A stretch of 64,000 nucleotides of DNA from Sediminibacterium sp. (GTDB lineage Bacteria > Bacteroidota > Bacteroidia > Chitinophagales > Chitinophagaceae), in NCBI GenBank assembly GCA_965279585.1, contig CBDIIG010000003.1:369687-433686 (forward strand), written 5' to 3'. Below are positions 1 through 64,000 of the stretch, piece by piece. The notes under the pieces were generated by a model. The model was not told the origin of the DNA. It saw only the letters and a list, made by a program, of their open reading frames with translations, and made no database searches. The position numbers were made by a program, and so were the translations under genes. Numbering within the stretch: position 1 is the stretch's first letter; each line of letters opens with the position of its first letter.

Positions 1-824
1 AATATCTAATTCTATTTCTTATATTTATTAGAGTAATTAACTTCTGCTTTTACCAAAATATGGTCTCTCTCAATTAATAAATATATAATACCTTTCCAAT
101 AATTAATTCATGCAATAATATGCCTATTGCATATATATCTGATGAGTACGAGGGAATTTATTTCTATAGTACTTCTGGCGCCATATACCCTGGAGTCCCA
201 CTTGTTTCATAAACATTTTAATTAATTTTAGATATTCCGAAGTCTGTAATTTTTAGGAAACCTTAACTGAATACCAAGTTTTCAGGTTTTATATCCCTAT
301 GAATTATCCCCTTAGAATGAATGTATTCTAGGCCTAACAACACACAAGCAATAAGAAACTCTGATATTTAAATTAATATACTTGTTTGATCTTCTTTGAA
401 TTGTTTTTATTTTGATATCTAATACCTGAGATCTCCGCCATTAGCATAATCTAATTAGAAATATAGATTTCTTTCATCTTAAAATGTTCTATGTAAATTA
501 ATTATGAAGGGATGCTTCAGAGTAATTAATATATTCCTCTCATAAAACACCTATTTTATGTTATTTTTTTCAAGTAACCTATTGTTTAGATAGATCTAAT
601 TACATTGATTTGCTCATAACCTTTAAAGCATAATGATTATTTTAAAACTAAATTTTCCAAACGTAACCGAATGCTCCTATCCCAATTACGCTCAAATAAA
701 TTATTTCAGGTTTTTTGTAAACACGGTGAGTATTGAGTGTAAATTATTGAGAGGTGGCTAGAGGTTTTAACCTTAGTTTTCTCAAATTAGTTAAACTCAA
801 TGATTTTTTATGGTTTTCATTCAT
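1..824 (-). CDS. AGC-group Ser/Thr protein kinase (3' end runs off window)
   Basis: Code-6 translation gives IGIGAFGYVWK, YALKVMSK, LKHPFIINL, DYANGGDLRY, ETSGTPGYMAPEV and DIYAIG, with 21-25 nt introns. Confidence 0.9.
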
Positions 825-911
825 TAGATAACGTATATATTTTTAATATAAATTACCCCTAAATCTATTATTCCATTTTCAATAATAAATTTGTAGAATA
901 TTTATTCTCTT

Positions 912-2732
912 ATGTCATCTCAACTAAGTAGTTAGATCAACAACTAGCAATGTACTCTTTTATTAATATAACATTACAATAGAATAAAATTATTTGCAGC
1001 AAAGAAAACAATAATTAACATAAGGACTCATTATACCAAGGTCCATGCAAGAGCTAAATAAATTTGATCAAAGAAAATTCGGAGTTACTATAAGCAGTGG
1101 ATTCATCGGTCCCATCAAGAATAATAAATATTTGGAGAGCTAGCATTTTATGTTTTATATCAATCTACTAAATCATGTCTATAGAGATAAGAGAATTTTG
1201 GCTTTTGACTTTTATGTTTTTTGTGATTTTATGCCTAATTTAGTAAAGGAAACATAGCAATATTCATAAAAACAAAAAGAGTAGATGTAATTCAACTAAA
1301 GAAGATTAGAGATAAATAGAAATATCTAAATGATCTAATAAACTATAGAAACTAATTATAAAAGTATGGAATAATCCAAAGAAAGAATCGATTATTATCA
1401 ATAAGATTTAGCAATATTAATGTCAAGTATTGAAGAAAATCATATATTTCCATCAAATTAAGAATTTTATTCTGTTTGGGGAAATAAGGATGATGTAAGT
1501 ACAGTCAAAAGCACATAAAGTTAAATAATTAAGGCTTCTTAATAAGAGTAAAATTAGTAAACTAAAGAAACATAATTAATTTAATCTGATGTATAGATAA
1601 AAAAAAATATTACTATTGCCTCAATTTAATTATGCGAAAATAACTCAAGCCAAGACAAATCATCACAAGATTTATTAAAAGCAGGAATTATAACAGGAGA
1701 TACTAATCATGAGCTTAATTAAACATAAATTGAATAGGGAGCATCTGAACCAACCGAAAGAGCCATTGAAGTTGAGTAATAAAACTAAAAAATAGATAAT
1801 GAAGGATAAATTCAAATTGAAAAAGCATAATTTGAGAGTTCTTAGGCAAATAGTGAACCAACAAACAATTCAGAGTTATTAAAAACCTAGGAATCATCAG
1901 TTTAAGAAAATTCTTAATTATTGTCGTAAAATTAGGATCAATCATAATAAAAAATTTCAAACATAGCAATTTAATCCTTTAAAATCGATGAAGAAACTAA
2001 AAAAGAGAATGAGAGAGCCGCCAGATAGGGGCATATTAATCAAATTTAATAATAAATAGCAGAATTAGAACAATAGTTAATAAAAATGCAAAATGATAAT
2101 AATTAAAATTAATCTATAATACCAATATTGCAATAAGAACTATTTAATATAGTAGAATAACTTAAAAGAATTTAGTAAGAAATAAACTACCTTTCATATG
2201 ATTAAAAAAAGCTAAATGAAGCTATGAAGGATACTATGAGAGAGTTTAGATATTAAACTAAGGACTAATTCTTAACCAAAAGCGATAAATTTTATTTCCC
2301 TATTAACCTAAATAATAACCATTGGATTTCAATCGTTGTTGATACAGTTAGAGGTAGAATATTTTATCTAGATTCTTTAAGTAGAAACTACAGATAAGAT
2401 ATCGTTTATGGATTATATTAAATTTTTCAAAATTATTTAGATCTTGATATTACATAATATAAGATTGAGTCAGACAGCCCCTAATAACAAAATGCGTAAT
2501 TATTTTATATTTTAATAGATTTGATTGTGGTATTTTTGCACTTCTAGCATTATTATATACTTATTAATCAACTAGGCCTAAGCTATGTGAAATGAGAGAT
2601 ATATACCAATATTCATAAACTTTGGTTAGTGAATATAGAAAAAGAGTCCTAGTTGATATTGCCATAATAGCCTCTTAAAAAAATGAATTCTAATCATCAG
2701 ATTTAGAATTTATCATTGAAAATGAATTATGA
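912..2732 (+). CDS. Ulp1/SENP-like C48 cysteine protease with long Q/E/N-rich insert (copy 1)
   Basis: FYFPINLNNNHWISIVVD...FYLDSL...PQQQNAFDCGIF gives an intact His-Asp-Cys triad. The start at 912 assumes a 31-nt intron (952-982); an alternative ATG is at 1045. Confidence 0.8.
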
Positions 2733-2747
2733 TATTAAATATAAATA

Positions 2748-4263
2748 ATGAATGAATTAAAAGCTCTAGAAAAACAAATATAATTTTAAGGACTGGATTA
2801 TAGCAAATACAAAAATTTTGATTTTAGAAAGCATGGTGTCACAATAAACTATGATTTTATTAAAGAGATTTTGACCAATTAATACCTGACATCTTAACAT
2901 TTTCTATTTTTCATGAATGTGTTTTCAAACTATTTTGATGACAAATTAGTTTACTTAGACCCCTATATGTTTTCATAAGATTACATGCCAGAATTGGTAA
3001 CAGGTTTTGTACTAAAAAATGTTGGTTTTCAATAATTTGAAGAGCAAAAACCATAATAGATTTAAAAACAAGAAGAATTATTTAGTGATAAATAATAAAT
3101 TATATTTAAAGCGTAATCATTAATTCAATCATCATAACAAAAATAATCAGAGGAATACAAACCTTAATTGATTTAGAAACAAGAATTATAAATAAGCAGT
3201 GATAAAAAATACAATAATGATAAAACTGGACAAGAGTATGTAAAGTTATCATAAATTCCATCATAATAACTAAAATAGAATAATTAGAAATAATAAAATT
3301 CAAAATAGAATTAATAAATAAATAACATGCAATAAACTCAAGCCAACACAAAAGTATAGAAAAAAGATTAATAAAATACATCAGTTAAGGGTTAAAATAA
3401 TAGTAAAGTTTTACAAGTTCAATCAGCCGTTATTTCAAAAAGGGAAAAGGAAGAAACGACACCAATAATTCCATAAAGTTTAGTACTTAAGAAACCTAAT
3501 TTGAGTAACACCAAGCCTTAAATTTAAGATGGCATCGAAAAGTAATAAAAATAGTAGCAAACAGTGCAATACGTAGATGTCAAGCACAATTAAATTTAAA
3601 AATAAAAATAAACTTAGAAAGAACCTGAGCAAAATTAAGGTACGTTAGATATATTAGATAACCGATATAATTTTTAAAATAATAATTCATTAGTAGTTTA
3701 ATAAAATTTACAAACTTAAGGTAAACAATAAATTGAAGATGACAATCAAAGACGTTAATAACAGCAGGCCAGATCTGGAAAAATATCGAAAATATTCAAG
3801 GAACTAAAATCGTATTATAATTTTAAACAAAATCCATTTTAAGAGACAGGTGTTTCCTTTATACCTATTAATATTACTAATTCTCATTGGATATGTTCTA
3901 TAATATTTCCTGAAAAATAAATTATTCAATATTGTGATTCTTTAGATAACCGAGATATAAGAATAGAAGAAGGATTATTGTAGCTTGCTAACCATTCAGG
4001 AGAAATTATAAATTGGAAATTTGTTTATGAGTCACCTAAATAGTCAAATAAGTAATTATTTTAAATAATAAAGTTATGATTGTGGCGTTTTTTGCTTGAG
4101 AGCTTTGTATTAGGTTATGAAAACTAAATAGCCTATTAAAAAAAATGATTATAGTTAAACATCTGTAAGCTAATTTAGAAAAAATCTTGCAAAGCTATCT
4201 ATAATTACAAGCCAAATAGATATTTCTTAATAACTAGTGATTTAAATTTTAGAATAAGATTGA
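2748..4263 (+). CDS. Ulp1/SENP-like C48 cysteine protease with long Q/K/N-rich insert (copy 2, tandem paralog)
   Basis: FIPINITNSHWICSII...QYCDSL...PKQSNNYDCGVFC. The intron is at the same position and phase as in copy 1. Confidence 0.8.
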
Positions 4264-4315
4264 ATATGATATCAACTATTATAAAATAAAAAAACATTTT
4301 TCTTTAATTAATATA

Positions 4316-5636
4316 TCACTATAATGCTTCTATTTGTGTCATTAAGGCATTCATCTTATTTAAAACATTTGCTCTCGCTGGAGGTGGGAGTCCATCATAT
4401 TCTTTCTTGCAAGTTTCGAGTTACTATAATATTATATTTTAATATACAGTTGCTAGTTAAGCAAATGGTCCAATTTAATCAAACTAATATAATTTTGCTT
4501 TTGAATCAATAATTGAAGCTATTTTAGCTCTAGCCTAATTGTATCTAATCTCATCTAATGTTTAAATGAATTCTTCAACAGGTTTATTCTATATATTTTA
4601 TTTGTAAGTTTTGATTTATTAGGAATACTTTTCCTTCAATAAATTAAGATGGTCTTCGTTTTATTTTTTGGTCCAAGTATTATTATCATTCTATAAAAAC
4701 TATTAAAATGAACTCACTATTTTAATCAAATTTGTTTTTGATGTTTAAAAGTACATGACCTATTTTGATTATAAATAAATATTACAGCTTAATCAGGATT
4801 CTTATCAAGTTTTCTTAATCCTTTTAGAATAGAGGGAAATTAAGGATGTTAATTTGGAGCGTGTTCAGGTACTTGTAATGTCGTAATCTTTTCCTTATTT
4901 TCAAAATTAATCGATTCAAGTGCTGTTTTCAAATTTATATTTGCTACAGCAACAGGCCAATTTATATCAACTCTAATTTTCTATTTTCCTTAATTGAATT
5001 CTGGGAACTCAACGTTTTGTACATCGGATTCTTATTATTCTTGATTTCATATTAAAATAATACATTATTTCTATTTTTATGGAATAGGAAATGATGCTTA
5101 TTCTTCAATTTATTTTACTTATCCTGGTTATGGAAAGAATGTCTCAGATTCTTCTTACTTTGGAGGAGCTGGGGGTGGAGGAGCTTGCCTTATTTATTTT
5201 TATTGTATTTACTAAGGAGGTTGAGGAGGTGCTTAAACTTGTTGTGGTGGATTCGGAGCTTACGGGGGAGGATTTGGTGCCTACTATGGAGGAGGAGCAG
5301 GCTTAGGTGGTTATGGAACTGGAGGACCAGCAGCCTTTGGAGCAGGAGGACCACCAGCTTTTGGAGGAGGTGGTGGTGGCTATGGTGTTATATTTTAATA
5401 ATTACTAGTCCTTTTGGAGGTGGAGGTGGTGGTGGTGGGGGAGGAGCTGCCTTATTAACAGTTACTGTAGTTTTAGGTGCATCCTGGAATTATGTTGGTC
5501 CATTCAGAGCAGCCAATTTAGCCTCGACCTCTCCTGTTTTTTATGGTTTCTTTCCTTCTTCTTCTTTTGCTCTCTCCTCAGGAGTCATAGCATCCAGCTA
5601 CTTTTTACGTAGCTTCGCTTACAATTCTGCCATCAT
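4316..5636 (-). CDS. Proline-rich protein (polyproline tracts, possible WH2-like motif), hypothetical cytoskeletal adaptor
   Basis: MMAELQAKLRKK...AAPPPPPPPPPKG/PPPPPPKAGGPPAP, then a helical C-terminal region. It has about 4 short introns and ends in TGA at 4316. Confidence 0.65.
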
Positions 5637-5664
5637 TTTTGTAAAAAAAAAATATATATATAAA

Positions 5665-6411
5665 TCATTCTAGTTGCTTTTTAATGTCCTCTTAATTCTT
5701 TTTTGCTTCTTCAACATTAATTTATGGAACATTCGCTAATTATGTTTTGATCATTTCTTTTCTATCTTCATAGTGGCCTGTATTTTGAAAAACGCTTAAA
5801 TGATTTCTGATCCTAGCTAACTATTCCTAAAGCAAGTTTAATTTATCCTGATCTTGTGTTTATTCATAATTAATTACCTGGTTCTTCGAGACTCATTTCA
5901 ACAGCTATTTAGAGAACAATTTCTTCTTCTAATTATTCATATTCAAGCTTAACTTTCAAAGATTCAATTCTATAATCATCATCACTACTTTCTCCTTATG
6001 AATCTTCTTATTCATCGCCAACCAATTACTTAAATGCTTGAATTTCTCTTAATTTATTTTAATAGGACATTTCTGCCTTGAAAACTTCATAATCTCCTAA
6101 TGCTAGTAATTAATCAACATCAATTTCATTGGATTTAATCAATTCTTTGATCACCTAAAATTATTCATTTTATAAACTTCTTGTTGTAACTCTTCGTTAT
6201 CTAATCCCAAATTTTGCATGAACTAATCATAAACTGATGCCATTTCTTTTTGAAAATTTTTAAATAACTAATTATGATGCATATCATTTTCATCACTTTC
6301 TTGAAAGAATATGCAATTTTCTTCGACAAAACTATTATATTATGATTGCCATTCAGGACTTAAAAGCATTTGTATTAGTACATCACGGATTGTTTATTTT
6401 TGATCTGCCAT
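5665..6411 (-). CDS. BART-domain protein, CFAP36/CCDC104-like
   Basis: LLSPEWQSQYNSFVEENCIFFQESDEND...FKNFQKEM...DYEVFKAEM fits a BART domain, followed by a coiled-coil C-terminus. Confidence 0.7.
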
Positions 6412-6415
6412 ATTA

Positions 6416-7616
6416 ATGAAATTAATTTAATATTTTGGGCGTAAAATAACAAAAAATGTTAAACAGGTTTTATAGGCAAAGTTGCCTGAAGATGAAGAAT
6501 TTAAGACCTTAGTGAAAAAGGATAATATGAGTAGTATATTATTAAAGGATGAGAATTATCCTCAACCAAAAAGAGGGGATTCTAAATTACCTCATGTTAA
6601 GGAAAAATTGGATTAAGAAGATGATACATTTCTCACTTAAAATGAAAGAGTAAAAAAACTCATAATTAATTTTAGGTTGAAAGAGCACTTGATAGATTAT
6701 AAATGTTTGATAAATCGAAAATAAATATTATAAAATTATTCGCTAAGGAGGACTTATTTTTACAAAAGAAATTGTCTGAAGAAAATGCTGAATATGAATA
6801 AAAGAAAGTGGCAGAAAAGAGAAAGAAGGAATTTAAAAATGTTTATAAATAATTCAAAGAAGTTGGTTTGGAAGATGATCCTTAAAATGAAGAAGTATAT
6901 TAAATTTTAATCTTTAGTAAATTCCTATGTTTAACAAACTTACAGAAGAGTAGAAGGAAGATTAGATTGATTATTTGATGGATAAGTATGACAAAGAGAG
7001 AAAAATAGATCCTTATTTATTATAAAGGGCAAGAACAGGTAAAAATTATAGAGAATTTATACAATAATATTTATTTGACTCTAAATCATAAATAAAGAAT
7101 TCAGGTGTTGAATAACCTATTGAGATAATGTCTGTTGTAACAAATCAGTCTTGTTCGGTTTGCTGGGTATATTGGAGATTTATACTTCAAACAGATGTTG
7201 AACATAAAGAAAATGTTAATAAATAACTAAACAATTTTGCTAAACCATTAAGAGGAAAAATGTGCAAGAGTTTAGGCCTAAAATTTGCCCCCGATATTAG
7301 ATTTAAATATGATTATCAAGATGATACCATTTAGGAATTTAGTTAATAAGTATCAGATGTAGCAGAAGATATGGTTTAGGAGGAATTATATGAGAAATAT
7401 AAATCCGGGCTGATAGGTAGGAAAATATCCAAATTGCAATATGATTAAATGGTTTAACAAGTGAAGGAGAATTCATAAAAAATACTATAAAATTAAGGTT
7501 TGCTTTCTCCAGTTAGTGTGTCGAATAAAACAGTTCCTGAAAATAAGTTAATTCATAAAACAGAAAATAAATCTAAAAAGAACTCTAATGCAGATAAGTT
7601 TTGGTAAAATTTATGA
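6416..7616 (+). CDS. RBFA: Mitochondrial ribosome-binding factor A (RbfA-like)
   Basis: RARTGKNYREFIQQYL...IEIMSVVTNQSCSVCWVYW...LRGKMCKSLGLKFAPDIRFKYD fits the RbfA KH-like pattern. The basic N-terminus resembles a presequence. Confidence 0.7.
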
Positions 7617-7646
7617 AAATAGATAAATAATTAAAAAAAATTTCAT

Positions 7647-8956
7647 TCATTTCTTCCACATTTTCTACTTAAATTATTTTTATGCATAAGGATTTCCGTT
7701 ATAAGTCTGATTAGGCGAATGTGCTCTTTATCTATTCCCCATTGGTTTAAACTACATAGCAGGTTGACTAGTTGCTTCATTTCTTTGATTTGAACTTGTA
7801 TTTCGCTTATAGGGTGTCACTTATAATCGAGGAGCCCTTAACTGATTGGGAGCAGTCTAAGGTCTTCTAGGATTATTATTAGCCTATTATTAGCTTTAAG
7901 TTAATTATGCTTATCCTGAAGATTGCATCAATTATTATTATTAAAGTGGCTGACTCTTAAGAAAGAACTATTCGCCACTATCCATAAAATTATTATTTTT
8001 CTTTGGTTTATAAGTGGCTATGATTAAAAAAATATGTACATGAAGCTTCTGGTAGTTTTTAATTACTTTCAGATTTATTTACTCTTTTAACATCTTATGA
8101 TATTGGTCTAGCTGGAGGTTCTTTGATCTAAATGGGAAGTTAAGGAGGTTAAGGTAAGGGCATAACTTATTGATCTTTAAGCTCTTTTTATTTTAAAATT
8201 GTTCTAGCTGACACTGAAGCACTTTTTCTTTTTTAAAATGTTATTTTATCATATGAGGGTATAAATAATGTAACTTTTTCTGCAAATGTTAATCTTGATG
8301 ATTATAATAAAATTTTTACTTATTTTGTTTAACTTTATTAACATCATGATCTTTGAATTCAGCAACTCCCAAAGATTAAGAATTAATATAAGTGTTACGG
8401 AGGACCACTTCTTCTGGATCTCCTTATGTATATATTTCATCCCAGTTATATGTTTTAGCTCCGAAGCCATTTTTCTGAAACCTGCTTTCTAATTACAATA
8501 ATTGATTAAAGAAGTTAGCCCTAATTTCAAGATCATGCCTTCTATTATGCATATATTAAAGTGTCTTATAGAGTGTCCATCTATATTTCTTCATAAAGTA
8601 TACGCAGAGAACAACTATGCTTCTATTATGACCTTTAATTGAATGAACAATCACACTTTCTCCTTTATTTAATGCCTCATCAATAAATGCAATGCAATTA
8701 TTTATTGCCTCATCAGTTTAAAATATAGCCTTTTTGAATTTACATTTAAATGTACCTAACTTTCGTTATCTAACCAAGGATAGGACAAGTATACAATTCC
8801 GATGGTTTCCCAATGATTAGGAATTTATTTACCTGCACAATTAACAATACGAGTCACTTTATTAGTTACAATGAATTCCAGATCCTATGCAGCAAATTAA
8901 TCACCTAAGAACAAGCCGTCTTTTATCTTAAGCGCTCCAATATAATCATATTCCAT
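7647..8956 (-). CDS. Dual-specificity phosphatase-domain protein, probable pseudophosphatase
   Basis: GALKIKDGLFLGDQFAAQDLEFIVTNKVTRIVNCAG; the signature loop reads VIVHSIKGHNRS; a low-complexity tail follows. Confidence 0.85.
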
Positions 8957-8975
8957 TATATTTAAAAATTAATAT

Positions 8976-9683
8976 TCATTCTTTTTATCTCCTAATTTCA
9001 TCGGGTCTTCTGATTTCTTCAGCTGGAGTCTCTTATTTTGGATCTCTAATTGTAACTTTATCTGGTAACTAGAAGGGAACGCCTGTAATACCAGAAGGAT
9101 CGTATTATTTGAAGATCTTTACTTTTACACCAATCATTCCTTATTTGAAGAAGACGTGTCTCATAGAGACATCAACCATATCATTTTTGGGTTGACCAGT
9201 TGAGATAATATAACCAGCTCTATATTTCATAGATTTGGCTCTTTATTATCCTAATTTTCCTGATATGATGATTTCAGCACCAACAGCTCCTGCAGATGTA
9301 ATTTCCTTAAGAACAGCGTTAGCAGCAGTTCTGACTGGTACTTAATCAAGTAATTTCTTCTTCAAAAGTTCGGCTTAAGCTGGGGCACATAATCCTGCCT
9401 TTTGGATTTTTTCAACTTTGATTTCAAGTCCATCCTTTGAGAATCCGAATCTCTTTTGGATTAATGATGTAATCTCTCTAATTTTTCTGCTTTCTTCTCC
9501 CAAAACAGCTCTTGAATTAGTTGCCTTCAAGTGGATGACAACCTATGTGAGAGTTCTCTTGAGATAGAATCCAGCATATCCTGCATCTGGTAAGATTCTG
9601 CTGAAGAGAGAGTGTAACTCAGCTTCGAACACTCCGTCTGCCACAAATTTTCTCTTTTTGCTGATTTATGTTGTCTTATTCAT
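8976..9683 (-). CDS. RPS3: 40S ribosomal protein S3 (uS3)
   Basis: KKRKFVADGVFEAELHSLFSRIL...KIREITSLIQKRFGF...GLCAPAQAEL; no intron apparent. Confidence 0.97.
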
Positions 9684-9787
9684 AATGAAATTTTAAATAA
9701 TTTAATAAAGATTTTAACAATCCTCTTGAATTATGAAATCAAAAAAAAAATTTATATATTCTCTAATAAAATTTTTATTTTTAATAT

Positions 9788-10864
9788 ATGCAAGGGGACA
9801 TTAATATACCAAAAACCAAAGCAGTTAATATTTTCATACAATTTGCTAGGGTCCTATTCTACTTGTATGTGATTGGGCATGTTCTTCAGAACATAACAAC
9901 TAATCAAGTTTGTTCAAGTACTTCCTAGATTATATTAAATAGTTGATGGTTAAAAGCTTATAAATTTGAATTAAAAAGGCTCATTTGTTCTAATATTATT
10001 AAATCTGATTTCAATGTTTTTCGTTTGGCTTAAAGAGCCTTTTGCAAGGTATTTTTAGTTTAAAAAGACTTGAATTTTTTGTAATGTATGCAGTTAATAT
10101 TTGTTGGAGTCTCATTTTAGTTTCCCAAGCATATTTAGATATAGTTACCAATGAAAATGAATGCCCAGGGGTGATACTTTCTCAGAAACTAATAATTGTT
10201 TTTCATTTGAAAGTGCATGCAGAAGTAATATTGAAATAAAAGTAATCTAAAATAGGTCTTATTTACATTTTTGTCGCCTGTATTATTTGCATTCAGACAA
10301 ATATATTTGCCAACAACACTATATCCCGTATATTTGTTTTTTACTGCCTTAAATTCATAAATTGACTGCTCTAAAGATGTTGAAGACATTTTATTTGGAG
10401 TTATTTTCTTAAATATAATACTATTTGGTATTGGACTGCCATTAAATTTTGCTTTACTATGCTCAAAGAAGCCTACAGCTCCAAACTTATTCAGATTTTT
10501 ATTAATGATCGGAATTATCGGACAGGGTGGAATAATGGGTATAAAATTAAAATTTATACAAGCTCTAACTTACTAATCTGAATCAAATACTAATAAAGAA
10601 TGTAGCGAAACAGCCTTGTTTATTCAATCATACCCATTTATTATCCCAATATCAATATTGTTTTCCCTCTCATTGATGTTTTCACTTCCTGCATTTGACC
10701 ATGAAGATATAAAATAAAAATTAATGGAGTAAAGATTAAAACCATAAATAAACTAAAATTAAATACTTCCTTAATAAGATAGTCCTTAAAAAGATGATAA
10801 CTTGAATTAAAAATCGGTAATAAATGATGGTAAATCAATGTATGGAACTGTGTTAAGAAGATGA
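9788..10864 (+). CDS. Multi-pass membrane protein (possibly 7TM-like), hypothetical
   Basis: Several hydrophobic segments (FFVMYAVNICWSLILV; VLFTFLSPVLFAF; ILFGVIFLNIILFGIGLPL; FIIPISILFSLSLMFSL) and a Q-rich tail. The 5' exon structure is uncertain. Confidence 0.55.
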
Positions 10865-10906
10865 ATTTTATAAAAAAAATAATTTATCTAATACATTAAT
10901 TATAGT

Positions 10907-12023
10907 TCAATAGTAAGTTTTATAAAGAGAATTATCTCTTTTAGTGCAAGTTGGGCATATATATTCAGCATAATCCCCTATTTAGGATTTTGGATTTTCA
11001 ATTTCAATACAGAAGTATTTGCATTATCCACATCCAGCTATGAAGGGCTAATATTTAACCTTCATATACTCTATCTAATTTAATATTAGTTTTTCAAAGA
11101 AATTTTCTTTCAAAACAGCTTCTAGATTTTTTATGAGACTTTGACTGAACTTTGTCTAACATACACAGGTTATATTGTAATATCCATTACTTAATTGACG
11201 TTTAATATTATCTCTTAAGCAATTATAATGGAATGTATGTTGACAAGTTGTAACAAATGCATCTTAATCAATAATGAAACAACATGACTTACAATTCATT
11301 TTTTACTCAATCATTATAGATTCGTACATATCAATATCAGTTTCTTAAGTTGTTTAGAATTTTTAACTTTTCTCAGATTCTACTGAATAATTACTTTCAA
11401 TTACAATGTTATTTTCAGGTTGGGTTGTCTATTTTTTTTTAAACTCAATAATCGCATTTTCATCCTTACCAGTTTCTTTGATGTAATGGTTATCTTAATA
11501 TTTTTTCTCAGATTCTACTGAGCTATTACTATCTATCAATACACCCCCATATGGTTTCATCGTATTTGTCTAATTCACTTTTTTCTCTTAAATATAATTA
11601 TATTGATCTTATGTTCTCGTTGGTGCTCTGTGTTATGTATTTTACTATTTAACCAAAGGTTTAGGTGGAAAATTATTGTAAGGATAATTTTGGATACCAG
11701 GTTCTAGTTTATTTTTTTGCTCGTTTAACTTCTATTCCTTCAAATCATTGCTATTGAATTTATTTTGTTGTAAAAAATTTCCATATTTGCTTTATTGGTT
11801 AATTGTATAGTTTTTCTAATTATGGATAGACAACTCAGGAGTGTGCTATCTGTACAAAGGAACTTAAGTATTTAGTGGACTCACGGATAAAATCCTTATT
11901 TTCGAACTTTATGTATTATTTCCTAAATTGGGCTGACGTTGGTATTCTTGTTTTTAAATTTTTTTCATATTAAATTAACTGAATTTTTACATCCTTATTT
12001 TTATGAACCAATTATCTATTCAT
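10907..12023 (-). CDS. RING-finger protein with partial IBR-like Cys cluster (RBR-like E3)
   Basis: CKSCCFIIDQDAFVTTCQHTFHYNCL...ITCVC, then CGQCKYFC...CPTC, after a low-complexity N-terminus. Confidence 0.7.
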
Positions 12024-12084
12024 TACTTATATAAGAACATTTAAAATAAATATATTCAATATTCAATAAAAAAAGAAAAAATAA

Positions 12085-12705
12085 TCATGCTCTGAAGTAA
12101 TTGTGTTTTTATCTAGCAAGGTGTCGATCAGTTTATAAAACTTTAGCAAATCTCTCTGATACTATATCCTTCAAACCAAATTAATTCACATTTTCTTGAA
12201 TCTCTAAACCTTATTTTAAAAAGGATTATTTTACTCTAGACACACTACTTATTTTGTTAACTACCAATACACCTGTCCCATCTGCTTCATTAGTTATTTT
12301 ATTATAATTATTTCTACAATATAAAATCGACACTCCTTCATTATACAAGCTCTTCTTTAAAGTTTTCTCTTAAAAATTGTTTTATAAGCCTTTAACCTTA
12401 AACTTTACAAACTCCCCTTTCTCAACACTCAAATCTTTTTCAATTTTATTATTTATTCTAGATGTTCCAACTGTAAATTCTTTTGTTGGTGTTAGTGATC
12501 GAGTCAAATCTATTCTTTCTGGATAAATTCTATTACTAAGATCTCTGACTCTAGGAGAGATACTATTATTTTTTGGAGTAAATTTATTTCTTTAATAGGT
12601 GTCAAGTAAATTGCATTTTGGTATATAGGATTTGCTTAAATCTGTGTCGATTGGAAAAAGATAGTCTCTTGGATGATCTAATTAGCTTGGAAATCTAGAT
12701 CTCAT
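12085..12705 (-). CDS. Hypothetical protein, possible degenerate RRM-like C-terminus
   Basis: Open code-6 frame MRSRFPSQLDHPRDYLF...FVKFKVKGLQNNFQEKTLKKSL...DRHLARQKHNYFRA-TGA. Confidence 0.55.
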
Positions 12706-12731
12706 TTGCAGTTAAAATATTTTATTAATAA

Positions 12732-13291
12732 TCACAATTATGATTCTCTAAGTCTTTTCCTTAAACTAAATGATTTAAAGACAATAATACATTTTATCTC
12801 TAATAGGTTCGTTTGTAGAATCAAAACTCTCTGATGATTCTCTATAAGTTGGACTACTCCTATTTTTTGTGTATGATTTAGATTTGGATCGGCTATTTAT
12901 ATTTAAACAAAAAAAATGCACCTTCTTCTCTTTTTTTTGTCCTTTTAATCTCTATCATATTTTCCAGACTTTTTTTCACGATCTCTATCTCTATCTCTGT
13001 CTCGATCTCTATCCCTATCTCTATTTTCCTCATATCGCCCAGACTTTTTGCTCCATTCAACATTTATTTTCAATCCTTTTTGGTTTGAGTTATTTATATA
13101 CCTTATAAATCTTTTTAATGTAAATTATTCTTTGCATTTTCAGCCTCGTGTTCACTTTTGAATTGAATAAATGCATATCGATCATTATTTTTTACTCTGA
13201 AGTCAACAGTACAGTCTCCATAAACTCTGAATTCCTTTTCGATGTCCTTTTGCTCGACATATCTTGATATGTTACCAACGAAAAGACTCAT
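12732..13291 (-). CDS. RRM plus RD/RS-repeat SR-like RNA-binding protein
   Basis: MSLFVGNISRYVEQKDIEKEF...RYAFIQFKSEHEAENA...KINVEWSKK, then RDRDRDRDRD repeats. Confidence 0.85.
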
Positions 13292-13314
13292 TTTTGCATG
13301 GTTTTTGTATTATT

Positions 13315-14144
13315 TCATTTAAAATCAATTTAATTCTTCATATAATCTTAAATGGCTTATTATAACTAGATATTATGGATAGATGGAAGAGTAATCCTAT
13401 TTCGAGTAATGGGATCGATGCAACTATTCACTTTAAAGTTTTAGTTTAAAGCATCAGCATCATACGTATGGCCAAATTAGTCTAAAAGTGGCTCCTTCAT
13501 TAGATCTTAAGTTATTGTACAATTGAAAGCATCATATAGATAAACATTATGGCTAGGGGACAATGTTATTTTTGTCTACTGAGTTTATGCATATTTTTAG
13601 AGATGTTCTCTTTCTTTAAATTCTATTAGTCTTTATTTCAATTTCATGCCACTTTGTATATTGTAATTTATTTGATCTTTAAGATCTGGTTTATGGTGAC
13701 ATAGTTCACCAGCTAAAAATTTTTTTAAATATAAAAAGATTACATTTTTTTAGTTCTCTAAGACCTAAATCAATTTAATCAAGACTATAAGATTTAGAAG
13801 CATTAATTAATTAAATCGTTCCAAATAAAAAATGAGCCCTTACGTTTTGTTAATTCAAAGTAATTGCAATAACAGCATCTTATTCAGCTTATTTATAATT
13901 CTATAGTTATCGATAAACGGTTCCACGATTTGAATAATAGATTGAGTCTTCATGAATACTCTTTATTTAATTTAATTTTTAAATTTACAATAGCTTCACT
14001 ATAACACCTAATTGCTTCATGCAATTATTGATTCTTGAAATATTCATTTCCACTTTCCTTAAGTTTCTCTGATACAGTGATACGTTCCTTATCATCAGAA
14101 GAATGTGGCTTAATATTCGGCCTCTAACACATACATGATCCCAT
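13315..14144 (-). CDS. TPR plus U-box E3 ubiquitin ligase (CHIP/STUB1-like)
   Basis: TPRs KLKESGNEYF...AIRCYSEAI...YYSNRG; U-box AFNCTITQDLMKEPLLDQFGHTYDAD...DPITR; N-terminus MGSCMC. Confidence 0.85.
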
Positions 14145-15193
14145 CAATACTTATAATTATTATTGTAAAATTTACTCAAATATCTAGAACCTTAATCACA
14201 TAGAATAGTCACAAATACGTTCAATTCTGGAAATTGCTTAGTAGCTTTGATAACAGCTGCACAATTCATGGCACTAGATCCTCCAACGAATAGTCCCTCT
14301 TAAATTAGTAATTAAGCCGTTTGTCTGGATTCTACAGAATAGTGTAATTGGTATTACCTTCATCACTTATTGTAAAAGCATAATCTATTTATGCCTATTA
14401 ATAATTCTTGGTCAATCTATTTAAGCCTACTCCTTCAACAACAGTATCAAAAGGATGCTTTTTTCGATGACCTTCTGCCTCTTCATCTGTATAACATAAT
14501 CCACACATAACATGATTTCTGAGTGAGGAACCAGGAGGATCAGCTAAAACTACTTTTACATTTTTATTCTTCTGCTTCAAGTATTATGATATTCCTGCTA
14601 TCGATCCGCCAGTTCCCGCAGACATAACAAAGCAATCTATTTAACCTAAAGTTTGATTCCATATCTCTTTTCCTGTTTAAAAGTGAGTCTTATAATTGGC
14701 TAAATTATGGAATTAATCAGCAAAATAAGCATCATCATTTTTTGCCTAATCTTCAGCAATCCTACAAAAATGTTTGCTATCTACAATTGAAACAGGTCTA
14801 ACTTTCATTAGTTATGCATTAAGAACCTCAAGAAGATTATATTTTTCTTAAGCCAAATCATCTGGTAAGAAAACGTGAGTTTATAAACCAAAATAATTTC
14901 CCAATAGAGCTAAACTTATTCCCGTACTTCCAGATGTTCCTTCATAAATTTTTGTCTAATTTGTCTATAGCTTTTTTTAATTATATCCTTCTTTTATTAA
15001 TGCTAAAGCAGTTCTATCTTTCATACTTCCGCCAGGATTCATAAATTCGCATTTTGCATATATCTCCTTTCCTGTAATTTAAGATAATTATTTCAAATAT
15101 ATGAGAGGTGTATTGCCCACTAAATCAATGACAGTCCTTTTAGGTATTTATTTTTTTCTCTTTATAAAGTATATTATCGATCCAAGAGTACAT
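14144..15193 (-). CDS. Cysteine synthase / O-acetylserine sulfhydrylase family (PLP, fold type II)
   Basis: VGNTPLI...AKCEFMNPGGSMKDR, EGTSGSTG, MSAGTGGSIAG, LADPPGSSL, VEGVGLNRLT, LFVGGSSAMN. Confidence 0.93.
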
Positions 15194-15227
15194 AATATAC
15201 TTATTCCTAATATGTGAATATATTTTC

Positions 15228-15794
15228 TCATTATATATTCAATGATTATAAATCGTCATTTTTCTTTTTCACCTGCCTTGATGGCTTGAATATTTTATCA
15301 ATAATGATGTTATCTTATTGGTCTATTCTCACACATATGTATTCTCCAACTAGAGTTGTTATGATAAATGTCAGAAAATTTAAAACTAACCAACTCCATG
15401 AAAAACTAGTCTCACTCATGAATGAACATAAAATATAATGAATGAAATAAAGAGTTGCAACAAAATCCAATACTTTATTTCCTTTTATCACTACATGTAT
15501 CTAATTAATATTTAAACAAAAATACCAATCCAAGAAGATCAATTATGATGTTGATTAATGAGGCCATGATGTTTATTGTCTGATATTGTTAGTAGTTTAG
15601 TACTTAATAATCCCATACTTAGCCTATGTGAAACTACCCTATTTTCTACTCAAAACCTGTAATCCGAAAGTGAAATCTAGAAAATTCATCAAAAAGAGTA
15701 ATCCGCTGTAATGAATTCCTATTATGGTTAGAATCTGTATGACTATCAACCGAGGTTAGAATCCAAAGTCTGATTTTCTATATCTATATTTCAT
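15228..15794 (-). CDS. SYS1: Golgi membrane trafficking protein SYS1 homolog
   Basis: FQPRLIVIQIL...KGNKVLDFVATLYFIHY...FSWSWLVLN...LVGEYICVRI. Confidence 0.75.
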
Positions 15795-15802
15795 ATAATA
15801 AT

Positions 15803-17044
15803 TCATGATTATTTCGTAGTGTTAGTATCTAACCAATCAATTAAAACACCATTTTCCCATTTGCCTTATCTTTCTCTTCCTGAATCATCTTAAACTATTC
15901 CAGTGCCATGCTGTTTTCCTTAATTCCACTCTCCCACATACTTTGATCCATCGGCTAAAGATATTTTAATATAATACGCCACTCAAATATTCCATTTCCT
16001 TACTTCTTGTCATTTATATACTAGCCATAATATTTTCTACCATCTGGCCATTTGAATTCTCCCTAACCATGCATTTTGTTGGCCTTCCATTCCCCTACAT
16101 AATTTCTACCATCAGACCAAACATACTTGCTTGATTGTTAATTTCAAATTAATACCCAATTCCATGAATGGAATTATCAAAAAATTCTCCCTCATAATAA
16201 GAACCATCTGGCCATTTAAATAAGCCTTAGCCTTCTTTCTTACTTTAATTATAATTTCCTCTGTAAGACGTACCATCTGGCCAAGTTTCATAACCAATAC
16301 CATCTTGTTTATCATCCTTCCAATTTCCTTCATATTTAGCGCCATCAGAGTGGGTGTATACTCCGAAGCCAGATGCTACGAATATTGTAAATTAAATTAA
16401 AAACCTTTATCATTTTCCCATGCTCCTTCATAATAATCACCATCTGAGTGAATTAATCTACCATATCCATGAGCTTAATTATTTTTCCAATAACCTTCAT
16501 AGATACTACCATCCTTCCAAACTTATTTTCCCTTCCCATGTCTTAAACCAAACTTCCATTAACCATCATAAATTGCCCCATTATCTATCATATAAGGCCC
16601 AAGATAAACTGCTTCAGAATCTTCACCTTTTACATAAACAAATGCTCCTAACTACATTAAAAGCTGGTTGGCTTGATAAGATAATAACTAATTAATATCT
16701 GCAGCTTATCTTGTCCATGGAACTCCAAATTTTTAAGGTGGACTATGATAATCTACACTTAATCTACTTTGTTTAGACTTTTTTAAAATTTTATTTCAAA
16801 TTATTACTATTTCATCTGCTTCCTTAAACTAATTTTCTTTTTATTTTTCTATTATTGAAGGCTTTTTCGAGTTTTATAATTTATGTTATGATGAATGAAA
16901 ATCACTAATTGAATGTTTAGAACTTGGCCGAGAAATCCTATTACTCTATTAAATTGAATGAAGCGATCCACTTCTTCCCTACATATAAGGCTATTGCTCA
17001 GAAATGGATTAGGGATCATTCATACAAGCTTAACAGTTGCCCAT
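15803..17044 (-). CDS. MORN-repeat protein
   Basis: Repeated YxGxWxxxxxxGxG units (about 15850-16620); acylation-type N-terminus MGNCQAC. Confidence 0.9.
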
Positions 17045-17063
17045 ATTAAAAATAATAAATTAA

Positions 17064-18418
17064 TCATTATAAAAAATTCAAATGATCACACTTTGGCAAA
17101 CAGAATGTGTGCTTTTCCAATATAATCGTCAACAACTTTTAGAACAACATCATTTTTAATTCAAATGACGGTTCATCCTCATACTCTTCATTTAATGCTG
17201 GTGGAATGCTTATCTATGCGTAATTGCAAGCATCTACAAATTATTATTTGAATTCCTTATCAGAAACATATCTATGATATAATTCTTAAGTCTGATGACT
17301 CTAAATTGAGTATCTCTATAATTAGGTATTTATTTTATGGAAAGATGATCTCATTTGCTATTCCATCGAAGGTTCAATTTTTGGTAAAGAGGAGCTTCTT
17401 AATTTAATATTTGAAAAAACTAAACTTTATTTCTCAGATATGCTTAATCTTTTATTTCTATCAGGAATAGTGGGTGTGGATCGAAAATTTTACAATTTAC
17501 TAGTTGGTTGATTTGGCTAGGTTTAAATCTTTTTAATTATATGTCCTTATGCTTCTAATAGTGCTATCTTGTGTTCTAGTTCATATTTTTGTGCTTTCAT
17601 AATTAATTTAGCTTCTTTATAAAGTGCTATTTAATCTTTGAGTTTTTATTCATATGATTAAATGGTAGTTTACAATAAAGATTTAAGTTCCATGTTCTAT
17701 TTCTCCATATGATCAAATTTAAGTTAATCGATATCTGTCTGTACCTGCGCATGTACTCCTTTGTTTCTAATATATTTGGTTATTTACTTTGATTTATGCA
17801 GTAACTTTGAGAGAATGATTTAAGTATTTTTTTTGGTATTATATTTTAGATTTGATTTCATTTGTTCGGTTTCGTTTTGAACTATGTCCATACCGCTCTC
17901 ATCTGTTGGAGGATGGTCTACATAATCTTAAATCGAGCTATTATTGGTGTGCAGTAAGCTTTGGAAAGAATTATGGACCTAATTCATCTATAAGCTAGCA
18001 CCACTCTCTTTAATTTTTATGAACCTGTGTTTGTACTTTAAACTTTGTTCTATCAATTATTCAAATGGAGTTCCCTTTTCTTTGGGAGTTAAATAGAACT
18101 CGTATTATTGTATCCAATTAAGTAGATTATTCAATAACATAAGATGGTACCCTGATAACAACTTGAATAAAATTTTCTTTAATTACTTTTATAAACTCTC
18201 CTATGAATTACAAATCGTAATCAACTAAACCTAAAATAAGTTATTCCTCACAGATTGTGACTATTTTACAATATTATCTTAAATCAGATATATAACCCAT
18301 ATGAATAGTTTTATTTCTATCATCAAATTATTTCTAAGACTTTTATAAAACTTATGATATTTTCGATGTTATATACATCAACCTAACATTTTTTAAAATA
18401 ATATTTTACCCTTGCCAT
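17064..18418 (-). CDS. Hypothetical coiled-coil protein
   Basis: Long open code-6 frame ending MMLFQKLLTIILEKHTFCLPKCDHLNFLQ-TGA. The start and first exon are uncertain. Confidence 0.55.
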
Positions 18419-18459
18419 TTATCCTTTTCCTAATTCATTAAAATTATTTTTTATTATAA

Positions 18460-20082
18460 ATGAAATCAGATACAGAAGGACACTTAGTTATGCCAAAATT
18501 AGCAGCTACTGAAAAGAAGCCTAGTGGTAGGTTTGCTTTTCTGAAATCTCAATAATAAGATTAAGAAGTTTTTTAAAGTAATCGAGATAGGATAAAATAA
18601 TAGCTAAAAGGTATTAAGTTTCATTATTTAGGAACTCTTTAACTGATAATATAAAAACCTGAATAATAATAAGAATTACATGAGAGACTAAAGATACTTT
18701 GTGATAAATTAGATGTTGAATTCAATCCTGCTGATATTTAATATATCATTCCCTCTACATAAGCATTTAAAGATGACTATGAAATTTTAGAAGCCTTAGG
18801 AGAAGGATGTTTAGGTTTAGTTAAACGTTGCGTAAATCGTAAGACAAATGATCAATATGCTGTAAAAATGGTTTAAACAACAGATGATGAAATAATTAGA
18901 AATGTAAAATTTTTTTTTTATCATATTAGATGATTATGGAGTTTAAAAACTTACTATATATTAATCACTAAAACATAGTTAAGGTTTATAAGCTATACTT
19001 AGACTTCAGTGATAGTTTTTAGTCTGAATCTAAAGCATTTATACTAATGGAACTAATAGAGGGTAAAGAAATGTTTGAATAAATCAATGAGATTGGTCAT
19101 TATTCTGAATAGGATGCTAAATTATTATTCAGATAACTTCTCGATGCTATTCGTTTCATGCATAGATCAGGTATATGTCATCGAGATCTAAAACCGCATA
19201 ATATCTTATGTGTTAAAGGTATAGTTTAATATTTATTAAAAAGACTAAATGCTTCTTAAAGTTACTGACTTTAATGTAAGTAAATTTTCTGATTCATACA
19301 AAGAATTTGGCTAAATGAAAGATGGAGAAAAAATAGAAATGTGGACATACACAGGGACTGTCGCATTCTCGGCTCCAGAAATTTTCACTGGTGAAGGTTA
19401 TAAGTAATCAAATTTATAATTATTAGTTAAATGGTTGATATGTGGAGTGCTGGTTGTATACTTTATGCTATGCTTAGTGGTTAATTACCGTTTAATGCTG
19501 AATAGTATTTAATAATTCACTATAAAAAATAGTTTAAATGACCTAATTGATAAGATTAAAGAAGGTGAATATGAATTTCCATAGAAATCTTTTGAAAATG
19601 TATCGAATTAGGCCTAGGATTTAATTAAGCATTTATTATAAAAAGATTGGCAAAATAGATTAACAGCTGAACAAGCCATGCATCATGATTGGTTTGATGT
19701 CACATTTAGAAGGAAAACTCTTAAACAATTAACTTTCAAGGATAACATTAAATAATTGTCTTTCAGATAATCAAACAAATCTAAAATGAGAACTATTTTA
19801 GTTGGATCATAAATATTTTCACAAAACGGTTCATTTTAGAGTGATGATAATTAGAAGAATCAAGTTTAAAAGGAAATCTCTAATTCTCATGATGGATTAC
19901 TAAAAAAATAAAAATATGAAACATTAGTTAAAAGTAGTTATGGAAATAAGGCGTTTTTCCATTAATAAAATAGTATTGATTCTGTTACCTTAAATTCCCC
20001 CTTAACTAATGAAGACCATCATATAAATAGTATAAAATTTATTTCAGATGAACTTGATGAAACTGTAGTATAATCTGAATGA
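18460..20082 (+). CDS. CAMK-group Ser/Thr protein kinase
   Basis: LGEGCLGLV, YAVKMV, HRDLKPHN, KVTDFNVSK, TGTVAFSAPE, VDMWSAG; multiple tiny introns. Confidence 0.93.
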
Positions 20083-20240
20083 CTTAAATTGAATATAGAT
20101 TTCCCTAAAATAAAATTAAAATTTTATTAATATTCTATATATTTTATTTTTAATTCGATTACGCGTCATACATATTATTATCAGTGTAAATTTATGCAAA
20201 AAATGATTTCTAGTTTTTATTAAATCTTTTTAATATAAAT

Positions 20241-20636
20241 ATGGACAATCAACCACTTATTGCTAAGCTAGGAGGAGAAGAGAATGTTAATAAGGCAGTT
20301 GTTCGATTTTATGAACATGTTCTTGCTGATCCAACTGTTAATCATTTCTTCAAAAACACTGACATGGCACATTAAACCAAACAATAGTAGGCCTTCCTTA
20401 CAATGGCTTTTGGAGGACCAAATCACTATCATGGAAAGGTTTTTTTCTCATAATTTATATTTTTTTTTTAGGACATGAAAGCTGCTCATGCAGGGATGGG
20501 AATTACAGGTGCTCAATTCGATTCAATTGTTAATCATTTAGCTAACACCTTAAAAGAGTTTGGTGTTTCTGCTGAAGTATTGGGAGAAGTAGGTGCTGTT
20601 GCAGAATCAACAAGAGCTGACATTGTTGAAGCATGA
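20241..20636 (+). CDS. Group I truncated (2/2) haemoglobin
   Basis: KLGGEENVNKAVVRFYEHVLADPTVNHFFKNTDMAHQTKQQQAFLTMAFGGPNHYHGK/DMKAAHAGMGIT; 33-nt intron at 20439-20471. Confidence 0.95.
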
Positions 20637-20651
20637 TAAAAAAAATTATTA

Positions 20652-21131
20652 TCAATCATATAAATGTAGATTTCTATAGTTTGTAATGTTGAATTCATTT
20701 TTTTTATTATCTGTGCTTCTAGTAGATAATTATATTGTATAGTATTTGTTTTACATTCTATTTTCTAATGTCTTTAACCTTAATTTATGATTAGTTATTC
20801 TTGAAGTTCCCTCTGTTGAAACTGACCTATATTTATCTTCTGGATATAGCTTAAACTATATGTTGCAAATTTTGCTCTATAGCATCGAGCTAATTTTAAG
20901 TGTTTATTATTCTTTAGGTTTATTGAGACTGTAATTTAATTATTTAGGAATGTTATTTTCTTTTTTATAATCTTATCGATTAGATTAGTTTTCAGATTCA
21001 ATCCCCTTTCCTTGAACATATAGTGAAGTTTCAAATTTTCTTTTCCTTTTGAGACTATAGAGATTTCTACTTCCTAATATTTCACAAATTTATAATTATC
21101 GAGGTAGTCTAGACTTTTTATTTCCTAACAT
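20652..21131 (-). CDS. Small hypothetical protein (reading frame ambiguous)
   Basis: Two different minus frames stay open across this interval and no motif was recognised. Confidence 0.3.
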
Positions 21132-21347
21132 ATTTTTTTTTTTTTTTTCTTTTTAACAAAAATAATCCCATAAAATTCCAATTTATTCTATGAATGGTAA
21201 TATATAAAGAATTCTTATTAATTTATAATATGATGATATTTAATAGATAGGGACATCTGCTTCTCTGATGATTTATCTTAATTCGCTCCTGAAATAACAA
21301 AAATATGAAATTTTTATTGTAAATTTATATTCAAAATTATTTTTTTA

Positions 21348-24159
21348 TCATTATTTTAATGGAGAATCATTTGCAATGTCCTCATACTTCTTAATGCTTT
21401 ATAAAACATTTCTAACTTGAATACTAAATGCTCCTTAAGTAAATGTATTTAATGTTTCCCACAATGGGGATACAATAACCTTCAAAAATCCAGCTTCATT
21501 TTTAGCAAATACAAATTCATCATCTAAATTAAGTAGATATGGTGTGAGTGGCAATCCACTCATTTCTTCCAGTTAAGACTTAAATTAACATAATGATATT
21601 ACTTATGCTTTGAATTCTAATTTTAATCTTTCACTCCACCTTCGTGCAATCAAAGGAGGCTTCACTGCACCAAAAAAATCAGCCGAATGTATTAGGAAGC
21701 CTGCTAAAAGTGATCTATTTTCATCAGCCTCTAAATCATAATGAAATAGTAATACAAAATAAATTTTTATCTGTTCCAAATTATGTTATTTTTATTTCCA
21801 AATCATTTAGTATTATAAAATGATTCTTATTATCAGTGTTTAATATATTACTAATCATATTCTTCCTAATCTCAGATTTATCTGATTTTGGAACATTACA
21901 TAGTATGTCACATAATTCATTTGACAATATTTTGAAGGTTTCAGCAACATGAAAATTTTCCAAGATTGATTTATCATTATATCTAAGAGCTAATTTTGAT
22001 AGAGCATTCTATTCAAATATATTTGTCGTACCAGTATGTCCAACATCATGACACAAACCAGATAAGACCAATGCAAATTTCTCTAAATCAGAGAAATAAA
22101 TCCCCAGCTTATCATGGTGAACTAGGAGGTAACATCCATGCATAACAGTTAGTCCATGGATGAAGTTATGAAATGGGTTCTTACGCTTGTTATATTTCTA
22201 TCTCATAATTGTGATAAAATTTCTGAATTTTTCATCAGGAACATTTAGAAGGCCACTGTAAGTACATAATTGGAATAAATTATATGCTACAGTAAATTTG
22301 TGCATATTTTCCTCTATATCTAAGAAATTGCAATCATAATCTAGAAGTTCTTATTATAAATGTTCTGTAACTTTAAGAATTCCTAATGGAGGCATAAGAG
22401 GTTCAAGATTTTTAAGCTTAGTACTCATTTTTTCATATGAGATTTATTTTTATTTAACCCTAAAGCTCTTATAAGATTCCAGATTAACATACTTAAATTT
22501 ATGCTCGTCCTCACCTGATATTTTTTACATGTCCTTATCTGATAAAAACATAACTATTGCAGTATTTCTATATTATGGGTTTTACATAGCCATCTATTTT
22601 GATCTAAAGGCATTTGTGGCCGTCCTTAAATGTTAAAGTAATCTAACTTTCGTTCTAAAAATATGAAACAACTCTTTAATAGGCCTTTTTATTTTTAAAT
22701 TAAATCATATATACCTCTTCACATGAATGTTATATAAAAATAAACTTAGGTTCTTGGTTTAATTTCTAAATCCTCTAGTTAATTTGATGGAATATTTATA
22801 ATATCCATCATTACACTCATAATGGTCATTATCTGAATCCATTAGTTATTTAATTGAATTAATAACTGAATGGTTCTTTTCAAAAATCTGATATACTGGA
22901 TCTTGGAATTAAATAGGGTCTTTTAACTGATATTTATCTCTAATATTATAATGATTTTTTACACAAATATATTATGATTCCACTGAGTTGACATATAATA
23001 GATTTTAAGATATTAATCAAAGAATAAGCATAAAACATTTTCATTGAATTATGAAATTTTTTAAAAATAATCGATTATATCTTTCCTTGAATTTAATTTC
23101 TTTCTATAATTTTTAACATATTTTTTGAAAGATTTTTCGATTTTGTTAATGAAATATTATGATCTATCGATATTTAGACTTATGTTAATTTAGCCTAAAT
23201 CCTTGCACATTGATACAAGTATTGAGTTCCATCCAAACCTTTCCTATTGGTAGCAAGTTTATCTATTTTAATTATTAAATAAAAATTACTCAATATTATA
23301 CATTTACGAGATCTTTTAAATAAATAAATATATCAATTTATAAACTAGTATTTATATAGAGTCTGATATTAAGAATAAAACATCAGACCTTATTGTCAAT
23401 GATGTGGACTGTGATTTGATTAAGGAGCTTTTCATTATGAGATGCAATAATAACTCATAGACTCTCGACTCTAAGAAAAATCTAATTTCATAAATATTTT
23501 TACTATTTATATTACTAAGTGCTTTCTTTATTAAAGTCTAAAAACATTATGGTATCTTATATCTTAATAAAGTAATTTTATGGCTAGAATTTTAGAATTA
23601 TCTTTATGTCTTCATCTGTTTGCATAATTTTATGTGATGGTTATTTACTCATCCAATTAGTAATTCTCAAATCAGGAACTTAGTGTTTAATCAATAACAA
23701 TTCCTCAGAAATTTCATTTAATTATTTATTAACTTCAAGATATATTAAGTGAACAGATTGTATCTAATAAATATTCAGGATCACATTTATAAGAATATTT
23801 GTTAATTATGCATCCTGTTACGTAACAAATGATCCTTAGAACACTTTATTCAAATCTATCTTTATTTATTTAAAGCAATCTTTAACCTCTTATTTTAGAC
23901 TCTATTTTAATTCTGACGTATTTTAAACAAACTAAACAAAGAATTAATCTTCATTAGTTTTCATAATTATTCTTAATCCCTTTAAAAATTCTTATTCAGA
24001 TAACCCAGTTTCATATTTTTCATACAATAGATATAATTCTTAATTATTAGAGATAGTTTATTCACAGCATTTTGTATACAAATTATCATCTATATCTTTT
24101 GAATTCCTAAGTTTTATAAATAACGCAATCATTCTGCTAGGTTGTGATTAGTAATTCAT
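21348..24159 (-). CDS. Class I 3',5'-cyclic nucleotide phosphodiesterase with long N-terminal region
   Basis: NPFHNFIHG, GLCHDVGHTG, ILENFHVA, LIHSADFFG, GLPLTPY. Joining to the N-terminal region up to 24159 needs inferred introns. Confidence 0.85.
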
Positions 24160-24179
24160 ATAAAAATTAAAAATAAATT

Positions 24180-25036
24180 TCATTTTTTCACAATCTTCTT
24201 CAGTTTTTCCATCCTTAAATCATATAATTCTTTTCGCCTCTTATTAACCTCAATCAATTTATCTTTAGCCTCCTATTCTTCTATCAAAACATTTGGAAGC
24301 TTTCTTAATTATATTATAAAATACTCTTTTTCTGCTGCAGTAAGTCTTTTATCATATGATTGCTCAATTATATTTTTATCATTTAGAATTGCATTCGACT
24401 CCTTCATATCGGACTCAATCTCTTTTAACATTTTCTCTTCCCATTAAATTCTTTCCATTTCTTTCTATTAATGATCGAATCCCATAACAGGATTTGCTAT
24501 TTGAGGACGATTTCTCAATAACTCCTATTATAATTTTTAGTTCTCAATCTTCTTTTCCTTATAAAATTATTACTTTTATATCTCATATTCTCTAAATTTT
24601 TATAAAATTTTTACTCTTTCTACTTTTCATCCATCGTATCTAATTGTTTCAGTTCAAAATCAATTAATGAATTCTTTGAGTTAATACCTATTTGTTCTAT
24701 TTTTAAAATTATATGATGATACTTTGTTTATCATATATATCAGCCTTTTTTTGAAGTATAAATGCTGATTTATTTAGTTTATTCTATTCCTAATCTTCTA
24801 CGATATCAGCTTAGTCTTTTTTTATCCTTTCTTCAATTCCTTTGTTAACCTTTTTTTCTTTCTTATTAGTTTTAGCCTTAGATATTCCAAATTATTCTTT
24901 TTGTTTAGCCTTCATTAAAGCCATCTTCATGTCCATAATCTAAGTTATATGAAATCAATACACTAGAGTTATCAACATTGATAGGTACAGCTGGCTTGGG
25001 AATAAGAGCACTCTCTGTCAACCAACCCATACTCAT
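24180..25036 (-). CDS. CCDC174-like coiled-coil protein
   Basis: MGWLTESALIPK...SS/IMDMKMAL...LQKKADIYDK...LIDFELK resembles CCDC174-family N-termini as I recall them. Confidence 0.6.
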
Positions 25037-25062
25037 AGTAAAATAAAAATAATTAAAAAAAA

Positions 25063-25953
25063 ATGTAAATATTATTGGTATTCTTGATAGGCTTGACAAT
25101 AGGCTAAGAAGAGATCTATTGCTCTGGCTATCTAAAATGGCCTAAAGGAGTCGATCAGAATTATGAGTCAATTTAAATTGTACTCCTAGAGGGATAAAAA
25201 ATATAATCATCAGCTGATATTGCAGATAATGGGTTTTACAGAATACTTATACCATCTAAAGCCAATTACGATTTATATGTTAAGACAACAAATCCCAGAA
25301 TATAAGCAACACCATCATAACTAACATTAAATTTTGCCTCTAAAACATAGGATTAAGTTTAGCAGATATGTTAAAAGTAAAACAACTTCCAATTAAAATT
25401 ATTGGATGAAGCTGTAATTCTCTAAAAGGAAGAAGCATAAGAAACTCCTAAAAAAAATGAATAAGTCTAATTACACGTGCCAGAAATTTTCAGAATTAGG
25501 GGCTAATTATTATTTGAGGGTAATTTCACAGATGAGGATATCTAACAATATAATGTTAAAACTATCTAATTATTAGACTAAGCAGATGGTAATTTTTATC
25601 ATTTATTAATTTAGAACCTATAAAGGATGTAAGAACATTAGCATTCAAACGATATTTTGAAGCAAGTATACTTTACAGAGCAGATGTTAAATTAAAAATT
25701 ACTGTTTAGAGAGATAAATAGAGAGGAGAATAATAACCAAAGGTGTATGAATTTCAACAAGATATAGCTTCACACCAAATCCATAATTAAATTGTAATTT
25801 TTTTATTTTTATTTTTAGATAACTTTTAAAATCTAAAATGAATTCTAATAAAAAAATAATAATAAGGTGGGATAAGTATTAGCACCTTTACTTATATTTA
25901 TAGTTGTTATTCTAATTGTTAATTTTGATAAATTATAAAAAAAGAAGAAATGA
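25063..25953 (+). CDS. Single-pass membrane protein with NOMO-like N-terminal beta domain
   Basis: Signal peptide MQILLVFLIGLTIG; YCSGYLK...IQIVLL...DNGFYRILIP...YDLYVK; C-terminal TM LAPLLIFIVVILIV plus KKKK. Confidence 0.55.
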
Positions 25954-25957
25954 GTTA

Positions 25958-27290
25958 TCATAAATCATCTAAATATGTTGCAAAATCTAAACTACTAAAC
26001 ATAGGTTTAAATTATATATTCCCTGATATGACAGAATCAAACCAACTTTATAATTATCCTTATTCAATTTTCCCTCCATATAGAGCATACCTTTCTTTTT
26101 TTGGTTTTACCACTACTAATGCTGGGAAATTATCAATGTCATCGAATAAATCTGAATACATTATCTTTTTCTTGTCAACATAGTAGAACATGAATTTATC
26201 TTTATGATATAGACTTGCTAACTCATCTAAAAGATCTCTGTATTCATTATTATTTTCTGTTATCAACAATACACATATGTTTGGATCCTTTTTTTGACAA
26301 TGACCCATCTTAATAACTCCAGTGCTTAGTTCTCTTGCCGTGGTTTATTTTTACATTTTCTTAGGTTAGTATGCATACTCTCTCAAAAATTTCATAATCT
26401 AATCTTTCTTGAAATCATTTGATTCATACACAACACCTTGATACTCTACAGGATTAGTTAAAACCATTAAAGTAGGAAATCTCTCTATCTTAAATTTTTC
26501 AATTAGTTCTTGATCACTCTCTCTGATTTATCCAAATATAAGTTTCCCTTTTAACTCTTTAGACAATACTCTCAACAAAGGTGGAGTTGATTTTTTATTT
26601 GAGAAAAGTAATACAATATGCAATTCTTATTTGATAAAATCCTGATAAGTTGAAGTAGTGACTAAACTAACGAAACTTTCCATGAATGAGATTGCAAATT
26701 TGGCGAATTTCTCTTGATTTATACTATCTTCATATTTTGTGGGTTATTATCTAATATTTGCTGGGAATGCAAGTACAGAAGGTAATTCATATTATTAAAA
26801 TTCATCATCACAAATTGCATCTTCAGATGCACAATTGATAGCAGCAACCTTAAAAATACCATAATACTTAGTTGCTAACTAAGTCCAAATGTCTTTATAA
26901 ACTTATGCACTATTATCATTTCTATAAAATAGAATTAACCAAACATGATCTCGCCTAAAGAATCTTGACAAGCCTGGCATATCAATTTCGTAAACTTCAG
27001 TATTCTAAAACATGGATTACTCAATCTATGGTTTCCTTTAACCTTATCCAAAAAATTATGAAAAAATATCATTGTAGTTATTTCCTCTTGAATCTTGAAA
27101 ACAAATAGTGGAATAAATTTACTTTGTTGTTGTTAGTGTTAATTTAAACCCTCTTCTCCATATTTATCATAAATTTTTCTTTATTCAGGATCTTTCAAAA
27201 CTTCATAAGCATTTACAATTTTTTGAAATTATTCTTGGGCCTATATATGATAAGATTAATTACCACTTAACTTTAAATACTATAATCCAT
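25958..27290 (-). pseudogene. DnaJ plus thioredoxin-like ER co-chaperone (DNAJC10/16-like), 5'-truncated
   Basis: AQEQFQKIVNAYEVLKDPEQRKIYDKYGEEG is the second half of a J domain and is followed by Trx-like folds. The signal peptide, helices I-II and HPD motif are absent. It could be an assembly artefact rather than a true pseudogene. Confidence 0.65.
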
Positions 27291-27481
27291 CAGCAAAGGC
27301 AGTATTTGATGATTGCACGAATACAACATTGAATCACGATATCCTTGCAGTAGGATATACTGATTCTTACATTATAGTAAAGAATTCATGGGATAAAGAT
27401 TGGGGAATAGATGGATACATTCACTTAGCTAGAGGCAAAGATACTTGTGGAGTACTTTAGGATTTAGTTATTGTTGAATGA
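27269..27481 (+). pseudogene. C-terminal fragment of a papain-family (C1A) cysteine protease
   Basis: NFKYY...VFDDC...[10 protein letters not shown]...[28 protein letters not shown]; no prodomain, catalytic Cys or start codon upstream. Confidence 0.8.
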
Positions 27482-27535
27482 TATTTTTTATTTCTATTTT
27501 TTGTAAATAAAATTTTTAAAATATTTTTTTTTAAT

Positions 27536-30500
27536 ATGAATGACAAATTTGAATAAATGAGAACAAACCTAAGAAATTAGGAGAAGGAGAGAAAATAAAG
27601 ATAAGATGAATAGGAAAGATTAAAAAAGGAGCAATAATTACTAGAATAATAATAAGCTTAAAAATAAAAAGAAGAAGATGAAAGAAAACGTCGAGATGAA
27701 GAATAGAGACTTAAAAAGAAGGAATAAGAGAGATAACTAAAATAAAAAATTAGAACAGCATGGGAATTTAGATATTATTAAGGGATTCAAGATTGTTTAG
27801 ATTCATTAGAGCATTTTGATAACAGTATGAAATCAGGATTAAAGTTAATTAAATTTATGGAACAATTTAGAGAGGAAGCATTCAACACAGTAAAAGAGCT
27901 GATATGTGAATTATTAGATAGGTAAGTTAAGAAAGATCAAAAAACAGAAAGTCAATTCAATATGGATTAAGCGGATTAAAAGAAAGTATAACTCTTATTT
28001 CCTTTAGACAATATTTACTAAAAGGCAAAACAAAGAAGCAGATGTAATCCAAGAATATTAGGAATAGTTAAGTGATTGCTTTGAAGGAAAATTTACTTTT
28101 AAGAAAAATAACATGATCATAAATATTGCAACATCAACTTTAGAGGATCATACAATGGCAATTAAGATGAAAACTAACTACTTTAAATCCCTGAAAAATC
28201 AACTAACTATAGTCTAATAGTTTAATGAATATGTTTATTATCAGACATAAGTTCATTGTTCCTAAAATAAGAGGCAGATATCAGATGAATTCAAATCACT
28301 GGATTATTTGAATGATATGTGCTTCACAATCAAGTAATAGGATAGAAATTTTCGTTTAAAAGTACCACTAGCCTGTATAGTGGAATATTTAGGCTTTAAG
28401 GCATTAGTAGTAGCTCAACCTCCCAGCAATTTAGATGAGACAACATTGGTTTATGGACTACAGAAAAATGAAAACTATAAATAAGAGAAAAGTGGATCTA
28501 AATAAGAAAGAGAACTTGAGAGCTTAGGGAGATATCTAGCAATTAAACCTCACTTTTTCTCAATTTAAAAAGATAAGAGATTCGGAATATATCTATCTAT
28601 ATACACAGAAATTCATGCTGGAAGATATGATGAATTTCAATAATTGAAATCATAACTGAAAATGTTCGAAAATGAAGATCCAGATAATGGGGATAGAAAA
28701 TAAACAGGGATATTTTATTTGAATAAGACTAAAGAGCTGCTTCCAGTATTAGCAGATGAACACTATTCAGAACTAGTTGAACTAATAAATTTAGCAAAAT
28801 CAACAGAAGATAATGATTTTGTGTCTGAGCCTACTCAATAGTATGAATTCCGAAGAGCTAGACCTGAATTTATACAATCATATTATGACTCTGGAGTATA
28901 AGGATATTTAAGATCACAATAATCAAATATGACTAGAAAATTATACAATCCAGATGCTTACGAATCAACTGAAGACAGTAATGAAATTTATTAGGATCAA
29001 CTTTCTCTGGCAGAAATGAGTAAGACTTATTTCAAATCGTATCTAATTGAATTCACTCATAAGCTTGATAATCTTGAGATATGTCCAATAGATTCATATA
29101 GCTTCAGAGAAGCATTTAAATTATATGGAATAAATATTTGCCATTTAGGACTAGTAGCCAAAGCTACATTAGTTCCTCACATCAGAACAATATGTGAACA
29201 AGAAATGATGGCAAGATCAATCAAGAACATATTTATGCAACATTTTACAGAATTCCTCACAAACATAACTGAAGATAATATTCCGCTTAAAGCACTCGAT
29301 GTAAGACCTAAAAAAGATGTTGATACTGATGAGGAACTTAAAAGATCCAATTTCAAAAAGTTTTCAATACTTGTTCCTCCTAAAATATCTTAAGAAAGAA
29401 CCCCTACATCTGATTATATTGAAAATGAATTCAAAGAAATGTTATTGGACCTTTTAAACATGGTTTTTTCGAAAAATACTCTATTTTATGAATAGATACT
29501 ATTTAAGTAAGTTTATCATGATTTTAACTATGATTTATAAATTACAAAATGGGGAATATGCCCTGGTGGGCTCTTGATGTCCATCATGCAAGTATTTAAA
29601 ATAGATGTATTGTTCGATCCATTTGAAATATTTTTAAGTACTCCATATCCCTATTTTGAATAAGAGCAGGTCATTTAAAAATATGGAATAAAGTAATACT
29701 TGCATTAAAAATCTCATTAGATATATTTTAAAACATCCCAAATATAAGTCTAATAAACTCCATAATTAACACCTCAAGGTAGGAGGACTTTACTTAAGCC
29801 ATAGTAGAAAAAAAGAATGTTTGAATCTCAGTCAATTCAACAATTAAGGTTTGATGTTTAGAATTATAAAATGCAAGAAATAGATATATGTAAATTGATC
29901 AACAAATATAATCTGTTCAAATAATAAAAGAATTATACCCTTGCATTAAAAGTACTCTACATTAGATTGAATTTAATATCAGGCTTAGAGCACTCCTCGA
30001 ACATATCGTAAGCTAAATGTTTGATATATACTGATATTGCTGAGGTCTATTTGAGGACTTAAAAGCCATTTGAGTGCGTCTAAAAAGTTGCTTTAGCATT
30101 CCACTCAATAAATAATAGTTATCCATAAATCTCTGATTAAAGATAATCCTGTATTGGATTTATATAATCTATAACTAATTTAGCTAATAAATTTCAACCT
30201 CGTTCAATCTATATAAGGCCACTCCTAATATTATTAGAGATTAGTACAGAATTCTTCCAAGATTTGACTTATGAGGTCTTTGATTTACTTATTTTTGTGC
30301 TCGAGTTTTGTTTTGGTCATCAACATCACTTATATGCAAAGGTTTTTCATATCATGGCTTAATATTTTCTAAAAATTGGAAGATTAGAGGATGTTTCTAT
30401 AATGTAAAATATGTAAATAGTCTGTCTAATTCAAACATTGGGGCATTAACATCAAATGACGGCTGATACTTATGTAATGATCGGCGACTCAAAACCCTCT

Positions 30501-31300
30501 CCAGAGGATAAATTAATATATTATGAAAAAGCTTACTATATTTATGAAACTATATTTTCAGAAAATAGTCCCTTTGTAGCATTAATTTAAGCAAAGCTTG
30601 CTCGAGCCTTTTCTGATTGTGGTAAAATGTAGGATGCCATAAAATTAAGTTAAGCAGCAGTCAAGAATCTTAAAGGATAGGATCATTTGTTAACCATACT
30701 AGAGATGTAATTGATTAAAGCACTTAATTATCTAAGAAATACTTAGAGAGATCAAAGTAGGAAAGAATGTGAAGAATTCTTTAATATCATCATCAGTAAT
30801 TGGGATTACATCTAAGAAAGTCAGGAATAAGATGTGATGGAAAGGGATTTATCATAATTACCACCTGAAATATCCCTTTTAATTAGAGAAATTTGTAGAA
30901 TTTATGTAGAAATCTTTTTATTTGAAATTCAAAAGGAACATAGAAATTTCTTATTCTAACTATTTGATTAAGTTGTCGAATAGTGGGCTAGATAAAATTA
31001 ATTAGAGTTTTATGATTAAAATTGTATTTTTTATTTTCTTTATTTTAAGATCTTTATTCGATCATATTTATATTGAAGAAAGTAAGATAATTTGGGATAA
31101 TTTAAGCCTTTTTAGAAAATATGCTCAGTGGTTTTGTTGATAAAACAGGTGGTGATGCAAATTATCTTATTTTCAATTTTAAGAATTAAACATAAGACTC
31201 AATTAAGGAAGCATTAGAAAGTTATGAAAATATCATTATTACTGTAGATAGAAAATTAATGTCTAGAATATTTGAAAAGGTTATGATATCATAAATATGA
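27536..31300 (+). CDS. CLU (clustered mitochondria)-domain protein with N-terminal coiled coil and C-terminal TPR-like region
   Basis: VEYLGFKALVVAQ, RARPEFI, NPDAY, LDNLEICPIDSYSFREAFKLYGINICHLG, QEMMARSIKNIF. Confidence 0.8.
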
Positions 31301-31321
31301 CAATCTTTAAAATAAAATAAT

Positions 31322-32063
31322 TCATCTATCCTCTAGAAGAGGTTTTTCAAGTTCTGATAAATATGAAGCAGCTCTTTAAGGTTTATCATCAACTTATTTT
31401 CCTTCTTTTATTATTTCCTTTTATGGGATTAAAGTCTTCATTTTAACTTCAAAATGATGCACACAAAAAATATCTGGTGATACAAAACTTATAGATTTTA
31501 AAGTTGTGTCTGATTGAAAGAATTATCCAAAAGCCTTAACTAAAATATCCGCCATTACCTGAAAATATATATTTAAATTACTTATCTAGGAAATCCAAAA
31601 TATTTTACTCCTAGAGCATCTAAACAAATTGATGGGATTCTTTAAGATTTCAGCCAACCTACCAAATCAAATAATATTGATTCTAATATTGTAATCTCAT
31701 TATTGTGTCCTCCTTTCCATAGAGGCAAAGGTAATAAAATGAAATTCTTAACTTATTGAATGGGATATAATTTTCCAACTTCTAATTACCCATTCTCTTC
31801 CCTCAATAAATTATTATGTTGTTCTCTTAAATTGAACTTTATGAATTAAATATTAATACTTTATCTAATAAGGCTTTATTATGTATCTTTCCTCTAGTAT
31901 CTACAGCAATTATATAAGTATCAGATTCAACTTCTTGAAGTTATCTATTCTCTACAGTTAGATTCGTGGATCCTGTAATCTCAAGTCTATCTTTAGCAAC
32001 TTCTTCTCCGACAGCACTCTCGGTTAATGTCTTTGATTTTTCTGAAGGACAACAACAACCCAT
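31322..32063 (-). CDS. Hypothetical protein with acylation-type N-terminus (MGCCC)
   Basis: Open code-6 frame with short introns and TGA at 31322; no family recognised. Confidence 0.6.
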
Positions 32064-32140
32064 ATTAAATTAAATTTTTTTTTGTTTTATTAGATTGAAT
32101 AAAAACAAATTTAAAAAAATATATAAAAGAAAAAAAAAAA

Positions 32141-32677
32141 TCATTTCTTTACCCATGCTTGAATATGGAATTCTTAGGGTAATTTAAATAAAGGTTTTGT
32201 TAAATTATTCTTTATAGGACGAATATTTTTTGTCGAATCTTTTCCAAAACTCCAATTTTATTCGTTTTAACGTTCTAGTGTATCGAATCTCTGTAATGGT
32301 GTTGCAATTGTGGGTAATCGTGTTTGAGGTATTGGCTCAACAGTTCTTGGAGGATGGAATTTGGTTCTTGAACCACGATAAGATGCATTCTCTAGCAATT
32401 TACCAATCAGGTTATCCTTCCTCTTGTTCTCTAACTTCAAGTTCTCATTCTATTTCTTTAAATAACTAATCATATCTTATTCAGGACTAATCAAACGGGG
32501 ACTTTGAAAATAGTCTTTTATGCTTTTGTTGTTAGTTTCGGTGTGCTTTGTGATATTTTTGTTTAAGAAAAACTCTGCACCACCTCTTTTATGTTTACTA
32601 ATAGGGCTCTCACTAAGAAATCCAATACCACCATCCCTTGTATCTTTGGTGTTGCGTCTCTCTCGAAACTCAAACAT
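32141..32677 (-). CDS. Hypothetical basic protein with short coiled coil
   Basis: MFEFRERRNTKD...LKKQNENLKLENKRKD...AWVKK-TGA. Confidence 0.55.
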
Positions 32678-32689
32678 ATTAAAAAATAT

Positions 32690-35600
32690 ATGATAAATAT
32701 AATTGGATTTGTTCCCGCATTAGTTGTTTAGTACTTAACATCTAAGTAACCAACAACACCTGATAAATAGAGTTTTAAATCAGTTGTTATGTTTGCAGAC
32801 ATATCTGGGTTTACTAATTTGACTGAACGATTATCTAAGATAGGTAGAATAATAATTTTTTTAATAATTATAGGTCCCGAAGGAGCTGAACTAATTGCAT
32901 TTGCTATCAATAGATATATGGAATTACTTGTATCAGCCATCAATAAAAGTGGAGGAGACATATTCAAATTTGCAGGAGGTATTCTATATGATAAACTTTA
33001 GATGCCATGATTGTTGTTTGGCCTCCATCCACAAAAACTGGAAGAGTAGAATAATACGAGGAACTTAAAACAATTTGTAGACAAGCATTATAGTCAGCAT
33101 TAGACATTTAGTAAAAATTAGATAATACTACTATAATCGAAGATATAAAACTATCAGTCAAAATAGGCTTTGGGATAGGTGATATGAGTATTATATATGT
33201 TGGAGGTGTGTTTGGTAGAAGTGAATATCTTGCAACTGGAGATCCACTTACATAAGCATTTTAGAGCGAGCACTAAGCAACGTCTGGTGGTTAAATTATA
33301 ATTTCCCAATAAGTCTATGAAATGATATCTGATTACTTTATATTTGAACGAGATGAATCGTTAAAACCAAATTTTTATCGAGTAACTAAGCTAATATCGA
33401 ATTTCAAAGTTAAATTTAAAGCAGACGCTCTACTAATTAAGAATAACATAGTCAATTTTGATGCATTTAAACAATAAATACTGATGTACATACCTGCAGC
33501 TCTATTGCCATATATAGAAATTGAATAAGAAAAATGGTGTTCAGAAATAAGAAGAATAACAATCTTATTCATAAATTTAGGAATTGACTTAAGTGATGCA
33601 TCAACATAAGATGGCTTAATGAGAATATAAAAGGTAATAGAAATAGTATAAAAATGTGTGTACATGCATGAAGGTTCATTGAATAAACTATTGATGGACG
33701 ATAAGGGATCAACTTTAATTGTCTGTTTTGGATTACCACCCCTAAAACATTAAGATGATTCCGCAAGAGCAATATTGGCATCGTAATAGCTTGTGGAATA
33801 TTTATAAAGAATAAATTGTGGTTGCAGTATTGGAATTGCAACTGGGTTGGCTTTTACTGGAGTGGTCGGAACTGCTGGATCCAGAAGAGAATACTCAGTA
33901 CTAGGGGATTCTGTTAATTTAGCTGCTAGGTTAATGTAATCAGCTATGCAAGAAAAATAATAAATCTTACTGTGTGAAAATACTGCTCAAACAGCTTAGC
34001 ACAAAATTGATTGCTCTTTATATAAAGAACTTCCTATGAAAGGAAAATCAGGTCTAATACCTTTTTATGTTATAAAGAAGGATTAGAGAATCCTAAAAAC
34101 TCATTTTGATAAACTTGCATTAGAGAGGATGAAAATAGATGAAAATAATTTACCAATAGTGGGGGAATAAAAGAGCGTCAGATAGATCAAAGAATTGATA
34201 CAGAACTTTCTAGATCAAGATAGTTAAGGTGCCATATCACTAAGAGACATGGATACTGAAAGAGATTTTCTTTTAGTGAAAGGAAGTTTTGGTATTGGTA
34301 AGACTTTTATAATGAGATCAATAATTAAAGAGATTGAAACTCAATAATAATCATCCTACAAATATGGGGATAATGTTAAATTTATTTGTGTATCATTAAA
34401 TTCTATTGAGAGAACGTTTAGAATGAATGGAGTTAGAAAGGTCATAAAATAATTAGTACCTCTCATAAAAACTGAAATGACCTTATAAGAAATAATCGAA
34501 TATACAGGATAGGAAAATACACAATGCATAGATTTATTTGAGGAGATTCTGGGTTTAAAAGAGAAAGATCTTGTTGCTGAATTTCCATACAAAATGGAAC
34601 AATTTGACAAATAACACGATAAAGGAATTGCCAGTGCAATTATTAAGCTATTTGAAATGTATTTTGAAGAAAAACTAATAAAGAAAAGTAAAAAGTACCG
34701 GAAAATATCAATATCAATTGATTAAGGTGTAGAAGAATATTCAGATTCTGATTCATCATAGAAAAGCCATTAGTCATTTATTGTTGAAGGAGAAAGAGTA
34801 TCTCCCATAGTTATTTGTTTTGATGACTTTTAATACTATGATAGTCTATCTTATTACATAATTAAGAATATCGTTAAGAAATTTAGTCGAGTCTTCGTTA
34901 TAGCAATAACTAGAGATTAATTTTGGGAAATTCCAATTTAATCTAGAAAAGACCATAATCATCAACCAAATAAATAATAAGAGTAGATATATGATAGAGG
35001 GTTAGAGATGATTGCCAAATCATATAATGTTAATACTCATGAAGTAAGCATAAAAGGATTGACAATATAGAATAATAAAAACTTTGATTAAAAATAATTT
35101 CTACTGTTGTATTTTGGGTTTAATAAGTTTTAAAAAGAATAAAGATGCTTAGTTGCTAGTATGGTGCATAAATTTGATCATTTATTATTTACAGAAACCA
35201 GAAACCTACTTATAAATAAGAATTTTTCCTCATATATGCACTATTATCTCCATATTAAAACACATGGTCATCCATTACTGTTATTGCATTTAATTTAAAA
35301 CTTAATTGAATCAGGCTATTTTGCAATAGATCAATCATCCTAAACTGCTATTGTAACTTAAGAACTGTAAGATTTAATGTAATCAGACTAATTTATTACA
35401 ATATAGGCTCCACTTGCTTCACAATAAATTAATTCATCCATTATAGATTCATTATCTTGTTTACAAGTACTCTTATTAAAATGTGCATCAGTTATCGGTG
35501 ATATATTCGATGTCTAAACACTTTATAAAATTATAAATATTCGACAATTAAATCAATAGAGGATGTTATTATAAATAAAATCCTTAACTGCTAAAGATGT

Positions 35601-36766
35601 AATCGAATATATGCATGGAGATGGAGATAATAGATATTATCGATTTGTAAACCCTTTTATGAGAGATGTAATTTATTAAAGAATGATTTACTCATAAAGA
35701 AGATAACTTCACGCTTTGGTGGCTGAGCAAATGTAATTAATTCCTCAACCATATGAATATGACGATATGAAGGATTTTAGAAAGCTTGAGTTTCATTGGA
35801 AGATATCTGAGACAAGAGTTTCTCTATAATCTGTTAAGCCAATAAAATATTCATCTAGAGCAAAAAAGTCGTTAATAGTCAAGTAAATACAAATGTTAAC
35901 AAACAATAATGATCCAAAAGTGATATTAAAGAGAGGATACTTTTACAAAAGATCAGATAAAGGAGTCTCATGGTAATACAGATTTTGTGTGATAGATAGT
36001 GTAGAGATGAGATATTACATTAATGATGGAAATAAGGAACCAGCAGGCATATTGCCACTCAAACAGATAACTTGTGTTCAACCTATTTACGATGATGTTA
36101 AGAAACCTGATCATTCTCCATATGGATTAAGAATCACTATTTCAAATTGGATTAAGAAAGATAAGGAAAAAGAGACACGAGTGTTTTATTTTGCATCTCG
36201 ATTTGAAGATGAATTAGAGGAGTGGGCTATATATTTAGAATTTGCTAAAGCTAATGCCATATATTTGGATTTCGTATATAATTGTGGCAAAATACAATTT
36301 CCAATAATATTGTAATAAGATGCATTCGATCCCCATCTAACAATATTAATTTAGGAAATGTAAAAGTAGAATAAGAAAATTGTTGAATAGGAGCCACCTA
36401 AAAGGGTTAAAAAGCAAAGTGGCAACATTTATACTCCTCAAAACAAAACAGAAACAAGAATATCATAATAAGTTCCTGCAATAGCAATTAAGAGATTTTC
36501 TGTACGATTTAGTGCTCTATCTGAATAGGATGATAGCTTCACTTACTAAAGTTTGAAAGATAAAACAAAAGAATTCATAAATAAATCTATGATGTTACTA
36601 ATTGCACATTTAATAACACATTAAGAAGAAGTTGAATAATGTTATTTAGGATAGATGACGAGATATATTAGGAGATATTAAAGGTATTATAAATATTTTA
36701 TTACAAAGGCATTTCGTCACCAGCCTATCCTAAATTCCATCATTAGCTGATTTTTAATTATAGTGA
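32690..36766 (+). CDS. Soluble-type (ADCY10/sAC-like) class III cyclase with two cyclase domains, STAND P-loop NTPase and PH domain
   Basis: FADISGFT, DIFKFAGDAM, MDDKGSTL, EYSVLGDSVNLAARLM; Walker A GSFGIGKT; LLKCASVIGDIF; PH domain KRGYFYKRSDKG...FYFASRFEDELEEW. Confidence 0.88.
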
Positions 36767-36777
36767 TATTTATATTT

Positions 36778-38215
36778 ATGTAATCAAATGAACAAAAAAA
36801 GGCTCTTAAAAAATAATACAATGACAAGCCTAAGAATTCAAGATCATAGAATGTTGTGCCTTAAGTACCAAAAGGAATGCTTTCTATGAATAGCCAATAT
36901 AAAGCAGATAAAAATGCAAAATTATCTGAGACAGGTATATTTAATTTCTATATTAAATAATAGACACAACAGATATAACACACTATAATTTAAACTATTC
37001 TAATAGACTTTAACACTAATTATAGATTGAACACATTGATCTGAATTCATTTAAAGTTCAGCCATGTAAGATCCAAGGAACTCATAGCCATAAACACTGT
37101 CCCTTCTATCACAATTAGAAAGATAAGAAAAGGTAATTTTTAGTTATTTAAAATTATAAAGGGTGGGAATACAATATTCAGCTGAGATGTGTACATAAGT
37201 AGAAAGAAACTAAAATTGTCCATATCAAGACAATTGTCATAAAGCACACAATAGGGTTGAATAACTATATAGATTGGATAACTACAAGACTAAATTTTGT
37301 AGTTTTTATCCAAACAATCTACAATAGTGTGATTATGGAAAATTTTGCTCATTCGCACATTCCGAAGAAGATATTGTTATAGAACTCATCCATAACCTAG
37401 ATTACGATGATGATTTTTTCATGTTTTACTATAAAACTGTATGGTGCCCATTTAATCTTACGTCACATGATAAGGTATTTAAAAAAAACAACTTTTTTTT
37501 TCTTAAAAAAGGCCCTTTGTGTATATGCCCATAATTGGTAAGACTTCAGAAGGAAACCACACATATATTAATACAATCCCATACCATGTTAGAATTGGAA
37601 AACTGCAGATTTCATTACTGAGTATCACAACGGATGTGCAGACTCATTTAACTGTATGAAGTGTCATGGATGGAAAGAACTTGAATATCATCCAATGTTA
37701 TTTAGAACTAAGCAGTGTATTAACCAAAACTGCAATAAGAATGATTGCTCTTTCTTTCATAACCAATAGGAGAGAAGACAAATAGACCAGTTATCACAAT
37801 ATAGAGTTTTTAAAATTGTTCCACGAAATAGGATAATTTAAAATACATTCAAAACTAGAGATTCGTCTAGTCAAAGAAGTGATAAATATACGCGTTCATA
37901 AGAGATACCAAGACATACAAGTGGTGATGGATAGTCATAATGGTTAGGAGGACATAATCTATAAAATAGTTTCTATATGGATTAAGATTCTGATGTTAGT
38001 GATATGAAATAATAATCTTAAACTAAAAAAGGCAATTATTAATCTACTCTTGTTTGTATATAAGAGAGAACAGGTATTTTTATTTTATCTTAATCATAGA
38101 TTCCGATGAATTAAAAGAATTAATGAGAAAAAAATCATTATCGTATATGGATGATAAATTAGATGCTGACAATGAACATGTAATAAATGTATTACGTATG
38201 ATCGATCTAGACTGA
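36778..38215 (+). CDS. Tandem CCCH zinc-finger RNA-binding protein (Unkempt-like)
   Basis: FKVQPC...HKHCPFYH; C...CHKAHNRVEQLY; YKTKFC...CSFAH; YKTVWC; CMKCHGWKELEYHP. Confidence 0.88.
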
Positions 38216-38317
38216 TATATAACAAATTTGAATATATGAATTTTAAATTTAAAAAAATAAAAAATAGTAAAAAAAAATTATAATTTTACAACAAAAAAAG
38301 AAGAAAAAAAAACATTT

Positions 38318-39553
38318 TCATTTTTTATATTCCTTTCTTAGTCTATAAGCTAATTCTATTATTCTATTTACATCAAGTTTTTATTAATCTAAATTTTATA
38401 ATTTCATCATTATCTCCCCAAATTCACTTTCTATTAATTCATCTCTCATATGCCTTAATAATGCAAGAGCAAAATATTATACAAAATCATTTCTATCATC
38501 TATATCTCTAAATATTGCATCCCAGATCAATAAAGTATCAGATAGATTGAATTCCTTTGAAAAACTAGTTATTAGCCATTACATCATAAAAAATTTAAGA
38601 TCAATCTTTTATTTCATCAAATATTCATATAATCTTGCATCTGATTTTTATAACAAATCACCAAACGATCTAATTCTATCTTATAGATGTGAATTATCAA
38701 AATTTTATCTCATCTAACTCATTAAAATGTTAAAACAATAATAGGTATCAGCTTCTGAATTTTATCTTAGCAATTCACAATCATCATTTTAAAAGCAATA
38801 ATATATTATGGCAACTATTTCATTCATTCCCTAAACATATGGTTTTGTATTGGATTTACAAAAAATAAATAATATCCTTGTTAAGACATCAAAATTATAT
38901 TCAACTGCTCTTTTTGATAAAATTGCTGGAGTACTATCCTTTTTATCTTATCTTGCTTAGTTGTCCTTTTTTAATATAATTTATATTTTTACATCCTCAT
39001 ATATTTTCCTTTCATTTACTTAATGAAAGAATCCCTCTTGCTTGCGGGTCCTCTTTGTATCCAATTCAATTTTATTCCATAATTATGCATCTTCAAAATA
39101 ACTATTCCATCCACTATTTTTATCTCTACTCAAAGGATGATCATTCTATTGTTTTTATTACTTTGATATGATGTATTCATTGATATATTGGACATAAAAA
39201 TCCTTTTTTTTTGCTAATAAATTAACCCATTATCTTCTAGATGGCATTAAATAACCTATTAAAAGTCTCCAATTAACTCCACGAAGTGCTTTCAATTCAT
39301 CACCCTTAAATAGTATATTTGATAGCTTTCTAAGATCAATAGGTTCCTACTTTAAAAGCATTATACAATCTGTATAACATTAAATTGATTATTCATTAAC
39401 AGATTACATTGAAACATATTCAAATTCACAAAGGTCCATATATGGATCAAATTTTTTATCTTCATGAACAAATTATATTTCTTCAGGTTTTTAGAAATTT
39501 TAAATCAATTCTTTAATTTTTTTTCCTATCTTTGATCCTTTTTCTTACAGCAT
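38318..39553 (-). CDS. TBC-domain Rab GAP (TBC1D13-like)
   Basis: LRGVNWRLLIGYL, DHPLS, IELDTKRT, YVQGMNEI, EADTYYCF. Confidence 0.88.
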
Positions 39554-39670
39554 TTTTTTTTCTTTTTAGAAATAAATTAAAAAAAAAATAATAAGACAAA
39601 AAACTAAATAATTTTTCAAAAAGAAAATTAAAATCTTTTTTTAATATATTTTAATATTTATTCAAAAAAT

Positions 39671-40072
39671 ATGCCTATCCTCAGAAAGAAAGACACATAG
39701 AAAGCCAAGAATGCTAACATTAAATTTTTCATTGATTTCACAGAGCCAAAAGCTGATAAGGTATTGTCATAGTGGCATAATTCCCTATGATAGGTTATCA
39801 ACCTCGATGAGTATGTTAGTTTCCTCCAAACCAAAATCAAAGTCAATGGAAAGACAGGTGCTTTAGGATAAGATATTACCCTAAATGTTGAAGGAGATGC
39901 CAAAGTTGTCTTAGCATCATCAATTCCATTCTCAAAGAGATATCTTAAATATTTAACAAAGAAATATCTCAAATAAGAAAGTCTTAGAGATTATCTTTAC
40001 GTGAGTGCTGTTAGCAAAGATACTTATAAAGTTAAGTATTTCGACATTGCTTAAGATGAGGCAGAAAAATGA
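39671..40072 (+). CDS. RPL22: 60S ribosomal protein L22 (eL22)
   Basis: KFFIDFTEP...FLQTKIKVNGKTGALG...FSKRYLKYLTKKYLK...LRDYL; intron at 39761-39793. Confidence 0.97.
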
Positions 40073-40154
40073 GAATAATATATATTATTTCCGTACAATA
40101 AAACACACAATATTTTTATTTTGTTTTCTTTCCTTTTGCTATTCAAATTTACTC

Positions 40155-40248
40155 CATGTTAAATTATCCCCTTATTTCACCATAACAGGATCATGTTAAA
40201 TTATCCCCTTAACTATATTTAAAATATTTCACCATAACAATAACAGGC
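40155..40248. repeat. Imperfect two-copy tandem duplication in intergenic DNA
   Basis: CATGTTAAATTATCCCCTTA and TTTCACCATAACA each occur twice, with an AT spacer inserted in the second copy. Confidence 0.8.
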
Positions 40249-40287
40249 AATTAAATAAAATAATATAAAAAAATCATCACGAATAAT

Positions 40288-41733
40288 TCATAACATAATG
40301 ATTGAATAGTTTTTCTGGATCTGAAAAATTTATTAACGATTCTGCATACACCATAATATCTCTATTAGGACTTAAATGAGATAATAGTACTTTATCCCTT
40401 AACTATTATCTTAGGTTATTCATTTTAGATGCTTTATATCTCTCCTCTAACTTTTTTGCAAAATCAGGTTAAAATTTTAATCTTTCCTCTATCAATTTCT
40501 CCATAGGTTATTTAAATAAATCTTTATCAAGTACAAGTTTCCTCTTTCTTACATCATTATTTCTCTTCATAGGAGCGATCTCTAATAGTTATTTTTAATT
40601 ACAAATCCTCCCATACTTGCTTTCTTTCTTTCAAGTCGCTTTAAATATTTAAGTTCCTCCCTATTACCATGATCACGCAATGTTGTAATAAACATTTCTG
40701 TAGGACTAACACGAGATAGATCCTCGCTTTGTGACGATGCCTTCGATTATCTGGGAGTAGAAATCTCAAATTCAAATTATGGCAGCATGAAAAGTTTATC
40801 AAACATCTCTTAAGGTGATAGCTTACTTTCAAATCTATGTTCTTACTTGAAAACAATTAACTTATTAATCTAACTAACATCTGATTGTGTACTCATTCTT
40901 TTATGTGAAATTTAAAAAGGCAGAAAGGTTGCTTTACTCAGCATATTGTTATCGATATGATTGATCCCCTTTGGTAACTTACTTTGATAAAGGTCGATAT
41001 TCTAAGAGCTTAATTTAGTATTTTAGATTGGTTCTATTCTACCCCAAACTGATTTGATGTGATAAAACTATGCTTTCTCTAAATCTGCCTACAAAAAGGA
41101 TAACTGTCCCAATTTATCATAACATCTAATCTCTAATTGCTTATCTTTGTAATACCATCCATATTGTAGGATTTTTTTATAAAGTCGCTCTGAAACTTCA
41201 TACTGTTACAGTTAGTGAGCTAAATCCCCCAATTTCTAAAGTGCCTTAACCTTCACTTATTATTGGATTTCCTCGTCATCACTGCAAATTTCACTTAAGT
41301 AAACTACCTGAGTGTAAACATTAATTGCAGATGAAAATTAACAAAATAGTGAATAAATTTCAGCGATCAGCATATGAACTTTAAGCATTCCAATTATATT
41401 GTCCTTGTTTACCATAATGATCATAACATCGACTAATACATCTATCGTAGTATCTAAATCCTCATCCCTATATGATTCTAAATATTTCATTTTCAATTTA
41501 GTTAATTCTAAAGGTTTATTTAGATTGGAAAATTTCCTACTCTTTGATATGCTTCCCTATCTAAGTAGAAATCTAGGAGTTATTGTTTTTTCATGCATCT
41601 CAGTGTACATCCTAGTATCTGAATCCAATCTAGGTGTTTTAATGCTTCCAATTTATAGTTTCATAGATATAGATTAAATAGAAGGAGTACGAGTTGCTGG
41701 AGTTATAGGATTGTATATTTTATTTTACAGCAT
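40288..41733 (-). CDS. Hypothetical protein with TPR-like helical repeats
   Basis: VKALQKLGDLAHQLQQYEVSERLYKKILQYGWY...CYDKLGQLSFLQADLEKAQFYH; internal exon structure partly uncertain. Confidence 0.6.
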
Positions 41734-41938
41734 TTAATAATAAAACTTAAATGAGGAATTGAGAAAAGAAATGTGAGAAGAACCGATATTAAAAATACCA
41801 CTAATTTTTTAACAAAAAATAATATGGAAAAAATATTTTAAATCTGGTTGAATCAAATACTAATGATGTATTGATATTACTATATTTAATTTTTAAATTC
41901 ATTTATTTTTGATTAAAAAAAAATAAATAAAGTTTTAT

Positions 41939-42938
41939 ATGAATCAAATTGCTGATTTAGAGGAACAAGCAGCCTCACTTCCTAACTACAAGATGGTTGA
42001 TTAGAAATATTACATTAAGACAACTAAGTTAGGTAAAGGGAATCATGCTGAGACGTATTTTTTATATTTTTAATATTTAAATAGTCATGTAGCAACACTA
42101 AAAGATAATGAAAAGATTGTTTATGCCTGCAAGCTTATAGCTAAACAGCATATCATAGATTCACTTAAAAAAAGTAATAATCCTGATGCAAGAAAAGATT
42201 ACATCATCAATGGTTTGAAGAAAGAGGTATTAAATAATTAATAATAAAAAGGTTCAAGTTTGGAAATAAATGGATCATATAAATATTGTTAAGTTTATTG
42301 ATTTTTCCGAAACACCAAATAATATTTATTTCTTCCTAGAGTATTGTAATGGTGGTACTCTAGAATAAAAAATTAAAGAAAAAGGAAAATTCCCAGAGGC
42401 TGATGCATTGAATTATTTCATTCAATTGGCAGAAGGATTAGTATATCTATATGATAAGAATGTAACTCATAGAGATGTTAAACCTGATAACATTCTCATT
42501 CATAAGGGGTAATTGAAATTGGCAGATTTTGGATTTGCAAAAGTTTTAGAAGAAGAATCTAAAGATAAAGCATCTCACGGAACTAGTGTAGGAACACCCT
42601 ACTATATGGCACCATAAATTTTATAAGGAGAATAGTATTTTTATTTGTTTAAATAAAAATAGCTATTCCATCAAATGTGATGTATGGTCATTAGGAATAG
42701 TATTTTACCATATATTATATGGTATCTTACCATGGAAAGAAGCTTAATCAATAATGTAGCTTTTAAATTCAATAAATACATAACCTGTTACATTCCCAAA
42801 TACGAATTAGGTTTCAGACTAATTAAAACAGATTATAATTGTAAAAAAATAATTTTTAAAATTTAGAAAATGCTATAGGTGAATGAAAAAGATAGACTAT
42901 CAATAAAAGAAGTATTATAATAATTGAAAAATTTATGA
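41939..42938 (+). CDS. Ser/Thr protein kinase (ULK/CAMK-like)
   Basis: LGKGNHAE, YACKLI, LEYCNGG, HRDVKPDN, KLADFGFAK, GTPYYMAP. Confidence 0.93.
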
Positions 42939-42999
42939 CTTTTTTTTTTTTAATGTTTATTATAATTGTTTTTGTTTTATTTTTAATATCTTTAATGTA

Positions 43000-43568
43000 T
43001 CATTAACTTAACAAGGCTGATGCATCCTTAGAAACGCTATTTTTTAAAAAAAAGAAAAGTTTTTAACAATATATACTATTTCCATGATGCTGGTAATTTT
43101 TAGGTTCTTCTATAATATCTACTTAATCTATGGATTCTGCTTTCAACCAAAATCAATCTGAATTTTGATGCTGTGTCCTTTCTTGATTTTTCAAGATGCT
43201 TTCTGATTTAAACAGCCTTTTTAATTAAAGCATATAAATCCTCTGGAATTTTGGGTGCACATCCTATTTTTATTTATTTTATATTTTATTATATACCTCT
43301 CTTTTTTAATATTCTTAATATTTTTTATCCTGTTAAGTATTTGGTCTAAGGAATACTTTATTAATCTCTCAATTAAACACCGATTTATGATGTGTTGAGT
43401 CCTTGAAAAAATTAATAAAATAAAAATATTACCTTTTTTAGCTAATTTCTCAATTAGCTCAACAATAGACTTTGATGTGAGTGTCAACCATTTTGGTGCT
43501 TTTCTCTTATAAGGTAATGCTGATCCAGAGATACCCTTTCCCTTTCCTTTTGATTACATTCGTCCCAT
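43000..43568 (-). CDS. RPS13: 40S ribosomal protein S13 (uS15)
   Basis: [28 protein letters not shown]...[13 protein letters not shown]...[14 protein letters not shown]; introns of 31, 33 and 40 nt. Confidence 0.97.
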
Positions 43569-43642
43569 AATTATTAAGATTTAAAATTTATTTTAAATTT
43601 TTTTTATTAATTCTTTTTATATATTTTTCTTTATATTTATTT

Positions 43643-44803
43643 TCATTTTTTCTTAGGCTTCTTTTTTTTGGCACCTAATCCATAGAGTTCCTTCCTCTCC
43701 ATTAATTCGTTTTAAATTAACTTAATTGCATTCTCTAATTTAATCTAATAGAGCTCTTATCTTGCTTTTAATTATTTCTCTTCAAGTTCCTTCCTCTCCC
43801 TTTCTTATTACTCGATTTATTCTCTATCAAATCTCTATTTCAGAATATTAAGTTCTTCTAACATCTTAGTACGATAAGCATTTAAATCCTCAATTTACTT
43901 CTCTAATGTTTCTCTTTATCTTTCTGCAATAGTATTTTATTCATCAGTCTTTTTTTTTGTTTCTTCCTAATTGATAAAATATAATTATTACCTCTTTTCT
44001 TATCAAATAATCTTTCAATTCTTTATGAACTAATTCTTCATTTTATATTTTCTAATTATAATGTTGGATATCTGCCTCTAAATTCTTTTACTTATATTCA
44101 AAAACTCTTTGTTATGTGTTTTCAAATGCTCCAGCTACTTTCTCATCATACTTTTTCTTCTATTCAGCCCTATTAGTCTTATATAATAATTTTTCTTTTA
44201 GTGCCTAAATGTTCTTTTATTTCTCTTCTTATTCATGCTTATACTCATTGAACTCTTAATTTTTTTCATTTTGTAATCTCTTTATTTCTGCAATGAGCTC
44301 CTTCTCTCTTGCTGCAAACTTTCTTAAGGAATCTTGCTCCTCTAAACTGTTTGTAACTGTTTAGGCAAATTTATTTAGTTGATTATTTTAAATGAGCGAA
44401 ATGAGGTTTTCGAATTCAAATATCAAATCAGCTCGCTCTTTATTAACCTTAATTGAATCAGCATCAATATTCGGATTTTCTTTAAACAATCTCTTATTTT
44501 AAATATTTAATACCTACACAATTTCTTTGTGCTTTCTTTCAGGTTTTTCGCAACCTATTTAATCTAATCTTGTGTCTAATGTAATTAGGTTCTATTTGTA
44601 ATTCCGAGTAGAGTACTCCTAAGTCCAACCAACTTAGCATAAGTTTCTTCTAAATGTTATTGATCAGTCAGTAGTTTGCTTTATTCATATCCAGCTAGTT
44701 CTGATGAAATATCATTATCTCTTGTTAGTGTGCCTATAAATTGAAGCCTCTAAGTGCAGTCCTTCAAGACAAATACTAATTTGTGCTGATCAATTTAATT
44801 CAT
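43643..44803 (-). CDS. Coiled-coil ciliary protein, DRC9/IQCG-like
   Basis: VAKNLKESTKKLCRLFKENP motif, long coiled coil and a basic K-rich tail; the family call is from recall. Confidence 0.55.
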
Positions 44804-44843
44804 AATTGTATTTTATGTAAATATTTTTTGTTTTTTTAATATC

Positions 44844-45287
44844 TCATGCTCTATAAAACCTAGTTGGTTTCTCAATCGATGTAATTCCGTGATGCCATAA
44901 GGATGGTTAGAAATTATTATCATCATCTAAGAAGAAGAACTTCTTATCTAATTCTGGCACTAAATATTTATCTTCCCAAACTGGAGCTCCATCTACAAGC
45001 TTATTAATATCTGATTAAATGCTTCTCTTATAAATTGCACTAGCAATAAATCTAGATCCTAAGAATGCAGCACCTACTATACCAGCTCTATAATAGAGGT
45101 GTAAATTAGCTATTGGCTTAACTCTATTGACTATTTCTAATGTAAGATATAAATCCAAGAAACTCAACTTATTAACAAATGATCCTTCAGCATTTTATAG
45201 AGCTACTATTTGATTGTGATTTTCTTCAGGTATTAATGATGAATGAGTCCATAAAGTCTTCTCCTTGGTTGGGATCGATACGTACAT
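44844..45287 (-). CDS. Small protein with one hydrophobic segment, possibly a mitochondrial membrane-complex subunit
   Basis: Intronless 147-aa frame; AGIVGAAFLGSRFIA; C-terminus DKKFFFLDDDNNFQPSLWHHG. Function is a guess. Confidence 0.6.
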
Positions 45288-45365
45288 TTTTTTTTATATA
45301 TAATAATTTATTTTTCTTAATAAAATGCTGCATAAAAAAACACAAACAAAAAAGATATTCAAAAT

Positions 45366-46739
45366 TCAATCATTCTTATATAAGGGTTGAGTGCATATCA
45401 ATATAAATGCAGCCATCACTATTATTATTTATGCATATGCTCCAAATTTGAATTGTTAAACCATGTATACATACACAGGCATAGCTATACATGAGAATCC
45501 AAAACAAATTGTGAAAACTGAATAAGTCAAATCATATAATTCGTATTTCATAGCATTTGTGTTATTACAAAACAAGGATACTACAATTATACCAACCAGA
45601 ATGGCAACACTAACAATATAAATCTCTTTAATTTATCTTCTATTATCTTTTTCTGTTGCACTCCATATAGTACCATCTTATATTTCTTTGTTTAATGTAT
45701 AATTATGTGCATATATTGGTCCTATTGATATACATACCAAAAGTATTAATGTGCAATTCAAAATTTGAATAGGATATTGATAAAAACATTTAATCTTATC
45801 TTATTAATTAAGTAATCCCCATAATGTTACTTATTAAAAGAAGTACAACAAACGGAATGCTAGTTAAAACCAATAGCATTATTGTACTTTTTCATAACCT
45901 GCTTTAGTTTCCCTTTTAACATAAAATACTTCAAAGAAAGGATATGATACACACGAAAATACATTCAATAAATAGAACATTAAATGTTCAAAGTCATATC
46001 CTTTTTTCAAAAGGTTTTCATCGGCTTCTAAATATGTAATCTTACAAGTTTCCACATCCTAAAAATATATCATTAAGAATATAGTTATTTGTATAGCCCA
46101 CTTACCAATAAATGTTATTAAAAGTCGGAACTATATCTCATTATAGTGTTCGAAATAAGAAATCTTATAAATTATGAAAAATATGAGTGCAGAGTAAAAT
46201 ATAAAAATAATTTGGCCATATCCTGTTTCAATACCATCCTTGTATATTTTATAAAGGTCAGGTTAAATCTTAGGAATATTTTCAGCAAGTCTCATAACAA
46301 TATTAAAAAGTCCCAAAGCATTAATAATTAAATTTGAATAAATAAACAACCTTTACATCATCGGTGACTCCTTAAAAAAAATTTAATAAAAGAATTTTTT
46401 TACTTATTTGATTATATTGGCAAATATGGGATTCTGTTCTTTTTTGCAAACCTAAATAACCAAGTAGCATGGTATTAGTATGGTCAGCATCAATAACCAG
46501 TAGCAAAATACAGATATAGCAAGAGTTTGTGGTGTTGAAAAATCAATCTCTGTTTATAATTAATTCATCGATGGAATAACCATAGTATTTGCCATATAAA
46601 TTATAGCCAAAGTAGATGAACCGAACTAAAACAGCTATGAACGTCTATTGTCATCTATAATTATAGTGTCAGTTAATTTATAATCAAATGAGTCTTAAGT
46701 TATTAAACTATCTTAAACTTAAGAAATTTTTTTTGCCAT
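45366..46739 (-). CDS. Multi-pass transporter, probable amino-acid permease (AAAP-like)
   Basis: About 10 hydrophobic segments (STLAIIYMANTMVIP; LAISVFCYWLLMLTILIP; IYIVSVAILVGIIVVSLF; IIIVMAAFILI). Confidence 0.6.
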
Positions 46740-46759
46740 ATTAAATTATTTATAATTTA

Positions 46760-48446
46760 TCAACATTCAAATTTATTTTATCCAATAGTTTCGAGATAAT
46801 ATTATAGTTCTTCCAAATCATCCTATCTCTTAAATTGTAGAGATAGCTTCTTTTTAGAATCAATCACCAATCCTGGAATTACAAATACCACATCAATTTA
46901 TACATCATTCTTTCTCATTATTTTCAGTCCTTCTAATGGAAATTTTGTGTCTGGCTTATCATTTTTTAAATTAAAATTAGAATAAATACCTTAGAATATC
47001 TTGAAGCCTTTCCCTCAAATATCAAAAAATAATGATCAACTGATATATAGATTCCAATATCCTACCAAGTGACTCCAATCGCACCGACATCTCTCTAAGC
47101 AGAAAAAGCCTTTAAAATCAGAGGATGTGCTAATTCAGCAAATTTATCAACCACCTACAAATCTGACAAATAATGCTAGACTTCTTGCTATTATTCATTT
47201 TAAATATAATCCAATTCTTATTTCGATAGAACTTATACTTAAGAATACAACCCTTAAACCTCAATTTTTGTTTGAATAGATTTTAGAGCTTATATTGAAT
47301 TATCACTATTGACACTTTTACCATAGCATGTTGTCAACTAAATCTATAAATCAATTATAGTCTAAGTAACTAAATCTAATCTTTATATTTCCAATTATGT
47401 AATATCACCCCAAGCATTCAGTAACCATTTGCCGAATTCCCTCAAATAAGCTAATTACTTATAGGCTGCTTATTTATATTTTAACTCGGCATATAAAAAG
47501 TCCTTATTTTATTTCTTGTGCTTTTGAATCATATTTAAATATAACTTTTCATATTTCCCAAAATATTTATTAACATCCCTCTCCATTTCTAAAGCCGTCT
47601 TTCTCTATTTATTATATTGTGAATTCAAATCTATTGTTTAACATTTATTATTACCTTTATTTTGTTTTTCAAAATTTACCATTTCTTATTCAAGCCTTTC
47701 TCTTATTTAAGTTTAGATCCAAAGACTTAATAGTTTTATTCCTTCTGCTTATCTTTCTTACATTTAGTCGACAACTCTTATGGCTTTAGAAAACTCAGGA
47801 TAATTACTATTGACAATCTTACCATCTAAGAGAAAAATTTAATTATTTATTAAATGAATTTACCAGAATCTTTAAACAACTTATTGAATGAACTACTTGT
47901 GAGATATTTAACTTAAACTTCCTCTTATTCTATCCTCTATTTAAAAACTTGAATTAAGAGTTTCATAGAATCATCTGAAGTTTGAATATTCCTTTAGATT
48001 CTTCCCCAGATTGAATCTATAATTTACTTATGCTAATTCATCTATCCTAATCTTAAAAATTCCCAATTTCGTGACTGCTCAAAAGCCTCAGTCTTCCTCT
48101 CTAATCCTGCCTAAGAAACTAATTTTTTTGTTTCTTATTTAGTGATCTCTGCTTGTTTCATTTGATTGATTGCATTTTTAACTTTTTGAACTCCTGATAT
48201 TTCAGCTATGCCACCAATACCTGCCATAGCAGCCATTGCTACAACATCTTTTGCTTAACCTTCTATTTCTTTAACTTAGTTATTTTCATCATCTGATTCA
48301 ATTTAAAATTGTTCTTTTGGATTTTCTTTTTACTAATAATCAACCTTCTCTCTATGAGCTTATTATTCCTACTATTCAGGCAATTCTTAAGATTCTTGTT
48401 TTTCTTCTTGCTCAGGTTTTTCAATTTTTAATGGTTGTTCCGACAT
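46760..48446 (-). CDS. Coiled-coil (F-BAR-like) protein with C-terminal PH-like beta region
   Basis: Acidic N-terminus, long helical region (LLIQVFKQRIEQEE), C-terminal GIYISVDHYFLIFE...LSLQFKRQDDLEEL; domain names are inferred. Confidence 0.5.
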
Positions 48447-48522
48447 ATTTAAATTTTTTTTTGTTTAATTGCTTTGAACAAAAATAAATATAATTCACAT
48501 AAACACAAATAGATAAAAAATT

Positions 48523-51500
48523 ATGTCAAAGGAAAGCATATACCTGCCCTATGAGGTGAAGGAAAAATATTGTCTAAGTGAAATCATCATAACAAAAACA
48601 AAGAACTTGGCAAAGAAGATTACTTTTGGATATTATTAGTGGAAAATTTGGTAAGATTGTATTATGGATGAAATTAAACAATAAAAAGAACTTGCATCCT
48701 AATATCCATAATATGTCTTAGGAATAAAGGATTATTTCTATACAGACCGATCGATTGAGGTTGACCTTTATTTAGTCTATGATTGTGATTAGGATGCCAA
48801 AAATCTATTCGAATACATTAGAAATAATAATTATTCCATTCAATAAAAACAAATATACAAAATATTTGAGTAAATTTTAAACCTTGGAATTATAGTAAAT
48901 TAAATAGAGCACCGAAATATCAAAACAGGAAACATTATTTTCAATAAAGGGAATGTAATGCTATCTGATTTTGGTAGTGCTAGAACACATTATCTTAATT
49001 TTACTAAGGATTTTACTAAAAAATAAGAAAAAAGATGGTAAATAGAAGGATTATTCTATTGTTGCAAAGATTTTGTGAATATCATTAACTCAAATTAAGG
49101 GCATGATGATTGGTAACAATTATTCGAGAATTAAAATCAAGCAGTAATGCACAGCCAAAGGAATGATTTTTGGGGGTTAATGATTTATGCATTGAGAATT
49201 TTTAGTAATTGTACTGAAATAGATTATTAAATTAACTCCATTTGGTCAATTAATAAATAAAATCTCTAGGCTCAGCTTATGAAAGTAAGTAAGTACAAGT
49301 CCATACATACTATATTATATGATGCTTTGATTAATAACCCAGAAAACAATTATGAAAATAATCCAAGATATTATTTAGATAAATTCATTGTCTTAATTCA
49401 ATAGAATAATGATGAGACTTATGATTTTGAATAATAATTATTAAATTAAGAAGATAATATTATGAAGTCTAAGACTATCAATAAAAACAAAAAGTTTTAC
49501 CTAACCAAGTAGGAAATACAGTTATAGGAAGAAATAATAAAACAATAAGATTCATAAAGGCAATAATAAGCCACACAAGAAGGATCCAATTCATATGGAG
49601 AAAATAGAATATAAGCATTAGGGAACGACTCAATATTTGATTAAGAGACCCATAGATATGACGAAGTTTAATTTCCCATTCTCAATAAGGATACATTTAC
49701 AACCAACATTTAATATAATCCAATTCTTTAGCTCTAAGATTTAAGAAAACTAAATCCATAAGATTATGAAGAATATAAAAAGGAATTGTAGACGTAAAAA
49801 TCCTAAACTAATTCATAACCAATATTATAATAAATTTTAGTTAATTTAGAAACTGTAGAAGAATTGAATAGAATAAAATTTTAAATTGATTAATTTATCA
49901 CTGCTCCTAATCATAATAAAATACTTCAACCACGTGATCTCTAGTAATTGAGTGTTCAAGAAAGAGAAGAATTAAAATAAAATATTCTTAGAATTTAAAG
50001 CTAACCCTAATATCAAGATGTGAAAGGAATATTTGGAAAATAATTAGAAATAATTGATGAGTTGTAACCATAAGAAAAGTTACTTCGATTTATTAACAAT
50101 CCAAGTAAAGAAAACTTGGTTAATGTCTTATAATTGAATGAAGCTGAAGTAGAATAAAAAGATTAATTTAAAGATCAATTACCTATTCTAAAAAATCAAT
50201 ATTAAGAGATGGAATAAATAATCACCAATCAAATTTAACTAGTAGATGAGACAGATGAAATTTAAGAATAGTTAAGATAAATAAAAGCAGATCCTTAGAG
50301 GGCACAATTTCTTTAGATAAGTAATTTGACAAAAATGTCTGATGATTAATTAGCTGACTATAAAAAAACACTATAGCAAATACAAACCAGACCAAATAGT
50401 CAACAAGAATAAATTTTAAGCAAACTATCTCAAGTAGAAGAAATAGAATAAAATCGACAATAATTAAAGAATATTATTTCAAATCCCCAATCTGGTCAAA
50501 TTATTACGACAACAGGCCTATTGAAATTGGGACAAGATAATTTAGATTTAGCAATTAAATAACTAAACCTAATTAGACCATAATAAATATAGCAAAATTA
50601 ATAGATTCCTCAGAATCTTCAAGCTGCTTAGCATGCTAAGATCATCAGTGATAATCTTCAGAGATTAAAAAACTAACCACAAATTGTAAACCTAGTTTAG
50701 AATTCTGATATAAAGGAGTTGCCAGATGACATTTTAGATGACTATAAATAGAGAATTTAAAAAATTAATCCATCAAAAAGAGAAGAGTAAGATATGATAA
50801 TTCAGCAGATTAAATAAATAGAGGAGATTCAAGAAAATAAATAAAAACTTAAATAATTTATCTAAGACCCTAAATAAGTTCAATTGATAGAGAAAATTGA
50901 TATTAAATCATTAAATAATGAAGATCTCTATAAAATTAAGTAATAATTAGAAATTTTAAATCAAGACAATCTACCTAAGAAATAAAATGACCTAATTTTG
51001 CAACAATTGAAAAAAGTAGAGGATTAAATAAAATAAAATACTTAAAACTAGAAGAATATGGTATAATAATAGGAGTAACTTTTAACTAATCCTATTAATC
51101 TTCTATTAGCGGATAATTCTGAACTGAACAAAATATAAGAATAATTAAACAAAAACAATAAATAAGATAAAGATATAGTTTATAAGTTAAAAGATTTGAT
51201 AAAATTAAAGGAAGATAAGGTTCCTTATGATTAAATTTTAAAGAACCCCTTAATAAAAGAGTTAATTCAAATTTAGTAATAAAACCCTGGCATATTTTAA
51301 CCAATTTCTCCTGATAATATCAGAAAAGAAGATTATATATAAAGGTAAGTTCAACAACAATAAAATGACCAAATACTACCTTAAAATTTGACCCAAATTA
51401 ATTAAAAGCCTTTTGGGTTTGCTCCAAGTAATCAGTAATAATAAATTAATATAAATCCTTAAAATTAGAGTGACCCACTTAAAGTAGCACCACAACTTTT

Positions 51501-52840
51501 ATCGTTCGCAAAGCTCTACAAATTATAGGAAAAAAATCCTTAATTGCTTCAACAATATTAATAACATTTAGAAAAATTAATTATATAACATCCGCACTTA
51601 TAAGATATTGCTTAAAAATAGTTAGAAATACTAAAACTCATAATTGCTGGCTAGAAAGCAAAATAGTTAACAAAAAAAGATAAGGAATTTATTAAAATAT
51701 TTGGCCTTCAACTAGGTCTTATCAATGATAACTTATTTGATATACCTGAAACTAAGCCTTTATAAGAAATTTAAGATCCTAGACCTCAAAGTATAGTATA
51801 AATTAATGATGAACCAGAAAGACAATAACTGGTTCCTAAGAAAAATATAAAATTATTACCTCTACCTTAGGATTAAAGAAATCGATAAGTTCGACCTATC
51901 AATGATCCTCCTGTACCTATTAACATAGTTATAAATATAAGAGGAGAATAATAAATATTTAAAAATAATAATTAAGATTTTTATAATTAACTTGGAGAAG
52001 AGTTTTATACTGTCGATCTAGATTGGGATGTGTTATCAAATAATGAGTAAATACGATAATTTCAGCTTAAATTAAGAGAAGTTAATTATAAATTAATAAT
52101 ACCAAAATAATTTTAAATCGATACTTAAGATAGAGGAAGACTAAGTGAAAATTATTAACATCAAGCAAACGGGGTTATATTTGATACCAAATATGGTGGT
52201 TAATGGAAAGATGAATTAGTTCCTGATGGATATGGAATTATGATGAGAAAGAAAAATGGATCCATCTACCAAGGAATATTTTAGAATAAACTTTTTGTTT
52301 ATGGATTTGTAATCGAGCTTAGTGGGAAAAACATTCAATTCTATACTGGATTTTACGATTAAGATGTAATTTAAAAATAATATAATTTAGAAACAATTAA
52401 AATTAGATAAGGATTGCTTGATGATATGGATCAAATAAGATAAAAATTCATTTGAGAAAGTAGAAGAACACAAAGGACCTATTTTCATGAATAACTTTGT
52501 TGGTAAGGGTTAAAGAAAATATTATAAAGTAAGAAATTATCATTTATAATAGAATAAAGAGGTATATGATGTATATGATGGCTAATGGCTAAACAATAAA
52601 AGACATGGTTAAGGAATTCTTAATTTTGGTACATCCAAATATGTTGGATAATTTTAAAATGATCTGTATCATGGAAAAGGAATTTACTACTATGAGGATT
52701 CCTTATATGAAGATGGCGAATATATTGAAGGGAAGCGAGTAGGAATTCATACATTATATAAAATAGAGACAATTAATGATAAATAAGAAATAATTGAACA
52801 AAAAAAGATAGACTATTCAAAGAAATTTTTCTGTTTTTGA
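48523..52840 (+). CDS. Very large pseudokinase / Q-rich helical repeat / MORN-repeat protein (~1400 aa)
   Basis: HRNIKTGNIIF...LSDFGSAR; about 3.8 kb of uninterrupted code-6 frame; C-terminal YDGQWLNNKRHGQG, YVGQFQNDLYHGKG. Only two late introns were needed. Confidence 0.8.
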
Positions 52841-52982
52841 TAATTACTTAATTTTTTATAATATTCTTTTTTTAAACATAATAAATAATATTATTCATTT
52901 TACATAAGATTTTTTAATATTATAAAATAAATAAATATTCTTAACTTATACTTAAACAATAATAAATCAATTTTATAAATGC

Positions 52983-54438
52983 TCATTAGCATAGTTATAG
53001 CAAATATGAGATATCTCTTATATAGTCTTAACATGGTAGTTGTAGTAATTAACTTTCTTGAACTTTAAGTAGTGAGGTACAAGTATTGACTCTCTTGTCA
53101 TATCAGAAATCAATTTGATCTAATTAATTAGTATCTCTTTTAATTAATTTTGCATCTTAATATACTCATCCTATGTTTTTTCCTAAAATATTTTTTTTGA
53201 GCCATATGGTCTCTTAAGTGGCATTGATTAGAATGCTTGCTTAACTTTGGTATTCTGATTCTTAGAGATAATCTTCATTTCAAACTATTAAAAGTTCCAT
53301 TTAAGTATCATATAAACTTCATTATATTTTTGAAATTCTTTTATGAACAGTTCTTTTTTGTTAAACATTTATGTGAACACAACCAAAGTTTATTAACTAG
53401 TTTCTATATCAGCTATTAGACCATCTTTGAAACTATCGTATGTGAGTTGATTCAAGAAATCCTATGCTATCTTGGTGTATGTTGATTTCTATTATTTCAC
53501 TTATTCAAGATGCACGCTTAGTTCCTCTGATAATTCACTCATGCACTAATCTATTTTTGTTAAATTACAAAATATACTATTGTATGTGATTTTCTCATAA
53601 TAAAACTACATCTATGGATAGAATGATTTAGTGAAAGTGGTTGGATCAACGTATAGTGATTCAAATCTCCTGAACTTGTAGTTTGTAATTGTGAATACCC
53701 AATAAGTCATCCATCTTTCATATTTCTACATCAATTCATATAGATAGGAGCACTTTCCATATATTTGTTAGATGTCTGCTAATTCTAAAGTAGATGCATA
53801 TGATGCAATAATCTCTACCATTTCAAATGGTTCAAATTACAGATGACTCAATTGGTATGTATTCTAATAGCGAGCAAAATTTTAAGTAGTAATTTATATT
53901 CCGCTCACATTTTAGATGACTTTCTAAAATATTATGAAAGCCTACTCCAAACTCTATGCTGCCCTATCAAACTCAATGCAAAATTTGTCATAATAATCTG
54001 CCACACCCCACTATAATTTAATGGCGCAATCTAAATATTGGTCAATAGAGTTAATTTGAGGGAGACTCAATTAGTTTTGCATTTAGAGTTCTAAACATGA
54101 ATATCGCTAGAAAAGCTTCTCATCAGGCATTGAGTCAAACAATAAGTTTGAATAAATGGTTCTCTTCAAATCTTCTATTCTTTACAATATCTGAATGACC
54201 AATGTTTCACTAAAAGTTTCAATTTAACTTTGGCATCTTAATAATTTTCCTAAATATATGATTGGTGTTTACTTATAGTCTCTATACCAGTTAGCATCTG
54301 CTCATGCTAGACAAAATATCCAGATGGTTTATATTTTTGAACCATCTACTCCATCAATTCCTAATACCCAATTAGATTAGGATGGGCGGACTCTAATAAA
54401 ATATGCAGATCAGGGAAAGTCAATTGGCTCTATAGCAT
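52983..54438 (-). CDS. Hypothetical protein
   Basis: Long open code-6 stretches on the minus strand. Start and exon joins are uncertain and no motif was recognised. Confidence 0.45.
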
Positions 54439-54625
54439 TAATTATATTAATATCAAATTTTTTTCTTCTAGTTTATAATTGCTTTTTCAGCTATATTTAT
54501 AGTAAATGTTTTTGTAAACATATCATGTTCTTAGATTGTAGGAATTATTAGATGGGTATAAGTGTGTTATGTGATATTTATTATTTTATTTTTCAAAATA
54601 ATAACAAAGAAAAGCAACAAGAAGG

Positions 54626-54998
54626 ATGGGATAAACTTAATCAAATATACCAAAGAATAATTTGATCATATAACTACACCTCTAAAACTAATAGAAAGTA
54701 ATGGAATTATTGGATGCGAAATTCAAAGATCCAATATTCAATATCAATAAACCAATAAATAGGGTAATTGATAAATATTATTTTTTATATTATAGTTAGA
54801 AGATACCTATTTACATTATGCTGCTTATAAGAAAGATAAAGTATTAGTTGAATATTTGAAAAAGAAAGGTGCAGATCCATATGCTAAAAATTCTGTAATT
54901 ATTTATATTATATCAAAAATATTTTTTAGAGAGGACTAACACCAATAGATGTTACAGATGATGTTGAAATAAAGAAGTTATTAGAACGTAAACTTTGA
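54626..54998 (+). CDS. Small ankyrin-repeat protein
   Basis: EDTYLHYAAYKKDKVLVEYLKKKGADPYAKNS/RGLTPIDV; two introns. Confidence 0.85.
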
Positions 54999-55066
54999 AT
55001 GGATTATTATAAATAAATTTTTTCATTAATGCAAAAATCTAATATATTAATATATTTATTTTTTAT

Positions 55067-55516
55067 ATGAGCGCTAAAAAGAATCAATTTGAAGATGATG
55101 ATCTATAACCTGTAAAGAAGGTAAAGAAGGATGAGAAAGAGGAGAAAGATGAAAAAGGAAGTATTATCATTTTTCTAAAATTAATTAGATTAAAATGATG
55201 ATTCTGATGAATTTGAAGCTGATGAAGATGAGGAAGATGATGTTTTAGAATAAGATGGTATTCATTATATCAAATTTTTTTTTTTTTTTTTATAGATGAA
55301 TTAACATCCGATCACTCTAGTATAGATATTAATGAATATTTGAAAAACAGAGATAAGATACCCTCTTCAGATGACGAGGATGAGGATGAAGATGGATAAT
55401 AGTATGAATCAGAAGAAAGCGATGAATAGCCATAAAAGGGATAATAACAATAAAAATAGTGTATAAAATATAAAAAAAAATATATAGAGCAATAGTAACA
55501 GAAAAAATCAAAATGA
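55067..55516 (+). CDS. Small highly acidic protein (possible histone/nucleolar chaperone)
   Basis: KKVKK NLS-like motif, D/E runs, three introns and a basic C-terminus. Confidence 0.6.
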
Positions 55517-55533
55517 TTAAAATATAAAAGTAT

Positions 55534-57225
55534 TCATTTATATACAGATCGCATTCTATATCTTTAATTTTCTGTAATGTTTTTTAAACTTCTTTCAGTT
55601 TTCATTTATGGAACAATTTAATTATGTATTATCTCCTCCATCGAGATTGCTCTTGCAAACTTTCCCTATGTTTATATCATAGTTGATTGATTAGGGGACG
55701 TAACTTTTGAATTGTTATTATAATTTCTAATAATAACACTACCCTAGGTGACAATCTCTCGTTTATCTAAAAATAACTTATTCCTAATATTTTAATAGCT
55801 AGATCTAATATTTCTTTTAGATTTTGATGATTCTACCAACCTTTAAGTATCCAACTTATACATATCTATATTACAATGCTCTCTTATTTTCTTGTAAAGT
55901 AAAATCTTCTAATTCCTGTCAAACTTCATTCCATTAGGCAATCCTGTTTACGTTTTTATTTTATCAATATTAACTTCAAATTCCTTCAGAAAGTTCTCCC
56001 TAGTATCTGTTTCATCATTAAAATTTGTAAATAATTTAGGTTTTTTTAAAACAATCTTATTAGTTCTAATTATGTCAGTCTTTGGCTGAGGTGGTTCATT
56101 TACAATAGGTTTAATTAGTTTTTACTCTTAATCCTTCAAAACAATCTCATCCTAACACTCTTAATCCTTTTGTATTTAAATTAATCGATTTTAAACTACT
56201 GATTTATCTCTATCGAAAAATTATCTTAGAAGTGTACTTCTAGGATTACCATAGGCATTTATTCTATCTATAAGTTCTAAAACAGAGAAGTAGGCAGTAA
56301 ATTTTAAAACATAAACTGAAGATTATGTTTAAGTCTTGGCATAGGTTTCTCTTACAACATTATGGACATTCTTTTGCACTATATCAGGAGTAACTCTCTA
56401 CATTTTGAAATGATTAATCAATTCATAGTCTCCAAAACACTAACCAGATGATAAGGCAACGACACCTCTATCTACGAATTTGTTGTTAATTCTAAACTTC
56501 TTGAATATTTCTACCTCACCAAACTTTATGATATAGAGATTTTGATCTTTATCGCCTTCAAAATAAAAATGATAGCCTCTTGGCATATCGATCTCTTATA
56601 AGTGATGTAAGAGAAATGAAACAGATAAGTGAGACCAATTTTAAAATAATGACGTATCCTTCAAAAATTAACTCTTATCTTAGAGTCTGTTCTCAAAGAA
56701 CTGATAAACAAACTTTCCATATGTATCATAAGTTAATACTAGAGTTGTAACATCCGTCTTACATAATACAGTTGAAGTTCTCGGAATGCGATGATGTAAA
56801 TTAACTTCTCCTATATAATCTCCTTAAAATATCTCCTTATTTGGAGGTCGCCCTTACTAAAGATCACTTTCCTCATTATAGCTTTGTAACACACCTTCGA
56901 GTACAAAATACATTTTTCTCCCAACATCACCAACTTGAAATAAATAATCATGCTATTGAAACCTCTCAAAATAAAGTTCTCTCAAAAACTCATAAAACCC
57001 TCTATATATAATAATTTATGTACTTGATTCATGTCTCATATACCTTTTTATATGGGCAAATATGGGAAATATTTTACATAATTGTTTGTCTGCATAAGAT
57101 AGGGATTATTCACTTCTTTCTAAAAGTGCATTTTGAATATTCCTCAAGGTAACTGAATAATTTCCAGCTTGAAAATGTTTTGCTGCATTTTATAGTAGTT
57201 GCACCTTTTTAATAGCATTTTTCAT
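55534..57225 (-). CDS. Cyclic nucleotide-binding domain protein (two cNMP domains)
   Basis: YLFQVGDVGRKMYFVLEG; DILGEVNLHHRIPRTSTV; FYFEGDKDQNLYIIKFGEVE. Confidence 0.8.
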
Positions 57226-57278
57226 TTTATAAATATTAAAAAAAATATAAAAATATAAAAATATAAAAATAATAAAAA

Positions 57279-60200
57279 TCAATCTGAATCGCTTGATTCA
57301 TAACCTTATAAATTATTCTATCTTAAGATCCTTTCTATTCTAGTAAGAGTCTCCCCATCATAAGGTATTTTTTCATTTATTTTCTCTAATTTCTTGGTTC
57401 CACTGCTTGAACTTCTTCCCTATTGTCTATTTTATTAATTTGAAGAGGATTCTGAAGAATTATACATAAGTTAAGGTTTTTTCTATTATTCAGGTTGCTC
57501 CCTTCTTACATCTGGTGGATTTGGAGGGTTCACTGTAGAATTTGCAGGAATATTTGGATCAACAAATGAGGAAACATTTTCTGGCTATACTGGCTATCTT
57601 TGCAAGGTGTTGATTAAGCTATCTAAATTCTTTGTGAGGTTTCTCAATTACTCATTCTCGATCTGATTATTTATTAATCTTGGGTCATTTTCATACTAAT
57701 TGAACTCTTCAACCAGTTTGCGAACAGTGCTTCTCTTTTTTTCACTAGAAAATACTTTGTTAGTTCTTTCATATGAATCATTCCACACTTTCATTATAAC
57801 ATATGGGTTTCTTTAATCTTATTTTTCTTGAAAATACAATTTGACTTCTTTATATCCATCATTTAATTTAATGGATTGGGGATCAAACATTATTTCACTC
57901 ACCAATTGATTAGAGTAAATAGATGATTTTTCAGCCTGATTAATTTTCTTGTCATACAATTATATTGTGAATGATCTTTCATATGAAAATTGTAAATTAA
58001 TTTCAGGGTTTTTTTAAGCATAAAAGACATCTGTTTGTAGATTACATTCAGGAATTTTTATATAACTATTAGGAATTCTATTTGAAAATTGATTTAAGTT
58101 GTGTGCACTTACAATTTAATAATGGTATCTTTATATTTTGCTGGGGGTTTTATCCCTGATTTTAGGTTTAGGGCTACTTTTTCTCAATACCTCATCTATT
58201 TAGTGAGTGATTTGAGCAGTCTCATTCACAATGAATATTCTCTGAAATTGTTTGTATTACATTTATATTATTGCTAAGAATAAAAGATAGTCAAATTTAT
58301 CATAGCAGTTAAAATTCTTAGCTTCATAATCTATGGGTTTCCTTTTACTAAGTTATTAAACAAATATATTTCTAAAATCTTCAATCCCAAAATATTATAG
58401 CACCTAAGTTACTTTATCCTAATTGACATACATTCTTTTGGTGATATCAAAGAATTTGAATTCTTTATATAAATCCTCTATTAGGTTATTATTATCACTT
58501 TGGATAACTATAGTTTAAATTATTTCTCTGCTAAATATATCTTTATTTACAATTGCCATAAGATATTAGATTTCTGAAAATGATAGTCCGATAGTTTATC
58601 TAAAATATGTCTTAAGATCAACATCCTTATTCAAATCTTATAATGATTGCATAGAGAAAATTTTATCAATATTAAGCGAATATTATGTTGGTACACATAT
58701 GTAAATTATTTTTACTCCTACTCTAGATTAAACTTTAAATTCAGATTAGTCTAAACTTAAGTAGTTAGCTTCAACAAACATACCTTCATTGTAAAATTGC
58801 GTTAATTATATTTATAAAGACCCAACGATTTTATCCTCCCCTAAAAATACGCTCCTCACTTATATTTCTATCATATCTGTTTAAAGATCCTTTTCATCTA
58901 AAATGAATACACAATCCCAAGTATTTATTATGTTTGGTTAATTAGCCTAGACTTAATAACTCTAGGACTGCATTATTGGATTAATAATCATAAAATAAAT
59001 CTCCCCTAATTCGTGCTCCTAATCAAAGATAATATAATCTAATATCCTCACAACTATCTTCTTGTTGAAATCAAGCTATTCGACTACTTCTTTTTCTTTC
59101 ATAACTTAATCAGTCTCAAAAGTAGCACAAATATTTAATATACTGCAAAACATTCCAGTTTTACTATCATCTAATGGAATCTCTCCTTCTATTATTTTAT
59201 CTTAAAATAATGATGACAAAGGAATATAGCCAATAAGAGTAAAATTTTAAATCAACATTTCTACAATTATGTTACACTTTGAGATTTAATTGGCCAATAT
59301 TTGATCACACTTAACTTTGTATTCTAATACTATATTGAACTCATTTTAATATTCATCACTAATAAATTATGGAATAGCTTATTTTAGAATTTTCTTATCA
59401 GTCCCTAAAGATACTCTAAACTTAAACTCTTTATGCATAATTTACTTGAACCATTTTATACTTCTTATCTCAATTCGAAAAGTATGCTGGATTTCAGGCC
59501 TAAGTTTTTCTTCTAATTCTTGAAATGATATTTTAGGTTCATTCAACACCTTACCGTTATTGTCCAATAATGTAATCTTATCATCCTCCCTTTAGTTTGT
59601 AGTCATATACTTTAAATCAATAGATATCTCAATCAAAGCAATCTGCTCAAATGTTTTATCATGCATAATTGATACAAAGAATGTTTCTGACTCCTTTAAT
59701 TAGAGAATTTCCTCAATAGCTATCAAACCCATACCATACTATACGTTTGCATCTCTAGATAACAATTATATCTCTAATCCAGAGTTGAATAACTTGTTTT
59801 CGACTGATCGATAAATTTCTTGATCATAATCATTATATAGGGTTGCTAAAATTTAATGATTTACTCTTGGAGCTATTTATGATAAATCTAAATTTTATAG
59901 CTTGATGTTATAAATAGAATCCTCTTAATATTGCTTACTTTAAAATTACACTTGTAGAAGTTAGATTAATAATTCAATCTTTGTATATTACTTATCCAGT
60001 TTATTGAGTCCTTTTTTACCTCTTGGAATAGGTTGAGTAACATCCCCTATCACTGGAGGCTGTGGTTCTTATTTTTTTGGAGTAATTTGAACTTCTTTAT
60101 TCTAGATCCACTCAATATATTTCCAAAATGCAATTTCAGCACAATTAGGGATGCCATCAACATGCTCGATTCCACTATAATCTTTGATCTAATGCATAAC

Positions 60201-62282
60201 TACTATTCCATCAAGTAGAGTAAATTGATATTGAAGATCCTCAAATATGGTTACTATATCATAAGGAGTCATTTTTTATAAGAAATCCCTGGTTTCTAAA
60301 TACATCTATATTTTTTCTTCATTAACTTTTGCCCATTAAATCAAATTCTTTTCAACGACTTTAGATATTTAAAGTATGGGAATGTGCAGATTCACTACTT
60401 CTTGATGAACTTCTATCTATCTTAAATAGTCAAAAATGAGATGAACCTGAACCTCGTTATTTTAATTGATTTCAAGAGTTTCAACCACCTAATTAATATT
60501 TATTGGAGAGAAAGTTGGCCCTGAAGGTTAATTATTTCCTTAAGCATTTAGTAAGAACTCTCTTAGTTTTCTTACATCAATTAAACCAAAATTAGTTTAT
60601 ATTTATCTTTCAAAAAAGTTTATAGAGTTGTACACCTATATTGCAGACTGATAAAAAGTAGTGTATATTTTTGTATACCTTTCTTTAATTGATATCTTAT
60701 AATTATTAAATGCCTTCCAAGTATTTGAAAATGATTACCAATTAGTGGAATATTAATCAACTTTAAAATAATACTCCAGCGATGCAATAATTTAATTCTA
60801 AAGATCTATATTAGTTAACTTATTCAGGATATCCTTGAATTCATCTATTAAAATATATTATTCCTTAGGGTATATCTTTAGGCTAAAGTTAATTTTATTC
60901 AATATTTCAATTAAGCAATTATCTAAATCTAATCTTTCTATTCTCTTTTCCTCCTCTTTTGGAGGTTCAGGCTAGATTTCTGGAGGAAAAACTATATTTG
61001 AGGGATTTTCTGGTTCCTCTTCTGAAAATTATGATGGGTCCATTTAGGGGAATTCTTAATTACTCAATCTATTAACTTGATAAGTTGTTCCAAATGCAAC
61101 TTTAACTCTAAAGATGGCCATTATCTATTTGGATCTTAAATCTTCGAAAGCTAAGTCACCATCAAACACAATTAGAGGATGTATATTAGATTTGAGTATC
61201 TTAATTTACTTAATGGGATCAATGCCAAATATTTATGTATGAATATAACTAAGATTTATTTTTCCAACCCCTATTAATACATCCTTATTTGTATCAGTCT
61301 ATTTGCCCCATAATTCAATCACCCATTATATTTTCTCCATTTTTAAAACAGACTCATAATTAGCAGGACATATATTCTAGTAGTTCAAGTTTAATTTAAA
61401 CACATTCCAATAAGTTTCAGTATGGTTCAAATCCTATGAACCATAACTTTTATGCTAAATGAATAGATTCAATTAATCATCACCAATTTTCTATAAACAA
61501 CTTTCTCTATTAATCCTAACCATATTAATAATATTTAGATATAGTTGAAATGACCTAATCTTATCATATATTTCTTATTCCACCTATTATATTCTTTCCT
61601 CTTCTTATCTAGCAGCAATCTCTCTCTCTTTTTGAATTTATTTCATAATTTCTTCTCTTATCTTATTAGTTTATTCATCTATATCAATCTCCTTTTTAGG
61701 AGTATAAAATTTTCCACCTTCCTAAAGCTATACTTCAATTAATAACTTTCCAACCTCTACTACCTGAATTTAATTTTACTTCTTTTGCTTACCTTATTGT
61801 TTTTATTCTATTTTTTAAGTTACAGGTAAAGTATATTGAAATTATCTTAATCCATCCATAATCATAGTATTAAGATTAAATTCTGCATTCCCTAACTCTG
61901 CCTCTGGTGTAGTTATAGTAAATTATAAAGTGCTTTAAGATGCGATAGGGAGCAATTTATCTGTTAAATTAAAGTTAGATTTGAATTGAGTGTTATAAAT
62001 AATCTTCTTACCATTTCTATCAACATCCATCACTTGATGAGTCTAATATTCAATTTATTATCCTCTTATGATGGGTATTTAGGATTTTATTATTATTTAT
62101 GGATACTAGTTCTTTGTATTTAGTTCGAGATACAATATAGTAACATTCAACGATTTAATTTACCTCAGATTAAGCTATTCTTGAGGTTCAAATTATTCAT
62201 CAATTTCTATTGGCTTATTCTTAGGCCTAAAAAGTAATGCCATATCATCCTCGAGTTGTAATAATTCCAAACTGTCGGCCAT
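57279..62282 (-). CDS. Large multi-C2-domain protein, C2CD3-like centriole/basal-body protein
   Basis: C2-type strands (IELWGKQ...VLIGVGKINL; IEVFLGEDKIVGSL) and C-terminal DGETLTRIERIL; the orthology call is tentative. Confidence 0.6.
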
Positions 62283-62349
62283 TTTTTGTTTTTATATATA
62301 TTTAAATTTGAAAATTAATAAAAAAAATAAATAACAAAATAAAATTAAA

Positions 62350-63033
62350 TCAAGAACTTCTCCCCAATAATTTATTTATCTCTTTATTCATCTCATTCTT
62401 CTTATTGATAATTGCTCTAATTTCAGCAGTAAATAGATTATGATAGGTTTTATGAAAACTAACATCATCAAGATCTAATTGAGACTCTTCAAAATCCTTT
62501 ACTCTAGCTACCAAATCCATTTCCTTCATGTAGTGGGATGAATTTCTTCTCTACTTTAACCAAAAATACATTGGAATAATTGCTAATCCGAATATTCCAA
62601 ATGATATAGCAAACAAATCTACTCCTAATTTTCCTCTTAAAGCTTAAGTTAATATGAAATCTAATTTTTTTAACAAATTAATACTTTTTTTCTGCATTTG
62701 AAACACTTTTTTTTTATGCTCAATTGATTGATTGATAGTGTTTACCATTTCTTATCCAATATTAACAACTCCTGGAAATCTAGGGTTTCTTTAAACAATA
62801 TTGACTATATCTTAAGGCACTTGTTCATTTTTATTATATTTTTCTGGCAATAATACACCTGTTTGATTATCAATCTGATCTTATAATTTTTTTATTTTAA
62901 ATTAAGGACGCTCCCTACTTTTTTCTATCAATTAACGAATGATCTCATTCTGATCCAAAGGTTTTTGAGGTGCCTATACATCTTTGATATTCCATTTTTC
63001 TTATAATTTCTTAAATAATTAATCATCTTCCAT
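62350..63033 (-). CDS. Hypothetical single-pass membrane protein
   Basis: TM segment LFAISFGIFGLAIIPMYFWL within a 220-aa frame with one intron. Confidence 0.6.
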
Positions 63034-63079
63034 TAATATATATATTTTTTTTTAAATCATACTGGTGTTAAAAGAAAGC

Positions 63080-64000
63080 ATGTCTTCAAAAGCAAATCAA
63101 AAAGCAAAGAAAGTAGAAACATTAGTAATTTATTTTTGTAATCAATAGAGTGAATAAGACCTCGAACTCAAAACTAAATTAGAAGGCTATGTATAGAGTA
63201 TTCTAACAGATGTTGATGCAAAAGATAATTTAGATAGATTGAAGTAAGAAGTACGAACAGCTACTACATCAATGACCTCAGTGCCTAAACCATTCAAATT
63301 CTTAAAAGACTCATATCAAAAATTAGTTGACCACTACAATTCGATAGAAACCACACTTTTCAAAAAATAATTAGCAGATTTCATATCAGTCCTCTCAATG
63401 ACCTATGGATAGGAGAGAGATGCCCTAAAGTACCTCTAAGAGGGCACACTTGAGGAATTTATGGCATGGGGACATGAATACTTATCCCATCTAGCATCGG
63501 ATATAGGAAAAGAATACAATATTAGAATGTAAGATTAGGCAGGTGCTGATGACCTCCTAAAATTAGTTGAAAAGATTATTCCATAATTCATGGAACATAA
63601 TTAGGAACATGAAGCAATTGATTTATTGATGGAAGTAGAAAAATTGGATGAATTAACACAATTTGTTTAGAAATAAAATTCAAGCAGAATATTGATATAT
63701 CTATTGTCATTAGCACCATTCACATCTGATAAGGATGAATTAGATCTTCTCTTAAATACAGCATTCAAATTATGTATGAAGGTGGGTGAATTTACAAATG
63801 CACTTAAAGTTGCATTAAGAATAGATAAATAAGGTTTAGTTGAAAGCGTTTTTCAAGAATGTTTAGATCCATTAATCCGAAAACAATTAGCATTTTAAGT
63901 AGCAAGACACAGATACCTATTACCTGAAGAATTTTTAGATTAAGAATTGAATTCAATTGCATCCAATCACAAGCTATCACAATTTTACTTGCATTTAGCA
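63080..64000 (+). CDS. RPN1: 26S proteasome regulatory subunit RPN1/PSMD2 (runs off window)
   Basis: EQDLELKTKLE...EVRTATTSMTSVPKPFKFL...LADFISVLSMT...WGHEYLSHLASDIG...EHEAIDLLMEVE. Confidence 0.96.

Follow-up and report, generated by a model that had tools for sequence, protein, structure and literature searches.

A conserved hairpin intron in the eL22 gene of Paramecium as a candidate eL22-sensing splicing switch

The gene for ribosomal protein eL22 of a Paramecium-like ciliate contains a single 33-nt intron which is predicted to fold over nearly its whole length into one hairpin and which, by alignment, is the most conserved stretch of the gene. We propose that free eL22 binds this hairpin and blocks splicing, whereupon the unspliced mRNA would end early, a reading to which we assign a probability of about 0.6. 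The conservation result from the alignments is solid, and the eL22 mechanism is well motivated but unproven: we infer eL22 binding, the inhibition of splicing, NMD and the place of the branch point. The feedback loop through eL22 that had been suggested for this intron by a sequence-only reading of the same DNA is thereby partly supported by the comparisons described below.

The window, i.e. the entire stretch of 64,000 nucleotides that was analyzed (C4:369687–433686), belongs to a chimeric assembly joining bacterial DNA with a GC content of about 0.53 to ciliate DNA with a GC content of about 0.27. The switch points lie at ~60–70 kb in contig C2, ~120–130 kb in C3 and ~240–250 kb in C4; contig C1 comprises 3.3 Mb with a GC content of 0.395. 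No ciliate LSU rDNA was found in the assembly. The eL22 proteins closest to that of the window in a protein search were those of the P. aurelia complex, with 66–69% identity, and among the matches listed all proteins exceeding 56% identity came from this complex. Since eL22 matches at only 66–69%, a cyclase-like gene is found on the upstream side of eL22 both here and in P. tetraurelia, and TGA serves as the sole stop codon, the sequence data place the window ciliate as Paramecium-like and outside the aurelia complex. The sequence-only reading had named Paramecium, a reasonable guess on these same grounds, although the organism is not an aurelia-complex species. A second, identical eL22 locus at C3:164800–165198 (−), with at least 300 bp of likewise identical flank on each side, is uninformative, because it is a base-for-base duplicate within the assembly.

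The single-intron gene spans window positions 39671–40072 (+) and its product comprises 122 amino acids in the ciliate code (Table 1). After splicing, the product corresponds to a full-length eL22 (Ribosomal_L22e; PF01776 relatives), and in the ciliate homologues devoid of the intron the eL22 reading is continuous over the EDK|V junction. Translation, protein matches and the alignment to these intronless homologues bear out the earlier naming of the gene as RPL22/eL22. Upstream on the opposite strand, a divergent ORF of 411 amino acids (38318–39553, −) carries IxxDxxR and YxQG motifs, presumably of the kind found in TBC-domain RabGAPs. With only 117 bp between the eL22 ATG and the start of this ORF, both genes are probably served by one very short bidirectional promoter region. 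The product of the eL22 gene retains the basic KKYLK motif, which is changed to EEYLKE in the binding-dead human mutant m88 (PMC3750023). Lysine-to-glutamate mutants of yeast eL22 are binding-dead as well, and human Rpl22 inhibits splicing of yeast RPL22B, indicating that the eL22 RNA interface is conserved that far (PMC13630204).

Table 1 Features of the eL22 gene and its intron in the window.
Feature	Position in window	Strand	Description	Basis
eL22 exon 1	39671..39760	+	Codons 1–30, MPILRKKDTQKAKNANIKFFIDFTEPKADK	Table 6 translation; alignment with Paramecium, Tetrahymena and other eL22
Intron	39761..39793	+	Single phase-0 GT-AG intron, 33 nt, 36% G+C (12 G+C), GTATTGTCATAGTGGCATAATTCCCTATGATAG	
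Lower stem, 5' arm	39765..39772	+	UGUCAUAG	RNAfold
Identical run	39767..39793	+	27 nt identical to every aurelia-complex eL22 intron examined, TCATAGTGGCATAATTCCCTATGATAG	Intron alignment
Bulged U13	39773..39773	+	Invariant	RNAfold; intron alignment
Hairpin top	39774..39784	+	GG-CAUAAUU-CC; G-C closing pair (G15-C23), 7-nt loop, 3'-most base U	RNAfold
Lower stem, 3' arm	39785..39792	+	CUAUGAUA; includes U and A of the acceptor UAG	RNAfold
In-frame TGA on retention	39788..39790	+	Window species only; read-through ...ADKVLSQWHNSL*	Table 6 translation
eL22 exon 2	39794..40072	+	Codons 31–122 plus TGA stop	Translation; eL22 alignment
KKYLK codons	39959..39973	+	Residues 86–90, basic RNA-binding motif; columns invariant or near-invariant	eL22 alignment

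Both the coordinates and the sequence of the intron, with G or C at 12 of its 33 positions, had been given exactly by the sequence-only reading, and the hairpin described there, consisting of eight base pairs including one G-U, a bulged U, GG/CC and a CAUAAUU loop, was reproduced by RNAfold (....((((((((.((.......)))))))))).; MFE −9.2 kcal/mol). Dinucleotide shuffles of the intron reached −3.34 kcal/mol on average (z −3.37), with one of 200 being equally stable. In the predicted fold, U31 and A32 of the acceptor UAG pair with G6 and U5, respectively, and the internal CAUAG of the intron sits within the stem. The UAAU of the loop is the only URAY-like candidate for a branch point within the intron; the predicted introns of the window ciliate yielded no branch-point consensus. 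As the antisense strand folds about as well as the sense strand, the fold alone does not show that the element acts as sense RNA; the extension of the stem through the G-U pair works in the sense RNA only (−9.2 vs. −7.2 kcal/mol), and in the window species only. A search against Rfam gave no hit for the intron, even at E values up to 10.

To place the intron among its neighbors we used 69–128 predicted (not annotated) introns, depending on the stringency, from ~670 kb of ciliate DNA of the same assembly. These were obtained with a coding-frame filter, frame-disruption rules and a required TAG at the 3' end; a first version of the intron finder, which lacked the last two, performed no better than a control motif. 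The predicted set has the expected length peak at 22–26 nt, is depleted in 3n lengths and nearly free of interior G, and it contains the one intron that an alignment to P. tetraurelia confirmed independently. The filter misses the eL22 intron itself, the first 20 codons of exon 2 scoring about 0. For the predicted introns the median MFE was 0 and the most stable fold had −4.6 kcal/mol (n = 69–128), compared to −9.2 kcal/mol for the eL22 intron, and the median GC content was 17–20% compared to 36%. This background agrees with the 17.7% GC determined for P. bursaria introns (PMC12862383) and corroborates the earlier observation that the GC content of the eL22 intron is unusual beside its A/T-rich neighbors. 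In MFE, GC content and length the eL22 intron lies far outside the local distribution. Within the same ~670 kb the hairpin motif was found nowhere else, neither upstream of nor within other genes.

This departure runs against the trend described for the genus. Old introns and the introns of highly expressed Paramecium genes are 23–26 nt long, GC-poor and efficiently spliced, and higher GC content as well as extra length raise intron retention (PMC12862383). The eL22 intron, with its 32–33 nt and high GC content in a highly expressed gene, is contrary to this trend; its length and composition are what one would expect of an intron kept deliberately hard to splice.

The conservation of the intron was assessed on eight eL22 loci from five P. 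aurelia-complex assemblies, comprising both ohnologs of P. tetraurelia, P. octaurelia and P. sonneborni and one locus each of P. primaurelia and GCA_905183005. All eight carry one identical 32-nt intron, GTAATTCATAGTGGCATAATTCCCTATGATAG, at the same codon place, EDK|V, and the ohnologs differ by ~20% at third codon positions with zero differences in the intron. Between the window and the aurelia intron 31 of the 33 alignment columns are invariant, the remainder being one substitution and one single-base indel, whereas the exons are 71% identical, with third positions at 52–60%. The longest identical run within the 369 nt of exons measures 12–21 nt, against 27 nt in the intron, and by our own arithmetic an identical run of 27 nt has a chance of about 4e-7 at a per-site identity of 0.58. 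The conserved unit is a 24-nt core, UCAUAG-U-GG-CAUAAUU-CC-CUAUGA. Because the intron is invariant in 31 of 33 columns while the exons are only 71% identical, these alignments point to strong purifying selection on a non-coding element. Chance is a very unlikely cause of the hairpin.

A baseline for introns shared in position was provided by a single intron of the cyclase-like gene (window about 32671–36980), in which one of three P. tetraurelia introns is common in position. This common intron (window 32979–33001) has about 65% identity, and its matches are concentrated in the GTA and TTTAG signals. The stretch of the PARG neighbor in the aurelia loci holds no introns and hence offers no within-aurelia baseline. 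Additional differences were noted in the same gene: a 30-nt intron at 32844–32873 is present in the window species and absent from P. tetraurelia, a 25-nt intron at about 36684–36708 probably occurs in the window species only, and the P. tetraurelia introns at L091 4072–4098 and 5151–5181 are missing from the window gene. The comparison of the two genes thus shows a fast intron turnover between the window species and P. tetraurelia. Outside the window, the 3' end of a large guanylate cyclase gene likewise has a 27-nt intron (C4:324866–324893 region) which does not occur in the P. tetraurelia counterpart (L091:11476–12401).

The hairpin extends over intron positions 5–32 in the window species and 6–29 in the aurelia complex, the first two stem pairs (U5-A32, G6-U31) being predicted in the window species only. 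The suggestion that the stem hides its own 3' splice site therefore holds only for the window species; in the aurelia complex the pairing over the acceptor is absent, and the stem is predicted to end 3 nt upstream of the AG. The alignment of orthologous introns that had been proposed as a check for compensatory changes revealed a near-identical hairpin sequence in the eight aurelia loci and no covariation, because only two distinct intron sequences exist.

Retention of the intron leads to a premature stop, as had been claimed. In the window the frame closes after 39 codons, and in P. tetraurelia, where the 32-nt intron shifts the frame, it closes after 42 codons at a TGA located 4 nt into exon 2 (...EDKVIHSGIIPYDRF*). 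The in-frame TGA which the sequence-only reading had counted as a trait of the switch is present, but it is specific to the window species and an instance of a general Paramecium rule, according to which introns of 3n length contain a stop in frame (Jaillon et al. 2008, cited in PMC13685798; PMC5663052). The window intron fits this 3n class with its 33 nt and TGA, and the 32-nt aurelia orthologue falls outside it. As the TGA is specific to the 33-nt version and follows the 3n rule, it does not constitute evidence for a switch. The rule resembles the proposed circuit in that retention of a 3n intron with a TGA becomes detectable by NMD, and differs from it as an error control acting on all introns, for which neither structure nor conservation is needed; it explains the TGA, but not the hairpin, the GC content or the conservation. 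For Paramecium, 92–98% of the splice variants were concluded to be errors (PMC5663052). Retention values for the eL22 intron were not found in the papers and supplements consulted, those of PMC12862383 and PMC5663052 giving only an orthology table, and no mention of the P. tetraurelia RPL22 gene id, GSPATT00020767001, was found in the literature searched.

In the mechanism that we propose, nearly the whole intron (33 nt, or 32 nt in the aurelia complex) would fold co-transcriptionally into the hairpin, the top of which, closed by G-C and with U as the last base of its 7-nt loop, would represent the kind of RNA bound by eL22 outside the ribosome. Once in excess of rRNA, eL22 would bind and clamp the hairpin. 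The structure would reach from +5/+6 of the 5' splice site to within 1–4 nt of the 3' splice site, and the clamped protein would lie over the branch point and the 3' splice site region, with its edge directly next to the 5' splice site. Because the hairpin spans the tiny intron including its likely branch point, the spliceosome could then not assemble or proceed, and the intron would be retained. The retained mRNA, stopping at 39 or 42 codons, would be non-productive and presumably degraded by NMD. With eL22 scarce, the hairpin would be unwound, the intron spliced and eL22 made. Since pairing of the acceptor is predicted in the window species only, occlusion by the bound protein appears more likely than a masking of the AG by base pairing.

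Several observations argue for eL22 as the ligand: the element was seen only in the eL22 gene, it fits the descriptor of eL22 ligands, the KKYLK motif is kept in the protein, and there is precedent in yeast and human. The descriptor demands a stem closed by G-C and a loop of 5–9 nt with U as its 3'-most base (Dobbelstein and Shenk 1995, quoted in PMC4838235 and PMC3750023), and the hairpin meets it with G15-C23 closing CAUAAUU. By chance, 48 of 2710 hairpin loops (1.8%) from random stable 33-mers of the same DNA did so as well. The regulatory element of yeast is unlike the SELEX descriptor (PMC4838235), and the sites in 28S rRNA derived from SELEX were not recovered in a CLIP preprint (10.1101/2024.08.15.608201). 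As the descriptor is loose, derived from the human protein, unlike the yeast element and unconfirmed by CLIP, the fit adds modest evidence. EBER1 stem-loops and the SELEX winners share with the Paramecium hairpin the G-C closing pair, the loop of 5–9 nt and the 3' U, and differ in that the descriptor was established with the human protein in vitro.

As there are only two intron variants, the antisense strand folds as well, the descriptor is loose, and binding, dose dependence and NMD are steps that we infer, other explanations were kept under consideration. It is unlikely, though to be taken seriously, that the hairpin is bound by another protein or forms a fixed splicing brake, possibly responsive to temperature or growth, and does not sense eL22. 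The sequence of stem, bulge and loop is conserved and not the pairing alone, which would suit any sequence-specific ligand; the perfect conservation of these parts is equally expected for the site of another factor. In addition, GC-rich and longer introns are retained more in Paramecium generally (PMC12862383), and a loose descriptor leaves room for such a factor. These points have to be weighed against the fact that, across ~670 kb of the same DNA, the element was found in no place other than the eL22 gene itself, and against its fit to the eL22 descriptor, shared as it is by 1.8% of stable hairpins. For a constitutive brake on a ribosomal protein gene we see no obvious benefit, promoter changes being cheaper.

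The hairpin might instead assist the splicing of an over-long intron, either by exposing the branch point in its loop or by masking the cryptic AG at intron positions 11–12. Such a role would have parallels in splicing-aiding stems of yeast ribosomal protein introns such as the zipper stem of RPL7B (PMC12311795), and would accommodate both the loop, which we take to hold the only URAY-like motif of the intron, and the internal CAUAG within the stem. We nevertheless regard it as very improbable, given that ordinary introns of the same genome need no structure (median MFE 0) and that the stem extends into both splice sites, covering positions +5 to +7 at the 5' one and the region of the 3' one, an arrangement that is normally inhibitory. 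Moreover, AT-rich introns of 23–26 nt splice best (PMC12862383), so that selection for efficiency should remove the hairpin and not freeze it.

Still less probable is an element acting at the DNA level, such as a transcription-factor or chromatin site with palindromic half-sites TCATAG/CTATGA, which would lie in the intron by chance. The inverted repeat is symmetric and its antisense strand folds equally well, and it is situated 90 bp downstream of the ATG in a short, highly expressed gene with an upstream intergenic region of merely 117 bp. Recognition of half-sites, however, would not require the invariant 15-nt spacer, the asymmetry of the single-base bulge or the loop, and the stem extension in the window uses a G-U pair that gains stability in the sense RNA only, as noted above; nor did the available DNA show the motif in or upstream of any other gene. 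Finally, a functionless chance hairpin kept by low divergence or gene conversion is scarcely credible: conversion between ohnologs could explain identity inside one aurelia species, but the flanking exons and third positions are heavily diverged between the same sequences, the identity reaches a non-aurelia species whose introns in neighboring genes are mostly not even common, and the hairpin stands far apart from the local introns.

The proposed control by eL22 has its closest counterpart in RPL22B/RPL22A of yeast and RPL22 of K. lactis, where eL22 likewise acts on eL22 pre-mRNA through an intronic stem-loop conserved among relatives (PMC4838235, PMC5755908, PMC13630204). In these fungi splicing is inhibited when eL22 binds via its basic RNA-binding face, which leaves an unspliced RNA that is unproductive and sensitive to NMD (PMC4838235, PMC5755908, PMC13630204). 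The yeast introns are hundreds of nt long, are located near codon 4, adopt alternative conformations of the whole intron and show no resemblance to the SELEX descriptor, whereas in Paramecium one small hairpin fitting the descriptor occupies a 32–33-nt intron at codon 30/31, and regulation is a proposal. Sequence and position show no homology between the two, so that a relationship, if any, would be one of convergence.

In vertebrates, RPL22/RPL22L1 and MDM4 provide a second likeness, namely a small hairpin with a G-C neck followed by U, and the circuit reports free eL22 relative to rRNA (PMC3750023; PMC12035866; 10.1101/2024.08.15.608201). In human RPL22L1 the splice choice is controlled by two stem-loops placed exactly at an intronic splice site (10.1101/2024.08.15.608201). 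The vertebrate systems differ in that one paralogue represses another, and in operating through an alternative 3' splice site or mRNA destabilization and not through retention of a tiny intron. Because each gene copy carries the element, control in Paramecium would be a true self-regulation combined with cross-regulation between ohnologs. A common logic, in which excess protein blocks its own productive splicing, also connects it to yeast RPL30, RPS14B, RPS9A and RPL7B and to animal RPL10a (PMC4838235, PMC12311795); these involve other proteins and RNA motifs, and none is known in ciliates or in so small an intron. By analogy, the Paramecium element would be a probable case of functionally the same kind of circuit as that of yeast RPL22B/Rpl22 and of vertebrate RPL22/RPL22L1, with neither of which it has sequence or intron position in common. 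What would be new is its scale, the whole 32–33-nt intron being the element, and the self-regulation of every gene copy.

We found no earlier report of an eL22 hairpin intron in the literature, nor a described regulated intron or cis-regulatory RNA structure among the ~25-nt introns of Paramecium. We would put at even odds the further-reaching claim that the 32–33-nt intron is in its entirety an eL22-binding hairpin and works as a self-contained splicing switch that senses a protein. It would then be the smallest intron known to be regulated and, for ciliates, the first functional feedback circuit based on intron retention and NMD, as well as a case of eL22 self-control via a G-C-necked hairpin outside opisthokonts. 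If true, even the shortest introns that the spliceosome can handle could accommodate a full regulatory element, and the range of eL22 autoregulation, beyond fungi and animals, would come to include alveolates, implying either repeated convergence on the same protein–RNA recognition or a very ancient trait. It would furthermore help to explain an association in P. bursaria, where RPL22 expression is among the factors negatively associated with the inclusion of regulated introns (PMC12862383). With 33 nt and two aurelia ohnologs, the intron would offer a compact and easily mutated system for the block of spliceosome assembly by a protein. Even without eL22 as its ligand, the frozen 27-nt block would rank among the clearest constrained non-coding elements in Paramecium.

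As for the phylogenetic reach of the intron, the codon position EDK|V is also interrupted in the eL22 gene of Pseudocohnilembus persalinus (L008:601–1313), by an intron of 347 nt in which no descriptor-type hairpin was found. No intron is present at EDK|V in Tetrahymena utriculariae (L007) and in the eL22 loci L004, L092 and L093; for T. utriculariae this would mean that the intron was lost or never present. Because the scuticociliate Pseudocohnilembus has a hairpin-free intron at this place, the intron position appears to predate the hairpin, which on present data would be a Paramecium feature within an older intron. A covariance model of the hairpin, run against 86 further metagenomic eL22 loci, detected nothing related, and exact-pattern scans of metagenome and viral contigs gave no match. 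Profile searches for eL22 in GTDB genome and metagenome contigs returned distant genes only (≤57% identity) and no close relative of Paramecium.

Two minor observations concern the surroundings of such elements. The Rpl22-bound hairpin of zebrafish rpl22l1, from which TGGGATTCTCGA was deleted, lies in the codons for VEDG|ILD (PMC3750023), the same protein position as EDK|V. The 48-nt zebrafish fragment alone has no notable fold, and the match in position to the Paramecium intron is probably a coincidence. Directly after the eL22 stop of P. tetraurelia (L001:1402–1430), and likewise in L002, L003, L005 and L006, we noted a conserved block, TCAATATGACATTTTGTTAGTACATTAAT; the window eL22 stop is followed by no obvious counterpart. 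In the aurelia loci this block separates the eL22 and PARG genes, which are convergent, and it is kept even between ohnologs.
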